Shown piece after piece: positions 1-64,000 of a DNA stretch of 64,000 bases (positions are counted from its first letter, which is position 1; each line of letters opens with the position of its first letter). A program made the position numbers and the translations under genes. Source of the stretch: a virus; IMG/VR virus record IMGVR_UViG_3300037258_000375, positions 41,299 through 105,298 of that record; one strand, written 5' to 3'. The notes under the pieces were generated by a model, which was not told where the DNA came from, did not search any database, and was given only the letters and a program-made list of their open reading frames with translations.

Positions 1-381
1 GATATCCATCGAGTGGAAAACGTGAATGTCATCTACGCTTCACGGCCTGTCACGATGGAGAATCTCAACCGTCCAGCGGAGGACTGCACGCACCACATCA
101 CAGACTTCCCGGTTGGTGGCTTCTGGAAGCCGCAGAAGGGTATCTTCGTGATCCCTGAAGCGCAGTGCAAGGCATTGTCTGGCAATGGCGCGCCCAAGCA
201 GGGGAAGGAGTTTGTTGCATCGATCCTCCCCGAAGTGGTATGCAGCGACGAAGTCAATGGTTGGATGATCCTCGCCGCTCCGGGTGCTAAATGCGCCTTG
301 CTATCTGGAGCAAAAACTGAAGTGGCCGCATGGAACAGAGCCGCTCGAATGCTCGGCTGTACCGCTTATTAAGGAGGGCCT

Positions 382-786
382 ATGCCAGCGCTAGGATCAG
401 AGTGGATCAAAGTACGACCGGAACTCGCCGCAGGCGGAGAGCATTTCACGTTTAAGACGGAGATCAGCGTGGACCGTGGGGGAATGTTCACGTTCACGAT
501 CCCGGAAGAATTGGAAGATACCGCCAGGGCGAACGCGAAGGGTAAGGTCGATGTATCGGTCGGCAAGATGCGCGTGAATTACTACATTATGACGCGGACG
601 AAAGACCAAGGTATGGAATTCCTTCGCTCGGTCGCGCAAGATTACATCAACTGCGACGTCACTCGTGAGACAGTGATTCTCTACACGACACGTGCGAACG
701 TAAGCTATTGGAAGAAACAAGACGGTGCCATCGTTCCGAACGGAGCCTACGATCCAAACTACAGCAAGATGGACATGGCACGGTAA
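382..786 (+). CDS. hypothetical phage protein (possibly N-half of a frameshifted gene with 725..1168)
   Basis: ORF with AGGAGG RBS; overlaps next ORF in another frame. Confidence 0.55.
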   Translation: MPALGSEWIKVRPELAAGGEHFTFKTEISVDRGGMFTFTIPEELEDTARANAKGKVDVSVGKMRVNYYIMTRTKDQGMEFLRSVAQDYINCDVTRETVILYTTRANVSYWKKQDGAIVPNGAYDPNYSKMDMAR

Positions 787-1168
787 GACTTCGAACGAAT
801 GGAGGTTTGATAGGGATATAACTTATTCGGTGGGCTTGATGGCTCATGCGTATATCAAGGTCACGGCACACCGCAAGTCCGGGGATCAGATTGGATGGGA
901 ACGCGCCGGGGAGAACTGCCACTCGGAGCCAGACAACTACCTGGACAAGCTCAACTCCTTCATCGGCGGTCTTTCCATAAGTGACATGGGAGAGTACCAG
1001 GAGATTCCGTACACCGAAGAAGCGGCCAAGTTCTTCTATGAGGCTATCCTCTCGATCTGCAAGCTCTCGGATCGAATCGAATCCTTCTTCGGTAATCCGG
1101 GGAACGTACAGAAAGCCATTGAGAGCCGCGCAAGCTTCATGCTCGGGGCTGGGAAGGAAAAATCATGA
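725..1168 (+). CDS. hypothetical phage protein (start uncertain)
   Basis: protein-like ORF; ATGA overlap with next gene. Confidence 0.5.
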   Translation: MPSFRTEPTIQTTARWTWHGKTSNEWRFDRDITYSVGLMAHAYIKVTAHRKSGDQIGWERAGENCHSEPDNYLDKLNSFIGGLSISDMGEYQEIPYTEEAAKFFYEAILSICKLSDRIESFFGNPGNVQKAIESRASFMLGAGKEKS

Positions 1169-1371
1169 CTACTCGCTTGAAGGGGTTCACGGTCGTACTC
1201 GACCATGACATCCGCGATGACGACGCCGAGACAATCAAGCAAGCGATCCTCGCGCTTCGCCACGTACAAGACGTTCAACCGGTGCCGGTGGACGTCGCAG
1301 ACTTTATCATCCGCGCTCGCGTCCGGCGTGAACTATTGGAAAAAGTTCTCAAGGTCATTGAGGAGAACTAA
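1165..1371 (+). CDS. small hypothetical protein
   Basis: translationally coupled ORF. Confidence 0.6.
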   Translation: MTTRLKGFTVVLDHDIRDDDAETIKQAILALRHVQDVQPVPVDVADFIIRARVRRELLEKVLKVIEEN

Positions 1372-1437
1372 GCCGGATTCAACCGTCCGAACTCTGGACG
1401 GGTAACCACAACCATCAACCAAAGGGAGAAGAACATC

Positions 1438-1743
1438 ATGAGTGATATAAGAGCAGCAGTCAAAGAAGTCGAGGGGCAGATTGAGACGCGTATGCGTTTC
1501 CTCCAGGCTCTTGCGTTTCTCGAATCGCTGGGCAAGACCATCGGGATACATCTTGTGGCACAAGACATCTCGGGGCGAAAGGTCAAGTCTGCGAAGGTGA
1601 GCCATCACAAGAAGGCAGCCCAACCAGCCAAGCGCAAGCTGAGCACAGCGGGCCGCAAGGCAATCGCAGCAGCAGCAAAGAAGCGCTGGGCAAAGGTCCA
1701 CGCCGCACAGCGGGCAGCAAAGAAGAAGAAGGCCGCGAAGTAA
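1438..1743 (+). CDS. histone-like K/A-rich basic DNA-binding protein
   Basis: RKLSTAGRKAIAAAAKKRWAK motif; GGAGA RBS; hairpin after stop. Confidence 0.7.
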   Translation: MSDIRAAVKEVEGQIETRMRFLQALAFLESLGKTIGIHLVAQDISGRKVKSAKVSHHKKAAQPAKRKLSTAGRKAIAAAAKKRWAKVHAAQRAAKKKKAAK

Positions 1744-1802
1744 GCGGCCCTTCCTGGACTCCCTCCCCCTCACCCTCTCACACACAGAAAGGTATTCGAG
1801 CG

Positions 1803-2903
1803 ATGGCAAAGACGAAGGTACCCACGATCACGACCACTGTAGAAGCATTCGTAGCAGCGCTAAAGAACACGGTCACGGAAAGAGGCTCTGTCACCATACC
1901 CATCCTTGGCTACGCGCGCGTACAAAACGCGACAGTGATCGGCACGACTCTCGATGTGTTCACTATCGTGAAGTTCGAGGGCAAGGGGCAGGGAGACTTC
2001 CTCATCCACCCACGTCGCGCTATCGATGTATTGAGCGGAGAAAAAGGTCCGCTTGTGATCGAATTTCACGACACAAACGAACCGAGGGGCGAGCGCAAGG
2101 TAAAGCTCAAGGTGGGCACGCTTGAGTTCACGCTTCCGACGCTGGCGGTCGAGAACTTCCCTCACATGCCGGAGCCGATAAAGACGACTCTCGCCATAGA
2201 TGGTGCCGCGCTCAAGACGATGATCGACCGCACCCGCATCGCAGTCTCAGCAGACGAATCGCGCTACACGATCAACGGCACACTCCTATCAACTGAAAAT
2301 GGAACTGTCACGATGGTAGCGACAGATGGGCACCGCATGAGTGTCGTAACCGCACCTGGAGAAGGAGAGCTTGAGAATGTCATTCTCTCGAAGAGCACAA
2401 CGGAGTGGCTTCGCAACAACTGCCGGGGCAAGGTACAGATCGGCAGAGATACCAGTGGTAACATCATCTCCACGGATACGGGAATTGTGATATCGAAGAC
2501 GCTGAGCGGCCAATTCCCGAACTATCAGGCTGTGATCCCAACAAAGTCTTCAGTCTCCGTACGCTTCTCTTCCTCCAAAACAGCCGCCGCCTTCTTGAAG
2601 CGCGCTTGCAAATGCGCGAGCCGAGAGAGCGGCACGATCAAGCTGTTTCTCGAAAAAGGAAAGCAAGAGGTAGTGATTTTGGCTGAATCGTTGGAGCGCG
2701 GATCGGCGCGTGTTCCAGTCCCCGCAGCTATTGAAAACATGCAGACTACGGGAATGACGATTGGATTCTGCGGAGAGTTCATTCTCGATTTTCTTGCCGT
2801 GCTCCCCGACCAGGAATTCACCCTCTCTCTCACCAAGGCAGACATGGCCGGAATGTTCGAGGTGGAGAACTTCAAGTACATTGTCATGCCGATGCGCCTC
2901 TGA
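1803..2903 (+). CDS. dnaN: DNA polymerase III beta sliding clamp
   Basis: 366 aa; VATDGHRM, GQFPNY and C-terminal YIVMPMRL motifs. Confidence 0.93.
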   Translation: MAKTKVPTITTTVEAFVAALKNTVTERGSVTIPILGYARVQNATVIGTTLDVFTIVKFEGKGQGDFLIHPRRAIDVLSGEKGPLVIEFHDTNEPRGERKVKLKVGTLEFTLPTLAVENFPHMPEPIKTTLAIDGAALKTMIDRTRIAVSADESRYTINGTLLSTENGTVTMVATDGHRMSVVTAPGEGELENVILSKSTTEWLRNNCRGKVQIGRDTSGNIISTDTGIVISKTLSGQFPNYQAVIPTKSSVSVRFSSSKTAAAFLKRACKCASRESGTIKLFLEKGKQEVVILAESLERGSARVPVPAAIENMQTTGMTIGFCGEFILDFLAVLPDQEFTLSLTKADMAGMFEVENFKYIVMPMRL

Positions 2904-3009
2904 CAATAACCTCACTTGTGTACGATTATTCTTGACACCGAATAAAAAGGAGCGCAGAGTAACAAAGAACCGCTCATGCGGGCAATCAATCTCCGGGAGG
3001 AATAACGCT

Positions 3010-3822
3010 ATGGCAGTTGAATGGGCATCGGAAGATATAAAGCGGGCGGGGGCACTTTACGTTGCATTCCCGGAAGACATCACCATTGTCGAGGAACTCA
3101 ACGGACGGCATGATCCGACCGACATCGAGGCTCTTGCCGCTGACATCGAAGCCAACGATCAGCACACGCCGGTTGGCCTTCGCAAGAATGACGACGGGCA
3201 ACCAGTGCTTGTGTACGGTCACCGCCGCTGGGAAGCGGTCGCGTTGCTCAACAAGAAGTACCCGCATAGCAAGCGCAAGCTTGTCGGCACCTATCTGAGC
3301 GTGGATGAGAACGGCGCGTTCATCGCCGCGATCAGCGAGAACCGTTTCCGCAAGGACGTATCCCCCATAGACGACTGTGCGAATATCAACACGCTGCGCA
3401 AGCGGCTGAAGTTCGCAGATGAGGACATCGCTAAGGTCTATTTCCCCGAAGCCAAGAGCAAGGAAGAACTCGCAGCGGCTCTCCGCTTCGTGAAGCAACG
3501 CGGATCGCTCATTGAACTCGCGCCCGAGGCAGCTACCGCCGTCCGCGAGGGCAAGGTCAAGGTAACCGCTGCCGTCAGGCTCGCGAAGCTCTCCAAGAAC
3601 TTGCAGCGCGAGAAGCTGAAAGAGCAGCCAGCCAAGATGAAGGCAAAGGACGTGCCCGCGCCGAAGCCGAAGCGTGAGAGCATTCCCGCGACCATGCTTC
3701 CCCTGGTGAAGAAGGCAATCAAGGACTTGCTGTTGAAAGACCTCGAAAACACGCAGTATCCCTACGTCGAGGTCAAGCGGGAGCCTATGCTTGCTCTCTA
3801 CCGTCTCATCAACCCTAGCTAG
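3010..3822 (+). CDS. ParB/Srx N-terminal domain protein
   Basis: LVYGHRRWEA and ISENRFRKDVSP motifs; GGGAGG RBS before ATG 3010. Confidence 0.85.
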   Translation: MAVEWASEDIKRAGALYVAFPEDITIVEELNGRHDPTDIEALAADIEANDQHTPVGLRKNDDGQPVLVYGHRRWEAVALLNKKYPHSKRKLVGTYLSVDENGAFIAAISENRFRKDVSPIDDCANINTLRKRLKFADEDIAKVYFPEAKSKEELAAALRFVKQRGSLIELAPEAATAVREGKVKVTAAVRLAKLSKNLQREKLKEQPAKMKAKDVPAPKPKRESIPATMLPLVKKAIKDLLLKDLENTQYPYVEVKREPMLALYRLINPS

Positions 3823-3853
3823 TCCGAGCTTCGGATAGGTCAAGGAGATATCG

Positions 3854-4408
3854 ATGAAGCTGAGCTATGCTGAACGCCATCGCTTCGACAAGGCCGCTCC
3901 ATTCAAGATCGATGGTGTTTACTGTAAGCTGATTCCTTTGACGAAGGGGCAGTACGCAATCGTGTGGGAATCCGATTACGAATGGTTAATGTTTTGGAAC
4001 TGGTGCGCTAGATGGAACGGCCATCCCAAGACGTACTATGCCGTTCGTGGCGTACAAAAAGACGATAGACAGCAACTGATTTATATGCACCGCTTTATCA
4101 AAGGGCTTGCCCCCGGTGATTTACTCCAATGCGATCATAAAAGTCCTGGGAGCGGCTTGGATTGCCGACGCTCTAATTTACGCATTGCCTCTAACGCGCA
4201 GAATCACTGGAATCAAGGTGTACGCAAGAATAACAAAAGTGGCTATAAAGGCGTATATCTTCGGAAAGATACAGGGAAATGGACGGCACAGATTACAGTG
4301 AACGGACGATGCAAGACACTCGGTTCATTTCGCAGTAGACGCGTAGCTTTTCTCGCGTATTGTAAGGCAGCAGAACTTTACCATGGCGAATTCGCACGAG
4401 TCGCTTAA
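3854..4408 (+). CDS. HNH-AP2 homing endonuclease
   Basis: MHRFI..DH..LDCRRSNLR, NKSGYKGV..W.AQI..LGSF, HGEFAR. Confidence 0.88.
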   Translation: MKLSYAERHRFDKAAPFKIDGVYCKLIPLTKGQYAIVWESDYEWLMFWNWCARWNGHPKTYYAVRGVQKDDRQQLIYMHRFIKGLAPGDLLQCDHKSPGSGLDCRRSNLRIASNAQNHWNQGVRKNNKSGYKGVYLRKDTGKWTAQITVNGRCKTLGSFRSRRVAFLAYCKAAELYHGEFARVA

Positions 4409-5363
4409 GATAAGGAAAATTGCATGAGTGTCAAAATCAAAGGGCATCGCCTTCTTCCCGCTGATCCACAACAACCGCGCAGAGCCACATGTGGATGTGG
4501 CGCATGGTGTAACTTAATCACCGGAGTCGGGTCCGCGCTTATTCTCAAGGCAAGGTCCGATTGGCACCTGGAGCATAAGCTCAACGTCCTCCACAGCCAG
4601 GGTAAGCTCGACGAAGAGGAGGATAAACCGATATGGGCGGACATGCGATAGGTGCTGTGATCTTTGGGATATTTTTCCTTTCGGCTATCAGCGTTGCATT
4701 GATCGGTCTTATTCGGCTTGACGATAAGAGCGGGCGGAGTGTTGACTGGCACAGACGCAATGGACGCTGGCGTGTACAGTATCCAAACGGCGGTGTCTCG
4801 CAACCATTTACGCGCTCCGTGGCTAAGGATTACGCGAAGTTGTTCGGCGGTGTTGTCGTTCGAAAGGAGAAGGAACCAAATGAATCTGGACAAAGCGAAC
4901 TGGAGGAAGGGTCTTCATCCGGAAGACATTGAAGCGGACGGTCAGCGCTATGGCCCAGCATTCGTGTTTGGCACACGCATGTACCATTCGCATAAACCTA
5001 TCAACTACACGGCAATTTTTGTCGTCTTCTTTTTCATCTCTTTCGTTCTCTCGTTTCTTGGATTCCGACTCGGCTGGTGGTAATGAGGTGCTGCTGTGAG
5101 CATTAAAGAAATCGTAATTCACACGTACAGTTGCCGGTGCGATTTACCAGAATGTCCGGGGAAGGGAAAGCCTTGGATCGCAACAAAAGGAGTACCGAAG
5201 CGATGCCGGTACTGCAAGAGACTGGCCTGGAACGGCAAAGGTCGGGAGGTACGAAAGAACGCACTCCCCATCAAGTACGACGACATGACCGACGAAGAGC
5301 GTCGTGAATACAACCGCAAGAAGAAAACTGAGTCGAGAGCCAGGATAAAAAAAGAGGCTGGGG

Positions 5364-5681
5364 ATGACGACTAACAAAAAGACGCTGCCTCTCCGAATCC
5401 TTGAGGCTCTAGCCGCGTTCGAAGATGGGCGCGCCGCGTACGTCCATCTCATGTGGAAGGTGTGGCCACCGAAGGATTACCCACGAGCTTATCGGCACTC
5501 AGGCAAGGGTGGTCCTCCGGGAGTGTCACGAGTTTTCAGTGGGGCTCTCAACCGGATGCGGCAACAGGGGTTGATTGCACGTACGCGATATTCCATTGGA
5601 TACGAGCAGCGATATGGACAGCCAGATGTAATCATTCTCTCCACCGGAAGAAAGGCGCTCAAAGATGATCTTCAAGCGTGA
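5364..5681 (+). CDS. hypothetical protein, possible winged HTH
   Basis: coupled ORF; L.RM...GLI pattern. Confidence 0.45.
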   Translation: MTTNKKTLPLRILEALAAFEDGRAAYVHLMWKVWPPKDYPRAYRHSGKGGPPGVSRVFSGALNRMRQQGLIARTRYSIGYEQRYGQPDVIILSTGRKALKDDLQA

Positions 5682-5868
5682 ACGCAGAACCTATCCAACT
5701 GTACATTGGCAGGGCGGACGCCTGCCAGGAAGTATCCGTACGTTCTGCGGACCTCTCATCACCGACAAGACGGCGCATTCGCCCGACAAAGCAAAGGTGA
5801 ACTGCAAGCGGTGTCTCCAGTGCATGAGGCGGCACGGGCATCTTCCGACAGAATAAGGAGGTCATGGG

Positions 5869-6525
5869 ATGGAATTCCCCGATCTTGAAAAATTGGACGA
5901 CATAGCGCTCATGAAAGAAGTCGTTGCTGAGAACGGCGATGCGCTCGCGGTATTATTTGACCGTTACCACAACAGGGTTCTTAGTGTAGGGCTCAGAATT
6001 CTCAAGAATCGCGAAGAAGCTGAAGAAGTAATGCAGCAGGTATTTTTAGAAGTTTGGCGTGTAGGAGCAAAGTTCGATCCCGCAAAGGGAAAGTTCTACA
6101 CGTGGTTGATGCAATACGCTTATCATCGAAGTCTTAATCGGAGGCAGAGCCTTATCTCTCGACGTTTCTGGAGTCATTGCGGCTTCGACATATTCGCCGG
6201 GATGCGTGCAGGGAGCGACGATAAGGTTAATCGGCGATTCCGCGATGGCACCTTTGAGCCGCCCGAGGAGTTAATGTTGCGGCCTCAAGGTGAGTGCAAC
6301 CGGCTCGTGGAGGAAGTGCTGAAGGCATTGAATGAAGAACAGCGACATGCAATTCGCCTTGTCCACTACGAAGGCATGAGTTTGAAAGAGGCTGCTGAAG
6401 TAGCTAACACGCCTTTTCACAATATGCGTCACCATTATTACCGGGGTTTGCAAAAGATGAAAAAGCATCTTTCTATACTTGCTCAAAAAAACAAAAACTT
6501 GGACACTCTCGGAGGAAAATCGTGA
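5869..6525 (+). CDS. ECF-type sigma-70 RNA polymerase sigma factor
   Basis: region 2 (LFDRY..AEEVMQQVFLEVW..FDP.KG.F.TWL) and region 4 (L.HYEGMSLKE.A). Confidence 0.9.
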   Translation: MEFPDLEKLDDIALMKEVVAENGDALAVLFDRYHNRVLSVGLRILKNREEAEEVMQQVFLEVWRVGAKFDPAKGKFYTWLMQYAYHRSLNRRQSLISRRFWSHCGFDIFAGMRAGSDDKVNRRFRDGTFEPPEELMLRPQGECNRLVEEVLKALNEEQRHAIRLVHYEGMSLKEAAEVANTPFHNMRHHYYRGLQKMKKHLSILAQKNKNLDTLGGKS

Positions 6526-6854
6526 GCGAATTTATGACCGTGGACCATCCGCGAGCTTTCGAGGGTATGACTCTCGATCCTCACAAAGAGTTGCGGATCA
6601 AGCACTATCCGGAAGAGACGCATCTATGCCCGCTCTGCAAGGGCTACGGCGGATGGCATCTCCAGTTCGACGCCTACGGTCCAGGCAAGCACTTTGACTC
6701 TAGTTGCTTCCAGTGCAACGGGTGGGGATACGTCTCGGCAAAGGATGCAGATCACATACATAAGTACGGTCCAGGCACTACGGTAGGGCACTGCCTGAAT
6801 AACTATACCTGTGAGATTTGCAATCAAGTACGCACTGTCGATTCGAGCGACTGA
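6522..6854 (+). CDS. CxxCxGxG zinc-finger protein
   Basis: CPLCKGYG, CFQCNGWG, CEIC. Confidence 0.6.
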   Translation: MSEFMTVDHPRAFEGMTLDPHKELRIKHYPEETHLCPLCKGYGGWHLQFDAYGPGKHFDSSCFQCNGWGYVSAKDADHIHKYGPGTTVGHCLNNYTCEICNQVRTVDSSD

Positions 6855-7366
6855 AATGAAGCGGCGGGTCGTCATCGAAGTGTGGGAGTGTGAGTGCTCG
6901 CAGTGCGGGCATCCGCGAGACCGATACAAGCCTTGGTACAGTCTCGCGAAGCGTCCTCCGCAAGAATGCCCTGGTTGTGGATCGCGTGAATGGGACGGCA
7001 AGAAGATCAAGCACAAACCGGGGGCGAAGCCGAAGATCGAATTACCAAAACCAGTTCGAGTGAGAGCTACCGAGGGGGACGAATGCTAAAGAGTGTTTTC
7101 TTGATGCTTCTATTGGTCGTTGGATGTGAAGTGACGGACGAATCCAAGGCCATTCACGTGATCGGAACAATAACAGCCGTGGAAAATGACGGCTCCTTCG
7201 ATCTGGAGAATAGCCAGTCCAAAATTATCCATTTCGATAGGTGCTGGGAACAGATCGGCCACTTTGATGTATGGAAAAATGAGCGCGTCGATCTCAATCT
7301 GCAAATCAAGGTAATGAATGGAGGACAGTGCGCCTTTATTGTTTCCTCTACTGATCTGCACTGAAA

Positions 7367-7954
7367 GTGAGGATAGCTATGATTAAAAGCTGGAAGCAAG
7401 ACCACGGTATAAGCAACGGCCCTGGAATCATCCTTGTCAATTCCAAGTACGTCCACAACGTCGCGGCGGCGATCCGCGCGGCGTCTTGCTTTGACGTGAC
7501 TCGGCTTGTGTGGACGGGCAGCCGCGTCAATCCCGATCTACTCGACCGCCTGCCTCGCGAAGAGAGGATGAAGGGCTACAAAGACATCCTGTGGACACAC
7601 GACGTCAAGGACCGGCCCTTTGATTTATTCTCGCCTCGCGTCGTTCCGGTGTGCGTGGAGTTGCTCGAAAACTCCGAACCGCTCACAACCTTCGAACACC
7701 CTGATAACGCTGTGTACGTGTTCGGACCTGAAGATGGGGGAGTGCCGCAAGTGCTGCGCCGCTTCTGCCATCGCTTCGTTCACATTCAATCGAACCACTG
7801 CCTCAATCTTTCGGCAGCGGTGAATGTGGTTCTTCATGACAGAAAGTCTAAACGGCAGATCGCGGGCCTTGAGCCCATCTTGCCAACCGGCGAAATGCTC
7901 AATGAACACAGAGGCCCGATGGAGATTGCCATAGCGGGATGGGATGGGTACTGA
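7367..7954 (+). CDS. SpoU/TrmH family RNA methyltransferase
   Basis: NVAAAIRAA, VFGPEDGG, CLNLSAAVNVVL SPOUT motifs. Confidence 0.88.
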   Translation: MRIAMIKSWKQDHGISNGPGIILVNSKYVHNVAAAIRAASCFDVTRLVWTGSRVNPDLLDRLPREERMKGYKDILWTHDVKDRPFDLFSPRVVPVCVELLENSEPLTTFEHPDNAVYVFGPEDGGVPQVLRRFCHRFVHIQSNHCLNLSAAVNVVLHDRKSKRQIAGLEPILPTGEMLNEHRGPMEIAIAGWDGY

Positions 7955-8369
7955 ATGCTGACCAAATTCTGGACGGTATGCAAACCATGCAACGGACGCG
8001 GTGAAGTCAATCCAAACTCTCCACATGCGCGCAAGCCGCCGAAGATGACCGGAGAGATTACGGATCGCACCACGAGCGTTTGTAAGAAGTGCTCCGGGTG
8101 CGGGATGCAGTGGAATATGACGAGGGGGAAATGATGAGAACTTGGTGGATTGCTCCTGGTGACAATGAAAAAGTGATGCGCGGTGACGAGGTGATCGCTA
8201 CCATCACAACAATGAAAAGCGGGAACTATCGCTGGGACGGAATGAATATGTATCGTGAAAACTTCTTAATGAAGGACCATATCTTGGAGGACGTCAAGTA
8301 TTTTTACCGCTACCCGCACCGTCGCAAAACTGTCATCACATTTAAGAGCGGCAGAAAGGTCGTGCTCTG

Positions 8370-8588
8370 ATGAGCGACCGCTGGTATAAGAATCACCGCC
8401 TGGAGTGGATCGCCGAGATGCTCCGCATTTATGGCTTCATCAACCGCGAGCACGTGATGCGGAAGTTTGGCATCTCGACACCGCAAGCTTCGAAAGACCT
8501 GAACGACTTTCAGAAGAAGAATCCGAACGCGGTGAGTTACGATCTTAGCGTTAAGAAATTTATTGCTCGGGATGGACGGAAGATATGA
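8370..8588 (+). CDS. small HTH protein resembling N-terminal HTH of WYL regulators
   Basis: G.INR..VM.KFGISTPQASKDL..F...P....YD.S.K. Confidence 0.7.
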   Translation: MSDRWYKNHRLEWIAEMLRIYGFINREHVMRKFGISTPQASKDLNDFQKKNPNAVSYDLSVKKFIARDGRKI

Positions 8589-9283
8589 CTGCATCGAATG
8601 AATCCGAAGTTTACCGCGCGGTCTGTTACATGCGCTGCTCAGGCGATGGCCAGATTCTCGGAGACACCTGGGAACGCCAGCGCGAGGTGATCTTCAAACA
8701 CGCCTTGGCGAACGACTTTGACGTGGTTGAGGAGTTCCGAGACGAGGGTGTCACCGGCAAGATGGAACTGGAGAATCGCGCAGGGCTGTCCGCTTGTATG
8801 CAGTTCATCCAGGCGAACAGCATCAAGTTGGTCTTGGTCGAGTCCAGCGACCGGCTCGCCCGCGACATGATCGTGGCTGAGGTCATCGTGCGCGAGTTCC
8901 AGAAGATCGGCGTCAAGGTGATCGCGGCCTCGGGGGGTGTGGACCTCACCGCAGGCGACGATCTGAATCCAACCGCCAAGCTGATCCGGCAAATCCTCGC
9001 CGCAATCGCCGAGTTCGACCGCTGTGTCACCGTGCTCAAGCTGCGCGGCGCGCGCGAGCGCATCCGAAGCAAGAACGGGAAGTGTGAAGGCCAGCACGCC
9101 TTCGGCGAGAAGCCCGAAGAGCATGAGACCATGGAAGCGATTAGAAATTTCCGCGCCATCGGATGGACCTGTAAGACGATTGCCGACACCCTCAATGAGC
9201 GTTCTTTCCGGACCCGCTCCGGACGGCCTTGGCACCGATCCACGGTCGCGAAGATTCTCGCGCGTAAAGCTACCACCAACTAA
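8585..9283 (+). CDS. serine recombinase/resolvase with C-terminal recombinase HTH
   Basis: YMRCS, DEGVTG, R.GL, DRLARD motifs. Confidence 0.9.
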   Translation: MTASNESEVYRAVCYMRCSGDGQILGDTWERQREVIFKHALANDFDVVEEFRDEGVTGKMELENRAGLSACMQFIQANSIKLVLVESSDRLARDMIVAEVIVREFQKIGVKVIAASGGVDLTAGDDLNPTAKLIRQILAAIAEFDRCVTVLKLRGARERIRSKNGKCEGQHAFGEKPEEHETMEAIRNFRAIGWTCKTIADTLNERSFRTRSGRPWHRSTVAKILARKATTN

Positions 9284-9947
9284 TCTTCAGATTGCTTACC
9301 AGGATCGACCAAGGCGCGCCAGCCGGTAGACTTCCCAATTGCACCTGGACGTACACGCCCGGAGTCCAGTTGCTGGCCGTGGCGGGCATGTTGCCCAGCG
9401 ACGTCGGAACCTGGGACACCATCTTGTCGCACTCGTAGCTCACCACAGAGCAAGTCTTCGCTGTGAGGTTGAACGAGTACGCCCACTTCACTTTGTGCTG
9501 CACGTTCGGCTTGAGCGCACCCAAGAGCAGCCCGGTCGAGGTCCAGTTCCCGATGTCGATCTGGCCGGTCGCCACGTGGCGCTGGCCGCTCAGGTTGTAC
9601 TTCATCCCACCCGTGACAATCAGGAGATCGGTCTCGATCACGTTCGCGTTGGTCGGGGTACCGGCGTCGATATCCAGGCCGTACGACAGAGACACATTGC
9701 CGGTGTTGACAGGAATCTGCCGAGGCTCGGCCACGCCGTTGAGCACACCGGCCTGCGCCGGGTAAAACTCGACGGCAGGGTACGACCCAGGCTGGCTGTT
9801 TCCCGAGGTCCAGCAGAGCAGGGTGGTTTTCTTGGCGGGCACTAGACGGGACCCGTAGGCGAGAGGGGGAACGCCCCCTATCGGGGTCGCCGCAGTGTTG
9901 ACATGGACACCCCACAAAGTGGTCGGATCGAGCCGGTCGATGAGCAT
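9270..9947 (-). CDS. hypothetical beta-rich (lectin-like) protein
   Basis: AGGAG RBS; beta-strand-rich composition. Confidence 0.55.
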   Translation of the reverse strand: MLIDRLDPTTLWGVHVNTAATPIGGVPPLAYGSRLVPAKKTTLLCWTSGNSQPGSYPAVEFYPAQAGVLNGVAEPRQIPVNTGNVSLSYGLDIDAGTPTNANVIETDLLIVTGGMKYNLSGQRHVATGQIDIGNWTSTGLLLGALKPNVQHKVKWAYSFNLTAKTCSVVSYECDKMVSQVPTSLGNMPATASNWTPGVYVQVQLGSLPAGAPWSILVSNLKISWW

Positions 9948-10111
9948 AAAGTCTCCTGGACTTTATGATGCACCCAAATCGATCCAAAAACACCCTAAAA
10001 GCGACCGTGGAGCGGCACATGAACTGCGCTTACTCTGCGCTTTTCGACCCCGTTTCGCCGAAGAGACGTGTATGTCACCTGTAAAGCTATCTACGTGTAA
10101 TTTCTATCGCT

Positions 10112-10606
10112 TCACTCCGGGAACAGGCCGTACTTTGGCTCTGTGGAAAGCAGCCCGCTCGACGCTTTTCGCAACTCTTCAGTCGGAACGTCGAAAAAGC
10201 TCTGCTTTCCGGCCCACGGGATGGGGTTTCTGAGCTTGATTGGATCGCGCAGAACAAACGCATAGCGGAGCTTTCTGTCGTCTCCATATTGCCGGTAGTC
10301 GCCCCACACGATCTGCCATGGTTCCCTCGCCGGAGCGACGTCGCAAGCGGGCTGGCAACGCACGAGATCGACGGTGCCGATGATGCACCCAAAGGGTAGC
10401 TGAGACCACTTCATACCCAGCATCGTGAGCTTCGGCTCGTAGAACGCGCGAGTGCTTTTGTCCTGGTGCTTGGCCGCGTGGATCGCGATCCGGCCCCGGA
10501 CGGCGGTCGGCCAGCCGCGCGTTTCGTCCGGCTTTACCATCCGGCCCTGGTCGTCTTTCTCGAAGATGACGGACGCCCACGGCTGCCATAAGCTGAGGCA
10601 CTTCAT
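10112..10606 (-). CDS. ASCH domain protein
   Basis: LSLWQPWAS..K.ETR.W....RG.IAIHA, G.IIG.V.L, G.Q.FF. Confidence 0.88.
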   Translation of the reverse strand: MKCLSLWQPWASVIFEKDDQGRMVKPDETRGWPTAVRGRIAIHAAKHQDKSTRAFYEPKLTMLGMKWSQLPFGCIIGTVDLVRCQPACDVAPAREPWQIVWGDYRQYGDDRKLRYAFVLRDPIKLRNPIPWAGKQSFFDVPTEELRKASSGLLSTEPKYGLFPE

Positions 10607-10616
10607 ATCAGGCTCC

Positions 10617-11381
10617 TCACGTTTTCCGACTCCACCGCTGGATGGGATTGATTAGCTCGATGTCGTCCGGAATTCTTTTGCCGAGGTAGAGCGCTTCGTC
10701 TGTGCGCGCATAATCCGTAATGGGGATCGGCGTACAGTGTGGAAAGGTGCCAACCGCCGCGATGATCTTAAAGTGGTTTTTGAGCGTCTCTCGCGCCTTC
10801 TCTGAAATCTGGAACCAGTCATCAACCATAACCTCTTGACCGCATCCTCGGAGGCTGTGAAGCTCCTCACTCCCGACGAAGTCAAGGCGGGCGAACTGAT
10901 GGGGGCGTCCTTCGCGGAGACGGCGGCGGGCAGCTTCGGCGATGATGTTCTCTTTGTGCGGAGAGATGATCGTGATGTGGCTCTGCGTTTGACTTGCGAC
11001 CTCTTCCGCGCTATCGAACAAGGCGGTGGTCTTTCCACTGCGGCGCTCGCAGTGCAGAACTGTTCCCTGCCGAAACGCGTCACGCATCATGCCGGTGCGT
11101 ATTGTCACAAGCTCAGGCGAGGGGCTTGTGCAAGATCGCATGTGATCGTCCAGCCTGTCGATGATATTGTGCGCGTACGTATGGAACCGCCGTGCATACT
11201 CCACGAACATCTCGCGCGCAACTTCGACCGGGATCGCGTCACATCTATGCTGCGCTTGCTCCTCGTAACTGTTGAGCATCCGGTTAAAGTGTTCTTCATC
11301 TGGATCGCGGCGTCGCGAAAGAGGAAGCATCGCTGGCTCAAATTTCTCGAACGGGCTTATTGAAAAATACTCCATTTGCAA
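10617..11381 (-). CDS. hypothetical protein with P-loop-like segment
   Basis: RRSGKTT and LRG...VMVDD. Confidence 0.5.
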   Translation of the reverse strand: MQMEYFSISPFEKFEPAMLPLSRRRDPDEEHFNRMLNSYEEQAQHRCDAIPVEVAREMFVEYARRFHTYAHNIIDRLDDHMRSCTSPSPELVTIRTGMMRDAFRQGTVLHCERRSGKTTALFDSAEEVASQTQSHITIISPHKENIIAEAARRRLREGRPHQFARLDFVGSEELHSLRGCGQEVMVDDWFQISEKARETLKNHFKIIAAVGTFPHCTPIPITDYARTDEALYLGKRIPDDIELINPIQRWSRKT

Positions 11382-11425
11382 TTATGGAACTATCGAGGTC
11401 GCCGATTTTCAAGCAGTCCTCTTGT

Positions 11426-11962
11426 TTATGCCCCGCGCGAAACAGTGAGAGAATCAATTTCGCCGAATAGTTCATATATATCATCCCAGTCTGGTGGATC
11501 GTAATCTTCTTTCTCCTCGTTCCATTTACCGCAAAACGGATTCACGCTCACTGATGTGCAGTGCAAACCAATCCCCGGTACATCCGGATTCGACAAGAAA
11601 AGCTCTCGCAGCGCTGGCCAGTGATTGACATTATCCGATGGAATCGAAAAGTCTTCGAGAAATACCTTGATCGCGTCGGCCATGCGCGGGTAGTCCTTCT
11701 TCGCGACATAAGCACGATCAAAGGTAAGCATGAAAACGGCTTTGTGCTCCGTTTTTACGCGCGGGTCTTTCCAGAGATTCCACAAGGTGTCCCCGAGTTG
11801 CATGTAGCCCTTGTTCGGGTGGTCATAAGACCTCGTTACGCTCAGATAGCGAGCGGCCATCAGTTCCCAAATTATCGGAGCCGACCCCCAGCTATTGCCG
11901 TATTCATCCAGCACGTCCACCCTATCTCCTGGATAAACTGCTATAACATCCGTCTGGCTCAT
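11426..11962 (-). CDS. hypothetical protein
   Basis: coupled ORF starting MSQTDV after GGAG. Confidence 0.6.
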   Translation of the reverse strand: MSQTDVIAVYPGDRVDVLDEYGNSWGSAPIIWELMAARYLSVTRSYDHPNKGYMQLGDTLWNLWKDPRVKTEHKAVFMLTFDRAYVAKKDYPRMADAIKVFLEDFSIPSDNVNHWPALRELFLSNPDVPGIGLHCTSVSVNPFCGKWNEEKEDYDPPDWDDIYELFGEIDSLTVSRGA

Positions 11963-12195
11963 GTCGTCATCTCCCCGAGCTTCTCCTTCGTCTCGTTGAA
12001 CTGCTTTCTGTTGTAGAGCAGCAGACAAGCTATAAGCTCTCCGGTTACGAGGCTGCCAACCACATCCCCGGCAATGCCCATCGTGACCTGGGTGCCCAAG
12101 CGGCACTTCGTCGCTTGCACAACGTCTACGCCAAGGCGGATGTCCAGATTATCGTCGGCCATCTTTTTCAGTACATCGAAACTGTTCACTGGCAT
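11959..12195 (-). CDS. small hypothetical protein
   Basis: GGAGG RBS; coupled to next gene. Confidence 0.55.
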   Translation of the reverse strand: MPVNSFDVLKKMADDNLDIRLGVDVVQATKCRLGTQVTMGIAGDVVGSLVTGELIACLLLYNRKQFNETKEKLGEMTT

Positions 12196-12382
12196 CCTAT
12201 TCCTCCGTCAGAGCCCGAGCGTCTTCCCAGCGTACGGCTCTTTCTTGTCTTCTGACTCTTCATCGTTCACGTGAATATCTTCAAAATACGTGGCCACGCA
12301 CTTGATGATTCCAATGACCAAACAGAGCGTGAAAATCGCGGCTGGGAATAACAGTTCCCAAGCGATCCGAACCTCGATATAT

Positions 12383-12880
12383 TCACGCCAAGTGATTGCG
12401 TGATCCACTCAGACTCCTGGGCGGTGGTCGTAGCCCCGCTTTACGTTCGTCGCGAAATCTTTGTTGCTTTTGCCGCTCACACTCTCTACATCTACGTGAT
12501 CCTTTTCGCGAGTCGATTATTAGATTCTCTCCCTCATAGGGATGACCGCGTGGACAGTGAGTTTTTCTGCTCTCTTTATTGTTTGTCACTAGGTCAGCAT
12601 TAAGAGCCTGCTCCCGAGGAGTTGCCCACCGACAGTTTTCAGCGGTGTAATCTCCATTATTGTTTTCACGATCTAATGTCTTCCCTGGTGGTCGTTCGCC
12701 CATGTCTGCATAAAAATTCGCGAAACTGTTCTGCCAGCGTTCACAAATCTTTATCCCACGTCCGCCATAGCGCGGGTATTTGTGGGATTTTGAATTGAGG
12801 CATCGTTCTTTCATTGCGCGCCACGAACGATACGTCCGCGTTTCTCCCTGCTTTCGCGTGCTGTGCCCATGTTTCTTCAT
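12383..12880 (-). CDS. HNH-type homing endonuclease
   Basis: Y.SW.AMK.RC..YGGRGI.IC.RW..F..F..DMG.RP...TLDR.NN.G.Y...NCRWA; KTHCPRGH. Confidence 0.88.
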   Translation of the reverse strand: MKKHGHSTRKQGETRTYRSWRAMKERCLNSKSHKYPRYGGRGIKICERWQNSFANFYADMGERPPGKTLDRENNNGDYTAENCRWATPREQALNADLVTNNKESRKTHCPRGHPYEGENLIIDSRKGSRRCRECERQKQQRFRDERKAGLRPPPRSLSGSRNHLA

Positions 12881-13647
12881 ATTGCCGACATCGGATCATC
12901 AAGTGTATGCTGCTGAGCGCGTTTCCAAAAGTCATGCTCATCTGCCCTGATAGCCAATAAGTCCGCCAACACTTGGTCTGATGGCGGATATACGCCCACG
13001 TGGGTGCCTTGATACCAGCCGAGACAATGGGAACACAAGGCTGCGAGAAAATGGAAATAGACCTTGTCCGCTTTTTTCTCCGGCTTCAGCGCGAGAGTGG
13101 GAAGGCCCTTGCGCAGGCAGTACATCACGCCAGAGCGCTTGCTCTTCTCCAGAAAGGCCCCGGCGAGAATGTAGCTGTCATGCTGCACTTCGTTGAGACG
13201 CCGGAGCAGTGCGCCCATGGCCTTCCACTCCGCAACGGGCTTTACCGCTCCGGCTTGGCAGATCATCGAAGTGATGTACATGTCGAGACGTTCGTTTGTG
13301 GTCACGAACTTCTCCACGATTGCGCCCTTCGAATGCTTCGCCACCGCGATTGTTTTTGGCCGCGTCGTCCAGACATTCACGACCATAGGCGAGTCGTCCT
13401 GCTCATCGACGTCCGAGGTGGAGCACACGCGCACTTCAGGAACGCCATTCATCGAGACAGGCACATCGTGACCGTGCTTGTCGGCAAGCGGGCAGCCCTT
13501 CGCAAGAACGATCTTGCGATCCTGGTCGAAGATGCTCACGATGGGCACGCCGTGGTGCCAGCCGCGCGCTTTGCAGAGTTCATGCACGCCGGATCGGAGA
13601 GATTCCCAGGTGAGTTCTCCCTTGATGGGCAGTAGGTCTGTGGCCAT
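12877..13647 (-). CDS. conserved LCxH protein, paralog of 20470..21123 (candidate Ubl partner enzyme)
   Basis: shares AE..A..L...L...Q...Y...G.F, LCxH, P..D....LL..R.DE..F...A with 20470..21123. Confidence 0.7.
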   Translation of the reverse strand: MATDLLPIKGELTWESLRSGVHELCKARGWHHGVPIVSIFDQDRKIVLAKGCPLADKHGHDVPVSMNGVPEVRVCSTSDVDEQDDSPMVVNVWTTRPKTIAVAKHSKGAIVEKFVTTNERLDMYITSMICQAGAVKPVAEWKAMGALLRRLNEVQHDSYILAGAFLEKSKRSGVMYCLRKGLPTLALKPEKKADKVYFHFLAALCSHCLGWYQGTHVGVYPPSDQVLADLLAIRADEHDFWKRAQQHTLDDPMSAI

Positions 13648-13648
13648 A

Positions 13649-14014
13649 CTATCCTCCACTTCGCGGCGCAATCGCCACCGTTCGTCCAGATTCCGGACTC
13701 ACTCTCCCATACGATGCCCTACGTGGCAGCCCCTTCGGCCTGCCACGGCCTTTCTTGCGAGGCACTGTCTCCACGGCTTCATCGGGAGTTTCCTGTGTGT
13801 CCAGGCGAATCATGAGCTTGTTCGTCACCGGATCGTAGCCCAACACCCTGTACGTGTGAGTCACATCGCCGATTTCCCTTTCGAGAAAGACGGCGGACCC
13901 GGACTTGATGAGATCGCCGACGAGCTTGGCAGCTTGCTTGCGGCCATCCTCGTTCGTTGTGTCGATCTCTGAGTTGTCATCGCCGGAAAAGCTATTGAGG
14001 ATTTGGATATTCAT
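13649..14014 (-). CDS. Gly-Gly-terminated small protein with AT-hook insert, paralog of 21564..21818
   Basis: ends APRSGG; KKGRGRPK; aligns by eye to 21564..21818. Confidence 0.7.
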   Translation of the reverse strand: MNIQILNSFSGDDNSEIDTTNEDGRKQAAKLVGDLIKSGSAVFLEREIGDVTHTYRVLGYDPVTNKLMIRLDTQETPDEAVETVPRKKGRGRPKGLPRRASYGRVSPESGRTVAIAPRSGG

Positions 14015-15147
14015 ATGACCACCTCTGAGTACAACACCCGTTCTATCGCGCTCGGTCCATGTGCCGTGATGGCCACAGGCACACGTAGGTTCGCCGCCAT
14101 CGAGTAGAGAAAATCAACTTCCGACTCACCGATACGTGGCAGGTAGTCTAGGTGGCTCACTGCGAGGTAATCGACACCGCCGATGATTCGGAGAGCCCGC
14201 CGCGCCATGTTGAAATCGAACTGCCCCACCCGAAACTTTCCCTGAAGCGAGCTATCGGAGTTGTGTAGCTCTGGCAAATCGAGCGCTGGGTCTTCGCTCG
14301 GGAACGGACCGGCACCGTGGCGCGTGTAATAGCTGCGCAGGCAGCCGACGCGGGTACGCTCTTTGACTTTCGCTTCATCGAGAAGTGTATTCGCATTTTC
14401 GAAGGTAGTGTTCGTCCAGGTGTTGTGCGGCGCGGTGCCGTACGTCTCATCGAGCATCACGCCCTGTGCGCCCTCAAAGACCATGCATTCTTCCGGCTTG
14501 AAGTGATCGACGATCTTGGCTGGCCAACTCTCGAAGTCGGCCATGGTCCGGCTGAGAACTGCTATGTCTTTGCTGCGATGAATGACGATGCCCAGTTCTT
14601 CCCGAAGCTTCACGATCTCATCGAGAAGCATATCCGAGATAAATGTGAGCTTACGGCGGAGCGTGACCAGATTCTGCGTGTCACCAGCGTAGGGAACATA
14701 GAGCGGGTGCTTTATCTGCATCTCTCGCGCCACACCGATGCCCATTCCGCAGCTTCCATGTCTTGCATCGCCGCGCGCCATCTCGCGAAGTTGATTGAGA
14801 TGCTTATGAAACGGCGTGACCAGGAGCGCTCTCTGATCGACTGTGGTGCGGTCCCATACGTCTCCCGCCAGATTTGAAAGCTCTTCTGCCTCTCGCATCA
14901 TCGACACCGGATCGATAACCATGTAGCGCGAGAGAAATGTCTTCACGTGCGGGTTCGCCAGTGTTCCCGCTCCAAACTGCGCGAAGGTGTGGTGGTCTCC
15001 CTCTGGAGTAACCACGTTGTGCGCCGCCTGAGAGCCGCCGTTATAGCGCACCACTAGATCGACCGGATATTCACGACATAATTTATCGACACATGCCCCC
15101 TTGCCTTCGTCTCCGAAGGCAAGTCCTGCCACAAGAAATGCTTTCAT
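14011..15147 (-). CDS. adenylosuccinate synthetase-like (PurA family) protein
   Basis: GDEGKG, RYNGGSQAAHNV, GSCGMGIG, EGAQG..LD, TRHGAGPFP. Confidence 0.9.
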   Translation of the reverse strand: MKAFLVAGLAFGDEGKGACVDKLCREYPVDLVVRYNGGSQAAHNVVTPEGDHHTFAQFGAGTLANPHVKTFLSRYMVIDPVSMMREAEELSNLAGDVWDRTTVDQRALLVTPFHKHLNQLREMARGDARHGSCGMGIGVAREMQIKHPLYVPYAGDTQNLVTLRRKLTFISDMLLDEIVKLREELGIVIHRSKDIAVLSRTMADFESWPAKIVDHFKPEECMVFEGAQGVMLDETYGTAPHNTWTNTTFENANTLLDEAKVKERTRVGCLRSYYTRHGAGPFPSEDPALDLPELHNSDSSLQGKFRVGQFDFNMARRALRIIGGVDYLAVSHLDYLPRIGESEVDFLYSMAANLRVPVAITAHGPSAIERVLYSEVVI

Positions 15148-15426
15148 TTATTCCCCCAGGTTCTTTATACACACCGTAAATGCAGTGAGCGGGCGGTTCG
15201 GCCTCCCGTCCGGGCGAAGCGGATGCGTGTCGCTGATCTGACGGTAGAAGGTCATAGCCTGCGCCCCATCGTCGAATCGCTTCGCCTCGGCGAGGTTGAA
15301 GGTCGTAGTGAGATCGCCATGGCCGTCGTGACCGTTAGGGTCGTACGTTTTCACATACGACCCCTCCAGTTCGGACGGCAATGACTCAAGCCCGCCAAGC
15401 CGTTCGATTTGGATAACGGCGCTCAC
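15148..15426 (-). CDS. hypothetical protein
   Basis: coupled ORF within operon. Confidence 0.55.
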   Translation of the reverse strand: MSAVIQIERLGGLESLPSELEGSYVKTYDPNGHDGHGDLTTTFNLAEAKRFDDGAQAMTFYRQISDTHPLRPDGRPNRPLTAFTVCIKNLGE

Positions 15427-16361
15427 AGACGTGCGGCCTTGCCTGCTCCGGACGTCGTCAGCGCAGCCGCCGCGTGCGCGCTGTGCTTCACCAGGGCATG
15501 TGCTTCGTGATCGCTCACGCCGACCGCAACCAGATCGTCAACGACCGAGTCTGCCGACTTCTCTTCACAGAGAGCGACGGTAGAGGCGATGAGTTCGCAA
15601 ATCAGGTTCGCGTGCTGCAACACAAGAACAGACTCTTCTCCGAAAAGCTTCTTGTATTGCTCAAACGAGTGCTGATAGGAACCGTGCGGCCAGATCACGA
15701 AAATGGTAAAGTTGCGGCGTGCTTCTTCGATGATCTCTGCGATGGGGATGTCGGCCTGGATGGTATCGCCGAACACAGCGTGGACATGCTTTTTCCCCAC
15801 TTGATCGAAGATCGGCTCGTCTGCGAACATGAAGAAGTATCCCTTCTTGTCACGCTTCTCCAGGCAATCGAGGCTGACCTTGCGCGCCGCCGCATAAAGC
15901 AGCAGATCGTAAGACTCGCCGTGATTAGAGCCGCCTTGGCCGACAAGCCAGATGTTCCGGATGTGCTCATCCACGCGGATATCGCTCTCGAAGTCCGAAA
16001 TCTGGATGCAGTTCTTGCCGACAGAAAAGAAGTCGTCGTTCGCGGCAACGGCAACTTGCGGGTCCGGCAAATACTTATTCAAGAGGTCCATGAGGTTCGG
16101 GAGCTTCTTCTGCGCATCGACGGCGCGGTCGTAGTTCGAACCGGTTACGTCGAACGCGACCAGCACTGCATTCGATGTCGGATGCTCAGCGGAATCCCGC
16201 GATTCAAGCTTGCCGACAGGCTTTGTGTTAATACGCATCGGGTCCAGGTTCGCATGAACCGAACTCGCGGTTGTTGTGTAGGCAAAGTCTGGCGTGCCTG
16301 AAGCACGACGACTTGAAGTTGTACTGTGATATGTACCTGAGTCCCAGCGGCCACCGCCCAT
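15423..16361 (-). CDS. vWA-like domain protein
   Basis: MGGGRW start; FDVTGS MIDAS-like motif; GGSN.GESY; KKGYFF...DE. Confidence 0.8.
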   Translation of the reverse strand: MGGGRWDSGTYHSTTSSRRASGTPDFAYTTTASSVHANLDPMRINTKPVGKLESRDSAEHPTSNAVLVAFDVTGSNYDRAVDAQKKLPNLMDLLNKYLPDPQVAVAANDDFFSVGKNCIQISDFESDIRVDEHIRNIWLVGQGGSNHGESYDLLLYAAARKVSLDCLEKRDKKGYFFMFADEPIFDQVGKKHVHAVFGDTIQADIPIAEIIEEARRNFTIFVIWPHGSYQHSFEQYKKLFGEESVLVLQHANLICELIASTVALCEEKSADSVVDDLVAVGVSDHEAHALVKHSAHAAAALTTSGAGKAARL

Positions 16362-16373
16362 GATTTCCTCCGC

Positions 16374-17417
16374 TTACGTCGGCAAGTTGAATGCGATCCA
16401 CTTCGGAGAGCCGTACTCCTTAGCAGCCGCCTCTTTCCAGTCCTGCAAAACATCTCCAGCTTTCTGGTAGCGTTTCTTATAGTCAGAATCGAGGCACTTC
16501 ACAAGAATTTTTCCCAAGGCGGGCATCCACAACGATCCGCAAAGATACACCATCAACTTCGCGGCCATGTAGATGTCCGAAGCAGGGCCGATGTACTTCT
16601 TAGACAGAAGCTCTGGCGCATAATGGTCCTGCCACGCCGGAATCCAGGATGACAGTCTTGTCCGCTCTTCGTAATTGACTGAATAGCACCAGTCGATCAT
16701 CCGGATGGAGTGCTTGCGTGGATCGACACCGGAGCCTCCGTCGTTATCTGGATAGAACATAACGTGTGGCGGAAGGATCGCCCCATGCACCAGCCGGAAG
16801 TGATGTGTCCATGTCAGTACAGCCAAAATCCTCTTAAACATCCAGACGCCGGTTCGCGTGTCAACATTCTCGATCTTCACGTGAACTTGCTGCGCGGTCA
16901 CGAATCCTGAGAAATTCGTGATGACGTTCGCCTCGCGCTTCATCGTTGCCTCGATCCAGAAGTTGTCGATTAGCACAGGTACGCCTTCGCGGATCGGCCC
17001 GTCAATCTTGCTCAACGCTTTGAGTGCGACGATCTCCGCCCTAAGAAGGTCGTTGTCATCGTGATTTCTCGCAACCTTGATGAGTTCCTTGCCGCCTTCC
17101 GTTGTGTAGAGATCGGCGATGTCGCCGATGCGTGGGTGCGGCTTGGCGTTGTACTTACCGATCTTCAGAGGAACGCAGTGGGGGAGCGGAAGACGCTTGC
17201 CCCAATTGCCTTTCCTTACTCGAATATCGGCCTCATTCTTCAACGCGGAGAGTTGCTGGAACACTTTCGCAGCGAGCGGCTCTGTCGGATGAAAGTCGGG
17301 GTGACAAGACCGCGCGAGCTTCCTGAAGACCACAGACGGATCATCTCCCGATCCGAATACATCCTCCGGACAGCACGCGCTCTCCAGCTTATCGTGCATC
17401 AATTGCAATTCGCTCAT
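16374..17417 (-). CDS. J-domain / Ser-Thr kinase-like fusion protein
   Basis: FRKLARSCHPD; HGAILPPHV, IDW, YAPE, SDIYM. Confidence 0.8.
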   Translation of the reverse strand: MSELQLMHDKLESACCPEDVFGSGDDPSVVFRKLARSCHPDFHPTEPLAAKVFQQLSALKNEADIRVRKGNWGKRLPLPHCVPLKIGKYNAKPHPRIGDIADLYTTEGGKELIKVARNHDDNDLLRAEIVALKALSKIDGPIREGVPVLIDNFWIEATMKREANVITNFSGFVTAQQVHVKIENVDTRTGVWMFKRILAVLTWTHHFRLVHGAILPPHVMFYPDNDGGSGVDPRKHSIRMIDWCYSVNYEERTRLSSWIPAWQDHYAPELLSKKYIGPASDIYMAAKLMVYLCGSLWMPALGKILVKCLDSDYKKRYQKAGDVLQDWKEAAAKEYGSPKWIAFNLPT

Positions 17418-18049
17418 GCAGCTTCGTCCATGAACTTGCGCCGGGGCAAGATCGGTCCACTTGGCTTCACGCCTAAAGGATTTTCCGTGTAGCCCTCATA
17501 CCACGGTGCGGTTGAAGGAAGCGATAGGCGAATGAACTGGCGATCCACGTCGCCAAGCTGGCGGGTCGATTCATGCACACACATCCCGTCCACCCAATAG
17601 ACCATGCCTGGAGCGAAGATGGTGCCCGGAGAGCGTAGCTCGCCCCGCAGATGCTCGCAGCTTCCCTCTTCTCCCACTTCACCGTGGAATTGCTGCGCCC
17701 AGGCGCAACAGCCCGCGTGCGAAGACACAGTGAGCATCCCAGTCGCTCTGCTCGCCCAAGGCGCACCTCCACCCCATCCGCGACCCTCCCCGCCATCTAC
17801 GTGCAGTCCTGCGCGCCGATGCGTTCGTCCGAGGGCAACCGTCTTCTCATCGATGGTGAGGTAGCCGACTTTCCCCAAATGCTTCGCGTCCATCATCCGG
17901 AAAAGGCACCACGCCACATCCCAGTAATGTAAAACAAAATCGGGAAAGGTCGATACGCCCCCGAGAATAATCGGAAGCATCATGACCCGTGTGCCCGAGA
18001 ACGGCGGTAATTTAACTTCGCCGACTTCGCGAAAAGTGCTTGTAAACAT
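17414..18049 (-). CDS. putative 2OG-Fe(II) oxygenase-fold protein
   Basis: LHVDG...VHES...RQFIRL (HxD..H..R). Confidence 0.6.
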   Translation of the reverse strand: MFTSTFREVGEVKLPPFSGTRVMMLPIILGGVSTFPDFVLHYWDVAWCLFRMMDAKHLGKVGYLTIDEKTVALGRTHRRAGLHVDGGEGRGWGGGAPWASRATGMLTVSSHAGCCAWAQQFHGEVGEEGSCEHLRGELRSPGTIFAPGMVYWVDGMCVHESTRQLGDVDRQFIRLSLPSTAPWYEGYTENPLGVKPSGPILPRRKFMDEAA

Positions 18050-18077
18050 ACCCTTCCCCCTTTTACTCATACACGAA

Positions 18078-19409
18078 CTAGAAGCTACCGCTATCGCCTC
18101 CGAAGCTACCGCTATCCCCGCCTCCGAAGTCCGATGAAGATGACGAGTCGCTGAAGCTGCTACTGCTGCTGTCGTCAAAGCCGCTCGATGACGATGAATC
18201 GCTAAAACTACTGCTACTGCTGTCATCGAAGCTGCTCGATGACGACGAGTCATTCCAACTGCTGCTCGATTCCTCTCGAACCGCGACCGGCTCCGGCTCT
18301 GGAACGAAGACGGGCTCGATGATGGGAACAATGACCGGGCTGGGGCCATAATAACCATCGTCGATGTACGCTGGCCGAGCAGGGGCCTTATTGATGATCG
18401 TCGTATTCGTCACAGACGGAGACGCTGCCGGAGCGGCCTGCGGAGGGGTTGGAGGTGTAGGGCCGGGTTTCGGAACGTCGGGATCAGGATTGCCCGCAGG
18501 AGCGGTAGAGTGGCCGTCGCCGGAATGCCTCGAAGCACTACGATCAAACCGGAACTTGCGCGAAGCTTGAGCTACTTCCGCATCGACTTTGTCGGCAATC
18601 CACTTATAGCGCTTCCCGATCTCCTCGTACTCCTCGATGTCGAGACCTTTCGTATCCGGATTGAAGGTCTCGCTCTGGTTCAACCGGGAGAACTCCTCCG
18701 ACAATGCGTAGTTAGTGCTGTTGATGATCTTCCCCGCCGCCTCGTTCCGCCATAGCACCGCTTGTTGCTGCGCCAGGAGACGCTTGCGCCGGAAGTTAAA
18801 CAGGGCGAGAATACCGATCACGCAACAACCGAGAAGGATCGCGCCAAGCAACCAATCCAGCCATCTCCAAAGTCCGGACATGTCTGTTGCTTGCTTGGTA
18901 ATAACGGTGGTGGCCGGATGTAGAGCCGCCGTTTGAAATGCTTCGATCTGCACTGCGGCTTGAGACATACCGGCAATCATGCCCCGTGTCCAGTCGCCGT
19001 CTCGGAAGGCGGGAGCCATGAACTGCGTGCGGATCACAGACGTATTGAGTGCCCGTCCGAACTCGTTCCCCACAAACAACCCCGCCGCGTGCCGCTTCGG
19101 GAACACGAGGAACACGATCAGGTTGTTCTTCACTCCTCCGCTGGCCGATTGCCACGATGGACACTCCTTCTGTAGTGTGGCGACGTACTGCTCGGGCGTG
19201 GTCTTGGAGGTGTCATCCAAGATCACGCGCGGGTCGGCACCCTTCGCCGCGAGCATAGAAGCAGAATGAACAAGCGCATCACCCTGACCGCTCCTGAGAA
19301 GCGATGACGGGTCCGCGAAAACTGGCGAGTCGCACGAATGCGAAAACACTTGACTCCAGCCCATGGAGGCCAGAGCCACAAATATGCAGGCGATCAAAAC
19401 TCGTCTCAT
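18078..19409 (-). CDS. TPM (DUF477) domain membrane protein with Pro-rich linker and Ser/Gly-rich tail
   Basis: signal peptide; M.PAFRDGDW..G; TM helix; DSSSSS repeats and FGGGDSGSF end. Confidence 0.8.
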   Translation of the reverse strand: MRRVLIACIFVALASMGWSQVFSHSCDSPVFADPSSLLRSGQGDALVHSASMLAAKGADPRVILDDTSKTTPEQYVATLQKECPSWQSASGGVKNNLIVFLVFPKRHAAGLFVGNEFGRALNTSVIRTQFMAPAFRDGDWTRGMIAGMSQAAVQIEAFQTAALHPATTVITKQATDMSGLWRWLDWLLGAILLGCCVIGILALFNFRRKRLLAQQQAVLWRNEAAGKIINSTNYALSEEFSRLNQSETFNPDTKGLDIEEYEEIGKRYKWIADKVDAEVAQASRKFRFDRSASRHSGDGHSTAPAGNPDPDVPKPGPTPPTPPQAAPAASPSVTNTTIINKAPARPAYIDDGYYGPSPVIVPIIEPVFVPEPEPVAVREESSSSWNDSSSSSSFDDSSSSSFSDSSSSSGFDDSSSSSFSDSSSSSDFGGGDSGSFGGDSGSF

Positions 19410-19459
19410 GGAACTTCCTTTCACATCGAGCATTCGAGGGAGGGTTTCCGTGTGGTCGT

Positions 19460-20119
19460 TTATTTCAGTGACGCGAGAAGGGCATCCACTTCAGGGCTGT
19501 TCGCGTTCGATGGTTGAGGCGTTGTGGTGAGTGCCCGGTCAAACTCAGCGCTGGCTACATCGTTGTGGCGGCGCATTCTTTGCTCCACATCATCGACGGA
19601 TTGATTGCCATCAAAGCCAAGTGCGGCATTCGCTTGGGTCAACGCGGAAGCGGCCTGATGCTTTGCCTTCGTGTCCATATCCAGGCGTTCGAGTTCACGC
19701 ACGCGAGCAACCATCAACTGATGCTTCGCGTTCAACAAATCGGCGGACTCCTTCAGCTTGGCCACCACGGTCTGTTGGTCGGTGATGTCGGTACCCATCT
19801 TCGTGAAGTGCGTCGTCTCTTCGACGATGTTTGCGGCCTTCATCCGCGCTGCCTGAGAATTGGGATCGGCAATGAGAATGGCCTTGACTTCCTTCTTCTG
19901 TGATTCAATTTGATTGCCGAGGTCCTGGTATTCGCGGGTGAGCGTACGCAGTCCGCCATCCTGCGCAGCGATTTCGGTATTCATCTTGCCCATCGCGTCT
20001 TCGAGATCACGGCAATACTGACGCACGGCAGATGGTGAGTTCGCGTCAATCTCTTTATCCAGCAGATCATGTGCTGCACCCAGCGTGACGACGCGAAGCT
20101 TTTGCAGAAAACCAGTCAT
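19460..20119 (-). CDS. PspA/IM30 family coiled-coil protein
   Basis: 219 aa coiled coil; D.NSP....QY.RDLE; C-terminal VDALLASLK. Confidence 0.75.
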   Translation of the reverse strand: MTGFLQKLRVVTLGAAHDLLDKEIDANSPSAVRQYCRDLEDAMGKMNTEIAAQDGGLRTLTREYQDLGNQIESQKKEVKAILIADPNSQAARMKAANIVEETTHFTKMGTDITDQQTVVAKLKESADLLNAKHQLMVARVRELERLDMDTKAKHQAASALTQANAALGFDGNQSVDDVEQRMRRHNDVASAEFDRALTTTPQPSNANSPEVDALLASLK

Positions 20120-20159
20120 AAACTCTTCTCCTGGAGCGCCACGCAGTGGCCGGTTGCTG

Positions 20160-20438
20160 TTACAGTGCCGCTGCTAATTCGTAATCTTCCGCCAGTAGAT
20201 CACTCTGAGAGCACGCCCACGGTACGACGGTTCCCTGATAAGTCATCATGTCTACGTGCGACTGATACTGAATCTCCGTCCCTTCGGGATAGATACCCAA
20301 AAGCGGAAGTCGGTTCACCTGGAACTTAGAGCCCGGAACCAGGAACAGATACATTCCCTTCCCGTTCCAGCCAGCCCGACATACCCGCTCGCCGCTTTGC
20401 AACTGTTCGAGTGCCCATCCTAATCCTTGCTTCTCCAT
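20160..20438 (-). CDS. DUF2829 / Tad2-like anti-defence sponge protein
   Basis: AL..L..G..V.R.GWNGKGM.L.L ... VPW..SQSDLLAED. Confidence 0.85.
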   Translation of the reverse strand: MEKQGLGWALEQLQSGERVCRAGWNGKGMYLFLVPGSKFQVNRLPLLGIYPEGTEIQYQSHVDMMTYQGTVVPWACSQSDLLAEDYELAAAL

Positions 20439-20469
20439 TGATTTTTCCTTCCGCCACAACTGTGGCTGG

Positions 20470-21123
20470 TTATGCTGCTAGTCGAGTGCGATTTGCTATT
20501 TCAAGAAATTTCTTCTCATCGGTGCGCAGCATCAAAAGCTGCGATACCATGTTATCCGCATCCGGCATCCACTCCGACGGATGCGCACACAACCGCAAGA
20601 TCGGTTTGCCCTTCTCGATCTGCTCGATGTTTTGCGACCGCTCCTTCTTGATCCGGTAGATGCGCTCGTTCACATGGGTCTCGAAATAGCCATGGTCTCG
20701 ATACTGCCGAACCTGTTCTGGCTTGAGGATCGTAAACATCAACTGCTCGGCGCGCGCCTCCGCGATCTTTCGCTTTTCGGCTGCCTCGAAACGTGCCGCT
20801 TTCTCTTCGGCTGACTCGGGCGGTTGGCATCCAAGCCCAAGAATGGAAATCATTTGGTTATGATTGTTATTCATCATCTGGCTGTACATCATCTGGCTGT
20901 ACCAGATATTGGCGTTCGAGACGGTTACATAAGACATAGATGTGCCTGTCCCCCCACCTATTGCATAGGCAGAGTCCGCACTCTTCGACGCGCCCCCGAG
21001 CAGCTTTGACCAGTTATTGCTCATTTGATCCACCATCGCTTGCGCGCCATAGGCAGTCCTCGCGCCCTTCACATCCGATCCGTTCAACGCTTTTGAAATC
21101 CACGACTCCGATTTATATGGCAT
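20470..21123 (-). CDS. conserved LCxH protein, paralog of 12877..13647
   Basis: AEARAEQL...L.PEQ..QY...GYF; LCAHP..P..D.M..QLL.L..DE..FL..AN. Confidence 0.72.
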   Translation of the reverse strand: MPYKSESWISKALNGSDVKGARTAYGAQAMVDQMSNNWSKLLGGASKSADSAYAIGGGTGTSMSYVTVSNANIWYSQMMYSQMMNNNHNQMISILGLGCQPPESAEEKAARFEAAEKRKIAEARAEQLMFTILKPEQVRQYRDHGYFETHVNERIYRIKKERSQNIEQIEKGKPILRLCAHPSEWMPDADNMVSQLLMLRTDEKKFLEIANRTRLAA

Positions 21124-21556
21124 TGTCGCTCGCCTTCATCATTCTTTTTGCTTTGTCGAGGAAGGTTTGCTCATCCTTCTTGGGAGGCCATCCGTTGGGA
21201 TCGGACGGTACGAACATCTCCTGGGCCACGACAACCTGCTTGCTAGTTTGTATGCCAAGACATGTGATCTTCCGCACGAAGACGCGCCTCAGACCGCCCA
21301 TCTCCTTCAACTCCTGCTCGTTGTAGAAGACGTGAAATCCGGGAGCATACGGCTTCGAGTCTAATGCGGTGATTTTTTTCCCTGGAGTGTGTTCGTCTGT
21401 GGCGGTGATCCATTTATCCAGCGGCACGTCTGCCGATTTGGCGATGGTGAACTGCTGGAAGGTCGGCTTCCTCGCGGTGCCGCCGAATTCCTTCCAGGCA
21501 TCCATGATGAGGCCCGAAGGATTATCGTATGTCTCTTTGACTATGGAGAGGCACAT
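21113..21556 (-). CDS. hypothetical protein (Y..GFH motif)
   Basis: operon-embedded ORF. Confidence 0.6.
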   Translation of the reverse strand: MCLSIVKETYDNPSGLIMDAWKEFGGTARKPTFQQFTIAKSADVPLDKWITATDEHTPGKKITALDSKPYAPGFHVFYNEQELKEMGGLRRVFVRKITCLGIQTSKQVVVAQEMFVPSDPNGWPPKKDEQTFLDKAKRMMKASDNAI

Positions 21557-21563
21557 AGCTCAA

Positions 21564-21818
21564 CTAACCCCCGATCATGCGCGCATGAAGAATTATGCGT
21601 TCGGCGGTCGGATCGAACGCATTGAGAACCTCACCCTGGTCGCCTTTTTTGCTGACCGAGTAAGCGAGGTAGCCTTTGGCTTTTAGCTCATTGAAACGCG
21701 CTTCCGCCTTGGAAACTTCGGCTGGGTTGTTGCGATCCCATTGCATCCGGGTATCGCCTGTGTCATCGAGTATGTTGAGTTCTCCCCCGTGGGCGCGGTC
21801 AATGATTTCTAGTTCCAT
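21564..21818 (-). CDS. Gly-Gly-terminated small protein (ubiquitin-like candidate)
   Basis: 84 aa ending MIGG; GGAG RBS; first gene after TTGACA promoter near 21896. Confidence 0.72.
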   Translation of the reverse strand: MELEIIDRAHGGELNILDDTGDTRMQWDRNNPAEVSKAEARFNELKAKGYLAYSVSKKGDQGEVLNAFDPTAERIILHARMIGG

Positions 21819-21921
21819 TGTCTGTCTTCTCCCGAAGATTGAACGATTTACCTATAGCTTCCCAATAGTCTGCGCTATCCGGGATGGGCTGTCAAGAAAA
21901 ATTGCGCCCATGATGCGGATG

Positions 21922-22392
21922 CTAGATCGCCGTCGAAATATCCTCTGGCGGTGCGATTCTACGGCTCCCTTGCAAACTATTACAAAAAGGGCAGATGGCA
22001 TAATTATGTGGCTTTCCGTCCACAACGATGCGGTCGTCTCTGCTGCCCCCGCCCATGCCACGCGATGACTCGTGCCCGAAGACCACTTCATCGAACGGCC
22101 ATTGGCCTTGACGCTTCTTGCATTCGTCTGAAATCTGGAGAGCACAGCGCTTGCCCTGCTGATCCCACCGCGTCCGCTTGCGGCTGATATATTCGTCCAT
22201 GCCCTTCTTGCTGTCGAGCTTGCAGACCTCGCGGCCATCGGGATAGCGAAAGACGCCGTCTTCGCATAGGAACTTTGGCACGTGCTTCACTTGAGATGGT
22301 CTCCCGAATGCCTGTGCTTCTCTTTTCACGCCGCGAGGCTCGGGGCGTTTAGGACGCAGCGGAGTCTTTCGGCGGAGTGGCGTTCGTTTCAT
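21922..22392 (-). CDS. NinG/HNH-like nuclease
   Basis: MKRTPLRRKTPL; C.....C, H..SRG.GG, N..ICPFCN. Confidence 0.6.
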   Translation of the reverse strand: MKRTPLRRKTPLRPKRPEPRGVKREAQAFGRPSQVKHVPKFLCEDGVFRYPDGREVCKLDSKKGMDEYISRKRTRWDQQGKRCALQISDECKKRQGQWPFDEVVFGHESSRGMGGGSRDDRIVVDGKPHNYAICPFCNSLQGSRRIAPPEDISTAI

Positions 22393-22678
22393 TAGTCTGC
22401 GAGTGTTGCAAGAACTTCATCGGGAATACTTGAATGACTGAAGCCCACACGTTCGAGCACTATGTCTTCCCGCCCGTCGTCCGGCTTGGGAGTCCACATC
22501 GCCCTCATCCCCTGCCACCATAGTCTATCGCCAACCTTCATTTCTTTGGTGTCTCTGATCCGGATTGCACATGTCTGATCTGCATACGTCGTATCCAAAC
22601 ATTGGACCCCAGGTACTCTCCGTAAGCTTCACGATGTTAATGACTACGCCGCCGACCATTATGTGACCTTTCCTCTTG

Positions 22679-23410
22679 TTAAGTGCCGACCTTCGGCCCA
22701 TCCGTTCCGTTCATCTCATACCATACAAATTCGCCGTCTTCCCCGATAGGGAAGTGGTCACGGCATGTAGAGCAGAAAGTTCCCTGGTAAAAATATGGAT
22801 CGCGCGCGTACGTTTCCGCAATTGCGCGACTCATGATCGTGATCCTCCCGCAACCCATACCTCGCTTGTTCAATTGCTCCTGTGTCCAGAAACGACCGAC
22901 GGTATTACTGCCCTTGTATGACTCCGGGTAGGACTCAAACTTCACATACCCATAGTCGCTATAGCGTTGCCGCTCCTCTTCCGTCAGATCACGCACGGAG
23001 AACTGAGGCCCAGGTGGTCCGATGTGCTTGTAAGCATCGCGGTACGGTCTCACAAAGCCCTTGGCGCGTTCCTCAACGGTCAGGACTACATATCCCTTCT
23101 GCTGCCCATCGTCGCGCAGTTGAGTGTGGCTCCGGTCTTCAGGAACCGGAGCGCCACTGGCAAGAACCTGAGCGCTGCGATCCACTGGAGGTACATTCTT
23201 CAATCTCTCAGCTTCTCGCTTGGCCGCTAATTCCTCGTAAGCTTCGTGCGCTTTTCCCGATAATAAGCGGGCAAAATTGTGCGCCTGCTCAACGGAGAAG
23301 ACGATGTGCCCGACGCCGTTCTCGTCTGGTTTTAAATCTGAATGGACAACGACAACCTCGCCTTCCCCGTTCGTGCCAATCTCCAACGTTCCCGCTACCT
23401 TATCTGTCAT
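22679..23410 (-). CDS. hypothetical Zn-binding phage protein
   Basis: CG..T.M...IAETYARDP.FY..TFC..C..HFP. Confidence 0.65.
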   Translation of the reverse strand: MTDKVAGTLEIGTNGEGEVVVVHSDLKPDENGVGHIVFSVEQAHNFARLLSGKAHEAYEELAAKREAERLKNVPPVDRSAQVLASGAPVPEDRSHTQLRDDGQQKGYVVLTVEERAKGFVRPYRDAYKHIGPPGPQFSVRDLTEEERQRYSDYGYVKFESYPESYKGSNTVGRFWTQEQLNKRGMGCGRITIMSRAIAETYARDPYFYQGTFCSTCRDHFPIGEDGEFVWYEMNGTDGPKVGT

Positions 23411-23688
23411 GCCGATAGCCCTCCCTCTTTGCGTAACAACGCCATGCTTTCAGCCTCACTCAAAAGGCGCAACTCTATGCCTTTCGTATCGTCGAAGCGT
23501 ACCGTGATGTTCTTCCCCTCAAGGCCCATAATCTCTTCCGGCGAAATGATGACATGATTTGTTCCCATCTTCGCCATGAGAAGAGCCGCGATCTTGTGCC
23601 AGTGGTCATGGGCTGCCTTGGTGGCAGGATGATTTGGGTTAGCTTCCATCGATTCCTCCGCGCATCGCCAAAGTACGGCAGGCTTCAT
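23407..23688 (-). CDS. hypothetical protein
   Basis: coupled ORF. Confidence 0.5.
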   Translation of the reverse strand: MKPAVLWRCAEESMEANPNHPATKAAHDHWHKIAALLMAKMGTNHVIISPEEIMGLEGKNITVRFDDTKGIELRLLSEAESMALLRKEGGLSA

Positions 23689-23838
23689 TGATTCCCTGCG
23701 AGATGATGTGATAGTACGTCTTTTCGATATAGCGCAGCATCAAATTCAGTTTCTCAATGCCATGGCAAGGAGCGTATGCCCTGCGCACGTATTCCTCAGC
23801 GGCGTGCGCAAGCTGGTCGTCGCTGAGAAACACATGGC

Positions 23839-24603
23839 TCACGCGCTTCTCTCTTCTTCCGTCTCACCACAGCAAAGATCGATCTGCTTCTGAATTCCTA
23901 TCACGTAATTCGCAACGTAGAGCTTCAGTTGGGCGAGGTCATCGGATGTCTTGATCTGCTCGACTAGATCAGAACGTGATTGCAGTAGGAAGCCGACCAA
24001 GGTCGGGCGTGAGTGGATTTCGGCGAGCATGGTCTCCAGCGCAAACACGTCGTCCTCGATTCCGTGCTCTTCTTTCCATGAGGCGAGAGCGAGTTCGATC
24101 ACCTTCCTCTGCTCGACGCGCATGAGCCACTTCACCTGGACCCAGTGTTCGCGCTTCGGCCTGCCGTCCCGATGCGCACCACGGGTTGTCATCTCATCGT
24201 CGAATTTTTCCGCTGTCATCTCCGCTGCGAGTTGAAGCACGGTGGGATCGAGACGAATCTCTGGCGGCTCGATGCTGAGGCGCTCCGCGTTCTCCATGCT
24301 CATTGCGACGTACACTTCGCGGTCGATTGTGAGGAACTTCGAAGCCACACCGACAACCCGGTACCAGTTCGATCTACCGATCCCCTCCGCAATCCGGAAG
24401 TCGTGCTGGTTGTGAAAACCAAGGAACGTCCACGATCCACGCTCGGCAAGACTGTCGATCACCGCACCGTCATAGCCGATGGCCATAGCCGCCTTGCGAA
24501 GGGTCACTTTGTTGTTGCGGATGCGGCCCGCGCATCCCAATACAACCGCTTGCAGGCTCTCATCCAGGGCGTGCGCCGGTACCATTTCGATGATGTTGCT
24601 CAT
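23839..24603 (-). CDS. hypothetical protein
   Basis: GAGGAGG RBS; long ORF. Confidence 0.6.
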   Translation of the reverse strand: MSNIIEMVPAHALDESLQAVVLGCAGRIRNNKVTLRKAAMAIGYDGAVIDSLAERGSWTFLGFHNQHDFRIAEGIGRSNWYRVVGVASKFLTIDREVYVAMSMENAERLSIEPPEIRLDPTVLQLAAEMTAEKFDDEMTTRGAHRDGRPKREHWVQVKWLMRVEQRKVIELALASWKEEHGIEDDVFALETMLAEIHSRPTLVGFLLQSRSDLVEQIKTSDDLAQLKLYVANYVIGIQKQIDLCCGETEEERSA

Positions 24604-24834
24604 AATTCCTCCTCTGTCTTCTCCCGGAGGGTTAAATGTACTTGTCTTTGATGTCGCGCAGATAGAACAATTGTTTGACCGAGACGGAAGTCGCATCATT
24701 CATGCGCGTGATGAAGTTGAATTCGCTGGGTGTGAAAGTACCTAACGTTTCTTCATTCAGAATCTTCAGAATGCGCCCCGCTTCCGCAATCCGCTCGTCA
24801 TCGGTCAATGTGCATTCAGATAGATCGTGATAGC

Positions 24835-25335
24835 TCATGGAAGCTCCGTTCCTTTCGGAAAAAATAGCTGTGGTGCATCCGTGTACGCTTCGCGGACCGG
24901 ATGCACCGGATTCCCTGCTTTTGAACGACGGATGCAGTAGAGATCGCGATAGTTCAACATGTTCACCACGTCTCTATCCCGCGAAGTCATCCACTGCGAA
25001 AACGCATCCACATTATCACCCCACGCACACACAACGCTATGGGCCATCTTGGCTTCACGGTCGAGATGGGCTGTATTGTCTTCACCAATCGCAAGGCGGA
25101 ATCCGCCTTCACGCATAAGAAGCGTCTTCAGGTCTTTGGGATTGGTCGCGCGATAGGCGAAAAGATTGGTCACGACCAAACCGCAATAGCCCCACCGTTT
25201 CGCAAACCCCACACAGCGGCGGATTGTAGGATCGTCCGTCACATCGTCGGCAGTTGACGGATTGAGCATGATGAAGTTCACAACCCCGCCGTTGCCCATC
25301 CAGCTACGACGCAGTGTGTACCGGTGCTCGTTCAC
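24835..25335 (-). CDS. DUF1643 family protein
   Basis: RY.L.R.W, FIMLNPSTAD...DDPTIRRC..FA..WGY, NLFA.RAT.P, AWG, P.HP. Confidence 0.9.
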   Translation of the reverse strand: MNEHRYTLRRSWMGNGGVVNFIMLNPSTADDVTDDPTIRRCVGFAKRWGYCGLVVTNLFAYRATNPKDLKTLLMREGGFRLAIGEDNTAHLDREAKMAHSVVCAWGDNVDAFSQWMTSRDRDVVNMLNYRDLYCIRRSKAGNPVHPVREAYTDAPQLFFPKGTELP

Positions 25336-25766
25336 TTTTTTGACTCCTGGCCGCGCCGAAATGCTTCGCGAAGCCGTTCATTGAGCACCTCCGGCTTGAA
25401 AAAGCCGCTCTCGATATCAGGAAGGATCAAGTCTTTGATCTCCTCCGACACTTCCGGTTTCGGCGCGTCGTATCGCTCGTAGAGTCGATTTCCGCAGAAG
25501 ATCAGGATATCGACGAAACTTATGTCGCTTAATTCGCTCCATTGCGCCGTAAATTTATTCCACTCTTTGAGTGAGCGGGTATACCACGGTTCAGGCATCC
25601 GCTCCGCGTTTGGCGCGGTGCTCCAATTCTCTTTCTGCCAGCGCAAAGCATCGTAAAGAGCGCTTTCCGCAATCATCTTGTCGTGAAAATTATCCCTCAC
25701 TTCAGACAAGACCGCTCTCAACATTCCTTGGGGAACATAGACGTTTGGTTTTTTTGATTCACTCAT
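25332..25766 (-). CDS. hypothetical protein, paralog of 54921..55406
   Basis: shared VP..ML, YDAP.PE...EI.DL, EAFRRGQ. Confidence 0.65.
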   Translation of the reverse strand: MSESKKPNVYVPQGMLRAVLSEVRDNFHDKMIAESALYDALRWQKENWSTAPNAERMPEPWYTRSLKEWNKFTAQWSELSDISFVDILIFCGNRLYERYDAPKPEVSEEIKDLILPDIESGFFKPEVLNERLREAFRRGQESKK

Positions 25767-27232
25767 GCCACATCCTCCTCGTCGTCATTGCTCTGATAGG
25801 AAAGGTGCCCCTGGTAGTCTGGCGTCGGCTTCGCCCCGGAGCACCATAGCGCAGTTTTTGGGTCCTTCCAAAGAGCCACATTGCAGGGCACACCGAAACG
25901 CTGTTTGGGAATGATCCCCGCGCCTTCATCGGTGAAATGACCTTGCTCCTCGTCGTACTTCAAATGCAGCAGGAGAACAGTCGCGGCGTCGTTCTCGATC
26001 TGGCCACTCTCGCGAAGCCGGTCCATCGTCGGCAAGGTGCTCATACCACCAGACCGGCTCAACTGCGACAGGATGACATTGCGGCACTTCGTGCCCTTGA
26101 CGAGATCGGCGTTGCTTGTGCTCACACGTCCGATCTTCAGACGTGTGTCATCGTTCTTGTCCGCGTTCTTTACCTTCATGCGTTGGAGGTAGTCAATCGC
26201 GCTCAACTCAATTCCATGGCGGTGCATCGCTAGCCGTTGATGCGCCAGTTGCTCGTCGAGCGTCATGTTGCTGTTGTCGTAGATGAAAAGGTCCCACTCG
26301 GCCACTTGGTACTCCGCCCAGGTCAACTGATCTCGCTCGGCCTTTGTGGCCAGCCACGGCTTGATCGCTGCGGTATAGCGCACGTTGCCGACAATCGACC
26401 ACAGACGGCGCAGAAAATCATGCCGTGTTGGCTCAATCAAAAACAAAGCTGTGGGGTGACCCTTCGGACAGTTAGCGGCGACGATCTGTGCCAAGATGGT
26501 GGTCTTACCGACGCCTGAAAAACACCCGATAACAACTTGCTCGCCCTCTTGAATTCCACCTGTGGCATCGTCGATGGCAGGCACGCCGTAGCTGAATCCA
26601 GGAGATTGCGTCAATTGCGCTTGAGCGAGGAAACGGTCCATCACCTCTTGCGAAAGCTCGGCGGCAGAGACAAGGCCGCGTTGAATGCCGCCCGCGATGA
26701 TCCTCTCAAGCTCGGCGGCGTGCCACGTAGCCACGGAGAGCGCCGTCTCGGATTGATCCGCAGCTTTGGCGATAGTTAAACTCGAAAGACCCATGATCTG
26801 GCGCGCGAGGCTCTTGTCTTTCACGATGCGGATGTATTCCTCAATCACCGGGCGGCGCGGCATCCCTTCTGTGAGGGATGCAAGATAAGCGACTCCTCCA
26901 ATCGCCTCAATCTCCTTGTTGACCCGAAGCTCGTTAGCGAGCGTCACAATGTCAACCGCGTGATTGGCATCCATCAGGTCTTTCATGCGAAGAAAAATAC
27001 GCCGATGTGAATCCAATGAAAAGTCATCGGCTTTGAGTTTCTCGGATGCTTCGAGATATGCTTCATTGTCGAGTAAGATCGCACCGAGAATTGTTGTTTC
27101 CGCCTCAATGTTTGCGGGGAGCCCAACTTCAAGTGTGAGATCAGGTATGGAGTTGGAGTAATTCTCCCGCTTCTCTTCACGCGGCGGCTCCGGAGCTTTA
27201 TCTGGAACCCGATAGTTGTTAACGTCTTCCAC
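25763..27232 (-). CDS. dnaB: replicative DNA helicase
   Basis: P.N.EAE..ILGAILLDN N-domain; GVGKT, IDYLQ, LSQLSR, LRESGQIE.DA, KQR.G. Confidence 0.93.
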   Translation of the reverse strand: MEDVNNYRVPDKAPEPPREEKRENYSNSIPDLTLEVGLPANIEAETTILGAILLDNEAYLEASEKLKADDFSLDSHRRIFLRMKDLMDANHAVDIVTLANELRVNKEIEAIGGVAYLASLTEGMPRRPVIEEYIRIVKDKSLARQIMGLSSLTIAKAADQSETALSVATWHAAELERIIAGGIQRGLVSAAELSQEVMDRFLAQAQLTQSPGFSYGVPAIDDATGGIQEGEQVVIGCFSGVGKTTILAQIVAANCPKGHPTALFLIEPTRHDFLRRLWSIVGNVRYTAAIKPWLATKAERDQLTWAEYQVAEWDLFIYDNSNMTLDEQLAHQRLAMHRHGIELSAIDYLQRMKVKNADKNDDTRLKIGRVSTSNADLVKGTKCRNVILSQLSRSGGMSTLPTMDRLRESGQIENDAATVLLLHLKYDEEQGHFTDEGAGIIPKQRFGVPCNVALWKDPKTALWCSGAKPTPDYQGHLSYQSNDDEEDVA

Positions 27233-27245
27233 TTCATCTCCCCCG

Positions 27246-28076
27246 TTACTTGTTTACAAATTTCATTTTTTCCAAAGGATCGGCTTTCTTTTTCTTTTTT
27301 TCTTTAGGCAAGTAACGCTGATCGGTGATCCAAAAACGGTTGATCGTCTCGCCGTCTTGCTTCGCCTGCTTCGCGGCCTGGAGAATGAAATCTGCGGCCA
27401 TCTTGAGATCGCCGCCTTCTTTCGCCAGCGCGCGGAATGCTTGTGCTGTGACGTCGCGTGTCCCGAAATCGGCGGGCACCCCGAGTTCTTCGTAGAACCA
27501 CGTGGCAAGTGCTATCTCTACGCCAGAGTCGGGATTGACTGGTTGAGTGGGGGGAGCGCTGCCGTTGTTCCCCTCTGCATCTGCTCTCTGCTTTCTGCCT
27601 CTGCTATGCGTAACGTTCGGGGGTACCGTTACGCCGTTACGCCGAACATCATCTTCTTTCCTTCGCTCCCGGAGCTTGCGCATCCGGTCGGCTGCGCCAT
27701 GATCGTAATCGCGGAAGCGCATGTAGTTCAACACAATGTAGCCACCATTCACGCGAGCCATACGTCGCCCGTCGTACTCCTGGCTCCGGCTCTCCGATTC
27801 CGGCTCCCCAAGCTGTCTGAGCGCCTTCAGACCCGCGTCTGGCTCGACCATGGCCCGCCGCACAATCCCCGGCCCCGAGGCCGGGACGAACCCGTACCAG
27901 CCTGGAGGAACCATAAAACCGGTCTCCTTCAAAGCATCCACTTCAAGCTGCGGAATAGGCGCATCAAACTCCTCCGGCTTCGCCATCAAGAGCGCCGTGA
28001 TGAAAATATCCCGTTGGTCTTTTTGCAGCCAAAGGGTCGAGTCGAGAATTCCAGTATCCAACTTAACGAAGGCCAT
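27246..28076 (-). CDS. phage replication initiator-like protein
   Basis: MAFVKLD..IL.ST.W; LNY..FR; RMR..RER; directly upstream of dnaB. Confidence 0.7.
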   Translation of the reverse strand: MAFVKLDTGILDSTLWLQKDQRDIFITALLMAKPEEFDAPIPQLEVDALKETGFMVPPGWYGFVPASGPGIVRRAMVEPDAGLKALRQLGEPESESRSQEYDGRRMARVNGGYIVLNYMRFRDYDHGAADRMRKLRERRKEDDVRRNGVTVPPNVTHSRGRKQRADAEGNNGSAPPTQPVNPDSGVEIALATWFYEELGVPADFGTRDVTAQAFRALAKEGGDLKMAADFILQAAKQAKQDGETINRFWITDQRYLPKEKKKKKADPLEKMKFVNK

Positions 28077-28464
28077 TAACCGCCTCAAAAAAGACACACT
28101 TCTCCTGTCAGCGCAAGAGCCTTAAATTGCGTAGGAAGAATGCCGTTGATGATCCAAGCCTGAAGCTCGCGGGGCGGCTTTGGGACCGCCCCGGACCTTT
28201 TCAACGGCGAGGAATCGAGGAGCTACCCCGACACTGGCAATGATAGCGGCCTTGAAATCGAAGTCAAGCGGTTTTCCACAAAAAGTGGGTGTGGAGAATC
28301 AGGAAAACTACTACCGTTGTCTGCAAAACAAAAGCCCGATCATCGGGGGAGAGATCGGGCCTTCGTTGGGGGCGCACTCCCTCGGAGGAAAGAACGCGCA
28401 ACCCGGCGCTGCACCGCGCCATTCGACTATTGAAGAATAAACCGCGCTCTCTGTCAAGCGGAAA

Positions 28465-29586
28465 CTATGGCCGGTCGAACAACCCCTCCGGGTCCGAAGG
28501 AATAGAACCGTCACTCTCTGCTTCTTTCGGTCCGAAGTTCTTGAGCAGAGTGTCGAGGATGAGTTGAAATTGGTCCTGCCGGATATGAGGCCGATGCTGA
28601 ATCTCGAACTCACGGTCGAGCATATCTTTCACTTTCTGATCTCCCTCAGCGCCCTTCAATCCGAGCTTCTCTTCGATTCCCTTCATCTGAAGAAACTCGT
28701 TGAACGAGATGTGAATCTTGGGATCATGTCCCTCGTAGTTATCCCAAATCTCACGCGTCTTCTTCTTCCCTCCAGGTTTATTTTTTGGATTCAGCTTACA
28801 GTCGTCAGTGTGGCCGTTCGTCTTGCGACACTCCGCGCAGATCGTGGATTCATTCTGCTGCGTGCCTTCCTTGCCGTGGCCGCGATTGGGCTCGCTCGAC
28901 GTCTTCATGGTGCCGAGTTCACGCTTGGTCTTGTCCTGCTTCGGCGGCTCCGCTTGCGGAGGCAGATACTGTGGACTGTCGGCGTGCTGCATCTCCTCAT
29001 CGACATAGATGCCGCCAAGCTCTTCTGGCCAGCCCTTGCGCAAGGCGAGCGCCTCGGCGCACTTTGTCAACTGGTTGACCGGCATCTTCTCCCACATTGA
29101 ATTGGGAACTGGCTTATTGCTCTCGTCTTTACGTGTTTGCACAAACTCGCGGTAGTAAGCTGTTGCCGAAAATTCATGCCACGTGTTCGAAAGCAAGTGA
29201 AACTTCTTCACGTGCATCGTGATGCGCATCGTCTCCGATCCAGCGCCCTCAATGATTGCCGGTTTATCGGATGGCATGTACACGCCGGTACGATTCGCGA
29301 TGGAGCGATAACCGTCGATCCCCGTCTGAATCGTCATCTTCTCTTCGTAGCCGCCCTTGCCGCCATTCAAAGATGAATTCCACGACCGACGCTTCACCGC
29401 GTGAATCTGGCGCTGCAATGGGTCCAGATGTCGGACGCGCGCGACATAGCAGAAGAGTTGAAACTCTTCCGCGTTTAGGCCCGGAGCCACGGTTTTGGCG
29501 ACGAGATCGAGTGAGTCTTCCCAGGCGTTCCTCGGGATGATCGCAGCCGGTTGCTGCGGTATGACTGCAAGGTTTGATTCAGGCAT
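28465..29586 (-). CDS. bet: Bet/RecT-family single-strand annealing protein
   Basis: LDPL.RQI, QTGIDGYRSIA.RTG.Y, W.KMP..QL.KCAEALALRK..P..L.G.Y..EEM. Confidence 0.9.
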   Translation of the reverse strand: MPESNLAVIPQQPAAIIPRNAWEDSLDLVAKTVAPGLNAEEFQLFCYVARVRHLDPLQRQIHAVKRRSWNSSLNGGKGGYEEKMTIQTGIDGYRSIANRTGVYMPSDKPAIIEGAGSETMRITMHVKKFHLLSNTWHEFSATAYYREFVQTRKDESNKPVPNSMWEKMPVNQLTKCAEALALRKGWPEELGGIYVDEEMQHADSPQYLPPQAEPPKQDKTKRELGTMKTSSEPNRGHGKEGTQQNESTICAECRKTNGHTDDCKLNPKNKPGGKKKTREIWDNYEGHDPKIHISFNEFLQMKGIEEKLGLKGAEGDQKVKDMLDREFEIQHRPHIRQDQFQLILDTLLKNFGPKEAESDGSIPSDPEGLFDRP

Positions 29587-29602
29587 TATTCCCCTCCGTG
29601 TG

Positions 29603-29854
29603 TTATGCGTCCAGCGGCATATCTGGAACTTGCTTGCCGAATTGTTCCTGGTAGACACGCATGGCGCGTGCGTGGGCTCGGGCGGTTTCCACAATAGCCT
29701 CGGAAGCCCCCGACGCTTCCGCTAAAGCCGCCCAAGCTTCCACCGCTGCCGGAGCAGCGATGTCCTTACCTCGAATCAAGAACACCGGTTCATCAGCCGG
29801 GATTATGCCTTCCGGGTCTTGGATGCGTTCGTAGTCTTTACGCGCGTGCTTCAT
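29603..29854 (-). CDS. small conserved phage protein
   Basis: DEPVFLIRGKD..AP..V..W motif; GAGG RBS. Confidence 0.65.
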   Translation of the reverse strand: MKHARKDYERIQDPEGIIPADEPVFLIRGKDIAAPAAVEAWAALAEASGASEAIVETARAHARAMRVYQEQFGKQVPDMPLDA

Positions 29855-30113
29855 AACCTCTCCATTTCTCGTTCGATGATTCTCGAACCTTCAATTTCTT
29901 CGTGCGTAATCATACAGCCGAGGTCTCGGAAAATTGAGTTGCAACACCTGAATAAGATCGCCCGCGCTTCCAAATTCGACCCCGCCTCTACACGGTCCAT
30001 GTCTATGTCGAACTGCTTCTTGATGTAGACACACGCATTGTGCAGCATACCCAAAGCTACCAATTGACCGGGCGAAGCCGACGCAGACAAATCATTCATA
30101 GCGATTCTCACTG

Positions 30114-31178
30114 TTACGGGACGGGCACTTGCGCTGTGATCTGCACCAGCTTCGGTTTCTTCGAGTACGGGCAGATGTCGAACCAGCCGCACCACTTCTG
30201 CGAGCATCCCCACCAACTCTGGTTCGCAGGAACAAATACCCCGGTCTTCATTGCGTGAATCAGATTGGTGAAGCGATTGAGAAACACATTCACGTCGTCC
30301 AAATCCCGGTGAGTTGCCGTGGGGACATACTTCACGGTCGGCTTCGCCGCATTCGTGCGTATGAGGTAATCGAGAACCAGCTTGTCGGGGAGCTTACCGT
30401 CAACAACGTAGCTGGCAGTCGCATAGGCCGTGAGTTGTTCCGACTCGTCGGCGGCTCCAGCCCTCGTGCCACCGTCCATAAACGAAGGGGTAGGAGATTT
30501 CGAGGAAGTCTTTGTGTCGCGGATCACCAGAGTCTGGCCGATGATCTCTTGAATATCTTGCTCTCCCACGAAGTCGATGCCGGTGCGCGCCACTGCGTTC
30601 AATGCGGTCGCTTGGCCATGCAGGAGCTTCGTGCTGAATTTATCTCCGGACTCATCTCCGGCCTTGTGAAGCTCCTTGGCCCTGCCGCGCAGGAATGCAT
30701 CCATGTTGATCGAGAACTTGCGGCGTGTACGCACAGCCTGGATGTTCGGGGCAGCCTCGTCATGGTGAAGACCGGAGAGGCAGACAGCCTTGTCTTTGGC
30801 GTCGCCGAGAACGTCCTTCAGAGACTTGCCCTCGGCCTTTTCGTCAGCATCGAGTTCGATAGGCTCGTTCTTCTGCTCTTCCTCGAACTTGGTTGCTGAA
30901 ATATCGAGCACATCTTTGCGAGCCAAAAGCTCGCCAGTCTCGATCTTGTGGTCGAGATCGCGAGTCACAGATTCATCGGTGGACTTGCCGACCAGGAGAA
31001 AAGCGTTCGGTGGGCGTTTGATGCCCAGCAGGTACCGGAAAATATAGCGCTGACCGCAATCGTTGGCCATATTGACACCGGAAACGTGAATCTGTTGACG
31101 CTGTTTGCTCTTGGAGATGAGGTCCCGCATATCAGGGACGATGGGATCGTGCGGCATTGGTGGGGCTCCATTTGGCAC
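30114..31178 (-). CDS. PD-(D/E)XK Cas4/RecB-like exonuclease
   Basis: S......CG..Y.F.Y, D..TKT, QL..Y, C...WC.W...CP; near bet. Confidence 0.85.
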   Translation of the reverse strand: MPNGAPPMPHDPIVPDMRDLISKSKQRQQIHVSGVNMANDCGQRYIFRYLLGIKRPPNAFLLVGKSTDESVTRDLDHKIETGELLARKDVLDISATKFEEEQKNEPIELDADEKAEGKSLKDVLGDAKDKAVCLSGLHHDEAAPNIQAVRTRRKFSINMDAFLRGRAKELHKAGDESGDKFSTKLLHGQATALNAVARTGIDFVGEQDIQEIIGQTLVIRDTKTSSKSPTPSFMDGGTRAGAADESEQLTAYATASYVVDGKLPDKLVLDYLIRTNAAKPTVKYVPTATHRDLDDVNVFLNRFTNLIHAMKTGVFVPANQSWWGCSQKWCGWFDICPYSKKPKLVQITAQVPVP

Positions 31179-31213
31179 TGGACTAGCAGCGACTTTCCGC
31201 CTATCATACGCTC

Positions 31214-31426
31214 ATGAAGGCCGCAAATAAAGCAGCAAAACCAGCAGAAAAACTGACGAAGGCTGATCCGGATTTTTACCGCAAAATTGCCAAGATCGCT
31301 GGCCGTAAACTTAAACGCAAAAGAGGTAACAAGTATTTCTCGGAACTAGCCAAAAAGAGCCATCCACGAAAGGTCTACAACGGCGGTCGCCCCAAAAAGA
31401 AATCTGCTAGTAAGACGAAGCCTTAA
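31214..31426 (+). CDS. small basic protein, leaderless
   Basis: TATCAT -10 six nt before ATG; K/R-rich. Confidence 0.6.
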   Translation: MKAANKAAKPAEKLTKADPDFYRKIAKIAGRKLKRKRGNKYFSELAKKSHPRKVYNGGRPKKKSASKTKP

Positions 31427-32019
31427 TCAATCGTCATTGCCAACTTTTGTACGGACATATCCATCGATCCAAAACTAGCTCTGCGCGCCAAAAAGTTGAT
31501 AACTGCTTTGGTCTTTTTCTCTAGGTTGCCCTCAGTCGAATCGATGACCTTCTTCAACTCTTCCTTCGCTAACCAGAATCCAGGAAGGAACCAGATTTCC
31601 CAAAATCTCCCATCTGTGCCGCGCTTAGATCGTAGACAGTGAAACCCCCACCTTGTCAATTTTTCCGCTTCACTCTTGTATCTGAGCGGGGTATAGTCAT
31701 AGCCGCACAAGTGCTGGATAGATATGCTCGGCTCATGCCAATTCGGTAAAGGCTCGAAATCATCGAGCTTGAGTGCGGTTTGCGCTTCCTGATGTTTACG
31801 CCAGAACGGCTCCATGCCCTCGTCTGTTACCGGAGGTGGAGGTGTAAGTTTATTCGATTTAACCAGCCGTCCATTTTGGCTTACAGTCACCCATCCTGTT
31901 CCGTTCGAGGCGGACTCCATCATGGTGACCTCGGCTGGCGTCAAGCCAGTGAACTCCGCTTTGCCAGCCCCATAGCTAGATAGTCTGACACGCTCTTCTT
32001 TTTTGTCTTCCAGGCTCAT
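31423..32019 (-). CDS. hypothetical protein
   Basis: GGAG RBS before MSLEDK. Confidence 0.55.
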   Translation of the reverse strand: MSLEDKKEERVRLSSYGAGKAEFTGLTPAEVTMMESASNGTGWVTVSQNGRLVKSNKLTPPPPVTDEGMEPFWRKHQEAQTALKLDDFEPLPNWHEPSISIQHLCGYDYTPLRYKSEAEKLTRWGFHCLRSKRGTDGRFWEIWFLPGFWLAKEELKKVIDSTEGNLEKKTKAVINFLARRASFGSMDMSVQKLAMTID

Positions 32020-32081
32020 TCTGTCTCCCCGACACGAACACTTAGCAAATAAACACACTGCAAATTTTGAGCACTTCCTTG

Positions 32082-32519
32082 TCACTTCTCTGGCTGGATT
32101 CTGAATTTCACTCCACGGTCATGAAGCTCTTTCTTCGACAGGTAATCGCATACATCGTTCTCGTCACGAGGTACCCAGGTGAGTTGCGCCCTGTGCTTGA
32201 GCTTAGCCCACAGCGTTCGCGCCTTCTCGTAAAACGGTAGATATAGGCCACCGTTCACGTTCCATGTGCCGTTTATCTGGTTGATGACGAGCTTCGAGTC
32301 CCCGCGTATGATCGCTACACCTGGATGCTTGAGTATCTCCGTCGCCACGGCGATGAAAGCTGAGTATTCGCTGACGTTATTTGAGATATGCTTACCGTGA
32401 CCGATGTACCCACCTTTCTCAAAAACCGTTACGCCATCTACGCGAACGACTCCTCCCCATGCGCCATGCCCCCCTGGATTGACCGGCTCCGCGACGCCAT
32501 CGAACCAAGCTTCAATCAT
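32082..32519 (-). CDS. rnhA: ribonuclease HI
   Basis: WFDG...NPG, SNNVSEY, GDSKLVINQ, WVPR..N..CD.L. Confidence 0.9.
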   Translation of the reverse strand: MIEAWFDGVAEPVNPGGHGAWGGVVRVDGVTVFEKGGYIGHGKHISNNVSEYSAFIAVATEILKHPGVAIIRGDSKLVINQINGTWNVNGGLYLPFYEKARTLWAKLKHRAQLTWVPRDENDVCDYLSKKELHDRGVKFRIQPEK

Positions 32520-32916
32520 GATCCTTTTGACCTCCGATCTCTTCGGCAACTGTGATGCAATGGTCTTCCTTGTTCGTATCGGCTCCCCAGGCCCCATCTC
32601 GAATTCTTTGCTCGATGCCTCGCTCCGCTCCGGTGAACCCGAACAGGCCAGCGATAGCACTCACGGCTATCGGGTTCGGATAGAGCGTTTCAGACGGAAT
32701 CGAAATGGAAAGGTGCCGAACGAGTTTGTCCGGGTACTCCTTCACTTTTGTGAACGTGAACACGCAGCGATAGGTATTTAACTGGGTGACGAAGTTTGGG
32801 TTGCCGCCAGGGATGGGATCGCCAGTATCCGGTTCGTAAATGTGACCTTGTGCATATTCCAACACCTTCTCAACTTTCGCAACCGCCTCATCGTCAATTA
32901 CTAAAACTCTCGCCAT
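32512..32916 (-). CDS. hypothetical protein
   Basis: RHLSIS motif; coupled ORF. Confidence 0.55.
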   Translation of the reverse strand: MARVLVIDDEAVAKVEKVLEYAQGHIYEPDTGDPIPGGNPNFVTQLNTYRCVFTFTKVKEYPDKLVRHLSISIPSETLYPNPIAVSAIAGLFGFTGAERGIEQRIRDGAWGADTNKEDHCITVAEEIGGQKDHD

Positions 32917-34026
32917 ACTGCCTCACTTTGTCTCGATGCTCGCCTTGAGTTTGTCGTACCGTTCTCTCCACGATAGATCGGCATCCACTTCCGAATAGAT
33001 CACGGTGGGGAGGAACGGCTCAACACCGGAGGCGCGCTCAACTATCGCTTCCGCCGCCTTGCCGACGCTGATCTCACCATCCGCGAGCAGTGTCATGATG
33101 TCGCGAAACTTCTCGTGTTTCAAGTCCTGGAAGACGTCGGAAGCGCAAACGTGTTTCCAGTTTTCGGACTCGCGCTGATAGAGCTTGCGAGCGTATTCGT
33201 CACGCTCCGTCTTCAGATTCGCAGCCATATCGGCAAATTTGGACGCAAACAACTTCGGCAAATATTGGCCGAGACTCTCCCGGTGACCATCTGGATGTTG
33301 GACCTGGGTTGTATCGAAGAAACAGACTACGTCGTCGTAGCTCATCAGATATGGAGCCTTCGGCTTGTCGCTCATGGCTTCTGTTCCTCCGGTTTTCCGA
33401 CGTTCGTCATCACCACGCCAGACGGCGGTTTCACTTCCACAAGACGCCTGCGCCAGACGAGCGTACCGGTGATCTTTTCGGCATCGCGAGACTCTTCTAC
33501 GAACTCCAGTTCCGGAGGATCGTCCGGAAGTCGGACATCGATATATTCCCCCGGTGTAACCAGCACGACCGTCCCCGGAGGCAGAGAAGCATTGGCGCGG
33601 AGTTTCGGGAAAGTCATGTGCTTTATCCCTCCGAATTCTTCTCTATCGAGCGAAGTGTCTCGCTCTCCTCATGCTCCAACTTACGACCGATCTGGAGTCC
33701 CCAATAGAAGAACTCAAATGGAATATTGAAAGCTTGCAGATTTCCAAGAATGATTTTTGCGAATGCCTCTTCCTTTTCCTTCTGACTCGTTCCCCGGTGG
33801 GCAGCCATCTCCGTCGCTATCGTTCGCCCGCTCAAGCCTACAGCAACCAGCATGAGCATCAAGAGTCCCGATACAGTCGAACTCTTCATCAGTTCACGCA
33901 CAATTTCTGGATACCCGTCTCCCGTAAGCAGTCCGAAATTATCTTGCGTAAACTGGTTGCTGGCCTTGATCTGCTCTTCGAGCATCGTGCGTATTTGCTG
34001 CATCTCCATCTTTCCTCCAAATCTGT

Positions 34027-34635
34027 TTACGGTTTTAGTTGCGGGGCTTCCGGCACTTTCGGCATGAGTTGGTCAGCGATGTATCGGCTCACCGATTCCT
34101 GAATCTGTGTTTTCGCTGTTGCCGCCACCTTGCCGACTTGTTCCTTGATGGCCGCGTTGAGTGGATCGATGGCGAGTAAACGCAGGAAGTAGACGGCGCG
34201 CGGTATGCTGTCGTTATAGTTGGCCTCGTTGCCGGAAGTGTTCACTTTCTGGCTGAGATACTCTCGAAACATCTGGCCAAACATCTCGACGACCGATATC
34301 TTTTCGCCGCTTCTCTGTCCATAGTTATTTGTTTTATAGAAATCTTTTTCAAAGAACTCAGCAGTGAGTTTCTGTGCGTGCTTTTCGAATTCTCCCCTAG
34401 CTGCGGCTAAGACCGTTTCTTCGACGCGCTTCTGAATCACTTTTTCTAGCGAAGAACTGATTTGCCGACTCAGATTATTGGCAATCAAATCTTCAAGCTT
34501 GCCTCCGCTCAAGTATTTGTCGAGTTGAAGTGTGATGGTGATCGTTCCGGTTGGCAACTCGGTCGGCGGCTGTGTGCCCGCATCGAGTTCAGTCCCTTCG
34601 TCTTCATCTTCCTGGTATGACATTCTTTCCTCCAT
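34027..34635 (-). CDS. hypothetical protein
   Basis: long ORF behind TATTCT -10 element. Confidence 0.55.
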   Translation of the reverse strand: MEERMSYQEDEDEGTELDAGTQPPTELPTGTITITLQLDKYLSGGKLEDLIANNLSRQISSSLEKVIQKRVEETVLAAARGEFEKHAQKLTAEFFEKDFYKTNNYGQRSGEKISVVEMFGQMFREYLSQKVNTSGNEANYNDSIPRAVYFLRLLAIDPLNAAIKEQVGKVAATAKTQIQESVSRYIADQLMPKVPEAPQLKP

Positions 34636-34675
34636 GCGCGCAAGAATACCATACTCTGCGCTCCATGCGCGCAGT

Positions 34676-35329
34676 TTATTTCGGTCTCATCCACTCTGCC
34701 AAACGAACCCGCAGCAACCGCCAAATGCTCATCGATTTGATACGCTCATCTAACTCTTGAACAACCGCTTCACGGAATTTATGCTCCTCGCGAAGTTGCG
34801 CGAGTTGCTCAGCTACATCCTTCAGTTTGATCCGTTCGGCGTTGAGTGCGGAGAGAGCTTGATCGCGCTGCTCCAGCAGCACATCTTCTCGTGAGCGCTT
34901 CACGGAGGGAATGTAGGTGCCAGCCATGATCTGCTTCTTCTCATCACCTGTGAGCGCGACATGTCCATTTGCCTTAGATTTTTTGGTGTAACCACGTGGG
35001 AAGTAGTCGCCAAGAAGTGAGCCTTCCGGGAGCCCGCGCATGTCCTCGTGCGCGCGCCGGTTATTGCAGAGACGGCAGGCGCAGACGAGATTGCTGTCAT
35101 CGTTGGTCCCGCCTCTGTGCCGAGGCACGACGTGATCGATGGTCGCTAAATCCCACGCTTCGAGGTTGAAGGTTCCATCAGGCTTCGGTATACGCAGATG
35201 CGTCGGGCTCTTGCACCAGAAGCAGACATGTCCGCCCTTCTCCCACAGCACGGCGCGGCGCGGCAATGCCCCTGCTTCTAGCAGCCACGATATGGCCGGA
35301 GGTTTGATCTGGTCGGCAGAATCTACCAC
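34676..35329 (-). CDS. HNH endonuclease with coiled-coil tail
   Basis: CFWC, ATIDHVVPR..GG....NLV.AC..CN..R. Confidence 0.85.
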   Translation of the reverse strand: MVDSADQIKPPAISWLLEAGALPRRAVLWEKGGHVCFWCKSPTHLRIPKPDGTFNLEAWDLATIDHVVPRHRGGTNDDSNLVCACRLCNNRRAHEDMRGLPEGSLLGDYFPRGYTKKSKANGHVALTGDEKKQIMAGTYIPSVKRSREDVLLEQRDQALSALNAERIKLKDVAEQLAQLREEHKFREAVVQELDERIKSMSIWRLLRVRLAEWMRPK

Positions 35330-35919
35330 GAGTCTCCCACACGTTCGGGGCCATCGAGGATGATACTTTCGTGGACAGTGGTTTTAGGGAAGCGTATGTT
35401 GACTTGATCGACGAACCAGCGGATCATTTCACGGCCCTTGGAGGGCGTGCAGGAATCGATGATGGAGAACAAGAGAAGTAAGTCTTTGTCCTCGACAGCG
35501 TCAAGGCCCTGCATGAGCTTGGCTTCGTCGAGCTTGCCGGTCTGCTGGAACTTGCGGTACACGGCATATCCTAAATCGTGGTACTGGACGATGTTGAGTA
35601 AGTCCGGATCGTCGAGGAACTCAGCAAGGAACGCGCGAGCGAGCGAAGCATGACTCTTGGGATCAAGGATCGCACTGCCATGCTTCGCGACCGCTTTGAA
35701 GGAGTCATGCACGTGAATCAAGATCATCAACTTCCAGCGCTCGTCGTCGCTGACTCGCCACTTCCCATCGATGGCGCGAAGGTTCGCTTCGAGGTCGGCG
35801 ATGTGCGCCTTGATCGTTCCTTCCGCATGGCCACGGCGCGGCTTTCCGTACTCGATGTTTAACTTGTAGCGCGCATCGGCAGTGATTCGCTGAAAGATTT
35901 CAAGATAATTTGCGCCCAT
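35323..35919 (-). CDS. HD-domain phosphohydrolase, leaderless
   Basis: H.EG....H, IHVHDSFK, H, YHD, D; TATACT six nt before ATG. Confidence 0.75.
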   Translation of the reverse strand: MGANYLEIFQRITADARYKLNIEYGKPRRGHAEGTIKAHIADLEANLRAIDGKWRVSDDERWKLMILIHVHDSFKAVAKHGSAILDPKSHASLARAFLAEFLDDPDLLNIVQYHDLGYAVYRKFQQTGKLDEAKLMQGLDAVEDKDLLLLFSIIDSCTPSKGREMIRWFVDQVNIRFPKTTVHESIILDGPERVGDSW

Positions 35920-36137
35920 GGAGAAAGTATATCCCGAAGCGCGCAATTTTTAAACGGAAGATTCCTCTCCCGCTTGTTGCGGCCAGCCGGACATAGATAG
36001 GACAGGGTGGTTTGCTAGATGGGTTACTTTTGGGTAGGATGGTGTTACGCAGACATTCGCAGGAACTGGCCAATTAGGAATCACTATATACAAAAGGCTG
36101 GCATCGCGCCAGCCCTTTGTGGGGATGCCTTGAAAAG

Positions 36138-36635
36138 TTAGGGCGTCGGTGTGGAGAACTCCACCGCGACCGACTGGGTAAGTTGGGTTGGCGGAGGCGG
36201 AGTAACGGCGCTGGTTGTGATCGTAAACGCCTGGGTCCACGTCGAGACAGCGCCATCGGTATCGGTCACGGTGCAAGACGCCGCTCCGCTTACCGCGCCG
36301 GACGACGCAGCCACGCCGGTACAAGTAGCCGTGACCCCATCGGAGTTCAAGGTGACAGTGGCGGATGGGTCGTTAAACGAATAGCTGACATTCGAGAGGG
36401 TGCCTCCCGAGTTGGTGACGCCATCGGCCTCAAGAGGGACGATGGACGCCTGCGAAGTCTGGCCTACGTTAAAGACCAGGGCATTGTTCGGCATGGGGGA
36501 TTCTCCTGTGAAGCGAATTGTGATGCTTTTAGTGAGGGTTCGGGAGCGAAGCTCGTTCTTGATCTCGCGAAGATCGTGCGCGATCTCTTTGAGGAGACCA
36601 ACTATTTCGTGATCGTGGTCATGGAACAAACTCAT
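36138..36635 (-). CDS. Ig-like domain protein
   Basis: T/S/V-rich beta-sandwich-like sequence. Confidence 0.55.
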   Translation of the reverse strand: MSLFHDHDHEIVGLLKEIAHDLREIKNELRSRTLTKSITIRFTGESPMPNNALVFNVGQTSQASIVPLEADGVTNSGGTLSNVSYSFNDPSATVTLNSDGVTATCTGVAASSGAVSGAASCTVTDTDGAVSTWTQAFTITTSAVTPPPPTQLTQSVAVEFSTPTP

Positions 36636-36968
36636 GGCACCATCCTACACCGGATTGCAATGGGCCTGGATTGTAAATTTTTGACTAGAACCGGGGGCGT
36701 TGATTGAGGGGCGGGACACATGGCGAGGGAACGATCCGGAGACCCGGATTCAGCGAATGCTTTAGGATGAGCGTCCGGAATCCGGACTTGATCCAGTCGG
36801 CTCGGCGCGCCTCGGCTGTCCGCCGCAGCATGAATCCCTGATCCACCCAGTGAGCGCCGCTCTTCTCTTCGACAAGTAGACGCACCAGGGCGATCCGGCT
36901 GAATGGAGACTTCTTGACGATGTCAGCGATGGATGCGCGGTAGATGAGCATGGGAAGCATCATGTTTA

Positions 36969-37044
36969 TGGAGCGGGCGGCGGGACTCGAACCCGCGATC
37001 AACTGCTTGGAAGGCAGAGGTCTTAGCCGCTAGACGACACCCGC
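36969..37044 (-). tRNA. tRNA-Gly(UCC)
   Basis: cloverleaf; loop CUUCCAA; encoded CCA. Confidence 0.92.
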
Positions 37045-37565
37045 TAAAGTTTCAACCTTTCGATCTCCTGCTCTACGAACCCGCGCGTGATGGGATGGAG
37101 GATTATCCGGTCACGTCGTTCTTTGTACCAACCGCTCACATCCCACACGCCGCGAATGGCCCGTCCCGCTCCCGCCCAGTCGGCGATCATCTCGCGAACG
37201 TATTTGACCGGCATCGGCAGCGCTGCCGTATTGTCATCTGTGTTCGACGCTGGATCGTCAAGCAGAACCCAGTATTGCCAGTGATGCTTGTTCCAGTGAA
37301 TGTGATGGAGCCACGCTGTCTGGAACTCCGACGCAACACTTTCTTTCGTCCGACCGCAGTAGCCAGAGCATTGAATCTTCGCCGCGTCCCACTCTGGATA
37401 ATCACCGTAAAAGTAGCGCAGATAGGGGAACCATTCGCACGGCAGCAACTTGCTCCAATCGTGAATCACCAGCCGCCACAGCGAAGCTTTGGTTCTGAGC
37501 CCAGCTTGAAAGACAAACAGCTTGTGGCGGAACAGGTACCGAACGTACTGCAAGTTCTTCGTCAT
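37044..37565 (-). CDS. DUF5662-like HD-fold protein
   Basis: RHK..V, HDWSK, AWLHH...NKHHWQYW, MP..Y..EMIADW. Confidence 0.8.
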   Translation of the reverse strand: MTKNLQYVRYLFRHKLFVFQAGLRTKASLWRLVIHDWSKLLPCEWFPYLRYFYGDYPEWDAAKIQCSGYCGRTKESVASEFQTAWLHHIHWNKHHWQYWVLLDDPASNTDDNTAALPMPVKYVREMIADWAGAGRAIRGVWDVSGWYKERRDRIILHPITRGFVEQEIERLKL

Positions 37566-37891
37566 GCGAAAATTTTAGCGCCAAATTCCTTAGTTACCGG
37601 CGAAATTTTAGTAACGTTTCTGGAAAACTCGATGTTGCCCTTGCATCCGCTTGCGTTCTTTATTGCGCCATTTCTCGGTCGGCATCTTGTTAAGCCTCAG
37701 CGAGAGGTGTTCCGGATTGAACTTACTTCTGCGGATTTTGCGCAAGTTGAATTCGTGACGAGTGCAGAACGTGAGGCGATTCCCTTTTCCGTCATGTCCA
37801 AGAAGCGAGCAGTCTGGATAAAAACACCCACAATCGCTTGCTTGTTGATTTTCGAAATACGGTCCTTTTTTCATGTCCGCAATTATAGACT

Positions 37892-37968
37892 TGGTGGCGA
37901 TGGGAAGCATCGAACTTCCGACCTCACCCTTATCAGGGGTGCGCTCTGTCCAACTGAGCTACATCGCC
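37892..37968 (-). tRNA. tRNA-Ile(GAU)
   Basis: cloverleaf; loop CUGAUAA; CCA. Confidence 0.93.
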
Positions 37969-37972
37969 AAAA

Positions 37973-38048
37973 TGGGGCCGGGAACCGGGATCGAACCGGT
38001 GACCTCTCCCTTACCAAGGGAGTGCTCTGCCAACTGAGCTATCTCGGC
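37973..38048 (-). tRNA. tRNA-Thr(GGU)
   Basis: loop UUGGUAA; CCA. Confidence 0.92.
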
Positions 38049-38108
38049 AAACGTCAGTGAACTTTCGAAACGTCATACAAACGTCAGTGAAAAGTCATTG
38101 ACAGAAGT

Positions 38109-38184
38109 TGGTGCGGAGTGAGGGACTCGAACCCCCGGCGACCTGCTTGTAGGGCAGACGATCTAGCCGCTGATCTAACTCCGC
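38109..38184 (-). tRNA. tRNA-Val(UAC), C33 variant
   Basis: loop CCUACAA; CCA. Confidence 0.82.
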
Positions 38185-38189
38185 AAAAC

Positions 38190-38266
38190 TGGTGCGCGTG
38201 GACGGAATCGAACCGCCGACCTCAAGTTTCGGAAACTTGCGCTCTCTCCAACTGAGCTACACGCGC
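38190..38266 (-). tRNA. tRNA-Arg(CCG)
   Basis: loop UUCCGAA; CCA. Confidence 0.92.
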
Positions 38267-38478
38267 ATTTGACTTCCAACCCATTAAACATGGAAAACAT
38301 GTTCTCTTCCATGCCACTTCGCTGCGATTAAAACATGGCTCGACGTCTCCACATATCTTGCACCGCACGTTAATCAGGAGATTGGATGCATCAGCATTCG
38401 CAAGGTCCACTTCTTCATCCGTCAGTGGATCGCTCAATGACGACGCTCGAATCACAATCTCCTCCGACAAACCCGGTG

Positions 38479-38580
38479 CCGACCCGAAGATCGGGAAGGA
38501 GTCGAACCTTCCACCTCGTCCACGATTCTCCGCGTCGGAGATTCCCGCCGAGGACCCGACCCTCGGATGTGCGACGTGGT
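38479..38580 (-). ncRNA. unknown structured RNA with T-loop and UUCG hairpins
   Basis: GGAAGG-UUCGACU-CCUUCC, GAUC-UUCG-GGUC, CCACG/CGUGG, CCGAGG/CCUCGG. Confidence 0.5.
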
Positions 38581-38586
38581 GCAAAC

Positions 38587-38663
38587 TGGTGACCCCGGCG
38601 TGAGTCGAACACGCGACCTGTCGTTTAGGAAACGACCGCTCTATCCGTCTGAGCTACGGGGTC
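38587..38663 (-). tRNA. tRNA-Arg(CCU)
   Basis: loop UUCCUAA; CCA. Confidence 0.92.
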
Positions 38664-38922
38664 GTGACTTACTGGACACTTATCATTCGGCGCAGGCATC
38701 CAACAAGTACACTGTGGGTCGATGAATGTCTCCAGCACCCGATCACACTCTGCGTAGTCGCTGCCCACTGCCTGGAACATGCATTTCTGAAGTGCTTCGA
38801 AAGCTCTCACTCTGGACGCAACGCGTGTCTTAATAAACACCGTTTTTCCGTCGCGTTCGTGCGTGCCGCGTTCCAATGCTTCTTCTGCCCAGGTTCTCAT
38901 GGCGACCATCATACATCTAAAC

Positions 38923-38999
38923 TGGTGCTGGCGACTGGAGTCGAACCAGTGGCCTCAAGCTTAGAAGGCAAGTGCTCTATCCGTCTGAGCTACGCCAGC
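38923..38999 (-). tRNA. tRNA-Arg(UCU)
   Basis: loop CUUCUAA; imperfect anticodon stem; CCA. Confidence 0.85.
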
Positions 39000-39004
39000 A
39001 AAAT

Positions 39005-39079
39005 TGGTGGGACCGGTCAGAGTCGAACTGACATTTCAACGCTTAAAAGGCGTGGCCTCTACCATTGAGTTACGATCCC
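39005..39079 (-). tRNA. tRNA-Lys(UUU)
   Basis: loop CUUUUAA; CCA. Confidence 0.9.
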
Positions 39080-39480
39080 AATTTCCTTTTCCTTTTCCAC
39101 TCGTTGACGTATCCGTTGTGCGCCTTCTTACATAAATCACATCGGCAATACCGATAGGAAGAAATCGTGCCGTGCGTACCTTTTGCCTTGGTGAAGCCCA
39201 GGTCCACGATACTCTTATCCTGGTGGCACGGCCTGCAAAGCAATTGGCATTTCGCAACTTCCTCCCAAAAACGCCGGTCGCTATACGACCATATCCTGGC
39301 GATATCGGCGATCTTGGATGTTCGGGCTTTATGATCGAACTCAAGTTGTTTTTTACTGCCGCACCTGACGCACTTGCCGCCGAGTTTTCGAATTGCCGCC
39401 TTGCGCCTGCGGTGATATCTTTCCTTGATATACACGCGCATGTACGCATTGTATTCGGCTTTGTTTTTCCCGACTGGCAT
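39070..39480 (-). CDS. HNH endonuclease inside tRNA cluster, leaderless
   Basis: LGGKCVRCG...LEFDH...KCQLLC..CH; TATGCT six nt before ATG. Confidence 0.85.
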   Translation of the reverse strand: MPVGKNKAEYNAYMRVYIKERYHRRRKAAIRKLGGKCVRCGSKKQLEFDHKARTSKIADIARIWSYSDRRFWEEVAKCQLLCRPCHQDKSIVDLGFTKAKGTHGTISSYRYCRCDLCKKAHNGYVNEWKRKRKLGS

Positions 39481-39505
39481 GGATTAAGCATACCATGCTT
39501 CAACT

Positions 39506-39581
39506 TGGTGGGCGCGGAGGGCATCGAACCCCCGACCTTATGGTTAAGAGCCATCTGCTCTCCCAACTGAGCTACGCGCCC
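39506..39581 (-). tRNA. tRNA-Lys(CUU)
   Basis: loop CUCUUAA; CCA. Confidence 0.93.
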
Positions 39582-39585
39582 AAAC

Positions 39586-39777
39586 TTACCGGATCGGACG
39601 TACCAACGGACCGCCCGTCAACAAACCGAATGCACTTAGAAGCCACAGCACCACTGCGACGAGAACCACGATGTTCAAGATAGTCTTGATCTTCGGGTCC
39701 ATCGGAATGAACTGGTTTATCAACCACAAAAGCAAACCAACGACCACCAAGGTGACGATCAATCCAATCAATGTCAT
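39586..39777 (-). CDS. small two-TM membrane protein (Thivi_2564-like)
   Basis: LIVTLVVVGLLLWLIN.IPM...IK.ILN.VV; AGGAGG RBS. Confidence 0.8.
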   Translation of the reverse strand: MTLIGLIVTLVVVGLLLWLINQFIPMDPKIKTILNIVVLVAVVLWLLSAFGLLTGGPLVRPIR

Positions 39778-39808
39778 GAAGTTCCTCCTGCTGATTGGAT
39801 GCAACCTT

Positions 39809-39886
39809 TGGTGGGGCTGGTGACGACTCGAACCCACAACCGGAGAATTATGAGTTCTCTGCTCTGCCGACAAATCTTACAGCCCA
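39809..39886 (-). tRNA. tRNA-Ile2/Met(CAU), degenerate D/T arms
   Basis: loop CUCAUAA; CCA; mismatched T stem. Confidence 0.65.
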
Positions 39887-39888
39887 TT

Positions 39889-39965
39889 TGGTAGACGTGC
39901 GGAGCATCGAACTCCGAACCTTGCTCTTATAAGGAGCATGCTCTAGCCGATTGAGCTACACGTCT
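39889..39965 (-). tRNA. tRNA-Ile(UAU)
   Basis: UGCUC-CUUAUAA-GAGCA; canonical arms; CCA. Confidence 0.9.
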
Positions 39966-39976
39966 ATAAAACTTGT

Positions 39977-40136
39977 TTCACAGCGGGATGGCGTTGCGCC
40001 ATCGGAGTAGACAAACTCCGCTGTGAACTTTTTCGTAGTGGCCCACTGCAACGGCTAACCTTTCGGTGAGTTCTGCACGTCTCGGTAGTCTTAGCTTTCC
40101 GATACCGCCAGTGAATTATGCGCCGCCGCTACGAAA
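39977..40136 (-). ncRNA. two unknown structured RNAs (39977-40027 and 40031-40136)
   Basis: closing stems UUCACAGC/GCUGUGAA and UUUCGUAGCGGC/GCCACUACGAAA; internal hairpins. Confidence 0.55.
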
Positions 40137-40138
40137 CT

Positions 40139-40207
40139 TGGTGGCACGCCCGGAGTCGAACCGGATTACGTCCTTATGAGAGACGCTTCCCGCCTTGGGT
40201 ACGTGCC
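40139..40207 (-). tRNA. short tRNA-Met(CAU)
   Basis: loop CUCAUAA; T arm; CCA; reduced D arm. Confidence 0.65.
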
Positions 40208-40212
40208 AAATC

Positions 40213-40286
40213 TGGCAGGGGATGAACGATTTGAACGCTCAAATTCCGGGTTGGAGCCGGACGGTTTGCATTAAGCCTAATCCCCC
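40213..40286 (-). tRNA. tRNA-Trp(CCA)
   Basis: UCCGG-CUCCAAC-CCGGA; CCA. Confidence 0.85.
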
Positions 40287-40622
40287 AAAAGTTATCTTTC
40301 GATGACAATTAGCGCAGATGAGATCGCATTTTTGAATCTCGGCATAGATACGCGTCTTAGAGATACCCATCACCGCAATTGCATACGACACATCAAAGCA
40401 TTTTTCCTCGTCGGGTCGGTGATGGAATTCGAGGCACGCCCAAAATGACTCCTCACAATACAAGCAGTGCTTATCCTTTTTTAAGGACCGTGACCATTCA
40501 ACCCGCTTTGCCTTTTGAGCTATGGCGCGATCAATATAAGGCTGCTTATTGTTCCGGTAATGTTTCCTCCGGTAGCCTCGCAGTTTTTCTTGATTCGCGT
40601 CACGCCACGCTTTCGTAGACAT
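40239..40622 (-). CDS. HNH endonuclease inside tRNA cluster, leaderless
   Basis: C..C....CLEFHH...EI.KC.LICANCHR; TATACT six nt before ATG. Confidence 0.85.
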   Translation of the reverse strand: MSTKAWRDANQEKLRGYRRKHYRNNKQPYIDRAIAQKAKRVEWSRSLKKDKHCLYCEESFWACLEFHHRPDEEKCFDVSYAIAVMGISKTRIYAEIQKCDLICANCHRKITFGGLGLMQTVRLQPGI

Positions 40623-40638
40623 ACAAAAAGTATAGCGC

Positions 40639-40677
40639 TTTGGAGACCGGCAGTGTAGCCGCTGCGCTTACTCCCCT
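40639..40677 (-). pseudogene. 5' half of a tRNA-Trp truncated at the anticodon loop
   Basis: AGGGGAG-UA..GCCGGU-CUCCAAA then HNH promoter. Confidence 0.65.
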
Positions 40678-40695
40678 ATGATGTCAAAGACCAAC

Positions 40696-40720
40696 AAAAA
40701 ACCCTCTCCTGAGAGAGGGT
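40696..40720 (-). terminator. intrinsic terminator of attenuator 1
   Basis: ACCCUCUC-UCAG-GAGAGGGU followed by UUUUUG. Confidence 0.85.
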
Positions 40721-40743
40721 CCGGATTCCAATCTGTCTACAGA

Positions 40744-40830
40744 TTAGGAACCACAACCCTCACGCACGATTCCCCAAATGACCCGCTTGGTCCCGGTCAT
40801 GGTTCTCGCCGATTTGGTTATGGTCAGCAC
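40744..40830 (-). CDS. leaderless attenuator leader peptide MLTITKSARTMTGTKRVIWGIVREGCGS
   Basis: GTG 7 nt after -10; codons match downstream tRNAs; overlaps antiterminator. Confidence 0.8.
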   Translation of the reverse strand: MLTITKSARTMTGTKRVIWGIVREGCGS

Positions 40831-40837
40831 GAAAATA

Positions 40838-40866
40838 AGCGTACACCTGTTCGCATTTCGATGCAA
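40838..40866 (-). promoter_or_regulatory. sigma70-type promoter of tRNA operon 1
   Basis: TTGCAT-17 bp-TACGCT. Confidence 0.75.
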
Positions 40867-41009
40867 GCGGAAAATGGAAATATTCTTGTCAAGCGGAAAA
40901 TCGACACAGGCTTATCAGTGACTTGCAGACGAAGAAATGCGAAAACCCCTGTATTTATGCATGTTTGCAAATGCTCGCAATTAAAATTGACGTATCGGAG
41001 GAAACAACT

Positions 41010-41361
41010 ATGGATGGACAGATCAGCAAGTACGACCGGGTACGCGGCGGTCTTCATAACGTCGCGATGTTTACCAGGGCGAGCACAGTCAAAGACCGTG
41101 CAAGCCATCACCGGCAAGTCAGAAACGTTCGTCGTCGAGACAGCGCGGTTCGAAGACGAGGGAGATACCATCTTCATTGAGGCGCTCGATGAGAATGGCC
41201 TCACACGGCTCGCACTTCCACCAAAGGTTGCTGCGCTCATTGCTTCCCAGCGTGACAGTTTGACGGCGCGCCGCCGCTCGAAGGCCGCACAGCGAATTGC
41301 CCAGGAGCGCAAGGACCGAGGTGAGCTACCAGGGTTCATGCGCAAGAAGAGTACTGAATAA
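41010..41361 (+). pseudogene. hypothetical gene with apparent +1 frameshift at 41091-41093
   Basis: GGAGG RBS plus MDGQISKY..ASTV continues as KTVQAITG.. in next frame. Confidence 0.55.
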
Positions 41362-41403
41362 AAGTACCGTTGCCTCCCCCCAAAAGCGCGGTATCATGGG
41401 CGC

Positions 41404-41940
41404 ATGACAAACATTGAAGAAAAGGCGATGGTGTTTGCCACGCGAGCCCACAGAGGGCAGTTGAGAAAGTATACGAACGATCCGTACATTGTGCATCCAC
41501 TGACGGTCGCGGAGATCGTACGCGCCGTTCCCAACCACACAGAAGAGATGATCGCCGCCGCGTGGCTGCACGATGTCAAGGAAGATTGCGGCGTTCAACT
41601 GCCGGAGATCGCGGTAGAGTTCGGCTGGCCGGTCGCCACCATGGTTGATGAACTCAGCGACGTCTCGACCCACTTCGATGGCAACAGGAAGGCACGGAAG
41701 GCCATCGATCTACGACACACAGCGAAGGCGTCTCCGCAGAGCAAGACGATCAAGCTGGCCGACCTCATCGACAACACATCGAGCATCGTGCAATTCGACC
41801 CGAAGTTTGCGAAGGTCTACCTGCCGGAGAAGCTGGCCCTTCTCGAAGTGCTCAAGGATGGCGATTCCGAACTCTGGAAACGAGCCTACAGGTTGGCGCG
41901 GAGAAACGTCTCCCACACCGCGATGTTCTCCAGCCGATAA
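41404..41940 (+). CDS. HD-domain (p)ppGpp hydrolase-like (SpoT/Mesh1 type), leaderless
   Basis: FA..AH.GQ.RK....PYI.HP..VA, AA.LHDV.ED, IKLAD..DN. Confidence 0.88.
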   Translation: MTNIEEKAMVFATRAHRGQLRKYTNDPYIVHPLTVAEIVRAVPNHTEEMIAAAWLHDVKEDCGVQLPEIAVEFGWPVATMVDELSDVSTHFDGNRKARKAIDLRHTAKASPQSKTIKLADLIDNTSSIVQFDPKFAKVYLPEKLALLEVLKDGDSELWKRAYRLARRNVSHTAMFSSR

Positions 41941-42140
41941 CGCCGCCTCTGCCTGGAGCCTGGGACGAACCCCACGGCGCGCACGTCCAGGCCGTAAGCT
42001 CGGCATCGAGTGACCGAGTCGGCTCCCTGGAAGTCACCGAGAATCTCTGCGATCTGCGTGGACACCACCGCATCGTTGCTTCTGAAAAGCTCGATGAGCA
42101 CAGGAAGAGAACTCTCCACGGACTGCTTCATGCTTCCCTC

Positions 42141-42172
42141 AAAAAAAGGGCTGCGGGGATTGGCCCCGCAGC
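42141..42172 (-). terminator. terminator of Y-RNA/Ro60 operon
   Basis: GCUGCGGGG-CCAAU-CCCCGCAGC followed by CCUUUUUUU. Confidence 0.8.
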
Positions 42173-42197
42173 GAAGTTGATCGGTGTTGTTGTAATA

Positions 42198-42488
42198 CTA
42201 GATCGACTCGCCAAGGTCTGCCAACTCCTTGTCGATCTGCGCGCGCTTCTCCTGAGCAGTCTTAAGGCTCTCGCGCTCTGACTTCAACTGACGAATACGC
42301 GTCGCACGACGGTCTTCCATACGTGAAGAAATCTCACGGGAAATGGTATTCAGGTTATCGGAAACGTACTCCGGAACCGTGACCTTCTGTGCCTCGAACT
42401 CGCTACGAAGCTGCTTACCGAATGCTGACAGTGCGACAAGCTCATCGATGTCAGACTCTACATTGAAGTTCTTGAAATCCTGAAGCAT
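42198..42488 (-). CDS. small coiled-coil protein downstream of Ro60
   Basis: AGGAGG RBS before MLQDFK. Confidence 0.7.
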   Translation of the reverse strand: MLQDFKNFNVESDIDELVALSAFGKQLRSEFEAQKVTVPEYVSDNLNTISREISSRMEDRRATRIRQLKSERESLKTAQEKRAQIDKELADLGESI

Positions 42489-42601
42489 GGTCTTCCTCCT
42501 TTCCGCGATCCTCTGCTTCGAGAGATCGACAAAGATATTCTTCTTCGGAACCCTATTGCGGCTCGGGTTCTCATGCTTCTTGTTGTGGTAGTTCACTGCC
42601 A

Positions 42602-44110
42602 TCACACACCTACCAGTTCCGTATCCTTCAGCACATCGCTGAGCGACTTCAACGGCGTCGCCATGATCTCGTCAACGAGGCTGTACTGGTTCGACCGCAT
42701 CGTCTGCACAAGGTTCGGGATCGCATAATAGTCCGTCTTGCCGTCGCGAAGATCGAACGTCTGCATCTCGATACCCAGTGCATTCATGCGGTAGCTCAAG
42801 TTATCTGTACCGCCAGCGCAGTGGTAGAAGTAGACCGGCACGTCCTTATCCACGAACGTCGCATACTTCTTATACACATCCGGGAAGTGAGGTGCCCTAT
42901 TCTCCTCGCCGTCCGACACGATGGCAATGCCGTCAACCGCGATCTTCTCCGCCAGCATCCGATTCAGACCGCAACCGATGGACGTCGCCGAGCCAGTCTT
43001 GATGTGCTTCGTCGCGGCGATGACCTGATCCAGCGAGCAACCGGTGACATCTACAGTCATCGGAGTTTCGTCGAAGAACACGAGATACACCTTGCCCTTC
43101 ACGAACTGCGCCAGAGACGCCGCCACATGCTTACCGAACTCGATGCTCTTCTCCATGCTCGGGCTGCGATCCACCAGCACAAGCCAATCGCCAGCCGGAC
43201 CGCCAGCCTTCGCGATCTGCTTCGCCTGCAAGCCGCGCAGCTTCTCCTTCAGGCCCTCATCCGTGACGCCCTCGACTGCCTGGGTCGTCTTGAGCGTGTT
43301 CTGCGTAGACGTTGCCGCCTTCTGAAGTGCCTGCTCAAGCGCACCACGCAAAGCTGGGTTGGTCTTGACGCCGAGCTTCTCCAACATCTTCATGCTGGTC
43401 GCTAACTCGGTTGCCGTCATTTGGCCGATGAGGGCCAACACAAGGTCCGGCTCCTTCGCCTTCGCACCAAGAGCACCCGCAGCGATCAAGAACGGCACCT
43501 TGAACCTGATGATTGCGCCCGCCGCCTCAACCGGAGACATGTCCTTGAGGTGTGCCACTGCTTCGAAGACAGAGCCCTTCGGCAAAGCCAGCTTGGTCAC
43601 AACCACGGTACCGTCGATCTTCTCCTTCCACTGGCCGGAGATGACCGCAGCGACGCGGCGGTTACCAGGACCGGTACGTGAGAGCGCGTACAGCGCCTTG
43701 AGCACGCTGCGGTGCTGGATCGCGATGTGATCCCAGTTCCGTGACTCTTCCTTCTGCCGGAGATAGGCGCGAATCACGCGATCCATCTGCGACATCTTGC
43801 CCTTCGGACGAATCTCACGCACGAAATCGAAGGCGCGGCGCAACTCACGCGGGCCGAGCGCAGCCATGTGCGCGACGCTGTTGTCGAGTAATTCGAGATC
43901 ACTCTCGAACGCGAGGCCGAGAACCGGCAACGCGACCTTGCTGTCACGAATCTGACCATGCCGCGCGTTCCAGGCGATCAAATGCTGGAAGAACTCGCCA
44001 TCCTGCGCAATGGCCTGCTTGCCAACCTCGACATACTCGCCGAGCTTGCCGTGAGGAGACTTACTCAACTCGCTAAAAACCTTGGAGCGCGTTAAACCCT
44101 GCTTCTCCAT
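42602..44110 (-). CDS. Ro60/TROVE-vWA RNA-binding protein (divergent)
   Basis: helical N-domain (R..GQIRD) plus vWA with LVDRSPSM, T, IVSDGEEN; adjacent Y-like RNAs. Confidence 0.8.
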   Translation of the reverse strand: MEKQGLTRSKVFSELSKSPHGKLGEYVEVGKQAIAQDGEFFQHLIAWNARHGQIRDSKVALPVLGLAFESDLELLDNSVAHMAALGPRELRRAFDFVREIRPKGKMSQMDRVIRAYLRQKEESRNWDHIAIQHRSVLKALYALSRTGPGNRRVAAVISGQWKEKIDGTVVVTKLALPKGSVFEAVAHLKDMSPVEAAGAIIRFKVPFLIAAGALGAKAKEPDLVLALIGQMTATELATSMKMLEKLGVKTNPALRGALEQALQKAATSTQNTLKTTQAVEGVTDEGLKEKLRGLQAKQIAKAGGPAGDWLVLVDRSPSMEKSIEFGKHVAASLAQFVKGKVYLVFFDETPMTVDVTGCSLDQVIAATKHIKTGSATSIGCGLNRMLAEKIAVDGIAIVSDGEENRAPHFPDVYKKYATFVDKDVPVYFYHCAGGTDNLSYRMNALGIEMQTFDLRDGKTDYYAIPNLVQTMRSNQYSLVDEIMATPLKSLSDVLKDTELVGV

Positions 44111-44139
44111 AGTGTCACCGTCTCTTTCAGTTGTGGTAG

Positions 44140-44691
44140 TTATGGGAGTGTACGAGTTCTGAGATATTCGAGAAGGTCGATATAGCTGATCTTCTTCAAC
44201 TGGCACCACGCCACCGCCGACATACCACCTTTGTCTTTGTTGCATTTTCGGCACGCAGACAGGTAGTTACTCGGATCATTCAAGCCGCCCATCTCCAACG
44301 GATTGAAGTGGTCAATGGTCAATTGAACCTTGCCCATCGGCAGACTACAGTACACACATTTACAGCCGTCAGCCATCCATACTTTCTGCTGGACGGCACC
44401 GGAAATGTCGTAGCGTAGCTTCCGATGGAAAATCTTCTCCATCGAGCCTTGGACAAGAATCTCAGGATCGTCCGATCTCTGGAGCCAGTCCGACCATTCT
44501 TCGGTGGTAAGAATTCGAACTGACGCTACAGTAGAAAGACCACGCGCGTTCGGCAATAAGAACACGGCTTGCGCGCCTTCGCCGCCGATCACGACACCTT
44601 CAATTTTGAGGATGGAGCCTACGTCGCCGTGGAGAGCGGGACGATGGCGCAATTCTAGCTGATAAAATCTTGAGTCACTCGCCATCGTCAT
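44140..44691 (-). CDS. HNH nuclease with extra N-terminal domain
   Basis: DG.KCVYC, LTIDHF.P...GG....NY.SAC.KCN..K. Confidence 0.85.
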   Translation of the reverse strand: MTMASDSRFYQLELRHRPALHGDVGSILKIEGVVIGGEGAQAVFLLPNARGLSTVASVRILTTEEWSDWLQRSDDPEILVQGSMEKIFHRKLRYDISGAVQQKVWMADGCKCVYCSLPMGKVQLTIDHFNPLEMGGLNDPSNYLSACRKCNKDKGGMSAVAWCQLKKISYIDLLEYLRTRTLP

Positions 44692-44709
44692 CCCCCCGGA
44701 TCGAACTTA

Positions 44710-44843
44710 CGTGCTGTAGTCGATATGGCTTAGATTTTGCAGAGCCTTTCGGCCCGCGCCCCCCGTATATGAAGCCGGTATGGTGGTGGAAGGGGCCGGG
44801 GTTTCCCCCGGAACAAGATCATGTACCCATGTCAGTCAGCACG
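44710..44843 (-). ncRNA. Y-RNA-like unit 1
   Basis: GUGCU-GACUG-ACAUGGG-UACAUG...CCAUAU-CGACUAC-AGCAC. Confidence 0.8.
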
Positions 44844-44850
44844 AACTTAA

Positions 44851-44965
44851 TGCAGCGGCCAAGGAGGCAATTCGTAGCGGTAAAACCTGCTGTTGAGCTT
44901 CAGAGAGTCACTCGGCTCCGCTACACCCTTCTATTCCAGCCTCGGTAGGTCACCCCGCCGCTGCA
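44851..44965 (-). ncRNA. unknown rod-like structured RNA in Y array
   Basis: nested stems UGCAGCGGC/GCCGCUGCA, GAGGC/GCCUC, GUAGCGG/CCGCUAC. Confidence 0.6.
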
Positions 44966-44977
44966 AAACAAACTTGA

Positions 44978-45055
44978 TCGCGGTACCTTCTATGGCTCTC
45001 GAAGAGTACCTGTTTGGGATCGCATCCTTCTAAAGCCTTCCCTCGGGCACCGCGA
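44978..45055 (-). ncRNA. unknown four-way-junction RNA in Y array
   Basis: UCGCGGU/ACCGCGA closing three hairpins. Confidence 0.55.
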
Positions 45056-45058
45056 ACT

Positions 45059-45172
45059 TGGCTGGGGAACTCGGTTACGAGCCGAGAGCCTTCTTGCGAA
45101 GGCGCAAAGACATGTATCCAAGTCAGTCGGCAGTAACGCCGTAGTCGATCTGGAACTTCTTCAGTTCCCCAG
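45059..45172 (-). ncRNA. Y-RNA-like unit 2 (permuted; acceptor stem, T arm, CCA end)
   Basis: CGACUAC-GGC-loop-GCC-GACUG..UACAUG inside CUGGGGAA/UUCCCCAG-CCA. Confidence 0.8.
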
Positions 45173-45180
45173 TAAAACTT

Positions 45181-45241
45181 GCTGGCGGGAGTTGCCTCGG
45201 CACCTTCCACTCCCGGATCGCCTCGCGGCTGTCGAGCCAGC
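45181..45241 (-). ncRNA. unknown small three-way-junction RNA in Y array
   Basis: GCUGGC/GCCAGC, CGGGAGU/ACUCCCG, GCC-GCGA-GGC. Confidence 0.55.
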
Positions 45242-45249
45242 TAAATTAT

Positions 45250-45368
45250 TGGGGGCGGGTCTTGGATTCGAACCAAGATGCTCAGTTGATGAGACTTCGC
45301 TTTGCCATGTACCCGAATCTGTCAGCGTTTCCGCTGTAGTCGCTCCGGATTGTTTCATAACCCGCCCC
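45250..45368 (-). ncRNA. Y-RNA-like unit 3 (permuted; tRNA with D arm replaced by Y stem)
   Basis: GGCGGGU/ACCCGCC-C-CCA; CUUGG-UUCGAAU-CCAAG; CGACUAC..GACAG..UACAUG. Confidence 0.82.
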
Positions 45369-45375
45369 AACTTAC

Positions 45376-45498
45376 TGACCTGTAGTCGAAGTGCTATTCC
45401 CTTTCGGGAACGGAGTTGGAATTGAACCAACAACCTTCTGCTTAAGAGGCAGATGCTCTACCAAGTGAGCTATCCATGTAAGCACTTCAGTCAGGCCA
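45376..45498 (-). ncRNA. Y-RNA-like unit 4 carrying a tRNA-Lys(CUU) body
   Basis: Y stem enclosing D arm, UCUGC-CUCUUAA-GCAGA, T arm, GAAA hairpin. Confidence 0.85.
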
Positions 45499-45511
45499 TT
45501 CTCAAACTTAC

Positions 45512-45648
45512 TGGGCTGTAGTCGATCTGCTTGTGTTGCTAAGCGCTCTACCACTGAGCTAATCCCGCATAAAATTATGGGGCGGGATGAAGGATTCGAA
45601 CCTCCGACCTCTGCCTTGGAAGGGCATGTAAGCAAATCAGTCAGCCCA
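45512..45648 (-). ncRNA. Y-RNA-like unit 5, YrlA-type (T-acceptor-D order) from tRNA-Gly halves
   Basis: Y stem enclosing CUUCCAA arm, T arm, AUCCCGC-CCCA-spacer-GCGGGAU, D arm. Confidence 0.85.
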
Positions 45649-45655
45649 TACTTAC

Positions 45656-45731
45656 TGGCTTGTAGTCGTTCCGCATTGCCTTTCGGCGTGTTCGTGTTCA
45701 AAGCGATCATGTATGCGAAACAGTCAAGCCA
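45656..45731 (-). ncRNA. Y-RNA-like unit 6 (minimal)
   Basis: UGGCUU-GACUG-UUUCGCA-UACAUG...UGCGGAA-CGACUAC-AAGCCA. Confidence 0.8.
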
Positions 45732-45744
45732 TACTCAAAATTTC

Positions 45745-45861
45745 TCCGCTGTAGTCGTCTGGCAACCCCTTGCGGGGACACGGTCGGATTTGAACCGACT
45801 GCTTTTCATCCAAATTGAAATGTGGGACCAACCCACACATGTAAGCCAAACAGTCAGCGGA
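45745..45861 (-). ncRNA. Y-RNA-like unit 7 with degenerate tRNA body
   Basis: Y stem enclosing D-like arm, AUUUGGA loop arm, GUCGG-UUCAAAU-CCGAC, GCAA hairpin. Confidence 0.82.
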
Positions 45862-45881
45862 AACTCAAACTCAACTTCACA

Positions 45882-45910
45882 ACCTTACCACAACCCTGTC
45901 ATGCGCGCAA
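45882..45910 (-). promoter_or_regulatory. promoter of Y-RNA/HNH/Ro60 operon
   Basis: TTGCGC-17 bp-(TGG)TAAGGT with upstream A-tract; same TTGCGCGCAT as promoter at 48911. Confidence 0.65.
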
Positions 45911-46564
45911 TTTCTTTTTCTGCGCCGATCTATGGAGGGGCCGGAGGGAGTCGAACCCACGACCTGTTGATTCGTAGTCAACCGCTCTATCCGTCTGAGC
46001 TACGGCCCCGTGGTCGGGACTGTGGGATTCGAACCCACGACCACCTGTTCCCAAAACAGGAGCGCTACCTGACCGCGCCCAGTCCCGATACTCTAAGTCT
46101 TGGTCGGGGAGAGGGGATTCGAACCCCTGCATAGCCGAGCTACCTGCCCTTTGGTACGCGCCCAAGGATTCGAACCTCGGACCTCCGTCAGACTGCAACG
46201 GCGCTCTGACCACTGAGCTAGGCGCGTATGAAACATTCTTCTCACTCCACAGTTTATAGTTCTGCAAGACCGCGCGCTGTTCCTCATCGAGGGGCACGGT
46301 CACGACCGCTGTGAGACCAAGGTCATTGTCCGGCTCATAGAAAGCGGACGCATCGATGTGATGCAGCTTGAGCTTGGCAATGACTCTTTCGAGAGCTTTT
46401 TTGTTGGGGACGCCGATCAACACGAGGGACGGAACAAGATCATCCACACTCTGTGAAAGTGTGTAGGCCATCTCAAATGTCGCATGATTGGTCTGAATGA
46501 TCTGCTGCGCCAAGGTCAGGTCTTGGCGGACGAACAAGAAGTAGTATGGATTCCCCTAATGCAT
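45899..46564 (-). CDS. peptidyl-tRNA hydrolase 2-like protein with in-frame UAG at codon 3; ORF runs through downstream tRNAs
   Basis: YFLFVRQDL...QQIIQ..HA, LVL..V, F.EPD...GLTAV...P, L..Y.LW. Confidence 0.75.
45933..46009 (-). tRNA. tRNA-Arg(ACG)
   Basis: loop CUACGAA; CCA. Confidence 0.92.
46011..46087 (-). tRNA. tRNA-Pro(UGG)
   Basis: loop UUUGGGA; CCA. Confidence 0.92.
46101..46149 (-). pseudogene. internally deleted tRNA remnant (T arm plus CCA)
   Basis: AGGGG-UUCGAAU-CCCCU, CUCCCCG-A-CCA; no anticodon arm. Confidence 0.6.
46152..46227 (-). tRNA. tRNA-like RNA with non-canonical anticodon loop
   Basis: intact acceptor/D/T arms and CCA; loop GCAGUCU lacks U33 and purine 37. Confidence 0.7.
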
Positions 46565-46570
46565 GTGAGT

Positions 46571-46599
46571 ATCTTTCACCTGTTCTAAAATTTTGTCAA
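46571..46599 (-). promoter_or_regulatory. promoter for leaderless pth-like mRNA
   Basis: TTGACA-17 bp-AAAGAT, six nt before ATG 46564. Confidence 0.7.
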
Positions 46600-46859
46600 G
46601 GGGAATTTTCTAAACACGCCCTCATGAATCACATCTAGCTGGTAGCAAGTGATACCTATTTGTCTCGCTTTCACTTTCATGATGAGGGTTCGGCTGTTGG
46701 AATCCCATTCTCCGACATCGATGCCGATGACGTACTTACTTGGAGGCGGGAGCGTGACCATGCCCGCACTCACCGGTTCCAATGCCGCGACAGCAGCCAA
46801 GGGCGCGAGAGCTTTCGCGCCAGCAAGACCAGCTATCGATCTGAGAAAGCCGCGCCGAT

Positions 46860-47099
46860 TCACGACGACATCCCAATTCCTACTCTCACATCGGGCAGTT
46901 TGCGCAAATTCTCAGCAGCATTCACGGCCTGCGCAGCGTCCTCGTAGCGGAAGACAAGATCACGGGTATAAGTGCCCGAGAGCATACAGCCGGAGTCACA
47001 CTTCACTGGGCCATCAGGCACGTAACCGGCAGCTACGAAGATCGCTTCATCGGTCGCACTCTTGATGCCGCCGTCGTACTCGACAATTACGTTGTGCAT
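46860..47099 (-). CDS. small hypothetical protein
   Basis: GGGAG RBS. Confidence 0.55.
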   Translation of the reverse strand: MHNVIVEYDGGIKSATDEAIFVAAGYVPDGPVKCDSGCMLSGTYTRDLVFRYEDAAQAVNAAENLRKLPDVRVGIGMSS

Positions 47100-47117
47100 G
47101 AAGACTCCCGGAGAGAT

Positions 47118-47192
47118 TGGTAGAGCGTGCGGGACTCGAACCCGCGTCTTAGCCTTGAAAGAGCCATGTCCTAGCCGCTAGACGAACACTCC
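47118..47192 (-). tRNA. tRNA-Glu(UUC)
   Basis: loop CUUUCAA; CCA. Confidence 0.87.
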
Positions 47193-47398
47193 ACAACTTA
47201 CTCTTCTTTGTTTAAGGCATCAAGCGCCTTCGACGGAGCCTGCTTGATCCTCAAACGGAATCTGCACCATGCCTCGAATGCGCTACCGGCCATCAGCATA
47301 ATAAACTCGGCACCGATGCAGATGAACATCAAATCAATGAGGCCGTTAAAGAGCCATTTCTGGAAATAAGATACGTCCATGCTTCACCCCCGTGAACT

Positions 47399-47473
47399 TG
47401 GTAGGGAGTACGGGAATCGAACCCGTGTGGCAAGATTGAGAATCTTGCATCCTAGCCGCTAGATGAACTCCCC
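47399..47473 (-). tRNA. tRNA-Glu(CUC)
   Basis: loop UUCUCAA; CCA. Confidence 0.9.
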
Positions 47474-47689
47474 AAAAATCAGGCAGAACCAGTATATCCC
47501 GAACCTGCACTTGTAATCACAACGGAAGCAATCCGGCCATTCGCATTGAGGGTTACCTCGGTCCCAACCCGGCGAGCCTCCCAGGCACGAGCCGATCTCA
47601 GAAAGATATTCCGGATCAGAGCCGCTTTCCGCCGCCTCTGAATCCGCGCCAAGACCTTCTTGCGCTTGTGCTTCTTTTTGCGATTCTCG

Positions 47690-48050
47690 GGCATAAAAAT
47701 CGAGGCCGGGTATTGCTTTGCATGGAACCCGGCGAACCACGGATAGCTGTTTTTAGGCAGCCATCGGCAACGCATTATCCTCAGCGTTTATTGGTCTGCA
47801 TCCCTTTTGCGGGCGGTAGCAGGGTTCCCGGCACGAAGCTGGAGTTCATTGATCTCGTCGAAACCTTGACGCCCCCACCAAGAAACACTGATTGAGAAAT
47901 GTCTAGCCTGTCCACGAAGCTTTTTGACCAGCTTCGCCCTCGTAGCGCCGGAATCGAACCGACGACGCAATTAGTGCTTCTTGGTGGAGGCGGCGGGAGT
48001 CGAACCCGCGTCCGAAATCAACTTCCTTCAGTGTTGACGTGCGTAACTCA
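47690..48050 (-). ncRNA. ssrA: circularly permuted (two-piece) tmRNA, tag (A)AEDNALPMAA*
   Basis: acceptor piece ending GGUUCGACUCCCGCCGCCUCCACCA (47982) precedes 5' piece GGGGGCG..UUCGAC (47876); G3-U pair; tag at 47785-47753; outer ends approximate. Confidence 0.88.
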
Positions 48051-48075
48051 AATACTGCTCTCCTTTTCTTGAAAA

Positions 48076-48618
48076 TCATTGGACTTGAATATACACCGTC
48101 TTGTCTTCTGACGGGACGATTAAAAAGCTCCGGTCTGGTAAATCCGGAATCCCATGGATCAATCGCTGTCGTAGGGATTCGTGATGTACCCCATAATTCT
48201 TAGCTACCGACCGCATGGACTCACCAGACCTGATCCGCTCTCTCGCGATAGCAAGCTGGTCTTCTGAAAATCTCCTGGTCACCTCGCGTCTTCTGCGCCC
48301 ACGCGCCGGGTCATACGAGGTAATCGCTTTATCTATCTGCGATTGGCGACGAATCGACATCAATGGCCTGAGCAACTGCATCATCTGCAATATCCTCAAG
48401 CCGCCAATGTTGACAACCCAGGAATCTTTCCACTGAGGCTTACGCTTTTTCTTTCGAACTTTGTGATACTTCGCGTTTAACAACCTTGCGATTCGCGCGA
48501 TCACATCTTCATCTGTCATATTGCATGATATGCGTGGGCAATTTGGCTTAGAAGGAGGGCTACATAGAAATGACCCCTCCCCTTCAAGAATGCCAGCAAG
48601 CCAATGAAGATCATGCAT
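48076..48618 (-). CDS. LAGLIDADG-family homing endonuclease
   Basis: WLAGILEGEGSF, MTDEDVI; C-terminal HTH. Confidence 0.85.
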   Translation of the reverse strand: MHDLHWLAGILEGEGSFLCSPPSKPNCPRISCNMTDEDVIARIARLLNAKYHKVRKKKRKPQWKDSWVVNIGGLRILQMMQLLRPLMSIRRQSQIDKAITSYDPARGRRRREVTRRFSEDQLAIARERIRSGESMRSVAKNYGVHHESLRQRLIHGIPDLPDRSFLIVPSEDKTVYIQVQ

Positions 48619-48626
48619 CAAAATTA

Positions 48627-48702
48627 TGGCGCGACCGACCGGGGTTGAACCGGCGACCTCTTGATCGACAATCAAGCGCTTTTCCATCTAAGCTACGGTC
48701 GC
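48627..48702 (-). tRNA. tRNA-Asp(GUC)
   Basis: loop UUGUCGA; CCA. Confidence 0.88.
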
Positions 48703-48706
48703 GTGT

Positions 48707-48794
48707 GCCCAAATAGGTTCAAGCTTTCGCCGCTCCAATATGCGTTCGCGGAAACGCCTAAGCGCTCCAGACCCTACTAGCATTACCCTTGGGC
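48707..48794 (-). ncRNA. unknown structured RNA between tRNAs
   Basis: GCCCAA/UUGGGC closing stem; fills the whole spacer. Confidence 0.4.
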
Positions 48795-48799
48795 TTAAT

Positions 48800-48876
48800 T
48801 GGTTGCGGGCGCACGCTCCGACCGTGCCGATGTGGTGGTTATGAGCCACCCGAGACGCCTTTTCTCCATGCCCGCG
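48800..48876 (-). tRNA. initiator-like tRNA-Met(CAU)
   Basis: C1:A72 mismatch; loop CUCAUAA; atypical T loop; CCA. Confidence 0.75.
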
Positions 48877-48882
48877 TTTCAT

Positions 48883-48911
48883 AATGTACCACGGAATGGG
48901 AATGCGCGCAA
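48883..48911 (-). promoter_or_regulatory. promoter of fMet-Asp-tmRNA-Glu operon
   Basis: TTGCGC-17 bp-(TGG)TACATT. Confidence 0.7.
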
Positions 48912-48912
48912 A

Positions 48913-49407
48913 TTACTCCAGCCCTGGACCCTGGGACAGATCGAGCGCTTCGCCTCCCGCGCGACGCTGAATGCCGTACTTGCTGAAATCGATGTGCCAC
49001 GATGGCCATCCCTTCTCAATGCGCTCCAATGCTCCAGCCCATGCAGCTTCCATCGTGTCGTAGAACGTTTGGCTCGCACTCACGACAAGATAGCTACCGC
49101 CTTGGACGTTTGGCGGGATTTCTTCGCCGAGGATGACAAATCCAAGTTGTCCGATTTGCTTTGCATGGGCTTGTGGAAAGTCATTTGCTACTCGGTTTGC
49201 AGCCGCGATGGACAGCTTTTGTTTGACAAAGTCTGGATCACAAACGTGAGGATGCCACTCAGTGTTGGGATAGATGGAACCTTGAGGATTGGTGAACGCG
49301 GTGCCGCCCCACTCAGTACCCATTTTGACGATTAGGATACCGCAGTTCGGGCAATCGTGGGGACCGTAGTAGACGATCCTAGAGTTACGAAAGGTGATGG
49401 GTGACAT
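48913..49407 (-). CDS. hypothetical protein
   Basis: AGGAG RBS; CPNCG..H.C. Confidence 0.6.
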   Translation of the reverse strand: MSPITFRNSRIVYYGPHDCPNCGILIVKMGTEWGGTAFTNPQGSIYPNTEWHPHVCDPDFVKQKLSIAAANRVANDFPQAHAKQIGQLGFVILGEEIPPNVQGGSYLVVSASQTFYDTMEAAWAGALERIEKGWPSWHIDFSKYGIQRRAGGEALDLSQGPGLE

Positions 49408-49608
49408 AGATTTTCTCCTGCGTAAGTAGTTCCGCTTTCACGGAATGACAGGAGTCTAGCACAAAAGGAAAGACCCCGCCGAAGCGAGGCCGTTCCTTTG
49501 CCCAATAGGTTGTAGCTACCTAACCGGATCAGTCGTTTGTGTCGTTGTCCATCCCCATTTTCTGCCGGGTTGACCGACCCTTCTGCGAATCATTCTATCA
49601 CGTATTTT

Positions 49609-50805
49609 CTACGTCTCAAGAATTTTCCCGATCTTTACGGCGGTCGGATGGTCGCCGATCTCCAGCGAGATCGAGGATGAATCCGTCATCGTCAGCGGAC
49701 CTTCTTGAGCGAATGGTTCATAGACGGCGACATAGCAATTCGACGGCAGCGTGAGGATCACTGAGACATTCGGATTGGTGATGTCCGTGTTCGTCGTCAA
49801 GTTGTAGCAGCTAATCTCCTGCCACAAGAACAATAGCCATGTGCCGTCCGATTGTTGGAGTAGAAGGCTCGAAACAGATGCACCGCTTAACGTATAATTC
49901 AACGCGGTCAAGGCCGGACTCGTGTTGGTCGGAAGCAGTGTGAGCAAGTTTCTCACTGCTCGATATACTGGCTTCACGGTACCATCCCAGCGGATCATGC
50001 CCCAGGCATAGGTCGCATTCGTGAGAGTGGGATCGCTGCCTTCGTCCTGCAACTCGTAGAGATAAGTACGCACGATACCGCGTGAGAAGTTGTTGAGCAG
50101 CAAACGCAGTATGTACTTCGCGGCGGCGATCTCGGAGACTCCGGGCTGTCCACCTGTCTGGTGAATCGCGTTGTGATATCCACTCTCGGTTGCCATGATC
50201 GGCTTGGTTCCGTTAATGGCTTCGAGTTGTGTCGGCTGGGCTGGAGTGCTCGTAAAGCCGACCGTGGGCATGTTTCCAGCCGGGTAGTAGTGCCAGTTCC
50301 CGAAATCGCACTCCATTAGACCCGCCGCCGCAGCGCTTGAAGGATATGCCATCGAAGGAGCGATTACCGGCATCGCAATGCCCTGAGCCATGGTCTTGGC
50401 GAATCCATATAGCGGGGTCTGGTAGGCAGCGAGTACGGCTGGCCAGTTCGCTTCACCGCTCACGTCCATCTCGTTCGGGCCTTCGAGGCATTCGATGCTC
50501 ATTCCGCTCTTCCAATAGAACTGGTTCAATAGGTCGGCGGTGAGTGTACCGAGGTCTGAGCGCGGATCGACGACCGCATCGAACGAGATGCCCTGCCTTG
50601 CGATGAGTGTCCAGGTTGTGAAGAGTGTGTTGTCGTAGTCGTCGTTCAACGTGTGAAGGCCATCTCGCACGTGGACCAGACCGAGGGCCTTGAGTTGTGT
50701 CGCTACGAGAAGAGCATTCCCATAATTCAGATTGAAGTAGTTTAAGTGTGTGTTGACGCCAACACTCTGGAAGAGCGCGGTAGAAGTGGAAAACGGAACC
50801 GGCAT
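49609..50805 (-). CDS. clan GH-A glycoside hydrolase-like protein
   Basis: GVNTH, LG..HVRD, EGPNE, H.Y, ATESGY, YLYEL.D, WG....DG..KP. Confidence 0.8.
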   Translation of the reverse strand: MPVPFSTSTALFQSVGVNTHLNYFNLNYGNALLVATQLKALGLVHVRDGLHTLNDDYDNTLFTTWTLIARQGISFDAVVDPRSDLGTLTADLLNQFYWKSGMSIECLEGPNEMDVSGEANWPAVLAAYQTPLYGFAKTMAQGIAMPVIAPSMAYPSSAAAAGLMECDFGNWHYYPAGNMPTVGFTSTPAQPTQLEAINGTKPIMATESGYHNAIHQTGGQPGVSEIAAAKYILRLLLNNFSRGIVRTYLYELQDEGSDPTLTNATYAWGMIRWDGTVKPVYRAVRNLLTLLPTNTSPALTALNYTLSGASVSSLLLQQSDGTWLLFLWQEISCYNLTTNTDITNPNVSVILTLPSNCYVAVYEPFAQEGPLTMTDSSSISLEIGDHPTAVKIGKILET

Positions 50806-50837
50806 AGGTCACCTCCGATGCCGGTGATTATAGCTTA

Positions 50838-50928
50838 TGGTGCGTCGGACAGGATTCGAACCTGCAATGTCATCAAAGATGATCCAGATTTACAGTCTGG
50901 TAGTGTCCACCGTCTCACCAGCCGACGC
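50838..50928 (-). tRNA. tRNA-Tyr(GUA)
   Basis: loop CUGUAAA; long variable arm; CCA. Confidence 0.9.
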
Positions 50929-51390
50929 ATCTCTTAATCTTGTTTTGTAATTCGCTTTATTCCTTGCTTTGCTTCTGCAAAACTTACATTCGGTCTGAAG
51001 GCCGCGTCGTTTATGTTTATTCTTCGTAAAATGTCCAACCGGAGCAAAATGTTCACCAAGACAGCACCATGCCATTCCCGGAGGATCAACTACTCGCAGG
51101 TGCGCCTGCGAGTCTAAGACTTTACGTTCTCGCAGTGTCTTTTCCAGATGACAACGATGGCACCGCACCCTACATTTTGCTAATTCAATTGTTCTTTTTC
51201 TTTCTCCCCAACTCCAGATCGCAGAACTGATTTTTGTTTTTGGATTGTTGTGATCTAGCTCAAGATTGTCCCATGATCTACAGTCAGTGCAAGGGCCATT
51301 TTCTACGAACCATTTCCGTCGTCTCTTCTTTACGACTTCTTCGTACCACCGCTTCTGCGCGGCGCGCTGTTTTTCAATATCTCTCGCCAT
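50890..51390 (-). CDS. HNH endonuclease inside tRNA cluster, leaderless
   Basis: C..C....LELDH..P..K..EL.KC...C..CH; TATAAT six nt before ATG. Confidence 0.85.
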   Translation of the reverse strand: MARDIEKQRAAQKRWYEEVVKKRRRKWFVENGPCTDCRSWDNLELDHNNPKTKISSAIWSWGERKRTIELAKCRVRCHRCHLEKTLRERKVLDSQAHLRVVDPPGMAWCCLGEHFAPVGHFTKNKHKRRGLQTECKFCRSKARNKANYKTRLRDASAGETVDTTRL

Positions 51391-51432
51391 ATTGTCATTA
51401 TAACAAAACTGGCGGATACTTAACGAACTAAC

Positions 51433-51525
51433 TGGAGGAAGCGGCGAGATTCCAACTCGCGGTGCCGATCTCTCGGACACTCCCGTTTTCAAAACGGGTG
51501 GTTTAACGCACTCACCCACGCTTCC
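51433..51525 (-). tRNA. tRNA-Ser(UGA)
   Basis: loop UUUGAAA; long variable arm; T loop UUGGAAU. Confidence 0.87.
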
Positions 51526-51530
51526 AAACT

Positions 51531-51617
51531 TGGCGGTAGCGACAGGAGTTCAACCTGCAAAGGCTTTCACCTTGTCCCGTTTCGAGCGGGGTGGGCCTAG
51601 CAATGCCCAACGCTACC
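51531..51617 (-). tRNA. tRNA-Ser(CGA)
   Basis: loop CUCGAAA; long variable arm. Confidence 0.87.
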
Positions 51618-51618
51618 G

Positions 51619-51705
51619 TGGCGGGAAGCAGACCACTCGAAGGCCACTCCTTGCGGAGCCATTCGGTTTCCAACCGATGCCGCAGACCTCTGCGGTTTAC
51701 TTCCC
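51619..51705 (-). tRNA. tRNA-Ser(GGA)
   Basis: loop UUGGAAA; long variable arm. Confidence 0.85.
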
Positions 51706-51709
51706 TAAT

Positions 51710-51796
51710 TGGCGGAGAGCCGAGAACACGATTCCCAAACCCGAAGGTTCCATCTGTTTAGCAAACAGCGCCGTCAGCCTCAACGGTTGACTCTCC
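51710..51796 (-). tRNA. tRNA-Ser(GCU)
   Basis: loop UUGCUAA; long variable arm. Confidence 0.85.
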
Positions 51797-51803
51797 ATAC
51801 AAC

Positions 51804-51881
51804 TGGTGCTCCCGGTCGGATTCGAACCGACACTGTCTTCGTTTTGAATGAAGCGCCTCCTGCCGATTGGGCTACGAGAGC
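51804..51881 (-). tRNA. tRNA-Leu(CAA)
   Basis: loop UUCAAAA; short variable arm. Confidence 0.88.
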
Positions 51882-51883
51882 AT

Positions 51884-51962
51884 TGGTGCCTGCGAGGGGA
51901 TTCGAACCCATACTGTTCTGATCCTAAGTCAGACGCCTCCTGCCAAATTGGGCTACGCAGGC
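51884..51962 (-). tRNA. tRNA-Leu(UAG)
   Basis: loop CUUAGGA; short variable arm. Confidence 0.88.
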
Positions 51963-51971
51963 ACATAAAAC

Positions 51972-52049
51972 TGGTACACGGGGTGAGATTTGAACTCACA
52001 CTGCCACGCCCCTCAAGCGTGTGCCTCCTGCCGTTTGGGCTACCCGTGC
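51972..52049 (-). tRNA. tRNA-Leu(GAG)
   Basis: loop UUGAGGG; short variable arm. Confidence 0.88.
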
Positions 52050-52193
52050 ATGGTACTCCGGATGGGATTTGAACCCACACTAACACGGACCTGAACCGTG
52101 TGCCTCCTGCCGTTTGGGCTACCCGTGCATGGTACTCCGGATGGGATTTGAACCCACACTAACACGGACCTGAACCGTGTGCCTCCTGCCGTT
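52018..52193. repeat. 79-bp perfect tandem duplication
   Basis: unit starts recur at 52018, 52097 and 52176. Confidence 0.9.
52051..52128 (-). tRNA. chimeric tRNA-Leu(CAG) from tandem duplication, mismatched acceptor
   Basis: 5' half from Leu(GAG), 3' half from Leu(CAG). Confidence 0.65.
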
Positions 52194-52206
52194 GGGCTAC
52201 CGGAGC
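52130..52206 (-). tRNA. tRNA-Leu(CAG)
   Basis: loop UUCAGGU; CCA. Confidence 0.88.
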
Positions 52207-52216
52207 AAATTAAATT

Positions 52217-52293
52217 TGGACAGCCGAGGGAGAATCGAACTCCCGCATGATCTGATCTGCAATCAGACGCCTTACCGTCTTGGCTATCGGCTG
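52217..52293 (-). tRNA. tRNA-Cys(GCA)
   Basis: loop UUGCAGA; U73-CCA. Confidence 0.9.
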
Positions 52294-52294
52294 T

Positions 52295-52371
52295 TGGTAC
52301 CCGTCGAGGGATTCCAACCCCCATCCAAGCCGTCTTAAGCGACTCCGCTCTTGCAATTGGCGTACACGGGC
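52295..52371 (-). tRNA. tRNA-Leu(UAA)
   Basis: loop CUUAAGA; T loop UUGGAAU; CCA. Confidence 0.82.
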
Positions 52372-52378
52372 ACAAACT

Positions 52379-52404
52379 AAAAACCCCCCGAATCATCGGA
52401 GGGC
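52379..52404 (-). terminator. intrinsic terminator of attenuator 2
   Basis: GCCCUCCGA-UGAU-UCGGGGGGU followed by UUUU. Confidence 0.85.
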
Positions 52405-52430
52405 TGGAAACTTTCGACCGTGCTCAGTCG

Positions 52431-52493
52431 CTAGTCAACCCAACCCTCAGAAGAGGAGAGATACAGGCACGAACTGAGTGACAAGGTCTTCAC
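52431..52493 (-). CDS. leaderless attenuator leader peptide MKTLSLSSCLYLSSSEGWVD
   Basis: 12 consecutive Leu/Ser/Cys/Tyr codons; overlaps antiterminator GAGGGUUGG. Confidence 0.82.
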   Translation of the reverse strand: MKTLSLSSCLYLSSSEGWVD

Positions 52494-52500
52494 GAAAATG

Positions 52501-52529
52501 ATGCTCTCACAAATCTATTTTGCTGTCAA
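52501..52529 (-). promoter_or_regulatory. promoter of Leu/Ser/Cys/Tyr tRNA operon
   Basis: TTGACA-17 bp-(TG.)GAGCAT, 7 nt before GTG. Confidence 0.65.
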
Positions 52530-52958
52530 CGCCAATTTTCTGCGCTCCAGCCATTGCTCAAGAGTCAAGCCGCCTGGATGGTCCGGATCGTAATGCATCC
52601 ATACAGTCCATCCTCCTTTGGCTTTTTCGGGAAATGGGTGGCACGGGCATTCCGGCGAGAGTATATGCAGACATGACGGAACACGCTGTCCATCTATCTC
52701 GATCAAAGGAACCACGTGATTACATCCGGTGCCGTCGTCATCCTCACTGCGAACAACGCCCCAATGTTGCATCACTGCACCTGTGGCACTCTCGTCCTTG
52801 AATTCGGCGGCGGCGGCGGCGGACCCGGAATTTCATGCACATGCACATCGTGGCCCGCGTAGCGAAGATCGCCGAGCTTGCGTTTACATGCCTGCCCCTC
52901 GTCTGCGCCGCAGCAAGGGCACCAGAGGGATAACCGATTGGGTACGTACCGGGAGTGT

Positions 52959-53210
52959 TCATCCATTTTGTTTTTTCGCCTTCGTCAGTTCATCGAGTGC
53001 CTGCACCAAATCTTCCATCGAGACCGGCTCAGAATCTTCGGCAAGATAGGCGTCGATCTCTGTCTCTGCTTCCTCGCCGGAACAGTTGACGACGTGACCT
53101 TCAAGCGCGCTCTGTCCCACAAAGAAAACACTGCACGTGTTGTCGTCGATATCCTTGATTGCCGTGACATACTGTGCAGCGATTCGGAAGCCTTTGACCA
53201 AGTGCAGCAT
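52959..53210 (-). CDS. small acidic hypothetical protein
   Basis: coupled to downstream small ORFs. Confidence 0.5.
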   Translation of the reverse strand: MLHLVKGFRIAAQYVTAIKDIDDNTCSVFFVGQSALEGHVVNCSGEEAETEIDAYLAEDSEPVSMEDLVQALDELTKAKKQNG

Positions 53211-53261
53211 GATGCCAATCTACACCCAGCGGTCACGGTCGGCAATGATTTTGGTGATACC

Positions 53262-53642
53262 ATGGCTCCGATGCCGCAAGAATCAAAAGCTGAAAGAGAA
53301 GCGTGGACCGCACTTGTCGAAGGCCGCGCGCCCAAGAAAGAACCGAAGTACCACAATGAACGTAAGGGCAAATACGCCTCTGGCTACGAGGCCGAGGTCG
53401 CGGCCAAGCTCTGGACACTTCTCGAAGCTGGCAAGATCGAGGGGCTCCGCGAGCAAGTTCCCTTCGAGCTTGTGCCGCGTCGCGGCAAGATGGGGCCGGT
53501 GATCTACGTCGCTGATTTCACGTTTTACGAGGACGGGAAGTGGCGCGTCTGCGACGCAAAAGGTTTCGCGCACAATCGGGTTTACATGCTCAAAAAACGG
53601 ATGATGTACCTCGTCCACGAGATCGAGATTGAGGAACTGTAA
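53262..53642 (+). CDS. DUF1064-family endonuclease
   Basis: KY.N, S..EA, L.EQV.FEL, YVADF.F, DAKG, Y.LKK.MM. Confidence 0.85.
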   Translation: MAPMPQESKAEREAWTALVEGRAPKKEPKYHNERKGKYASGYEAEVAAKLWTLLEAGKIEGLREQVPFELVPRRGKMGPVIYVADFTFYEDGKWRVCDAKGFAHNRVYMLKKRMMYLVHEIEIEEL

Positions 53643-53685
53643 TTTCTCCTTGCGTTCGCCGATACTCTGCGCTAGTCTCTTCTGC

Positions 53686-54924
53686 ATGGCCGCAATTAAA
53701 CCACTTCTCATTATTTCAGATGCAGTCTCGGCCCCTACAGGGCTCGCCCGGATCACCCGCGATCTCTCAACACGTATTCACCAGAATCTCAAGGATGTTT
53801 ACCGTGTCGCCACGTTTGGGTACGGCGCGCCCGGATCATGCAGGTTCGGTTTTACACAATACGCTGCGAATGACGTTGACAACTTCGTTTTGGGTCAGTT
53901 GCCCGAGGTGTGGCATGACTTCGCCGGACAGGAGCAAGGGGTCGTGCTGTGCATTTGGGACCCGAGCCGCCTCGGCTGGCTCTCCACACCACATACGAGT
54001 GACTTCCTCAAAGATTTGAAGTATCAGGCTCTCCGGGTCTGGCTCGAACGCGCTCCTTTTAAGAAATGGATTTACGCCCCCGTAGATGCGGAAGGACCGA
54101 ATAACCGGCTTACTTTTTCGATCATGAAGTCGCTGTTTGGATTCGACCGCATTCTTGCCTATAGCGCGTGGGGAGCGGGAGTGATCGAACGCACGATGAG
54201 TACAGGCGAGGCACGCAGTCGCAACCTCACTTCACTACCTCACGGAATCGATGGAGGCGTGTTCTCTCCATCTCCGGATCGTTCTCTGGCACGCTCTGTG
54301 TTTAACAGCATCACGGGAGCGACATCGATCATTACGAAATACAAAGAGATCGAGGCAGACGAGGTGCTCGTCGGCATCGTCGCAACCAACCAAGCACGCA
54401 AGGATTGGGCACTCGGTATCGAGACCGCCGCGATACTGTCAAAAGAGATGAAGGTGCGGTTGTGGATTCACACGGACGCCCTAGCGCGCAACTGGGATAT
54501 TCTCGGCCTTCTTATCGATCATGGGATGCTCGGAGAGCAGACTGTCTTGTCGAGCGGGTACATCGCGGATGAACAAATGGCCGAGGCTTATTCTGCTTGC
54601 GATGTCACTTTGGGTATCGGACCGGAAGGTTTTGGCTATCCGATTTTCGAATCGATCTTCTGCGGAACTCCATGCGTCCACGGTAACTACGGCGGCGCTC
54701 CAGAACTCCTGACACCTGAGCTTTTAGTGACACCCATCGCCTTCCATAAAGAGGGACCTTATTCATCGAAGCGGCCCGTCTATGCTCCGGAGGATTTCGC
54801 CGCCGCAGTTAGAGGCGTAATCGGGAAGCGCGCCAGTCATAACGCTCAACTCGATTGGAAGCACCTATGGCCGCGTTGGGAAGCGTGGTTCCGGCAGGCT
54901 GCCGGTGATCTGGAGGAAGCGTGA
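53686..54924 (+). CDS. GT-B (GT4-like) glycosyltransferase, leaderless
   Basis: TGLAR, PHGID..F, NQ.RK, Y.ACDV, EGFGYPIFES..CGTP.V. Confidence 0.88.
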   Translation: MAAIKPLLIISDAVSAPTGLARITRDLSTRIHQNLKDVYRVATFGYGAPGSCRFGFTQYAANDVDNFVLGQLPEVWHDFAGQEQGVVLCIWDPSRLGWLSTPHTSDFLKDLKYQALRVWLERAPFKKWIYAPVDAEGPNNRLTFSIMKSLFGFDRILAYSAWGAGVIERTMSTGEARSRNLTSLPHGIDGGVFSPSPDRSLARSVFNSITGATSIITKYKEIEADEVLVGIVATNQARKDWALGIETAAILSKEMKVRLWIHTDALARNWDILGLLIDHGMLGEQTVLSSGYIADEQMAEAYSACDVTLGIGPEGFGYPIFESIFCGTPCVHGNYGGAPELLTPELLVTPIAFHKEGPYSSKRPVYAPEDFAAAVRGVIGKRASHNAQLDWKHLWPRWEAWFRQAAGDLEEA

Positions 54925-55406
54925 ATAGGATTGTAGTACCAGACGAGATGCTGCACGCAGCAACGCAGGCCGACACCACGTTTTGCGGCAAAGTTGCATT
55001 CCCTCCCCGTGTGCTTGCCATCGTCGGAGCTGTCCTACGTTACCAGTCTGAGCACGTTCCGCTTCCGCGAGACGAGCAAGAGTTAAATCAGTTACCCTTG
55101 CAACGCCATGAAGCGATCCGCGAATGGGTGGCGCACATGTACGATGCACCCGAGCCTGAGCCATTTAAGGAGATCGAAGATTTACTTCAATGCGCTGCTG
55201 GAACGCATCGCGTCTCTGACTATCAAGATTATGTCATGGAAGCTTTCCGCCGTGGTCAAAAGTATCTATTCCTGAAGCCAGGGCAAACGAACCCTCTCGA
55301 ATCCGTCATCTTCGAAGAGAGCGAACATCCAACCATCGGCAGAATCAATCAAGCGGTCATGCAAGCTTATCGCATCGGCCTGGAGCTTGGAGAGTCCGGA
55401 GAGTGA
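54921..55406 (+). CDS. hypothetical protein, paralog of 25332..25766
   Basis: VP..ML, YDAPEPE..EI.DL, EAFRRGQ. Confidence 0.65.
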   Translation: MNRIVVPDEMLHAATQADTTFCGKVAFPPRVLAIVGAVLRYQSEHVPLPRDEQELNQLPLQRHEAIREWVAHMYDAPEPEPFKEIEDLLQCAAGTHRVSDYQDYVMEAFRRGQKYLFLKPGQTNPLESVIFEESEHPTIGRINQAVMQAYRIGLELGESGE

Positions 55407-55722
55407 TTCTGATCGATATTCTCGATGGAAGTCCCGGACCGAAGCGCGGGGACATCGTACAAACCAATGTAGGAAATCGCAAGGAGAGGACATGGTTGGT
55501 CCTGAAGTCGAGAAAGATTTCCCGCAAAGCGTCCACTTCTTATCCGCGCTATCAGGTGTGGATGGCCCGCTGGTGGCACTTGGAGACGGAATTGCGGCTC
55601 GCTCTTTATCGGAGCGCCGAGAGGAACGGGGGACAGCAAGTCATTTCCTTCAAACGCTACCCGGCAAAAAGGCGGAGAGGGTTTGAAGATTATATGAAGG
55701 GCCAGTGACTCCGGGAGGGAAT

Positions 55723-56859
55723 ATGGCAAAGACGAAAATTGAATGGGCATCCGATGTCTGGAATCCGATCAGAGGTTGTTCTCGCGTCAGTGAAGGATGC
55801 CGTCATTGCTACGCTGAGCGCATGGCTGCCCGGTTCTCTCAGCCAGGAATGTGGGGAGAAGGGCTCGCCGTCATCAAGAATGGGGTTGCTCACTGGACCG
55901 GCAAAATCACCTTCGACAAAGACAAACTCCTCGAACCTTTGCACTGGAAGCGTCCGCGACGTGTTTTCGTCAACTCTATCAGCGATCTCTTCCATGAGAA
56001 CGTAGAAGATGGGTGGGTTGATAAGATTTTCTCGATAATGGCACTGTCATGGCGGCATCAGTTTCTGATTCTCACCAAACGTCCCGAGCGGATGCGCGAT
56101 TATATGAAGCGGATGCATAACGATCCCGGGGAATTTATCGCGTCGGCTCTTCTTGATATGCATATAGACGACGACTATAGCTGTCATGTCGCCAATTACA
56201 TCAATGGATGGTCCCGCTGGCGAGAGATGCCCGAAGATGGTAATCCTTTAAACGGCGCTGTGAGACGCTGGCCTCTTCCTAATGTTTGGCTCGGCACCAG
56301 CGTGGAGGATCAAAAGACAGCCGATTTACGAATTCCCTTTCTTCTCCAAACACCAGCAGCGATTCGCTTCATCAGCGCCGAGCCACTTCTAGGATCGGTC
56401 GATCTAACAACAATTCCCAATGCTCCCGGACTGGCGGAAGGGCAGCACTACCTTAATGCGCTCAAAGGATATGCCTGGGAGACTCATGGTGCAGATTACT
56501 ACGACGTCTGCAATATTGACGGACGGCTGCACTGGGTGATCGTCGGGGGCGAGAGCGGACCCGGCGCGCGTCCGATGAATCCAGACTGGGCAAGACTACT
56601 ACGGAATCAGTGTTTGGCGGCAAATGTTCCCTACTTCTTCAAACAGTGGGGAGAGTATGGCCCCTGCGAGAACGGTGAAGTGACTCCAAATCCCGAGGAT
56701 TGGGATAATCAACCGCACGCGCACACGTTCCCTGACGAAACAAGACCGCGATCTGGCTGGGAAACTGTCTACCGTGTCGGCAAGAAGTCTACCGGCCATA
56801 TCCTCGACAGCAAGGTTTGGCAGCAGTATCCAGAGGTCGTCCATGAAAGTCATCTGTAA
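55723..56859 (+). CDS. Gp37Gp68/DUF5131 family (radical-SAM-like) protein
   Basis: TKIEW, WNP..GC..VS.GC..CYA, VFVNS.SDLFH, SAEPLLG, WVIVGGESG, FFKQWG. Confidence 0.92.
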   Translation: MAKTKIEWASDVWNPIRGCSRVSEGCRHCYAERMAARFSQPGMWGEGLAVIKNGVAHWTGKITFDKDKLLEPLHWKRPRRVFVNSISDLFHENVEDGWVDKIFSIMALSWRHQFLILTKRPERMRDYMKRMHNDPGEFIASALLDMHIDDDYSCHVANYINGWSRWREMPEDGNPLNGAVRRWPLPNVWLGTSVEDQKTADLRIPFLLQTPAAIRFISAEPLLGSVDLTTIPNAPGLAEGQHYLNALKGYAWETHGADYYDVCNIDGRLHWVIVGGESGPGARPMNPDWARLLRNQCLAANVPYFFKQWGEYGPCENGEVTPNPEDWDNQPHAHTFPDETRPRSGWETVYRVGKKSTGHILDSKVWQQYPEVVHESHL

Positions 56860-57036
56860 ATACTGTCTTCGCAAGATCGACAAGCGGGGGATGAATGCCC
56901 ACATGCATTTCAAGCATTTGGGCCAATACCTGACCGAGTTTCGCCTCAATCCGATGATCTGCTTCTTTGCCGACAGATGGCCTCCACGCTTCCAGCACAA
57001 GCAACTTCCCGCCTCGTGCGATCCGGAGGTTGGACG

Positions 57037-57780
57037 ATGAAAGGTCGTCCTATCATCTTCACCGACCATTCCGTCGAGGGCATTCTTGCTGGGCGCAAAA
57101 CGCAGACGCGGCGCGTCATAAAACCGCAGCCCAGCGACGAATGGCATCCGGAAGTATGCCAATACGCACCCACGCGTGTGAATCGGCAAGGCGAAGAATA
57201 TCCAGGCGAGGAAGTATTTGGTGCGGCAGACGAAGATGAGGGGCGCGTGAGTTCCTATGGACGGCCCGGTGACCGGCTTTGGGTGCGCGAGGCTTGGCGG
57301 ACATTCGAAGACTCAACCATGCTCGATGGTGTTCTATTCCGCACAGACAAAGAGTTTGTCCCAATCGAGAATTGTCCACGCGCCGCAGATTTATGGGTAG
57401 TCGCTCACAATAACGGGATTCACGGAACGAAGTGGCGCTCTCCAATGTTCATGCCACGCTGGGCCAGCCGGATCAAGCTGGAAGTCACGGAGATTCGCGT
57501 ACAGCGAGTGCAGGATATCAGCGAGGAAGATGCCAGAGCGGAAGGCGTGCAGCCTAGTTCGATGACCGAGGAAGATATCGCCGACATGCAGATCAGCGAT
57601 TACAGCCCACAATTGAAGAAACTTTCGCAATTACTCGGTCCTGGTAGCTTTTCTCACAAATTCACGTATCAGACGCTTTGGGATGAGATCAACAGCAAAC
57701 GCGGGAAAGGTGAGTTCGCGTGGAAGAAGAACCCGTGGGTATGGGCGATCACATTTAGAAGGCTGGAGAGTTATTCATGA
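57037..57780 (+). CDS. ASCH/PUA-like phage protein
   Basis: RPI.F....IL.GRKTQTRR, GDRLWVRE, W.SP.FMPRWASRI.LE, NPWVW.I.F. Confidence 0.85.
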   Translation: MKGRPIIFTDHSVEGILAGRKTQTRRVIKPQPSDEWHPEVCQYAPTRVNRQGEEYPGEEVFGAADEDEGRVSSYGRPGDRLWVREAWRTFEDSTMLDGVLFRTDKEFVPIENCPRAADLWVVAHNNGIHGTKWRSPMFMPRWASRIKLEVTEIRVQRVQDISEEDARAEGVQPSSMTEEDIADMQISDYSPQLKKLSQLLGPGSFSHKFTYQTLWDEINSKRGKGEFAWKKNPWVWAITFRRLESYS

Positions 57781-58415
57781 AAATTGAAGTTAAAGAAGAA
57801 GCCAAACTTCGTTGGCCGGATGGATGGCCGCGCACGCTTGTTACTGCGTGGAAGGCCAATTCCTCCTGGAGGAAATCAAAGTCTGAATACCAGACTTCGC
57901 TCATCAAAGAGCTACAACTTTTGGGAGCAGTCTCCGTCCTCATCACGACATCCGAGAACGAGCGCACCGATCCAGGCGTGGCCGTCTGGTTCTCCATGGA
58001 GAAGTCGAAAGAGGACTGGCAAGGGACGCTCGGGCTCGAAAGTCCTGCCCCGACATTCGCCGAGATCGACAGCGCCTTTCGGGAAAAGGCGAAAGAGGTC
58101 CATCCCGACCGCACAGACGGCAAAGGAGACGTTGCCGTCTATCAGAAATTGGTTGCGGCACGCACTGCGGCGAAAGAATGGATTCGCGGGACACACGATA
58201 AGCAACACGACTTCGTCATGGCCCTCGATCTTTTCAAGGAGACGCGGCACAATATCCACGGGATCAAGCTTGCGATTGCGAGTCTCCGATCTCTGAAGCG
58301 GCTGGGAATGCCGTCCATCCTCGAACGTACACTCAATAAAGCATTCAAAGCATCGTTGGAAGCCACGACGGGAGGCGCAAATGGAGAACCCACCCAAAGC
58401 CAGAAATCGGGATGA
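57777..58415 (+). CDS. phage J-domain protein
   Basis: L.WP.GWPRT, DPGVAVWF, AFR.KA..VHPD. Confidence 0.8.
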   Translation: MKIEVKEEAKLRWPDGWPRTLVTAWKANSSWRKSKSEYQTSLIKELQLLGAVSVLITTSENERTDPGVAVWFSMEKSKEDWQGTLGLESPAPTFAEIDSAFREKAKEVHPDRTDGKGDVAVYQKLVAARTAAKEWIRGTHDKQHDFVMALDLFKETRHNIHGIKLAIASLRSLKRLGMPSILERTLNKAFKASLEATTGGANGEPTQSQKSG

Positions 58416-58562
58416 TTTGGGACTCGGACTGATCCAAGTACGAACATTCAGCACTGCTTCGGTCTTAGTTGACGTTATGTTTACAAAAGATCAGGTTATC
58501 AATTTAGCCAAGTTGGCAGAGGACCGCTCTCTTGTTCGATACGATGAGCCGTGGAGGCAGCT

Positions 58563-59051
58563 ATGAGCTTGTTGCACAGTCCAACAATCCTTCCCCCACC
58601 GCATAACCGCATCGCCGAACTCACGCGGGAGAATGACGCGCTCAAGGCGGAAATCAGAGAATTGAAGTTCAAGCTTCAGCGCGCCGACGAGAGCTTGATG
58701 GCTGTCGAGAATGGTGCCTCGCGTGTCCGCACGGTTCTCACTCCTCTCTATCAAGCGCTCCAGCAACTATTCGGTGACTTCGAAGTGATGGGTGTTGGGG
58801 AAGGTGCGCAAGCGGAGGCCGATCCGCGCAAGAGCCAAGCCTGGGAGAACTGGAAGGCTCGTCTCGGTACCATGCCCGGTCGCTTTATCGACGCTCTCCT
58901 CGTCCACGGTGCAATGACTCAGACGCAGCTTCGCATCGCTGTAGGTTGCAATAGAAGTTCGGTCGCACCAACAGTCTGCCGTCTCAATAAGGCTGGGCTA
59001 ATCGACAAAGAAAGCGGCAAGGGCGGTAAGATCAAGCTCAAAACTTTATAG
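58563..59051 (+). CDS. coiled-coil plus winged-HTH protein
   Basis: GGAGG RBS; LL.HG.MT..QL....G....V..L...GLI.K. Confidence 0.7.
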   Translation: MSLLHSPTILPPPHNRIAELTRENDALKAEIRELKFKLQRADESLMAVENGASRVRTVLTPLYQALQQLFGDFEVMGVGEGAQAEADPRKSQAWENWKARLGTMPGRFIDALLVHGAMTQTQLRIAVGCNRSSVAPTVCRLNKAGLIDKESGKGGKIKLKTL

Positions 59052-59864
59052 TGCAGAGATCATGATCGGAATAAGTCTCAACTCACCCACGACGTTACGG
59101 AAGCTGCCCGTCAATGGCTCGACAATCATGGCTTTAAGCCGGTCGAGACGGAAGTGGGGATGCCGTGGACAGCCGTCAATGAAACCGGGTGGATCGCCGA
59201 CATCGCGGGCGTCATCGTCCCAACGCAGACCGAATTGATTGAGATGAAGATGATCCCCCGTCCTCCACGCTGGAACCATGGCGGGAACAACGACGGGTAC
59301 GAGGTAAAACATGCTGCCTGGAAGGCACTTTATGAGCCGATCAATCGACTCATGACATGCTTGGTTGAAGTCAAGGCGACACGGTCGGATTTTCGAGGCG
59401 ACCGAAAGTGGAAGCTGACTCCGCCTGTCGATCTTGCGTATCTCGCAATACCTCCAGGAATCGTCAAAAAGGAGGAATGGCCCGAAGGGTGGGGCATCTT
59501 GGAACTGCGTGGCGATACGGTTGCACAGATACGCATACCGACAGTTCGTGCGGCAACGCTTCAGCAGCATTTCTCGTTCATCTATCAACTTGCGCTTTGC
59601 TGCGACCATCGAGTCCGGCGTGCGGTTATGCGTGAAGAGCAAAAACTGACCAGGATTAACGATGCGGAGCGAATCTTGATCTCTCGCATCGACAAGATAG
59701 TTTCTGCGGTCCACGACATCGCTGCTGGACACGTTTGGTGGTCCGAGAAGCCTCTAACTTCGGTCGAGCAAGTTCTGACATATCACGGCATAAAAAACGT
59801 GCGAGCGGCGCAGCTTGAGCAACTTGCCACATTGTTTAAAATTGCCGCGCGAAAGGATTCCTAA
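59052..59864 (+). CDS. MmcB-like PD-(D/E)XK nuclease; open in-frame from the preceding UAG
   Basis: H....A..WL...G...E.EV, IAD, VEVK.TRSDF..D.KW, Y.A.P, P.GWG.L. Confidence 0.75.
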   Translation, partial: CRDHDRNKSQLTHDVTEAARQWLDNHGFKPVETEVGMPWTAVNETGWIADIAGVIVPTQTELIEMKMIPRPPRWNHGGNNDGYEVKHAAWKALYEPINRLMTCLVEVKATRSDFRGDRKWKLTPPVDLAYLAIPPGIVKKEEWPEGWGILELRGDTVAQIRIPTVRAATLQQHFSFIYQLALCCDHRVRRAVMREEQKLTRINDAERILISRIDKIVSAVHDIAAGHVWWSEKPLTSVEQVLTYHGIKNVRAAQLEQLATLFKIAARKDS

Positions 59865-59865
59865 G

Positions 59866-60144
59866 ATGAACATCACGAAGCGGCAAGCAGATATTCTGCG
59901 GTTCATCGACGACTTCACAAATAAGAATGGATACTCTCCCACCTATGAAGAGATCGGGGCGGGCGCGAAGCTCCGCTCTCTGGCTTCGGTCCATAAACAT
60001 GTGACGAACTTGATGAGACGCGGACGTCTGTCGCGAGAGCCTGGGCGGAGGCGCGGGATCACCGTTGTGCCGGAAGGAAAGCTGGAACGCTTTCGGTTGG
60101 ATAGTCCGGAACGCATCTATGATACATTTCTCGATTGCTATTAG
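59866..60144 (+). CDS. LexA-type DNA-binding domain protein
   Basis: T.RQ..IL.FI......GY.PT..EI.....L.S..SV..H...L...G.L. Confidence 0.85.
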   Translation: MNITKRQADILRFIDDFTNKNGYSPTYEEIGAGAKLRSLASVHKHVTNLMRRGRLSREPGRRRGITVVPEGKLERFRLDSPERIYDTFLDCY

Positions 60145-60161
60145 GTGAAGGAGATTAGGCC

Positions 60162-60938
60162 ATGATACCCTGGAGGTGTCAGGTGTTGGAAGCACCCGGC
60201 TCACGCCTCATCGTTCGGAGGAACGACGTGACACCCCCCAATAAAATCCTAACACTTGGAACCTTCTACACGTACCTTTGGCTGCGCGAGGATGGAACGC
60301 CGTTCTACGTTGGGAAGGGAAAATGGAAGGCACAACAGCAACGCGCTTTTAGGAATGGTGCTCCGTCACCGGACAGGATCATTATCGAAGCACATCCATC
60401 GGAAGACGACGCGCTTTTCGCAGAAGTGTTTCTCATCTCTTACTACGGACGCAAAGACAACGGCACTGGCTGTCTCAGAAATCGCACGAACGGCGGAGAG
60501 GGTCTTTCGGGTACAGCATTTACAAAACAGCACCGAGAGCGAATAGCACATTCACTTAGCGTCAGCAAAAAAGGTAAACCAATTCCACATTACGATCCAG
60601 TCGAACACGGCAAGAAGATAAACGGCCCAAAGAATTTCTGGTATGGCAAAAAGAGGACTTTCAATGCAGAATGGTGCAAGCGTTTAAGCTTGGGAAAAAT
60701 TGGACATGTTAAGGCCGAAGAGACCAAACGCAAGATTGGTGCTGGAATAAAAAAGCATTCCCAAGAACATCCGCGTACCCACTGTCGGCGCGGTCATTCA
60801 TACGAAGGATTAAATCTTAAAATCAACAAATCTGGCTACAAAATCTGTTTGACGTGCAGCCGCGAAACAAACAGAATCGCTTCCCAAAAGAGGCGGGATC
60901 GCAAGAAAGCGAGGGCAGAATGCCATTTTTCGGAATAA
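60162..60938 (+). CDS. GIY-YIG/NUMOD homing endonuclease
   Basis: FYTY...R.DG.PFYVGKG, E..LI..YGR, L.N.T.GGEG, NUMOD repeats; start uncertain. Confidence 0.85.
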   Translation: MIPWRCQVLEAPGSRLIVRRNDVTPPNKILTLGTFYTYLWLREDGTPFYVGKGKWKAQQQRAFRNGAPSPDRIIIEAHPSEDDALFAEVFLISYYGRKDNGTGCLRNRTNGGEGLSGTAFTKQHRERIAHSLSVSKKGKPIPHYDPVEHGKKINGPKNFWYGKKRTFNAEWCKRLSLGKIGHVKAEETKRKIGAGIKKHSQEHPRTHCRRGHSYEGLNLKINKSGYKICLTCSRETNRIASQKRRDRKKARAECHFSE

Positions 60939-61498
60939 TCACTCCGACTATCCAAAGGGAAAGTCTGCTTAAAACTTGCCGGTCAATTGAGACTCAATCT
61001 TTTTCTGGATGGCAGCATGTCGTTGTAGTGGACTGTGAAGAATACAACGCTGATCTCATAAAAACTATCGAGCATCCGCAGCGCATAATTTACAAATGTG
61101 ACCACCCGCACCGCAACGGCGGAAACACTTGCCGCCACCAAGCTTGGAACTATGTCACGAGCGACTACTTAATTATGTGCGATGACGACAATTTTTTAGC
61201 CGATGATGACGTGCTCGAATCGATCAGAAAGGTTTTGCTTTGGAAGCGTCTGCCATTGGTCGCGTTCTTCCCGATCTTGCGCCTCGGCAGCATCTTTATG
61301 CCGGAAGGCAGACCGAGAATTTGCCACGTCGATACCGCTAACCTTGTGGTCGCGCGAGCGGTTGGCCAGTGGCCTGACATCGAGGAGTATACCAGCGATG
61401 GAATTTTCATTGAAGAACTTGTAAAGAAATACGAGTATGCCACATTCCCGAACGTCAATCCTATCGTCGTTGTCCCGGTTATTAGCGGTGGAAGATGA
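60920..61498 (+). CDS. GT-A (GT2) glycosyltransferase
   Basis: IITPT..R..L....SI..Q, VVVD, DDDN. Confidence 0.85.
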   Translation: MPFFGIITPTIQRESLLKTCRSIETQSFSGWQHVVVVDCEEYNADLIKTIEHPQRIIYKCDHPHRNGGNTCRHQAWNYVTSDYLIMCDDDNFLADDDVLESIRKVLLWKRLPLVAFFPILRLGSIFMPEGRPRICHVDTANLVVARAVGQWPDIEEYTSDGIFIEELVKKYEYATFPNVNPIVVVPVISGGR

Positions 61499-61845
61499 AC
61501 CTGTTGGAGCGGTTGGAAGGGATACTGAAAAATGTGTCTTATAAGCCGGGTTGGACGATCACGGTCGCCCCCTTCCGGATCGGCATGAATGGCCCCTTCT
61601 TTTATGCTTCCTGCAACTTGATGGTTATGTGGACCGCGAAAGACGTGGAGCGTCCTGGAGAAGATGTGTCTCTTTGTCTGGTTAAGCCTGTACATGGATT
61701 CCAGATCGAGAGGCTGTCTGATGAAGAGATTGTTGACCAATACGTCCGGAGCTTAATAAGGGAAGCTGAGCTTCACGAGCTTGATGAGTGGCTTAAGTAC
61801 AACAACGTATGCGTCCACGAGCCGCACCCAAAGGAGAGGGAATGA
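61495..61845 (+). CDS. hypothetical protein
   Basis: E.HE..EW motif; coupled ORF. Confidence 0.6.
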   Translation: MNLLERLEGILKNVSYKPGWTITVAPFRIGMNGPFFYASCNLMVMWTAKDVERPGEDVSLCLVKPVHGFQIERLSDEEIVDQYVRSLIREAELHELDEWLKYNNVCVHEPHPKERE

Positions 61846-62564
61846 ATCCAGTCGTTATCGTGACCCACAATTGTCTTGACTTGACGAAGCTTTGCATCGG
61901 ATCACTACGCTCGCAAGATATCCCTACCAGGATCACAGTGTTTGACAACGATTCGACAGACGGTACGGCAGAATGGCTAAAGGATGTGTATCCAGAAGTA
62001 TTTTCGATACAGAGTTATCGGAACTCCGGAGTTAGCCATGCGTGGAATCAGTGCCTCAATTTGGCTTTCGGACTCGACAAGGCCGACCACGTGCTCGTAG
62101 TCAATAACGACACCGTATTCCCACCATGGTTCTACGAGAGACTTCTCAGCTACGACATTCCTTTCGCCACTGGAGTGAGCGTCGGATCGATGGCGGAGAT
62201 TCAGACCAAGCCGCCCGTATCGGAGCCCATCGAAGCTCCGGACTTCAGCGCGTTCTTGATTACTAAGAACGTGTGGGAGACTGTTGGCTCTTTCGACGAA
62301 AAGATGGTAATGTACGTCCAAGACCTGGACTACCACATTCGCGCATATCGCGCCGGAATTCATCTCTGGAATACGCAGACGCCTTTCTACCACGCCCGAA
62401 GCTCGACCTTGGCGCAGTGTGATCCTCGCGAGCGGCGGCTGATTGAGATGCGCGCAGACGCGGATCGGGCAGTGTTTGCCACAAAGTGGGGATGCGCGGC
62501 TTGCAGTAAGGACTACGAAGCTATGTTCACGCAAGAGATGTTTGGAGTCGATAAAAAGTCATGA
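61842..62564 (+). CDS. GT2 glycosyltransferase
   Basis: VIVTHN, DN.STDGT, N.G...AWN, NND, G.FDE, D.DY..R. Confidence 0.9.
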   Translation: MNPVVIVTHNCLDLTKLCIGSLRSQDIPTRITVFDNDSTDGTAEWLKDVYPEVFSIQSYRNSGVSHAWNQCLNLAFGLDKADHVLVVNNDTVFPPWFYERLLSYDIPFATGVSVGSMAEIQTKPPVSEPIEAPDFSAFLITKNVWETVGSFDEKMVMYVQDLDYHIRAYRAGIHLWNTQTPFYHARSSTLAQCDPRERRLIEMRADADRAVFATKWGCAACSKDYEAMFTQEMFGVDKKS

Positions 62565-63781
62565 ACGATCTGATTGTGGTAGCCGGAGCTACGCATCGTG
62601 CTGGGTTCATCGATGAGTATGAGCAGCAACTCGCGGCTGCTGGAATTGAGTTTTATCTAGCGCCACTACAAAATCTCGCTTCGGGAGCCAATAGTATCTC
62701 GATGCTAAGGCGAATCGCTTACATGCGCGAAGTGGCAACTAAATTTAGCAGCTACGAAAGAATCGTTATGACCGATGCATGGGATGTATTGTTTTATGGC
62801 ACTAAAGAAGAAGTTTTTCGCAAAGTGCCAGAAGCGTTGATCGTTTCTGCCGAGCGCAATTGCTATCCAGAACCTGATATTGCGCTGCGATTCACTAGCA
62901 GCAGTCCATGGCGTTACGCCAATAATGGCATGGTCGCTGGATCACCCCGATCCATCATCGAATGGTTGAAGTGGGCTGAACAGATGCCAGACCTGGGATT
63001 ACTAGATCAGGCGTGGTTTAATCGTCGCGCCGCCGAAAATCAGCGTGAAATGCTTCTCGATGAAACTACTGATTTGTTCTATGTTGTATCTTCAACCCTC
63101 GAAGACGGGTCATTGCAAATGAAGGCACGGGTACCGTGGAATCAACGTTTTGGCACGTCACCGAATTTTTTCCACTTCTCTGGCGGATGTTCAACTGATA
63201 ATTTTCGCAGAATGATTGCCGGTGCAGTCAATAATGAGATAAAAATAGAACGCGCCTCATCTATCAAAGGATGGATGAATATTGTCGAGTTACAATATCT
63301 CGCTGAATCCGCAAACAAATCTACTGATATTTGTGAAGTAGGATCGTGGCTTGGACGCTCTTCGTGCGCAATAGCAGAAAACACATCAGGACATTTAACA
63401 TGTATCGATACTTGGCTTGGAACTGAGGAACAAGAAATTAACGGTGAGGAGATCGGTAAAGACGTGTTACCTAAATTTCTGATTAACCTCTCCCATCTAG
63501 ATAACGTCACCGCAATCAAGACCAAATCTCTTGACGCAGCAGAAAGATTTTCAGCGGAAGGCAGATCATTCGATATGATCTTTCTTGATGCCAAGCACGA
63601 TTACGCCAGCGTAAGCGAGGATATCCGTGCTTGGATACCGCTGTTGCGTAGCGGCGGCATATTTTGTGGCCATGATTATCATAGAAATTGGCCGGGGGTG
63701 ATGCGGGCAGTGCAAGAGCAAATACAAACTTTCCGGGTCGTCGATACGATCTGGACGACAGAAATCGCAAAACACGAGTAG
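62561..63781 (+). CDS. PLOD-type glycosyltransferase fused to class I SAM methyltransferase
   Basis: TDAWDV, SAERNCYP, Y.N.G, DQ, HF.G; EVGSWLGRS, FD.IFLDA.H.Y, GG...GHDY. Confidence 0.85.
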   Translation: MNDLIVVAGATHRAGFIDEYEQQLAAAGIEFYLAPLQNLASGANSISMLRRIAYMREVATKFSSYERIVMTDAWDVLFYGTKEEVFRKVPEALIVSAERNCYPEPDIALRFTSSSPWRYANNGMVAGSPRSIIEWLKWAEQMPDLGLLDQAWFNRRAAENQREMLLDETTDLFYVVSSTLEDGSLQMKARVPWNQRFGTSPNFFHFSGGCSTDNFRRMIAGAVNNEIKIERASSIKGWMNIVELQYLAESANKSTDICEVGSWLGRSSCAIAENTSGHLTCIDTWLGTEEQEINGEEIGKDVLPKFLINLSHLDNVTAIKTKSLDAAERFSAEGRSFDMIFLDAKHDYASVSEDIRAWIPLLRSGGIFCGHDYHRNWPGVMRAVQEQIQTFRVVDTIWTTEIAKHE

Positions 63782-64000
63782 GAGAAGTATGAAATGAAAA
63801 AAGTGACGCTCACGCTCAGCTTCGTCTTGATGATCGTTCTCGGAATGACCATCAAGAACCGCTATGTCCATGCAGATGTTTACAGCCCACCGTTGCTTGA
63901 CGCAGAAGTGTTCGCCACCGGGGGGAACGGATTCGGCAGCGGAAACTCAATCGCCAGACGATTCAGCACCGTTCAAGTTAGTGTTGGAACAGCGATTACT

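What the first reader, a model, noticed from the sequence alone, without database searches (positions are those of the whole stretch)
44705..45910. Array of seven Y-RNA-like units with interchangeable tRNA-derived modules, upstream of HNH and Ro60
Seen: seven copies of a stem with near-invariant GACWG-N7-UACAUG on one strand and CGACUAC on the other, with fully co-varying flanking helices (44710, 45059, 45250, 45376, 45512, 45656, 45745). Most units are followed by an AAGUU-like spacer like those after several tRNAs here. They share one promoter with an HNH gene, a TROVE-vWA gene and a coiled-coil gene. Established: Ro60 binds a bulged terminal stem of Y RNAs (GGUCCGA/UUGACU type), and bacterial YrlA RNAs mimic tRNA; loci usually have one or two such RNAs. 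Inference: this is a modular Ro60 RNP toolkit in which one Ro-binding handle displays diverse tRNA-like baits or adaptors, for example decoys for anticodon nucleases or tethers for the HNH nuclease.
Basis: partly seen in the sequence, partly recalled or inferred. Interest (0 to 1): 0.92.

Follow-up and report, generated by a model that had tools for sequence, protein, structure and literature searches.

The report
Phage array of Ro60-handle RNAs
An uncultured soil phage carries seven different small RNAs in a row, most of them tRNA look-alikes, that all share one conserved structured handle and sit just upstream of a very divergent Ro60 gene; known Ro60 systems have one to four partner RNAs.

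Summary
GACWG-N7-TACATG occurs seven times on the minus strand at 44711-45860, against 0.04 expected, each with its own complementary CGACUAC half.

The shared module is an outer helix, an asymmetric loop (5' AC, 3' ACUA), a 9-bp inner helix and UACAUG. A covariance model built only from distant relatives finds the five linear units. It gave 96 hits in 51 sources, all upstream of and on the strand of the same protein gene. Of the cells, 91.5% pair (58% when shuffled) and 450 carry double changes. U5 and U6 are circular permutations.

The protein at 42602-44110 escapes Pfam TROVE but folds as Ro60 (Z 18-20 over about 440 residues, MIDAS intact). Rfam YrlA aligns full-length, below threshold, to one unit class in relatives and shares ACUU and UAC with the module.

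The inserts are a tRNA body, a YrlA-type permuted tRNA, minimal hairpins and acceptor/T-arm scaffolds with encoded CCA. Anticodons differ between phages.

My reading is a polycistronic array of Y-RNA-like Ro60 ligands. This is a new variant of a known kind. RNA binding, processing and biological role are untested. The decoy and HNH-tether ideas have no support. The scan had already noted this same stretch in other readings.

The parts
45882..45910 (-). Promoter-like element TTGCGC-N17-TAAGGT just upstream of U1
   Evidence: The hexamers and the 17-nt spacing are conserved in W, L001 and L002 while the spacer sequence differs (alignment A5). The generic scan did not list it. Function is inferred.
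45745..45860 (-). U1: terminal handle enclosing D-like hairpin, 7-nt-loop arm, T arm and GCAA hairpin
   Evidence: R1 20.6 bits, E 4e-5. MFE fold z -3.5. Rfam tRNA 27 bits, below threshold. Hairpins covary with L001 and L002.
45656..45732 (-). U2: minimal unit, handle plus GAAA-capped hairpin
   Evidence: R1 31.4 bits. Fold z -4.4.
45512..45648 (-). U3: YrlA-type unit. Order: anticodon-like arm (UCC), T arm, acceptor-like stem with C+CCA in its loop, D arm
   Evidence: R1 33.4 bits. Rfam YrlA 29 bits over model positions 23-86. Acceptor stem covaries and NCCA is kept in L001 and L002.
45376..45498 (-). U4: tRNA-Lys(CUU)-like body with truncated acceptor, GAAA hairpin, inside the handle
   Evidence: ARAGORN and Rfam tRNA 56.6 bits, with mismatched acceptor pairs. 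R1 24.9 bits. The anticodon is UGU in L001.
45250..45368 (-). U5: permuted unit. Acceptor stem and T arm with C+CCA; the handle is an internal GAAA-capped arm
   Evidence: Fold. Permuted-module scan. Orthologues in L001 and L002.
45178..45246 (-). X0: motif-less hairpin RNA, specific to this phage
   Evidence: Inserted relative to L001 and L002. No homologue in the other loci.
45061..45172 (-). U6: permuted unit, handle capped by UUAC inside a 7-bp closing stem
   Evidence: Present in L002, absent in L001.
44975..45056 (-). X1: motif-less structured RNA
   Evidence: Fold z -3.6. Absent from relatives.
44848..44968 (-). X2: motif-less stretch, weakly structured
   Evidence: Fold z -1.5. Absent from relatives.
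44711..44843 (-). U7: terminal handle with G+C-rich hairpins
   Evidence: R1 16.9 bits, E 5e-4. Orthologues in L001 and L002.
44140..44691 (-). HNH endonuclease gene with a conserved N-terminal domain of unknown fold
   Evidence: Pfam HNH_5 1e-9. Orthologues in 26 of 62 loci. Catalytic His, Asn and Cys4 are invariant. The N-terminal part is modelled at low confidence.
42602..44110 (-). Divergent Ro60 (TROVE-like ring plus vWA with MIDAS)
   Evidence: Foldseek top 13 hits are all Ro60. VIA-align Z 18-20 over 430-443 residues for the nine best entries; the tenth, phiLo 9l5y, Z 16.8 over 408. DxSxS is invariant. Pfam TROVE finds nothing.
42198..42605 (-). Conserved 135-aa helical protein of unknown family
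   Evidence: An orthologue lies directly downstream of Ro60 in 52 of 62 loci. No family found.
42150..42172 (-). Intrinsic terminator closing the operon
   Evidence: 9-bp stem with 8 G-C pairs, followed by a T run.

Best explanation
The region is a polycistronic array of Y-RNA-like noncoding RNAs that serve the phage's own, highly divergent Ro60. All seven units carry one conserved handle. The handle is an outer helix, an internal loop with invariant 5' AC and 3' ACU(A/U), a U.G and G-C step, a 9-bp inner helix, and single-stranded UAC followed by AUG. I take this to be the Ro60-binding site, homologous to the stem of YrlA. Each unit joins the handle to a different effector module: a tRNA body, a YrlA-type permuted tRNA, a minimal hairpin, or an acceptor/T-arm scaffold in which the handle is an internal arm. 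Inferred steps are as follows. Transcription starts at the conserved promoter before U1 and runs through HNH, Ro60 and the 135-aa gene to the terminator. The precursor is cut in the AAGUU spacers, which resemble RNase E sites, and at the tRNA-like acceptor stems by RNase P and 3' trimming, exposing the encoded CCA. Ro60 binds the handle. The tRNA-mimic modules gate Ro60 or tether it to host tRNA-binding or RNA-decay enzymes such as PNPase. This would serve RNA surveillance within the phage's large tRNA island.
For: The motif count is far above chance. MFE folds give the same module in the five linear units, and the capped outer helix with most of the inner helix in U5 and U6. Model R1, built only from 10 units of distant loci, finds U1-U4 and U7 at E 5e-9 to 5e-4 and nothing else in the window or the 105-kb genome. 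It gave 96 hits in 51 sources, all on the Ro60 strand and all upstream of Ro60. Covariation is strong: 91.5% of cells paired against 58% in shuffles and at most 46% when slid, 450 double-change cells, outer helix 99% paired. The protein has the Ro60 fold. Rfam YrlA aligns over all 114 positions to one unit class in L027, L025 and L017 at 40-49 bits, and maps ACUU and UAC onto our module. U3 has the YrlA architecture. Acceptor stems with NCCA are kept in U3 of W, L001 and L002, and in U5 of W and L002 but not L001. This parallels M. smegmatis YrlA, which is cut by RNase P and receives CCA (PMC4201824). Phage Ro60 with upstream Y-like RNAs and PNPase binding is documented for phiLo (PMC12135203).
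Against: No binding or expression data exist. Pfam TROVE and PDB sequence searches do not detect the protein. The canonical GNCGAA Ro-contact motif is absent. No window unit reaches the Rfam YrlA gathering score. Some relatives embed apparently complete tRNAs in the handle, which also fits a processing-stem role. The count of structure pairs alignment was fitted to the model.
Confidence: 0.72

Rival explanations
1. The handles are leader-trailer processing stems of a tRNA-like operon. On this view they are recognised by a nuclease (RNase III, RNase E or the HNH protein) that releases the enclosed tRNA-like RNAs. Ro60 is then a neighbour or a general chaperone rather than a specific ligand partner.
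For: In relatives some units enclose tRNAs scoring 57-67 bits with near-complete acceptor stems, and two are followed by NCCA. AAGUU spacers also flank ordinary tRNAs. The HNH gene lies inside the array in L017, L020 and L025-L027.
Against: The handle is kept as a GNRA- or UUCG-capped internal hairpin in 22 distinct permuted units, where it cannot join transcript ends. Loop nucleotides and UACAUG are 94-100% conserved, which points to sequence-specific recognition. The module occurs only next to Ro60 and not around the phage's 30 ordinary tRNAs. It aligns to the YrlA stem. The two helices of 6 and 9 bp are short for RNase III.
Confidence: 0.13
2. The tRNA-mimic units are decoys or sponges for host tRNA-targeting defences such as anticodon nucleases, stabilised by Ro60.
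For: The anticodon triplet is the most variable part of an otherwise conserved tRNA body across 14 units: CUU, UGU, GAA, UCA, UUA, UUC, UGA, AAU, UAU. The operon is embedded in a phage tRNA island.
Against: Variable anticodons are equally expected from neutral drift in a non-decoding RNA. 28 of the 96 units found are minimal and have no tRNA part. No nuclease target is known. This is compatible with, but not required by, the main explanation.
Confidence: 0.1
3. The repeats act at the DNA level, as target or recombination sites of the HNH endonuclease, or they are decaying tRNA pseudogenes.
For: An HNH gene is adjacent. Unit number is labile: 4 units in L168, 5 in L169, 6 in L001, 7 in W and L002.
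Against: All hits are strand-specific, with none on the opposite strand in either control. There are hundreds of compensatory changes and a conserved U.G pair that is meaningful only in RNA. The HNH gene is absent from more than half of the loci that have arrays.
Confidence: 0.03

Closest known systems
Bacterial and phage YrlA / Y RNA-like RNAs with Rsr (Ro60) (Chen et al. 2014, PMC4201824; Rfam RF02553)
   Same: They lie on the same strand within a few kb upstream of Ro60. They are modular: a stem with an internal loop plus a tRNA-like effector domain. U3 has the T arm, acceptor-like stem, D arm order. Rfam YrlA aligns full-length to the equivalent unit in relatives, sharing 3' ACUU and the UAC after the inner helix. 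The acceptor-like stem with CCA recalls M. smegmatis YrlA processing.
   Different: Scores are below the gathering threshold: 29 bits here and 40-49 in relatives, against 69. The GNCGAAN0-1G motif is replaced by YUGACUG...UACAUG. There are seven units instead of one or two. Most units are not YrlA-shaped. Two units have the handle circularly permuted into an internal arm.
Thermus phage phiLo Ro60 with Yrl1 and Yrl2 (PMC12135203; PDB 9KOP, 9L5Y)
   Same: A phage-encoded Ro60 with Y-like RNAs directly upstream. The fold matches at Z 18.7 (9kop) and 16.8 (9l5y).
   Different: phiLo has two RNAs identified through a CGAA motif. Its protein is recognisable as Ro60 by sequence. No tRNA-body chimeras or permutations are described.
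Deinococcus radiodurans Rsr with Yrn1/Yrn2 and vertebrate Ro60 with Y1-Y5
   Same: Several (2-4) distinct Y RNAs share one Ro-binding helix and differ in the effector loop. The Y RNA tethers Ro60 to PNPase (RYPER) or gates the cavity.
   Different: The conserved helix sequence differs (GGUCCGA/UUGACU). The RNAs are separate genes rather than a tight array. There are no full tRNA bodies.

Membership tests
Ro60 / TROVE protein | Match to the Pfam TROVE domain PF05731 | tested here: not met
   There is no hit at E 0.01 for the protein and none at E 1 in the whole genome. PDB sequence and profile searches are empty.
Ro60 / TROVE protein | Helical-repeat ring domain followed by a vWA domain, matching solved Ro60 structures over both domains | tested here: met
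   Foldseek's top 13 hits are all Ro60, at TM 0.55-0.64. VIA-align gives Z 18.0-19.8 over 415-443 residues for nine entries and Z 16.8 over 408 for 9l5y. The next hits are vWA-only, at Z about 14.
Ro60 / TROVE protein | MIDAS motif (DxSxS) in the vWA domain | tested here: met
   D314, S316 and S318 are invariant in 24 homologues.
Ro60 / TROVE protein | [quoted passage not shown] | not testable with these tools
   Only co-location and co-orientation are shown.
YrlA (Rfam RF02553) | Covariance-model score at or above the gathering score of 69 bits | tested here: not met
   U3 scores 29 bits over model positions 23-86. Relatives score 40.5-49 bits over positions 1-114.
YrlA (Rfam RF02553) | tRNA-like domain in the order T arm, acceptor-like stem, D arm, inside a terminal stem | tested here: met
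   Met for U3 only. 13 of the 96 units in relatives have this order.
YrlA (Rfam RF02553) | GNCGAAN0-1G motif near the 5' end | tested here: not met
   The 5' strand reads (outer helix)-AC-UG...UACAUG in all seven units.
YrlA (Rfam RF02553) | Encoded within 4 kb of Ro60 on the same strand | tested here: met
   The array lies 0.6-1.75 kb upstream of the Ro60 start. All 96 hits are on the same strand and upstream.
Y RNA (general class) | 80-130 nt RNA whose paired 5' and 3' ends form a stem with a conserved internal loop | tested here: met
   Met for U1-U4 and U7, which are 77-137 nt. Not met for U5 and U6, where the handle is a capped internal arm.
tRNA (for U4) | Cloverleaf with a 7-bp acceptor stem and a free 3' end | tested here: not met
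   D, anticodon and T arms are intact (56.6 bits), but the acceptor has two non-pairs and continues into a hairpin and the handle.
Free-standing HNH homing endonuclease | Sporadic presence and variable position among close relatives | tested here: inconclusive
   It is present in 26 of 62 loci, at two different positions. However, it is 46-70% identical over its full length, with a conserved N-terminal domain.

The most novel reading that the evidence does not exclude
This phage clade has turned the Ro60/Y RNA system into a combinatorial toolkit. One protein-binding handle is recombined, including by circular permutation, with a changing set of tRNA mimics whose anticodon loops diversify between phages. 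Ro60 RNPs would then intercept or recruit several different tRNA-directed host enzymes, such as defence nucleases, or repair or decay factors, during infection.
Probability: 0.2. Interest if true: 0.85.

Novelty: new variant of a known kind. Interest (0 to 1): 0.68.

Why it matters
What the tRNA-like domain of bacterial Y RNAs binds is still an open question. This clade offers many natural variants of one handle joined to different tRNA mimics, plus permuted forms that define the minimal binding element. It also has a conserved small partner protein. Over 760 homologues of the Ro60 were found in metagenomes, and at least 38 of the 51 related sources searched carry arrays. The material is therefore ready for binding, structure and pull-down work. 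It also shows that a large phage Ro60 clade is invisible to Pfam TROVE, so Ro60 systems in viruses are under-counted.

Tried and rejected
- **Public phage records:** INPHARED has no DNA match to the operon beyond tRNAs. It has one 28%-identical protein match, in a 595-kb uncultured phage, and model R1 finds no units there.
- **Sequence-based detection of the protein:** Pfam, PDB sequence and PDB profile searches do not recognise it as Ro60.
- **Reverse search in IMG/VR:** a scan for minimal units gave 84 pattern matches. 72 were structurally incompatible chance hits. Of the 12 compatible ones, 6 lie beside a Ro60 homologue. The other 6 share one spacing; the one I read (L116) lies in a protein-coding sequence, so I take them for one family of chance matches.
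- **Coding reading:** a 112-aa ORF (45372-45710) starts at the AUG of U2's UACAUG. I rejected it as coding because there is no Shine-Dalgarno sequence and the indels against L001 and L002 are not multiples of three.
- **RNA repair genes:** RtcB and the CCA-adding enzyme are absent from the phage genome.
- **Other proposed HNH ORFs:** three ORFs that another note called HNH gave no Pfam hit. Only two HNH genes are detected in the genome.
- **HNH N-terminal domain:** it was modelled at low confidence, so I ran no fold search on it.
- **135-aa protein:** no family was found in Pfam, PHROGs or the ESM Atlas.
- **Permuted units:** I did not build a covariance model for them. They were found with a script, with an opposite-strand control of zero.

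Full report
**Observation.** All genes in this part of the window are on the minus strand, so I read the array as RNA on that strand. The pattern GACWG-N7-TACATG occurs seven times in 64 kb, all between 44820 and 45855, where shuffles give 0.04. CGACTAC occurs 13 times against 5.2 expected, and seven of these lie in the array, one per unit. Each 5' half matches its own 3' half at 11-13 of 13 variable stem positions. Non-cognate combinations reach 5-12, typically about 8. Unconstrained MFE folding of the five linear units returns the same module. It consists of a 6-7 bp outer helix, an internal loop with AC on the 5' strand and ACUA on the 3' strand, and a 9-bp inner helix that starts with U.G and G-C, followed by UACAUG. 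In U5 and U6 the fold returns the capped outer helix and most of the inner helix. Z-scores are -3.5 to -4.9 for U1-U6 and -2.0 for U7. In U5 and U6 the order of the halves is reversed, and the outer helix is closed by GAAA or UUAC. There the handle is an internal arm of a larger RNA.

**The protein.** The 502-aa product of 42602-44110 gets only a weak vWA hit in Pfam and PHROGs. PDB sequence and profile searches return nothing. The Pfam TROVE model finds nothing in the whole 105-kb genome. An AlphaFold2 model built from 24 homologues has mean pLDDT 80. Its 13 best Foldseek hits are all Ro60: phiLo, human, Xenopus and Deinococcus. VIA-align gives Z 18-20 over 415-443 residues spanning both domains for nine entries, and Z 16.8 over 408 for 9l5y. 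The next hits are vWA-only, at Z about 14. The MIDAS DxSxS motif is invariant. I conclude that this is a divergent Ro60. More than 760 homologues exist in metagenomes, on contigs of up to about 140 kb. Six MAG contigs carry it, and four are binned with Acidobacteriota. That is only a hint at the host.

**The RNA module across relatives.** I fetched 62 viral loci that encode the protein. I built covariance model R1 from ten short units of loci whose Ro60 is 47-66% identical to this one. No window sequence went into the model.
- With default filters R1 finds U3, U2 and U1 and nothing else in the window. In the whole genome it finds these three and U4, and nothing outside the array.
- With filters off it finds all five linear units, at E 5e-9 to 5e-4.
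- Over 51 sources (493 kb, both strands) it gives 96 hits at E <= 0.1. Every hit is on the Ro60 strand and upstream of the Ro60 gene.
- On that alignment 91.5% of cells form standard pairs, against 58% in shuffles and at most 46% when the partner is slid. There are 450 double-sided changes, and the outer helix is 99% paired. The alignment was fitted to the model, so these numbers lean towards the structure.
- Loop A, C and the 3' ACU, the U.G/G-C step and UACAUG are 85-100% conserved.
- A script found 22 distinct permuted handles in the loci. Most are capped by GNRA or UUCG loops, and none occurs on the opposite strand.
- Arrays with several units are common. Lower-bound counts are 1-6 per locus in 38 sources. 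By the motif scan or by eye, the nearer relatives carry 7 units in L002, 6 in L001, 5 in L169 and 4 in L168.

**Relation to known Y RNAs.** In the window Rfam YrlA hits only the tRNA-like core of U3 (29 bits). In L027, L025 and L017 it aligns over all 114 model positions, at 40-49 bits, below the gathering score of 69. That alignment places our outer helix, loop, inner helix and UAC onto the YrlA stem, whose consensus shares the 3' ACUU and the UA(C) after the inner helix. The published GNCGAAN0-1G contact motif (PMC4201824) is not present. The handle is therefore best read as a divergent version of the YrlA Ro-binding stem, in step with the divergent protein.

**Effector modules.**
- U1 and U4 hold D, anticodon-like and T arms plus a GNRA hairpin.
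- U4 is a tRNA-Lys(CUU) body with a truncated acceptor.
- U3 has the YrlA order.
- U3 and U5 carry a 7-nt acceptor 3' strand followed by a discriminator and CCA. In U3 this is kept, with compensatory stem changes, in L001 and L002. In U5 it is kept in L002 but not in L001. This recalls RNase P cleavage and CCA addition of M. smegmatis YrlA (PMC4201824).
- U2 is minimal.
- Among the 96 hits, 28 are minimal, 25 have a T arm only, 13 have the YrlA order, 12 have the tRNA order, 2 have a D arm only and 16 have neither arm.
[quoted passage not shown] This could reflect selection or drift.

**Operon.** A TTGCGC-N17-TAAGGT element upstream of U1 keeps its hexamers and spacing in W, L001 and L002. A strong terminator follows the third gene. 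AAGUU marks 8 spacers in the array and abuts several tRNAs. It resembles RNase E sites, but that is an inference. The 135-aa helical protein follows Ro60 in 52 of 62 loci. The HNH orthologue is present in 26 of 62, either next to Ro60 or inside the array. Its active-site residues and its N-terminal domain are conserved. Its role is open.

**Verdict.** The Ro60/Y-RNA framework is supported by fold, synteny and partial covariance-model homology. Binding, processing and biological role remain untested. I found no published description of such arrays, tRNA-body chimeras or permuted handles in the held library. Published systems have one to four Y RNAs (PMC4201824, PMC12135203).

Noticed in passing
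45178-45246, 44975-45056, 44848-44968 (minus strand): Three stretches without the handle (X0, X1, X2) are inserted in the array. Each is bounded by AAGUU. They are absent from L001 and L002 and have no homologue in any fetched locus.
   Followed up: partly
42198-42605 (minus strand): A 135-aa basic and coiled-coil protein lies directly downstream of Ro60 in 52 of 62 related loci. Pfam, PHROGs and the ESM Atlas give no family. It is a candidate RNP partner.
   Followed up: partly
44416-44691 (minus strand; HNH residues 1-92): The N-terminal domain of the HNH protein is as conserved as the nuclease domain (RFY, GD.G, EEW, D.PE), but AlphaFold2 models it at pLDDT 34-65.
   Followed up: partly
L007:2708-2780; L025:1843-1915: In these relatives the tRNA body enclosed by the handle carries a suppressor-like anticodon: UCA in L007 and UUA in L025.
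   Followed up: no
41404-41940 (plus strand): An HD_4 domain protein (Pfam E 4e-15) is encoded on the opposite strand just beyond the operon terminator.
   Followed up: no
47662-48074 (minus strand): A permuted (two-piece) tmRNA, 101 bits in Rfam, lies within the same tRNA island about 1.8 kb upstream of the array.
   Followed up: no
L168-L173 (MAG contigs): Homologues of the Ro60 occur on contigs binned as Acidobacteriaceae, Acidobacteria or Ca. Acidiferrales in 4 of 6 cases. This is a possible host hint.
   Followed up: no
45372-45710 (minus strand): A mechanical 112-aa ORF starts at the AUG of U2's UACAUG and runs through U3 and U4. It is not conserved in frame in L001 or L002.
   Followed up: yes

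What the first reader, a model, noticed from the sequence alone, without database searches (positions are those of the whole stretch)
45059..45368. Circularly permuted Y units ending in an acceptor stem and CCA
In units 2 and 3 the motif order is inverted (CGACUAC-hairpin loop-GACWG-UACAUG). The putative Ro stem is capped by a loop and sits where the D arm would be, while the RNA ends form an acceptor stem, T arm and CCA. Unit 3 has a perfect UUCGAAU T loop and a weak CUCAUCA anticodon-like loop. Inference: these could be RNase P-processed, possibly aminoacylatable tRNA/Y hybrids, a topology different from YrlA.
Basis: partly seen in the sequence, partly recalled or inferred. Interest (0 to 1): 0.8.

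Follow-up and report, generated by a model that had tools for sequence, protein, structure and literature searches.

The report
Inside-out phage Y RNAs with tRNA ends
Two small RNA genes in an uncultured soil phage carry the docking helix for the phage's Ro60-like protein as a loop-capped side arm of a tRNA-shaped frame that ends in CCA, which is the reverse of known bacterial Y RNAs, and the design recurs in at least 16 related phages.

Summary
On the minus strand, 45368-45250 (unit 3) and 45172-45059 (unit 2) each have a 7-bp acceptor stem, a 5-bp/7-nt T-type arm, N73 and an encoded CCA. These enclose a capped hairpin with the CGACUAC / GACWG..UACAUG motifs that close five neighbouring Y-like units.

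This is not chance. The design recurs in at least 16 distinct related phage contigs. On 20 units, 25 of 28 base pairs show compensatory changes, and 0 of 500 shuffles reach the observed score. The phage-specific motif variant changes in step in end-closed and capped units.

The 502-aa protein encoded downstream has a full-length Ro60 fold. The units are circular permutations of the YrlA-type unit in the same array.

- **Topology:** supported.
- **RNase P/tRNA-style maturation:** plausible but untested.
- **Aminoacylation:** the window's two units show no recognised identity set. However, 6 of 24 units in the family carry G3:U70 with A73.

A strictly covarying -1:N73 pair (20 of 20) leaves the true 5' end open.

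I class this as a new variant of a known kind (Y RNA/YrlA). Earlier notes of this scan describe similar tRNA-topology Y RNAs beside Ro60 genes on other DNA; I did not test those.

The parts
45250..45368 (-). Permuted Y-like unit 3. It consists of a terminal helix (G-2, G-1 plus the 7-bp acceptor GGCGGGU/ACCCGCC), a capped Y hairpin, UACAUG, a weak hairpin, the T arm CUUGG-UUCGAAU-CCAAG, C73 and CCA.
   Evidence: Sequence; fold z -3.67; covariance-model hit of 126 bits; orthologues L008:2465-2593 and L007:3132-3262.
45311..45350 (-). Y (putative Ro60-docking) hairpin of unit 3. S2 is AUCCGGA/UUCGGGU. The internal loop holds GCGACUA opposite ACAGA. S1 is CAGCG/CGCUG, capped by the GAAA tetraloop (45331-45328).
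   Evidence: Per-sequence folding gives the same architecture in 18 of 18 permuted units. S1 is 95.5% paired, and all 5 of its pairs show compensatory changes.
45306..45311 (-). UACAUG motif of unit 3. It is invariant in all Y-like units of the array and of close relatives, immediately 3' of the Y helix.
   Evidence: Invariant columns in alignment A3.
45181..45241 (-). X1, a stem-closed element (GCUGGC...GCCAGC followed by A) between the two permuted units. It has no Y motif and no CCA, and it is not part of either unit.
   Evidence: Fold z only -1.7; no homologue in 62 related loci; not matched by model R1.
45059..45172 (-). Permuted Y-like unit 2. It is a cloverleaf-like RNA made of the acceptor UGGGGAA/UUCCCCA (plus a C-1:G73 pair), stem S3 GAAGA/UCUUU enclosing the capped Y hairpin and UACAUG, a GCAA-capped 6-bp hairpin, the arm CUCGG-CUCGUAA-CCGAG, G73 and CCA.
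   Evidence: Sequence; fold z -3.76; constrained fold; found at 51.7 bits (E 2.5e-8) by a model built only from unit-3-type sequences; orthologue L008:2603-2713.
45117..45154 (-). Y hairpin of unit 2. S2 is UCCAG/UUGGA with the mini-helix UCG/UGA. The internal loop is ACUA opposite AC. S1 is CGGCG/UGCCG, capped by UUAC (45136-45133).
   Evidence: Relative to unit 3, S1 shows compensatory change (CAGCG/CGCUG versus CGGCG/UGCCG).
45376..45861 (-). Four end-closed Y-like units upstream (A 45861-45745, B 45731-45656, C 45648-45512, D 45498-45376). They carry the same GACUG..UACAUG / CGACUAC helix, formed by their own ends. Unit C is the YrlA-type unit of which units 2 and 3 are circular permutations.
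   Evidence: Rfam YrlA gives a partial hit of 29 bits on unit C, and tRNA models hit the bodies of units A and D.
44710..44843 (-). The fifth end-closed Y-like unit ('unit 1'), last in the array, just before the HNH gene.
44140..44691 (-). HNH endonuclease gene between the array and the Ro60-like gene.
   Evidence: Pfam HNH_5, E 1.3e-9. A homologue is found in 30 of 63 related loci. No close, array-adjacent copy is found in L014, L018, L025 or L034, which still have permuted units.
42602..44110 (-). Gene for the Ro60-like protein (502 aa), made of a HEAT-repeat ring and a vWA domain. It is the inferred partner of the Y helix.
   Evidence: The AlphaFold model (pLDDT 78.5) matches Ro60 structures over its full length: 9KOP E 1e-9, 9NEN, and 2NVO with TM 0.59. 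PHROG 850 'RNA-binding protein'. More than 900 metagenomic homologues.

Best explanation
Units 3 and 2 are genes for single-chain Y-like RNAs of a phage Ro60 system.

The bipartite helix that closes the five neighbouring Y-like units has this layout: stem S1, an asymmetric internal loop with CGACUA opposite AC, stem S2, then UACAUG. In units 3 and 2 that helix is sealed at its S1 end by a tetraloop and built in as a side arm of a tRNA-shaped frame. The RNA's own ends form an acceptor stem stacked on a T-type arm and finish in N73-CCA.

The gene order is a circular permutation of the YrlA-type unit C in the same array. It equals that unit's 3' half, then a cap, then its 5' half.

Inferred mechanism:
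1. The array is transcribed together with the flanking tRNA genes.
2. The permuted units are cut out like tRNAs, by RNase P at the 5' side and trimming back to CCA at the 3' side. This also frees the ends of their neighbours.
3. The capped hairpin docks the phage Ro60-like ring.
4. The acceptor-T minihelix gives the RNA defined, nuclease-resistant ends and presents a tRNA acceptor-end mimic to host tRNA-binding factors.

Shown here: the anatomy, its conservation and covariation, the Ro60 fold of the neighbouring protein, and the tRNA-like genomic context. Inferred: transcription, the processing sites, Ro60 binding, and any effector.
For: Anatomy and chance controls.

Conservation:
- Permuted units occur in the window and in L005, L006, L007, L008, L011, L012, L013, L014, L016, L018, L019, L020, L023, L025 and L034.
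- A model built from only three unit-3-type sequences recovers 20 units at E <= 2e-5, including unit 2.

Covariation on those 20 units:
- 90.4% of cells are paired, against 61.8% in shuffles.
- 25 of 28 pairs show double changes.
- The covariation score is 0.717 against 0.198, reached by 0 of 500 shuffles; slid controls stay at or below 0.12.
- A MAFFT-only alignment gives the same result for the acceptor and T stems.

The cap is a designed hairpin:
- All 18 units fold to the same S2, loop, S1, cap plan.
- 11 of 18 caps are GNRA or UUCG tetraloops.
- There are 16 distinct S1 sequences. S1 is self-complementary in 18 of 18 units, against 14 of 306 cross-unit pairings.

Same partner as the end-closed units:
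- The motif variant differs between phages: CGACUAC in the window, L007 and L008; GACAC in L004, L013 and L016; GACUU in L006, L011, L012, L014, L018, L020 and L023; GAUUU in L019; CGAUCC in L034.
- Within each phage the variant is the same in capped and end-closed units.

Partner: the downstream protein has a full-length Ro60 fold. The intervening HNH gene is dispensable.

tRNA-like context:
- 28 of 28 tRNAs in the window, and 168 of 177 in relatives, encode CCA.
- They share the AGUU-type spacers.

Precedent: M. smegmatis YrlA is cut by RNase P in its acceptor loop, gains CCA and stays bound to Rsr (PMC4201824).
Against: - There are no expression, end-mapping or binding data. The phage is uncultured, and the only match among sequenced phages is an unannotated uncultured megaphage at 28% identity.
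- The docking motif is not the published GNCGAAN0-1G motif, and in the end-closed units it lies on the opposite strand. Ro60 binding therefore rests on adjacency and co-variation.
- The closest relative, L004 (72% identity), has no permuted unit, and L007 has only one. The units are therefore dispensable.
- Unit 2's 'T loop' CUCGUAA is not a T-loop, and neither unit has a D loop. A tRNA elbow, which helps RNase P recognition, is therefore unlikely.
- The -1:N73 pair (20 of 20) and the frequent G-2:C74 pair are not expected for a 7-bp acceptor cut at +1.
- 5 of the 23 units listed lack an exact CCA; their tails read CCU, UCA (twice), GCC, or are offset by one base.
Confidence: 0.6

Rival explanations
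1. Charged Y RNAs. The open acceptor end is a real aminoacylation substrate. The units, or at least their G3:U70 relatives, would be charged like tmRNA. This would protect the 3' end, or link the Ro60-like protein to EF-Tu or the ribosome.
For: - The units have a 7-bp acceptor plus a 5-bp T stem plus NCCA.
- 6 of 24 permuted units in relatives have a G:U pair, always at 3:70 and always with A73. It is kept while pairs 6:67 and 7:66 covary.
- Some closed-acceptor units also carry G3:U70 with ACCA.
- From my own knowledge, G3:U70 minihelices are substrates for alanyl-tRNA synthetase.
- Chen et al. raised possible aminoacylation of RNase P-cleaved YrlA (PMC4201824).
- Earlier scan note e1-6026381 reports a Pth2-like hydrolase gene just upstream of the array; I did not test this.
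Against: - The window's own units have C3-G70 with C73 and G3-C70 with G73.
- Anticodon-like loops are weak or replaced by GNRA tetraloops, and the D arm is absent.
- N73 is base-paired to -1 in 20 of 20 units, and C74 is often paired too.
- G3:U70 could simply be inherited from a tRNA-Ala ancestor.
Confidence: 0.12
2. Pure processing punctuation. The tRNA-like frames exist only so that RNase P and 3' trimming chop the polycistronic array and free the neighbouring Y RNAs. The excised units would have no role of their own.
For: - They lie between end-closed units and share tRNA-type spacers.
- Their copy number varies from 0 to 3 between close relatives.
Against: - Punctuation needs no docking hairpin. 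Yet every unit keeps the full S2, motif, S1, cap and UACAUG, with compensatory changes and the phage-specific motif variant.
- L004 processes (or at least tolerates) its array without any such unit.
Confidence: 0.1
3. The shared helix is recognised by a factor other than the Ro60-like protein, for example the HNH protein, a host protein or a nuclease. In that case 'Y RNA' is a misnomer.
For: - The motif differs from the published Ro60-binding motif.
- An HNH gene sits between the array and the Ro60-like gene in the window and in many relatives.
Against: - The HNH gene is not found next to arrays with permuted units in L014, L018, L025 and L034.
- The Ro60-like gene is adjacent in all loci. This holds by construction of the search, so it is weak evidence.
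- Unit C matches the YrlA core.
- Y-like RNAs next to phage Ro60 bind it in Thermus phage phiLo (PMC12135203).
Confidence: 0.12
4. Artefact or decay. The 'permuted units' would be junctions of two broken end-closed units, or degenerating tRNA genes with chance insertions.
For: A junction of two ordinary units (B/C, 45625-45668) also matches the loose motif-order pattern.
Against: - No unmatched partner motifs exist upstream or downstream.
- The two motifs are joined by 4-7-nt caps, mostly stable tetraloops, with unit-specific complementarity.
- The whole design is conserved with covariation down to about 50% protein identity.
Confidence: 0.03

Closest known systems
YrlA (Y RNA-like A; Rfam RF02553; Chen et al. 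2014, PMC4201824; Wang et al. 2018, 10.1101/312249)
   Same: Both are encoded beside a Ro60 orthologue. Both have a bipartite docking helix plus a tRNA-derived module with a T arm. Both are related to tRNA by circular permutation.
   Different: - In YrlA the docking helix is formed by the RNA's 5' and 3' ends and the acceptor stem is loop-closed, with no free CCA. Here the docking helix is loop-closed and the acceptor is open with an encoded CCA.
- The D arm is missing.
- The motif is CGACUAC / GACWG..UACAUG, not GNCGAAN0-1G.
- There is no Rfam hit.
RNase P-cleaved, CCA-tailed YrlA of Mycobacterium smegmatis (PMC4201824)
   Same: The end state has an open 7-bp acceptor stem with CCA on a Ro60-bound tRNA mimic.
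   Different: That RNA becomes two pieces held together by base pairing, and its CCA is completed after transcription. The phage units would reach the same acceptor end as one covalent chain, with CCA in the gene.
Yrl1/Yrl2 of Thermus phage phiLo with phage Ro60 (PMC12135203; PDB 9KOP, 9L5Y)
   Same: These are phage-encoded Ro60 and Y-like RNAs upstream of its gene. 9KOP is the best structural match of the window's protein.
   Different: The phiLo RNAs are ordinary end-closed stem-bulge-stem Y RNAs with a CGAA motif. No tRNA ends are described.
tRNA-like domain of tmRNA, including two-piece (permuted) tmRNA genes
   Same: Both are acceptor-T minihelices with CCA but no anticodon arm, attached to a non-tRNA body. 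A permuted tmRNA gene lies 2.3 kb away in the same tRNA island (47662-48093).
   Different: tmRNA has G3:U70, an mRNA-like reading frame and SmpB. The window's units have none of these.
Circularly permuted tRNA genes of red algae and archaea (cited in 10.1101/312249)
   Same: The concept is the same: tRNA-related genes whose parts are in rotated order.
   Different: Those genes are rotated and are processed back to normal tRNAs. Here the tRNA ends are in native order, and it is the Y RNA that is rotated.

Membership tests
YrlA / bacterial Y RNA (RF02553) | Encoded next to a Ro60/Rsr orthologue | tested here: met
   A 502-aa protein is encoded 0.95-1.25 kb downstream on the same strand. Its model matches Ro60 structures over the full length (E 1e-9 to 1e-6, TM 0.53-0.60). 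Pfam TROVE and the PDB sequence search were negative.
YrlA / bacterial Y RNA (RF02553) | The Ro60-docking helix is formed by pairing the RNA's own 5' and 3' ends | tested here: not met
   The helix is an internal hairpin capped by GAAA (unit 3) or UUAC (unit 2).
YrlA / bacterial Y RNA (RF02553) | GNCGAAN0-1G motif on the 5' strand of the terminal helix | tested here: not met
   Only a CGA core is shared (CGACUAC). The model consensus was viewed; the motif is as given in PMC4201824.
YrlA / bacterial Y RNA (RF02553) | tRNA-like module with a T arm, a D arm and a loop-closed acceptor-like stem | tested here: not met
   The acceptor is open with CCA. There is no D arm in either unit. Only unit 3 has a canonical T arm.
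YrlA / bacterial Y RNA (RF02553) | Rfam score at or above the gathering threshold (69 bits) | tested here: not met
   There is no YrlA hit on either unit, even at E <= 10. Only unit C scores, at 29 bits.
Y RNA in the functional sense | Binds a Ro60 protein through the conserved helix | not testable with these tools
   There is only indirect support: adjacency, and phage-specific motif variants shared by capped and end-closed units.
tRNA | 7-bp acceptor stem, 5-bp T stem with a 7-nt loop, N73 and CCA in exact register | tested here: met
   Covariation of both stems is shown.
tRNA | D arm and an anticodon arm with a 7-nt loop; recognised by tRNA models | tested here: not met
   ARAGORN and the Rfam tRNA model do not call either unit. 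Unit 3 has only a 3-4-bp hairpin, and unit 2 has a GCAA-capped hairpin.
tmRNA-type alanine-accepting tRNA-like domain | G3:U70 wobble pair with A73 | tested here: not met
   Unit 3 has C3-G70 with C73. Unit 2 has G3-C70 with G73. The feature is met in 6 of 24 related units.
Circularly permuted tRNA genes | The 3' half is encoded before the 5' half and is processed to a standard tRNA | tested here: not met
   The acceptor 5' strand comes first and the T arm and CCA come last, which is the native order.

The most novel reading that the evidence does not exclude
The phage family encodes Ro60-docking RNAs whose free acceptor ends are used in earnest. They would be recognised by an aminoacyl-tRNA synthetase (alanine for the G3:U70/A73 relatives) or by another CCA-end enzyme or toxin. 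The Ro60-like ring would then be tethered to the translation or tRNA-end machinery, for example to guard tRNA 3' ends or act as a decoy during infection.
Probability: 0.12. Interest if true: 0.85.

Novelty: new variant of a known kind. Interest (0 to 1): 0.6.

Why it matters
Y RNAs are defined by a Ro60-docking helix made from their two ends. YrlA is described as a permuted tRNA with a sealed acceptor stem and an unknown effector.

These units show that the docking helix is a portable cassette. It also works, in evolutionary terms, as an internal arm. A large family of uncultured phages (more than 900 homologues of the protein) builds the opposite permutation, a single-chain Ro60 partner with native tRNA ends and an encoded CCA.

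This gives three things:
- a simple route of maturation through the tRNA pathway;
- a natural single-chain counterpart of the RNase P-cleaved mycobacterial YrlA;
- concrete substrates for asking what the tRNA-like part of Y RNAs is for, including whether any are charged.

A Ro60-fold protein of a Felix O1-type phage has been reported to counter a bacterial defence system (PMC11482910). The RNAs may therefore matter for phage-host conflict.

Tried and rejected
**Searches that found nothing useful**
- Rfam, at gathering thresholds and at E <= 10: no family covers either unit.
- blastn of the array against 50,697 phage records: only short tRNA matches.
- tblastn of the Ro60-like protein against the same records: one uncultured megaphage at 28% identity.
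- The Pfam scan and the PDB sequence search did not identify the protein as Ro60. Only the fold search did.
- No phage CCA-adding enzyme or RtcB in the 105-kb record.
- Two reviews (PMC10870794, PMC6047535) are not held, so I could not check them for prior descriptions. Library searches found no paper describing this topology.

**Methods replaced**
- MAFFT alignments of whole units and of the hairpins were mis-registered in the S1/S2 region. I replaced them with per-sequence folding and a covariance-model alignment.

**Readings rejected**
- The junction-of-two-units reading.
- Coding potential: three overlapping ORFs of 77-90 aa have no Pfam match.
- A D-stem-like S3 for unit 3. Only a UAUG/CAUG pairing without comparative support is possible, and relatives instead keep GUC...GAC without covariation.

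**Acceptor-identity look-alikes, recalled from memory and not tests**
- Unit 3's G-1:C73 resembles tRNA-His, but its orthologue L008a has U-1:A73.
- Unit 2's U1:A72, G2:C71, G3:C70 and G73 resemble tRNA-Gln and are shared with L008b. However, the unit has no anticodon arm.

**Spacer elements**
- X1, X2 and X3 have no homologues in the related loci.

Full report
**What the window is.** The window is part of a 105-kb uncultured virus record. It holds about 30 tRNA genes and a permuted tmRNA gene, all on the minus strand.

**Layout of the array.** Between 45.86 and 44.71 kb, on the same strand, lies an array of small structured units. It is followed by an HNH gene (44691-44140) and a 502-aa ORF (44110-42602).
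- Five units (A, B, C, D and '1') are closed by pairing of their own ends.
- The 5' strand reads S1-GACUG-(S2)-UACAUG. The 3' strand reads (S2)-CGACUAC-S1.
- S1 differs from unit to unit but is always complementary: CCGCUG/CAGCGG, GGCUUG/CAAGCC, GGGCUG/CAGCCC, GGCCUG/CAGGUC and GUGCUG/CAGCAC.
- Unit C holds a YrlA-type module: an anticodon-like hairpin, a T arm, the acceptor 3' strand with CCA, a loop, the acceptor 5' strand and a D arm. It gives a partial Rfam YrlA hit of 29 bits.
- Units A and D hold tRNA bodies in normal order.

**The observation.** In 45368-45250 (unit 3) and 45172-45059 (unit 2) the two motifs come in the opposite order. They are joined by 4 nt: CGACUAC-AGCG-GAAA-CGCU-GACAG...UACAUG in unit 3, and CGACUAC-GGCG-UUAC-UGCC-GACUG...UACAUG in unit 2.
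- The helix is therefore an internal capped hairpin.
- The ends of each unit form a 7-bp acceptor stem that abuts a 5-bp stem with a 7-nt loop, followed by N73 and CCA in exact tRNA register.
- Unit 3 has the T loop UUCGAAU and only a weak hairpin where an anticodon arm would be.
- Unit 2 has the loop CUCGUAA and a GCAA-capped 6-bp hairpin.
- Folding z-scores are -3.7 and -3.8.
- A strict detector finds nothing comparable on the other strand or on reversed sequence.
- The range also contains X1 (45241-45181). It is a stem-closed element without Y motifs, and I could not explain it.

**Comparative evidence.**
- I fetched 62 loci from IMG/VR using the downstream protein.
- Units of the same design occur in at least 15 further distinct phage contigs, down to about 50% protein identity.
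- A covariance model built from three unit-3-type sequences recovers 20 units at E <= 2e-5. These include unit 2 at 51.7 bits.
- On that alignment 90.4% of cells pair, against 61.8% in shuffles. 25 of 28 pairs show compensatory changes. The covariation score is 0.717 against 0.198, reached by 0 of 500 shuffles. Slid controls stay at or below 0.12.
- Paired cells per helix: terminal helix 96.6%, S1 95.5%, T stem 99%, S2 76%. That alignment is fitted to the model, so I also checked independently.
- A MAFFT-only alignment gives 96.8% paired against 69.7% for the acceptor and T stems.
- Per-sequence minimum-energy folds give the same S2, asymmetric loop, S1, cap plan in 18 of 18 units. There are 16 different S1 sequences. 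S1 is self-complementary in 18 of 18 units, against 14 of 306 cross-unit pairings. 11 of 18 caps are GNRA or UUCG tetraloops.
- The cap is therefore a selected hairpin, not a processing junction.

**Same partner as the end-closed units.** The internal-loop motif differs between phage lineages. Within each phage it is the same in end-closed and capped units.

| Motif variant | Loci |
|---|---|
| CGACUAC | window, L007, L008 |
| GACAC | L004, L013, L016 |
| GACUU | L006, L011, L012, L014, L018, L020, L023 |
| GAUUU | L019 |
| CGAUCC | L034 |

- This argues for one phage-encoded reader of the helix.
- The 502-aa protein has no Pfam TROVE hit and no PDB sequence hit.
- Its AlphaFold model (pLDDT 78.5) matches Ro60 structures over the full length. 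These are Thermus phage phiLo Ro60 (9KOP, E 1e-9), human Ro60 and D. radiodurans Rsr (2NVO, TM 0.59).
- No close, array-adjacent copy of the HNH gene is found in L014, L018, L025 or L034, whose arrays contain permuted units. This makes the Ro60-like protein the better candidate.
- Binding itself is inferred. The motif is not the published GNCGAAN0-1G (PMC4201824).

**Topology.**
- Unit C reads: Y5', UACAUG, hairpin, T arm, acceptor 3' strand with CCA, loop, acceptor 5' strand, D arm, Y3'.
- Close the Y ends with a cap and open the acceptor loop, and you get: acceptor 5' strand, (D), Y3', cap, Y5', UACAUG, hairpin, T arm, acceptor 3' strand, CCA. This is exactly the order in units 2 and 3.
- A sister class in relatives keeps a D-like segment (UAGCAAAACGGUAAUGC) before the Y arm.
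- In the unit-2 class, a short stem between the 5' linker and the bases right after UACAUG encloses the Y arm. It covaries: GAAGA/UCUUU, AAGA/UCUU, UAAG/CUUA, AAAC/GUUU and GCUU/AAGC.
- Unit 3 has purine-rich linkers and no supported D stem.

**Processing context.**
- All 28 tRNA genes of the window encode CCA, as do 168 of 177 in relatives. They are separated by the same AGUU/AAGUU-type spacers as the Y units.
- From my own knowledge, acceptor-T minihelices with CCA are model substrates of bacterial RNase P.
- M. smegmatis YrlA is cleaved by RNase P in its acceptor loop, gains CCA and remains bound to Rsr as two pieces (PMC4201824).
- The phage units would reach the same acceptor end as a single chain.
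- One feature departs from tRNAs. The base before the acceptor stem pairs with N73 in 20 of 20 aligned units, with five pair types. G-2 pairs with C74 in most units. In the phages' real tRNAs the figures are 66% and 17%.
- The functional helix may therefore be 8-9 bp. The true 5' end is open.

**Aminoacylation.**
- The window's units have C3-G70 with C73 and G3-C70 with G73. There is no supported anticodon arm and no D arm. I see no identity set that a minihelix could satisfy.
- In relatives, 6 of 24 permuted units have a single wobble pair. It is always G3:U70 and always comes with A73, and it is kept while neighbouring pairs covary. Some closed-acceptor units have the same feature.
- This could reflect alanine charging, or descent from tRNA-Ala. 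I rate charging of this RNA family at about 12%.

**Variation and limits.**
- L004, at 72% protein identity, has units A, B, C, D and 1 but no permuted unit. L007 has one, L008 has two, and the window has two plus X1-X3. The units are gained and lost.
- There are no expression data.
- The searchable library holds no paper describing this topology. Two reviews could not be read.
- Earlier notes of this scan report tRNA-topology Y RNAs beside Ro60 genes on other DNA. I did not test those.
- One note led me to a preprint in which a Ro60-fold protein of phage Bas63 counters the ppl defence system (PMC11482910).

**Verdict.** The topology claim is supported by strong comparative evidence. RNase P-type maturation and Ro60 docking are likely but inferred. 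Aminoacylation of these two units is unsupported. This is a new variant of the Y RNA/YrlA kind.

Noticed in passing
L006:2860-2976, L012:2943-3060, L014:3016-3136, L020:3188-3301, L023:3134-3252, L034:3480-3576; also closed-acceptor units in L005, L007, L008: In relatives, the only wobble pair in the acceptor stems of permuted units is G3:U70, always with A73. It is retained while pairs 6:67 and 7:66 covary. This is the alanine identity set of tRNA-Ala and tmRNA.
   Followed up: partly
window 45367/45253 and 45172/45062; 20 units in alignment A7: The base 5' of the acceptor stem pairs with the discriminator N73 in 20 of 20 units (UA, AU, CG, GC, GU). G-2 often pairs with C74. This is far more regular than in the phages' real tRNAs (66% and 17%). 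The mature terminal helix may be 8-9 bp.
   Followed up: partly
window 45241-45181 (X1), 45055-44977 (X2), 44967-44850 (X3), minus strand: Three further stem-closed elements lie between the Y units and carry no Y motifs. X2 folds well (z -3.3), with a 10-bp closing helix followed by AUCA. None has a homologue in the 62 related loci, and L008 lacks all three.
   Followed up: partly
window 47662-48093, minus strand: A two-piece (circularly permuted) tmRNA gene with tag AEDNALPMAA lies in the same tRNA island. The phage therefore carries a second tRNA-related RNA with rotated gene order.
   Followed up: no
window 45648-45512 (unit C) and about 45 similar units in related loci: The closed acceptor loop of the YrlA-type units often begins with NCCA and has a 7-bp stem (15 of 50 hits). 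It looks like the junction of two tandem tRNA genes, and like the RNase P-cleavable mycobacterial YrlA.
   Followed up: partly
window 45900-45862; L006:2529-2570; L008:1934-1962; L004:2378-2412: Relatives have a sigma-70-like promoter just upstream of the array (TTGACA, 17 nt, TAAGGT in L006). In the window the TAAGGT is kept, but the -35-like hexamer lies only 9 nt away. The array may therefore be read through from the upstream tRNA genes.
   Followed up: no
window 44140-44691 and related loci: The HNH endonuclease gene between the array and the Ro60-like gene has a conserved N-terminal domain of about 90 residues and unknown function. A homologue is found in 30 of 63 loci, so it is a frequent but not obligatory companion.
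   Followed up: partly
window, spacers after CCA and before the units (for example 45376-45369, 45180-45173, 45058-45055): The same AGUU/AAGUU-type spacer follows tRNA CCA ends and separates the Y units. It may be a shared endonuclease (RNase E-type) site. This is inference only.
   Followed up: no

What the first reader, a model, noticed from the sequence alone, without database searches (positions are those of the whole stretch)
45376..45498. Complete tRNA-Lys(CUU) body grafted onto a Y stem
Unit 4 keeps canonical D, anticodon (UCUGC-CUCUUAA-GCAGA) and T arms. Its acceptor stem is cut to about 3 bp and continues into a GNRA hairpin and the Y stem, so it cannot be charged. Unit 7 has the same layout with a UUG-type loop. 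A normal tRNA-Lys(CUU) exists at 39506. Established: Lys tRNAs are targets of anticodon nucleases such as PrrC. Inference: an unchargeable anticodon decoy.
Basis: partly seen in the sequence, partly recalled or inferred. Interest (0 to 1): 0.75.

Follow-up and report, generated by a model that had tools for sequence, protein, structure and literature searches.

The report
Phage Y RNA carrying whole-tRNA module
This 123-base gene in an uncultured soil phage is a tRNA-shaped partner RNA (Y RNA) of a hidden Ro60-like protein encoded just downstream. Its three anticodon letters change freely between related phages, so it is unlikely to be a decoy specific for lysine tRNA.

Summary
At 45376-45498 (minus strand) a 16-bp bipartite stem encloses a tRNA-like cloverleaf. 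It has D, anticodon (CUCUUAA) and T arms, a 2-5 bp acceptor remnant, a GAAA-capped hairpin and no CCA.

It is unit 4 of seven Y-like RNAs. These lie upstream of an HNH ORF and a 502-aa protein that Pfam TROVE misses but that folds as Ro60 (Z 17-20 to human, Deinococcus and phage Ro60).

A covariance model finds the same stem-plus-cloverleaf RNA beside this protein in about 50 of 62 viral loci. That gives 49 distinct sequences, 96.8% of cells paired, and 25 of 28 pairs with compensatory changes.

The anticodon arm keeps tRNA geometry (5-bp stem, U33, A37, A38). The triplet is nearly random: 18 triplets in 37 sequences. About 30% are triplets that bacterial tRNAs do not normally carry, which is the chance expectation. 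The closest relative has UGU.

A Lys-specific (PrrC-type) decoy is therefore not supported. The best reading is a Ro60-docking Y RNA with an unpermuted tRNA-mimic module, a new variant of YrlA/Yrn1-type RNAs.

This scan has noted similar Ro60-partner RNAs before, including on another phage genome (e1-5968847).

The parts
45376..45498 (-). Unit 4: Y-type RNA with an unpermuted tRNA-like module (the finding)
   Evidence: R1 112.4 bits over the full model; MFE fold z = -3.9; ARAGORN and Rfam tRNA calls inside it
45492..45498 (-). Outer helix, 5' strand (UGGCCUG); pairs with 45376-45382 (CAGGUCA)
   Evidence: helix 1 is 98.5% paired and all 7 pairs covary
45481..45489 (-). Inner helix, 5' strand; pairs with 45387-45395. 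An asymmetric internal loop, AC (45490-91) / ACUA (45383-86), separates it from the outer helix
   Evidence: helix 2 has 6 of 7 covarying pairs. The conserved motifs (U/G)ACUG and CGACU flank the loop
45475..45480 (-). UACAUG motif, invariant in all seven units and in all homologs. Its 3' half doubles as the acceptor 5' strand
   Evidence: (UACA invariant in 27 of 27)
45455..45470 (-). D arm (GCUC-ACUUGGUA-GAGC)
   Evidence: helix 3 is 100% paired
45437..45453 (-). Anticodon arm UCUGC-CUCUUAA-GCAGA; anticodon CUU at 45444-45446
   Evidence: helix 4 has 5 of 5 covarying pairs; the triplet is hypervariable
45415..45431 (-). T arm GUUGG-UUCAAUU-CCAAC
45410..45414 (-). Acceptor remnant, 3' strand UCCGU; pairs with AUGGA at 45473-45477
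   Evidence: 5 contiguous bp; only 2 bp in the MFE fold
45398..45409 (-). GNRA-capped hairpin UCCC-GAAA-GGGA between the acceptor remnant and the Y stem
   Evidence: a GNRA- or UUCG-capped hairpin sits at this place in most homologs
45745..45861 (-). Unit 7: same layout, non-canonical D hairpin, loop AUUUGGA
   Evidence: R1 64 bits; Rfam tRNA 27.1 bits, below threshold; fold z = -3.6
45656..45731 (-). Unit 6: minimal Y unit, the stem plus small hairpins
45512..45648 (-). Unit 5: YrlA-type unit (T arm, closed acceptor, D arm)
   Evidence: Rfam YrlA RF02553, 29 bits, E = 0.001, below the gathering score of 69; fold z = -3.4
45250..45366 (-). Unit 3: permuted unit. The Y stem is capped by GAAA and sits inside a tRNA-like RNA with open acceptor ends, a T arm and an encoded CCA
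   Evidence: motif order 3' then 5'; sequence
45059..45171 (-). Unit 2: second permuted unit
44710..44843 (-). Unit 1: Y stem with a non-tRNA module
45882..45910 (-). Promoter-like TTGCGC-N17-TAAGGT just upstream of the first unit
   Evidence: Read from the sequence. The same element sits at the same place in L001 and L002. The consensus scan did not call it
44140..44691 (-). HNH endonuclease ORF between the array and the Ro60-like gene
   Evidence: Pfam HNH_5 1.3e-9, HNH 7.7e-9
42602..44110 (-). Ro60-like protein (502 aa; helical-repeat ring plus vWA domain)
   Evidence: AF2 pLDDT 79.5; the top 13 Foldseek hits are all Ro60/TROVE; VIA-align Z 16.6-19.9 over 417-441 residues; Pfam gives only a weak VWA_CoxE match
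42150..42172 (-). Terminator-like hairpin (9 bp, 8 G-C) plus a T run, after the small ORF at 42198-42605

Best explanation
Unit 4 is one of seven paralogous Y RNAs encoded in a phage cassette. The cassette reads: promoter-like site, seven Y units, an HNH ORF, a Ro60-like gene, a small ORF and a terminator.

All units share a constant docking module. It consists of a 7-bp outer helix, a conserved asymmetric internal loop, a 7-9-bp inner helix and the motif UACAUG. By inference, this module binds the adjacent Ro60-like ring protein.

The units differ in their variable module. In unit 4 that module is an almost complete tRNA cloverleaf in its natural order, joined to the stem through a shortened acceptor helix and a GNRA hairpin.

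Selection maintains tRNA shape: the D/T elbow nucleotides, a 5-bp anticodon stem, a 7-nt loop, U33 and A37/A38. It does not maintain the anticodon triplet. The module therefore most likely acts as a generic tRNA mimic. It could tether the Ro60 particle to a protein that recognises tRNA shape (a modification or processing enzyme, an exonuclease such as PNPase, or a translation factor), or it could stabilise the RNA. Described Y RNAs tether Ro60 to effectors in this way.

Shown here: the structure, its conservation, the linkage to a Ro60-fold gene, and the anticodon turnover. Inferred: Ro60 binding, the tethering role and the partner.
For: (1) Structure. The MFE fold has z = -3.9. Across 49 distinct homologs, 96.8% of cells are paired, 25 of 28 pairs show double-sided changes, and the covariation score is 0.816. 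Shuffled controls give 0.183 and slid controls at most 0.134.

(2) Linkage. The downstream 502-aa protein folds as Ro60. About 50 of 62 viral loci fetched through that protein carry a full-length R1 match of at least 59 bits, 0.03-2.5 kb upstream on the same strand. True tRNAs score at most 53 bits, and mostly over only part of the model. Three MAG contigs carry it as well. In a pattern scan of viral contigs made without reference to the protein, every R1 match of 85 bits or more lay on a contig with a Ro60-like gene.

(3) Y RNA kinship. The neighbouring unit 5 matches Rfam YrlA, sub-threshold at 29 bits, in the T/acceptor/D order. All units share one stem, and its helices covary.

(4) Vertical descent. 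The array is syntenic unit for unit in L001 and L002. The body is only 68% identical to the phage's own tRNA-Lys(CUU), no closer than to tRNA-Ile, but it is close to orthologous units such as L009.

(5) Anticodon. U33 is kept in 34 of 37, A37 in 30 of 37 and A38 in 32 of 37, while positions 34-36 are near maximal entropy.

(6) Precedent. Y RNAs with tRNA-like modules, their recognition by tRNA enzymes, and phage Ro60-Yrl-PNPase complexes are published (PMC4201824, PMC12135203).
Against: No binding or expression data exist. All relatives are metagenomic, and the only GenBank phage hit is an unannotated 595-kb record at 28% identity.

The stem matches neither Rfam Y_RNA nor the stem part of YrlA. 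The published 5'-strand motif GNCGAAN0-1G is not evident.

Most loci were fetched through the Ro60-like gene, so the linkage is largely one-directional.

The partner of the tRNA-like module is unknown. The phage record (89% complete) encodes no RtcB, CCA-adding enzyme or canonical TROVE protein.

Some triplets recur (UGA 6, CUU 5, AAU 4). The data cannot separate shared ancestry from selection as the cause.
Confidence: 0.75

Rival explanations
1. Lys-specific anticodon-nuclease decoy. The unchargeable tRNA-Lys(CUU) look-alike soaks up a PrrC-type nuclease and so protects the real tRNA-Lys.
For: The 7-nt loop CUCUUAA is identical to that of the phage's own tRNA-Lys(CUU). The anticodon arm keeps tRNA form. 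The phage carries 28 tRNAs and a tmRNA, a repertoire often linked to tRNA-targeting defences. tRNA-Lys anticodon nucleases exist (PMC1484252). CUU recurs in 5 of 37 orthologs, some of them distant.
Against: The triplet is not conserved. There are 18 triplets in 37 sequences. The nearest relatives carry UGU (L071, L001) while the rest of the body stays about 90% identical. The classical PrrC substrate is the UUU isoacceptor with a modified wobble base (my own knowledge; not checked in the papers). No nuclease or RNA-repair gene is linked.
Confidence: 0.04
2. Diversifying bait. The anticodon arm is a bait for anticodon-reading host proteins, and its triplet changes quickly because each phage lineage tracks its own host's defence.
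For: The triplet turns over much faster than the rest of the cloverleaf. Triplet identity is 50% in pairs whose bodies are at least 90% identical, while the loop flanks stay conserved. Earlier notes of this scan on other Ro60-like phage systems raise the same idea.
Against: About 30% of triplets (10-11 of 37) are ones bacterial tRNAs do not normally use. That equals the 28% expected for random triplets, so there is no sign of selection to copy real anticodons. Six of 43 loops have 5, 6, 8 or 13 nt. At these divergences unconstrained sites are saturated anyway, so plain lack of constraint explains the data.
Confidence: 0.1
3. A genuine tRNA precursor. Its leader and trailer happen to pair, and RNase P plus 3' trimming release a working tRNA-Lys.
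For: tRNA detectors call it. Some distant orthologs have a 7-bp acceptor followed by NCCA (L010, L017, L023, L060, L062, L036/L037). M. smegmatis YrlA is cut by RNase P and receives CCA (PMC4201824).
Against: In the window the acceptor is at most 5 bp, with mismatches at 1-72 and 2-71, and there is no CCA, although all 28 true tRNAs here encode it. Orthologs carry nonsense anticodons and irregular loops. The flanking stem and UACAUG are conserved and shared with units that have no tRNA body.
Confidence: 0.03
4. The shared stems are processing signals, for example RNase III-type sites that cut units out of a polycistronic tRNA-cluster transcript. They are not Ro60 docking sites, and the linkage to the Ro60-like gene is incidental.
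For: The stems are long (about 16 bp) with an internal loop, like some RNase III sites. The array lies inside a tRNA cluster, and units are followed by AAGUU-like spacers.
Against: In units 2 and 3 the same stem is an internal, loop-capped hairpin inside a tRNA-like RNA and not a flanking stem. The conserved single-stranded motifs and the constant position next to a Ro60-fold gene, across 37-80% protein identity, argue for a protein-binding module.
Confidence: 0.06

Closest known systems
D. radiodurans Yrn1 (Y RNA bound by Rsr/Ro60)
   Same: The paired 5' and 3' ends form the Ro-binding stem. The module inside has the natural order D-like arm, 'anticodon arm' (5-bp stem), T arm, so the stem takes the acceptor position (PMC4201824).
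   Different: As described in the paper, Yrn1 has a 6-nt 'anticodon loop', no variable region and a doubtful D arm. Unit 4 has a full cloverleaf that scores 56.6 bits with Rfam tRNA, a 7-nt loop with U33 and A37, an extra GNRA hairpin, and a different stem sequence. I made no direct sequence comparison.
YrlA (Rfam RF02553) of Salmonella, mycobacteria and mycobacteriophages
   Same: A Ro60-linked ncRNA with a tRNA-like module, encoded next to the Ro60 gene, with several paralogs per locus. Unit 5 of this array has the YrlA order.
   Different: In YrlA the order is T arm, closed acceptor, D arm. The stem replaces the anticodon arm, so there is no anticodon loop. Unit 4 is not permuted, keeps the anticodon arm and does not match RF02553. 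The GNCGAAN0-1G motif is not evident.
Thermus phage phiLo Ro60 with Yrl1/Yrl2 (PDB 9KOP, 9L5Y; PMC12135203)
   Same: A phage-encoded Ro60 with Y-like RNAs just upstream. The protein model aligns to phiLo Ro60 at Z 16.6-18.6.
   Different: The passages of the phiLo paper that I read describe stem-bulge-stem RNAs and mention no tRNA-like module. That phage has two RNAs, not seven. Protein identity is about 12%.
[quoted passage not shown]
   Same: It shows that a Y RNA's tRNA-like module can be handled by tRNA enzymes. Distant orthologs of unit 4 with a 7-bp acceptor plus NCCA may behave in the same way.
   Different: The window's unit has an acceptor of at most 5 bp and no CCA. Chen et al. saw no RNase P cleavage of the two Y RNAs that lack a 7-bp acceptor-like stem.

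Membership tests
Y RNA (Ro60-associated ncRNA), broad sense | Encoded next to a Ro60 ortholog | tested here: met
   A Ro60-fold protein lies 1.3 kb downstream on the same strand. The same linkage holds in about 50 of 62 loci.
Y RNA (Ro60-associated ncRNA), broad sense | The 5' and 3' ends pair into a long stem with a conserved bulge or internal loop, plus a variable module | tested here: met
   Folds; covariation of both helices around conserved loop motifs.
Y RNA (Ro60-associated ncRNA), broad sense | Physically bound by Ro60 | not testable with these tools
   Needs RIP or EMSA.
Y RNA (Ro60-associated ncRNA), broad sense | Match to the Rfam Y_RNA (RF00019) model or to the published Ro-binding motif | tested here: not met
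   No Y_RNA match at E <= 10 in 44500-46300. GNCGAAN0-1G is not evident on the 5' strand. A resemblance of the 3' strand (GACUA) to metazoan Y RNAs rests on my memory only.
YrlA (RF02553) | T arm, closed acceptor-like stem, D arm, with the stem in the anticodon position; score at or above 69 bits | tested here: not met
   Unit 4 gives no YrlA match. Only unit 5 matches, at 29 bits. The arm order in unit 4 is that of a natural tRNA.
Functional tRNA | Cloverleaf with D, anticodon and T arms | tested here: met
   Rfam tRNA 56.6 bits; ARAGORN call.
Functional tRNA | 7-bp acceptor stem with a free 5' end and a 3' NCCA | tested here: not met
   At most 5 bp and no CCA, against 28 of 28 true tRNAs with an encoded CCA. 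Both ends continue into the stem.
Functional tRNA | Anticodon conserved among orthologs | tested here: not met
   18 triplets in 37 orthologs, including nonsense ones.
Ro60/TROVE protein (the neighbour) | Helical-repeat ring plus a C-terminal vWA domain | tested here: met
   Full-length structural matches to 10 Ro60 entries, Z 16.6-19.9. vWA-only entries follow at Z 14 or below.
Ro60/TROVE protein (the neighbour) | Pfam TROVE (PF05731) sequence match | tested here: not met
   No match in the whole record or in the hmmscan of the protein. No PDB sequence match either, even with a profile.
Anticodon-nuclease decoy (hypothetical class) | Anticodon loop constrained to copy a real target tRNA | tested here: not met
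Anticodon-nuclease decoy (hypothetical class) | Protects tRNA from cleavage | not testable with these tools
   Needs a biochemical competition assay.

The most novel reading that the evidence does not exclude
The anticodon arm is a fast-evolving specificity element. These phages would use a Ro60 particle armed with whole-tRNA look-alikes, with triplets retuned lineage by lineage, to bait or capture host proteins that read anticodons (tRNA-cleaving defence nucleases or modification enzymes). Ro60/Y RNPs would then be a counter-defence system acting on the contest over tRNA.
Probability: 0.1. Interest if true: 0.85.

Novelty: new variant of a known kind. Interest (0 to 1): 0.6.

Why it matters
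Y RNAs with tRNA-like modules are known, but the purpose of the tRNA mimicry is an open question. This family gives a large natural series of at least 49 distinct sequences. In it the module is a whole cloverleaf in natural order, the acceptor ranges from 1 bp to 7 bp plus CCA, and the anticodon triplet is free. The series shows which tRNA features are under selection (the elbow and the geometry of the anticodon arm) and which are not (anticodon identity and, in most members, an acceptor end).

It also reveals a large clade of Ro60-like proteins that the Pfam TROVE model did not detect in this protein or its phage record. The protein search returned 918 relatives at E <= 0.001, mostly on phage contigs of about 100-140 kb from metagenomes.

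With three topologies of the same RNA in one array, the locus is a compact system for testing how Ro60 docking and tRNA mimicry combine.

Tried and rejected
- Recent copy of the phage's own tRNA-Lys(CUU): rejected. Identity is 68%, no better than to tRNA-Ile(UAU) at 69%.
- Canonical TROVE, RtcB or CCA-adding enzyme in the phage record: none found in an 89%-complete record.
- Sequence searches of the Ro60-like protein against PDB, single sequence and profile: no hits. Only the fold comparison identified it.
- Cultured phage relatives: none. The one hit is an uncultured 595-kb record at 28% identity.
- Exact Y-stem motif scan in divergent loci: it failed outside the closest clade because the helices covary and the loop motif shifts from GACUG/CGACUAC to UACUG/CGACUU. 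The covariance model solved this.
- Pattern scan of viral contigs for UACAYG plus a D arm: it returned mostly ordinary tRNAs scoring 52-72 bits. Only the matches of 85 bits or more were true members.
- The consensus promoter scan did not call the promoter-like element that I read by eye.
- The ~210 nt between units 1 and 2 give no significant fold and no Rfam match.
- Neighbouring ORFs gave no RNA-repair or nuclease context.

Full report
CONTEXT

The window is the 3' 64 kb of a 105-kb IMG/VR virus record, 89% complete. Its minus strand carries 28 tRNA genes with encoded CCA, a permuted tmRNA, and an array of structured RNAs between 44710 and 45868.

Each of the seven units carries the motif (G)ACWG-N7-UACAUG and the motif CGACUAC. 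In five units these two motifs lie on the 5' and 3' strands of a terminal stem. In two units (45059-45171 and 45250-45366) the order is inverted and a loop caps the stem.

THE OBSERVATION

Unit 4 (45376-45498, minus strand) reads, from 5' to 3':
- outer helix UGGCCUG
- AC
- inner helix UGAAGUGCU
- UACAUG, whose AUG plus the following GA starts the acceptor remnant
- D arm
- anticodon arm UCUGC-CUCUUAA-GCAGA
- AGGUU
- T arm GUUGG-UUCAAUU-CCAAC
- UCCGU
- hairpin UCCC-GAAA-GGGA
- AU
- inner helix AGCACUUCG
- ACUA
- outer helix CAGGUCA

ARAGORN and Rfam both call the body a tRNA (Lys-CUU; 56.6 bits), with the two outermost acceptor pairs mismatched. RNAfold gives this architecture at -47.4 kcal/mol, z = -3.9. 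In that fold only 2 acceptor pairs form, because the GNRA hairpin competes for the U residues. Up to 5 contiguous pairs are possible.

There is no CCA. Unit 7 (45745-45861) has the same layout with loop AUUUGGA and a non-canonical D hairpin. A normal tRNA-Lys(CUU) lies at 39506-39581.

THE NEIGHBOUR IS A CRYPTIC Ro60

Downstream on the same strand lie an HNH ORF (44140-44691) and a 502-aa ORF (42602-44110). Pfam gives the 502-aa ORF only a weak VWA_CoxE match, and PHROGs gives 'RNA-binding protein' over the C-terminal part.

Pfam TROVE finds nothing in the whole record. PDB sequence searches find nothing either.

An AlphaFold2 model built on 36 homologs (pLDDT 79.5) matches Ro60 over its full length:
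- The top 13 Foldseek hits are all Ro60/TROVE.
- VIA-align gives Z 16.6-19.9 over 417-441 residues to human, Xenopus, Deinococcus and Thermus-phage phiLo Ro60. vWA-only entries follow at Z 14 or below.

The family is large, with 918 hits at E <= 0.001, and is known only from metagenomes. The sole GenBank phage hit is an unannotated 595-kb record at 28% identity. Six MAG contigs carry the protein, four of them binned with Acidobacteriota.

THE RNA IS A CONSERVED CLASS LINKED TO THAT PROTEIN

I fetched 62 viral loci through the protein, at 37-80% identity. In L001 and L002 the array is syntenic unit for unit.

ARAGORN calls an isolated 'tRNA' shortly upstream of the protein in many divergent loci. 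In 26 of 26 such cases that were not true tRNAs, the body is enclosed by a perfectly complementary 7-bp outer helix and preceded by UACAYG.

I built a covariance model from 27 of these sequences (R1). It finds full-length matches of 59-123 bits in about 50 of the 62 loci, 49 distinct sequences in all. True tRNAs score at most 53 bits, and mostly over only part of the model.

On the structural alignment:
- 96.8% of cells are paired.
- 25 of 28 pairs show changes on both sides.
- The covariation score is 0.816, against 0.183 for shuffles and at most 0.134 for slid partners.
- All seven outer-helix pairs and all five anticodon-stem pairs covary.

The alignment was fitted to the model, which favours the structure. 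An independent RNAalifold run on a plain MAFFT alignment gave the same helices, with 19 of 22 pairs covarying.

In a pattern scan of the viral collection that did not use the protein, the matches of 85 bits or more all lay on contigs with a Ro60-like gene. One of these contigs was new and carries a more distant homolog.

THE ANTICODON

Of 43 distinct unit-4-type sequences, 37 have 7-nt loops. Within these:
- U33 is kept in 34, A37 in 30 (purine in 35) and A38 in 32.
- Positions 34, 35 and 36 have entropies of 1.71, 1.98 and 1.66 bits.
- There are 18 different triplets: UGA 6, CUU 5, AAU 4, UGU 3, UUC 3 and so on. One row was mis-registered, so UCA is 2 and CAU is 2.
- About 10-11 of 37 are triplets that bacterial tRNAs do not normally carry (AAU, AAA, ACU, AGU, UCA, UUA). 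By my count 18 of 64 triplets fall in that class, or 28%.
- Six loops have 5, 6, 8 or 13 nt.

Pairs whose cloverleaves are otherwise at least 90% identical share only 50% of their triplet letters. The background is about 29%.

In the window's own clade the triplet is CUU (window, L002, L005) or UGU (L001, and the closest relative L071 at 78% protein identity). The window's body is no closer to the phage's tRNA-Lys(CUU), at 68%, than to its tRNA-Ile(UAU), at 69%. It is close to orthologous units. It is therefore an old, vertically inherited module and not a recent graft.

What is conserved is the geometry of the anticodon arm, not its reading.

THE ACCEPTOR END VARIES

Across the family the acceptor runs from 1 to 8 contiguous pairs. 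About eight loci keep 7 bp followed by NCCA before the RNA continues into the stem. This points to an origin from a CCA-encoding tRNA gene.

It also raises the possibility of RNase P and CCA handling in those lineages, as shown for M. smegmatis YrlA (PMC4201824). [quoted passage not shown]

MECHANISM

Published work shows several relevant points (PMC4201824, PMC12135203):
- Y RNAs dock on Ro60 through their terminal stem.
- Their variable module tethers effectors such as PNPase.
- YrlA modules are recognised by tRNA enzymes.
- A phage Ro60 with two Y-like RNAs forms complexes with host PNPase.

By analogy, unit 4 is best read as a Ro60-docking RNA. Its effector module is a generic tRNA mimic that engages a protein recognising tRNA shape, or that stabilises the RNA. 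This step is inferred.

The decoy idea survives only in a diversifying form. The random-looking spectrum of triplets does not favour that form.

COMPARISON AND NOVELTY

The topology, with the stem at the acceptor position and a natural arm order, is that described for D. radiodurans Yrn1. Unit 4 differs in having a complete cloverleaf. It is not a YrlA: the arm order differs and there is no RF02553 match.

I found no paper describing this arrangement. The scan itself has noted the same kind of RNA on another phage genome and in other Ro60-like phage systems. Those are unverified notes that agree with what I tested here.

I rate it a new variant of a known kind.

Noticed in passing
window 42602-44110 (-): A Ro60-fold protein that the Pfam TROVE model and PDB sequence searches miss. 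The protein search returned 918 relatives at E <= 0.001; where sources named the 120 listed, it was as hypothetical protein (one as ChlD).
   Followed up: yes
window 45250-45366 and 45059-45171 (-): Two units are circular permutations. The docking stem is a loop-capped hairpin inside a tRNA-like RNA with open acceptor ends, a T arm and an encoded CCA. These could be matured like tRNAs.
   Followed up: partly
window 45475-45480 and the same position in every unit and homolog: UACAYG is invariant next to the inner helix in all unit types, including units without a tRNA body. In unit-4-type RNAs with short acceptors it pairs with the segment after the T stem, with compensatory changes (UACAUA with UAUGU in L051; ACG with CGU in L042).
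   Followed up: partly
L010:3903-4031, L017:3124-3250, L023:4060-4185, L060:4423-4537, L062:4643-4766, L036:4835-4970, L037:1625-1761: Orthologs whose tRNA body has a 7-bp acceptor followed by NCCA inside the RNA, before the 3' strand of the stem. Several carry nonsense anticodons (AAU, AAA) or a 6-nt loop.
   Followed up: partly
window 45745-45861; L006:3674-3791; L007:3817-3934; L011:2733-2851; L013:3998-4114; L034:4436-4536; L058:4544-4668: In the unit-7-type paralogs, and in L058, the loop keeps a YUGG(A/C) motif across distant loci, unlike the free triplet of most unit-4-type RNAs. L001, L002 and L005 depart from this.
   Followed up: no
window 45882-45910 (-); L001 ~3603-3631; L002 ~2934-2962: A conserved promoter-like element, TTGNNN-N17-TA(A/G)GGT, sits directly upstream of the first unit. 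This suggests that the array, the HNH ORF and the Ro60-like gene form their own transcription unit, ending at the terminator at 42150-42172.
   Followed up: partly
window 44850-45058 (-): About 210 nt between units 1 and 2 carry no docking motif. This stretch is absent from L001 and L002. It has long terminal complementarity, but no significant fold and no Rfam match.
   Followed up: partly
window 44140-44691 (-); L001 4425-4975; L002 3880-4440 and 4446-4987: An HNH ORF with a conserved N-terminal domain lies between the array and the Ro60-like gene in the closest clade, twice in L002. In other loci, such as L036, the unit abuts the gene.
   Followed up: no
L071-L076 (MAG contigs): Four of the six MAG contigs that carry the Ro60-like gene are binned with Acidobacteriota. 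This is a weak hint at the host.
   Followed up: no
L086:4075-4201; L155:8796-8930: In unrelated viral contigs, a tRNA-Lys(UUU)-like gene with a 7-bp acceptor is preceded by UACAUG. In L086 a perfect stem of about 17 bp also encloses it; L155 shares the 5' side. No Ro60-like gene was found in the DNA held.
   Followed up: no
L152:7675-7801 (-) and 11075-11614 (-): A full R1 match (85.7 bits) lies on a 142-kb contig whose only Ro60-like match is distant (25% over 186 aa) and sits 3.3 kb upstream. This suggests the RNA class extends to further protein clades.
   Followed up: no
window 46152-46227 (-): ARAGORN calls a tRNA-Thr with anticodon AGU (A34) and an encoded CCA, which is unusual for bacteria.
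   Followed up: no
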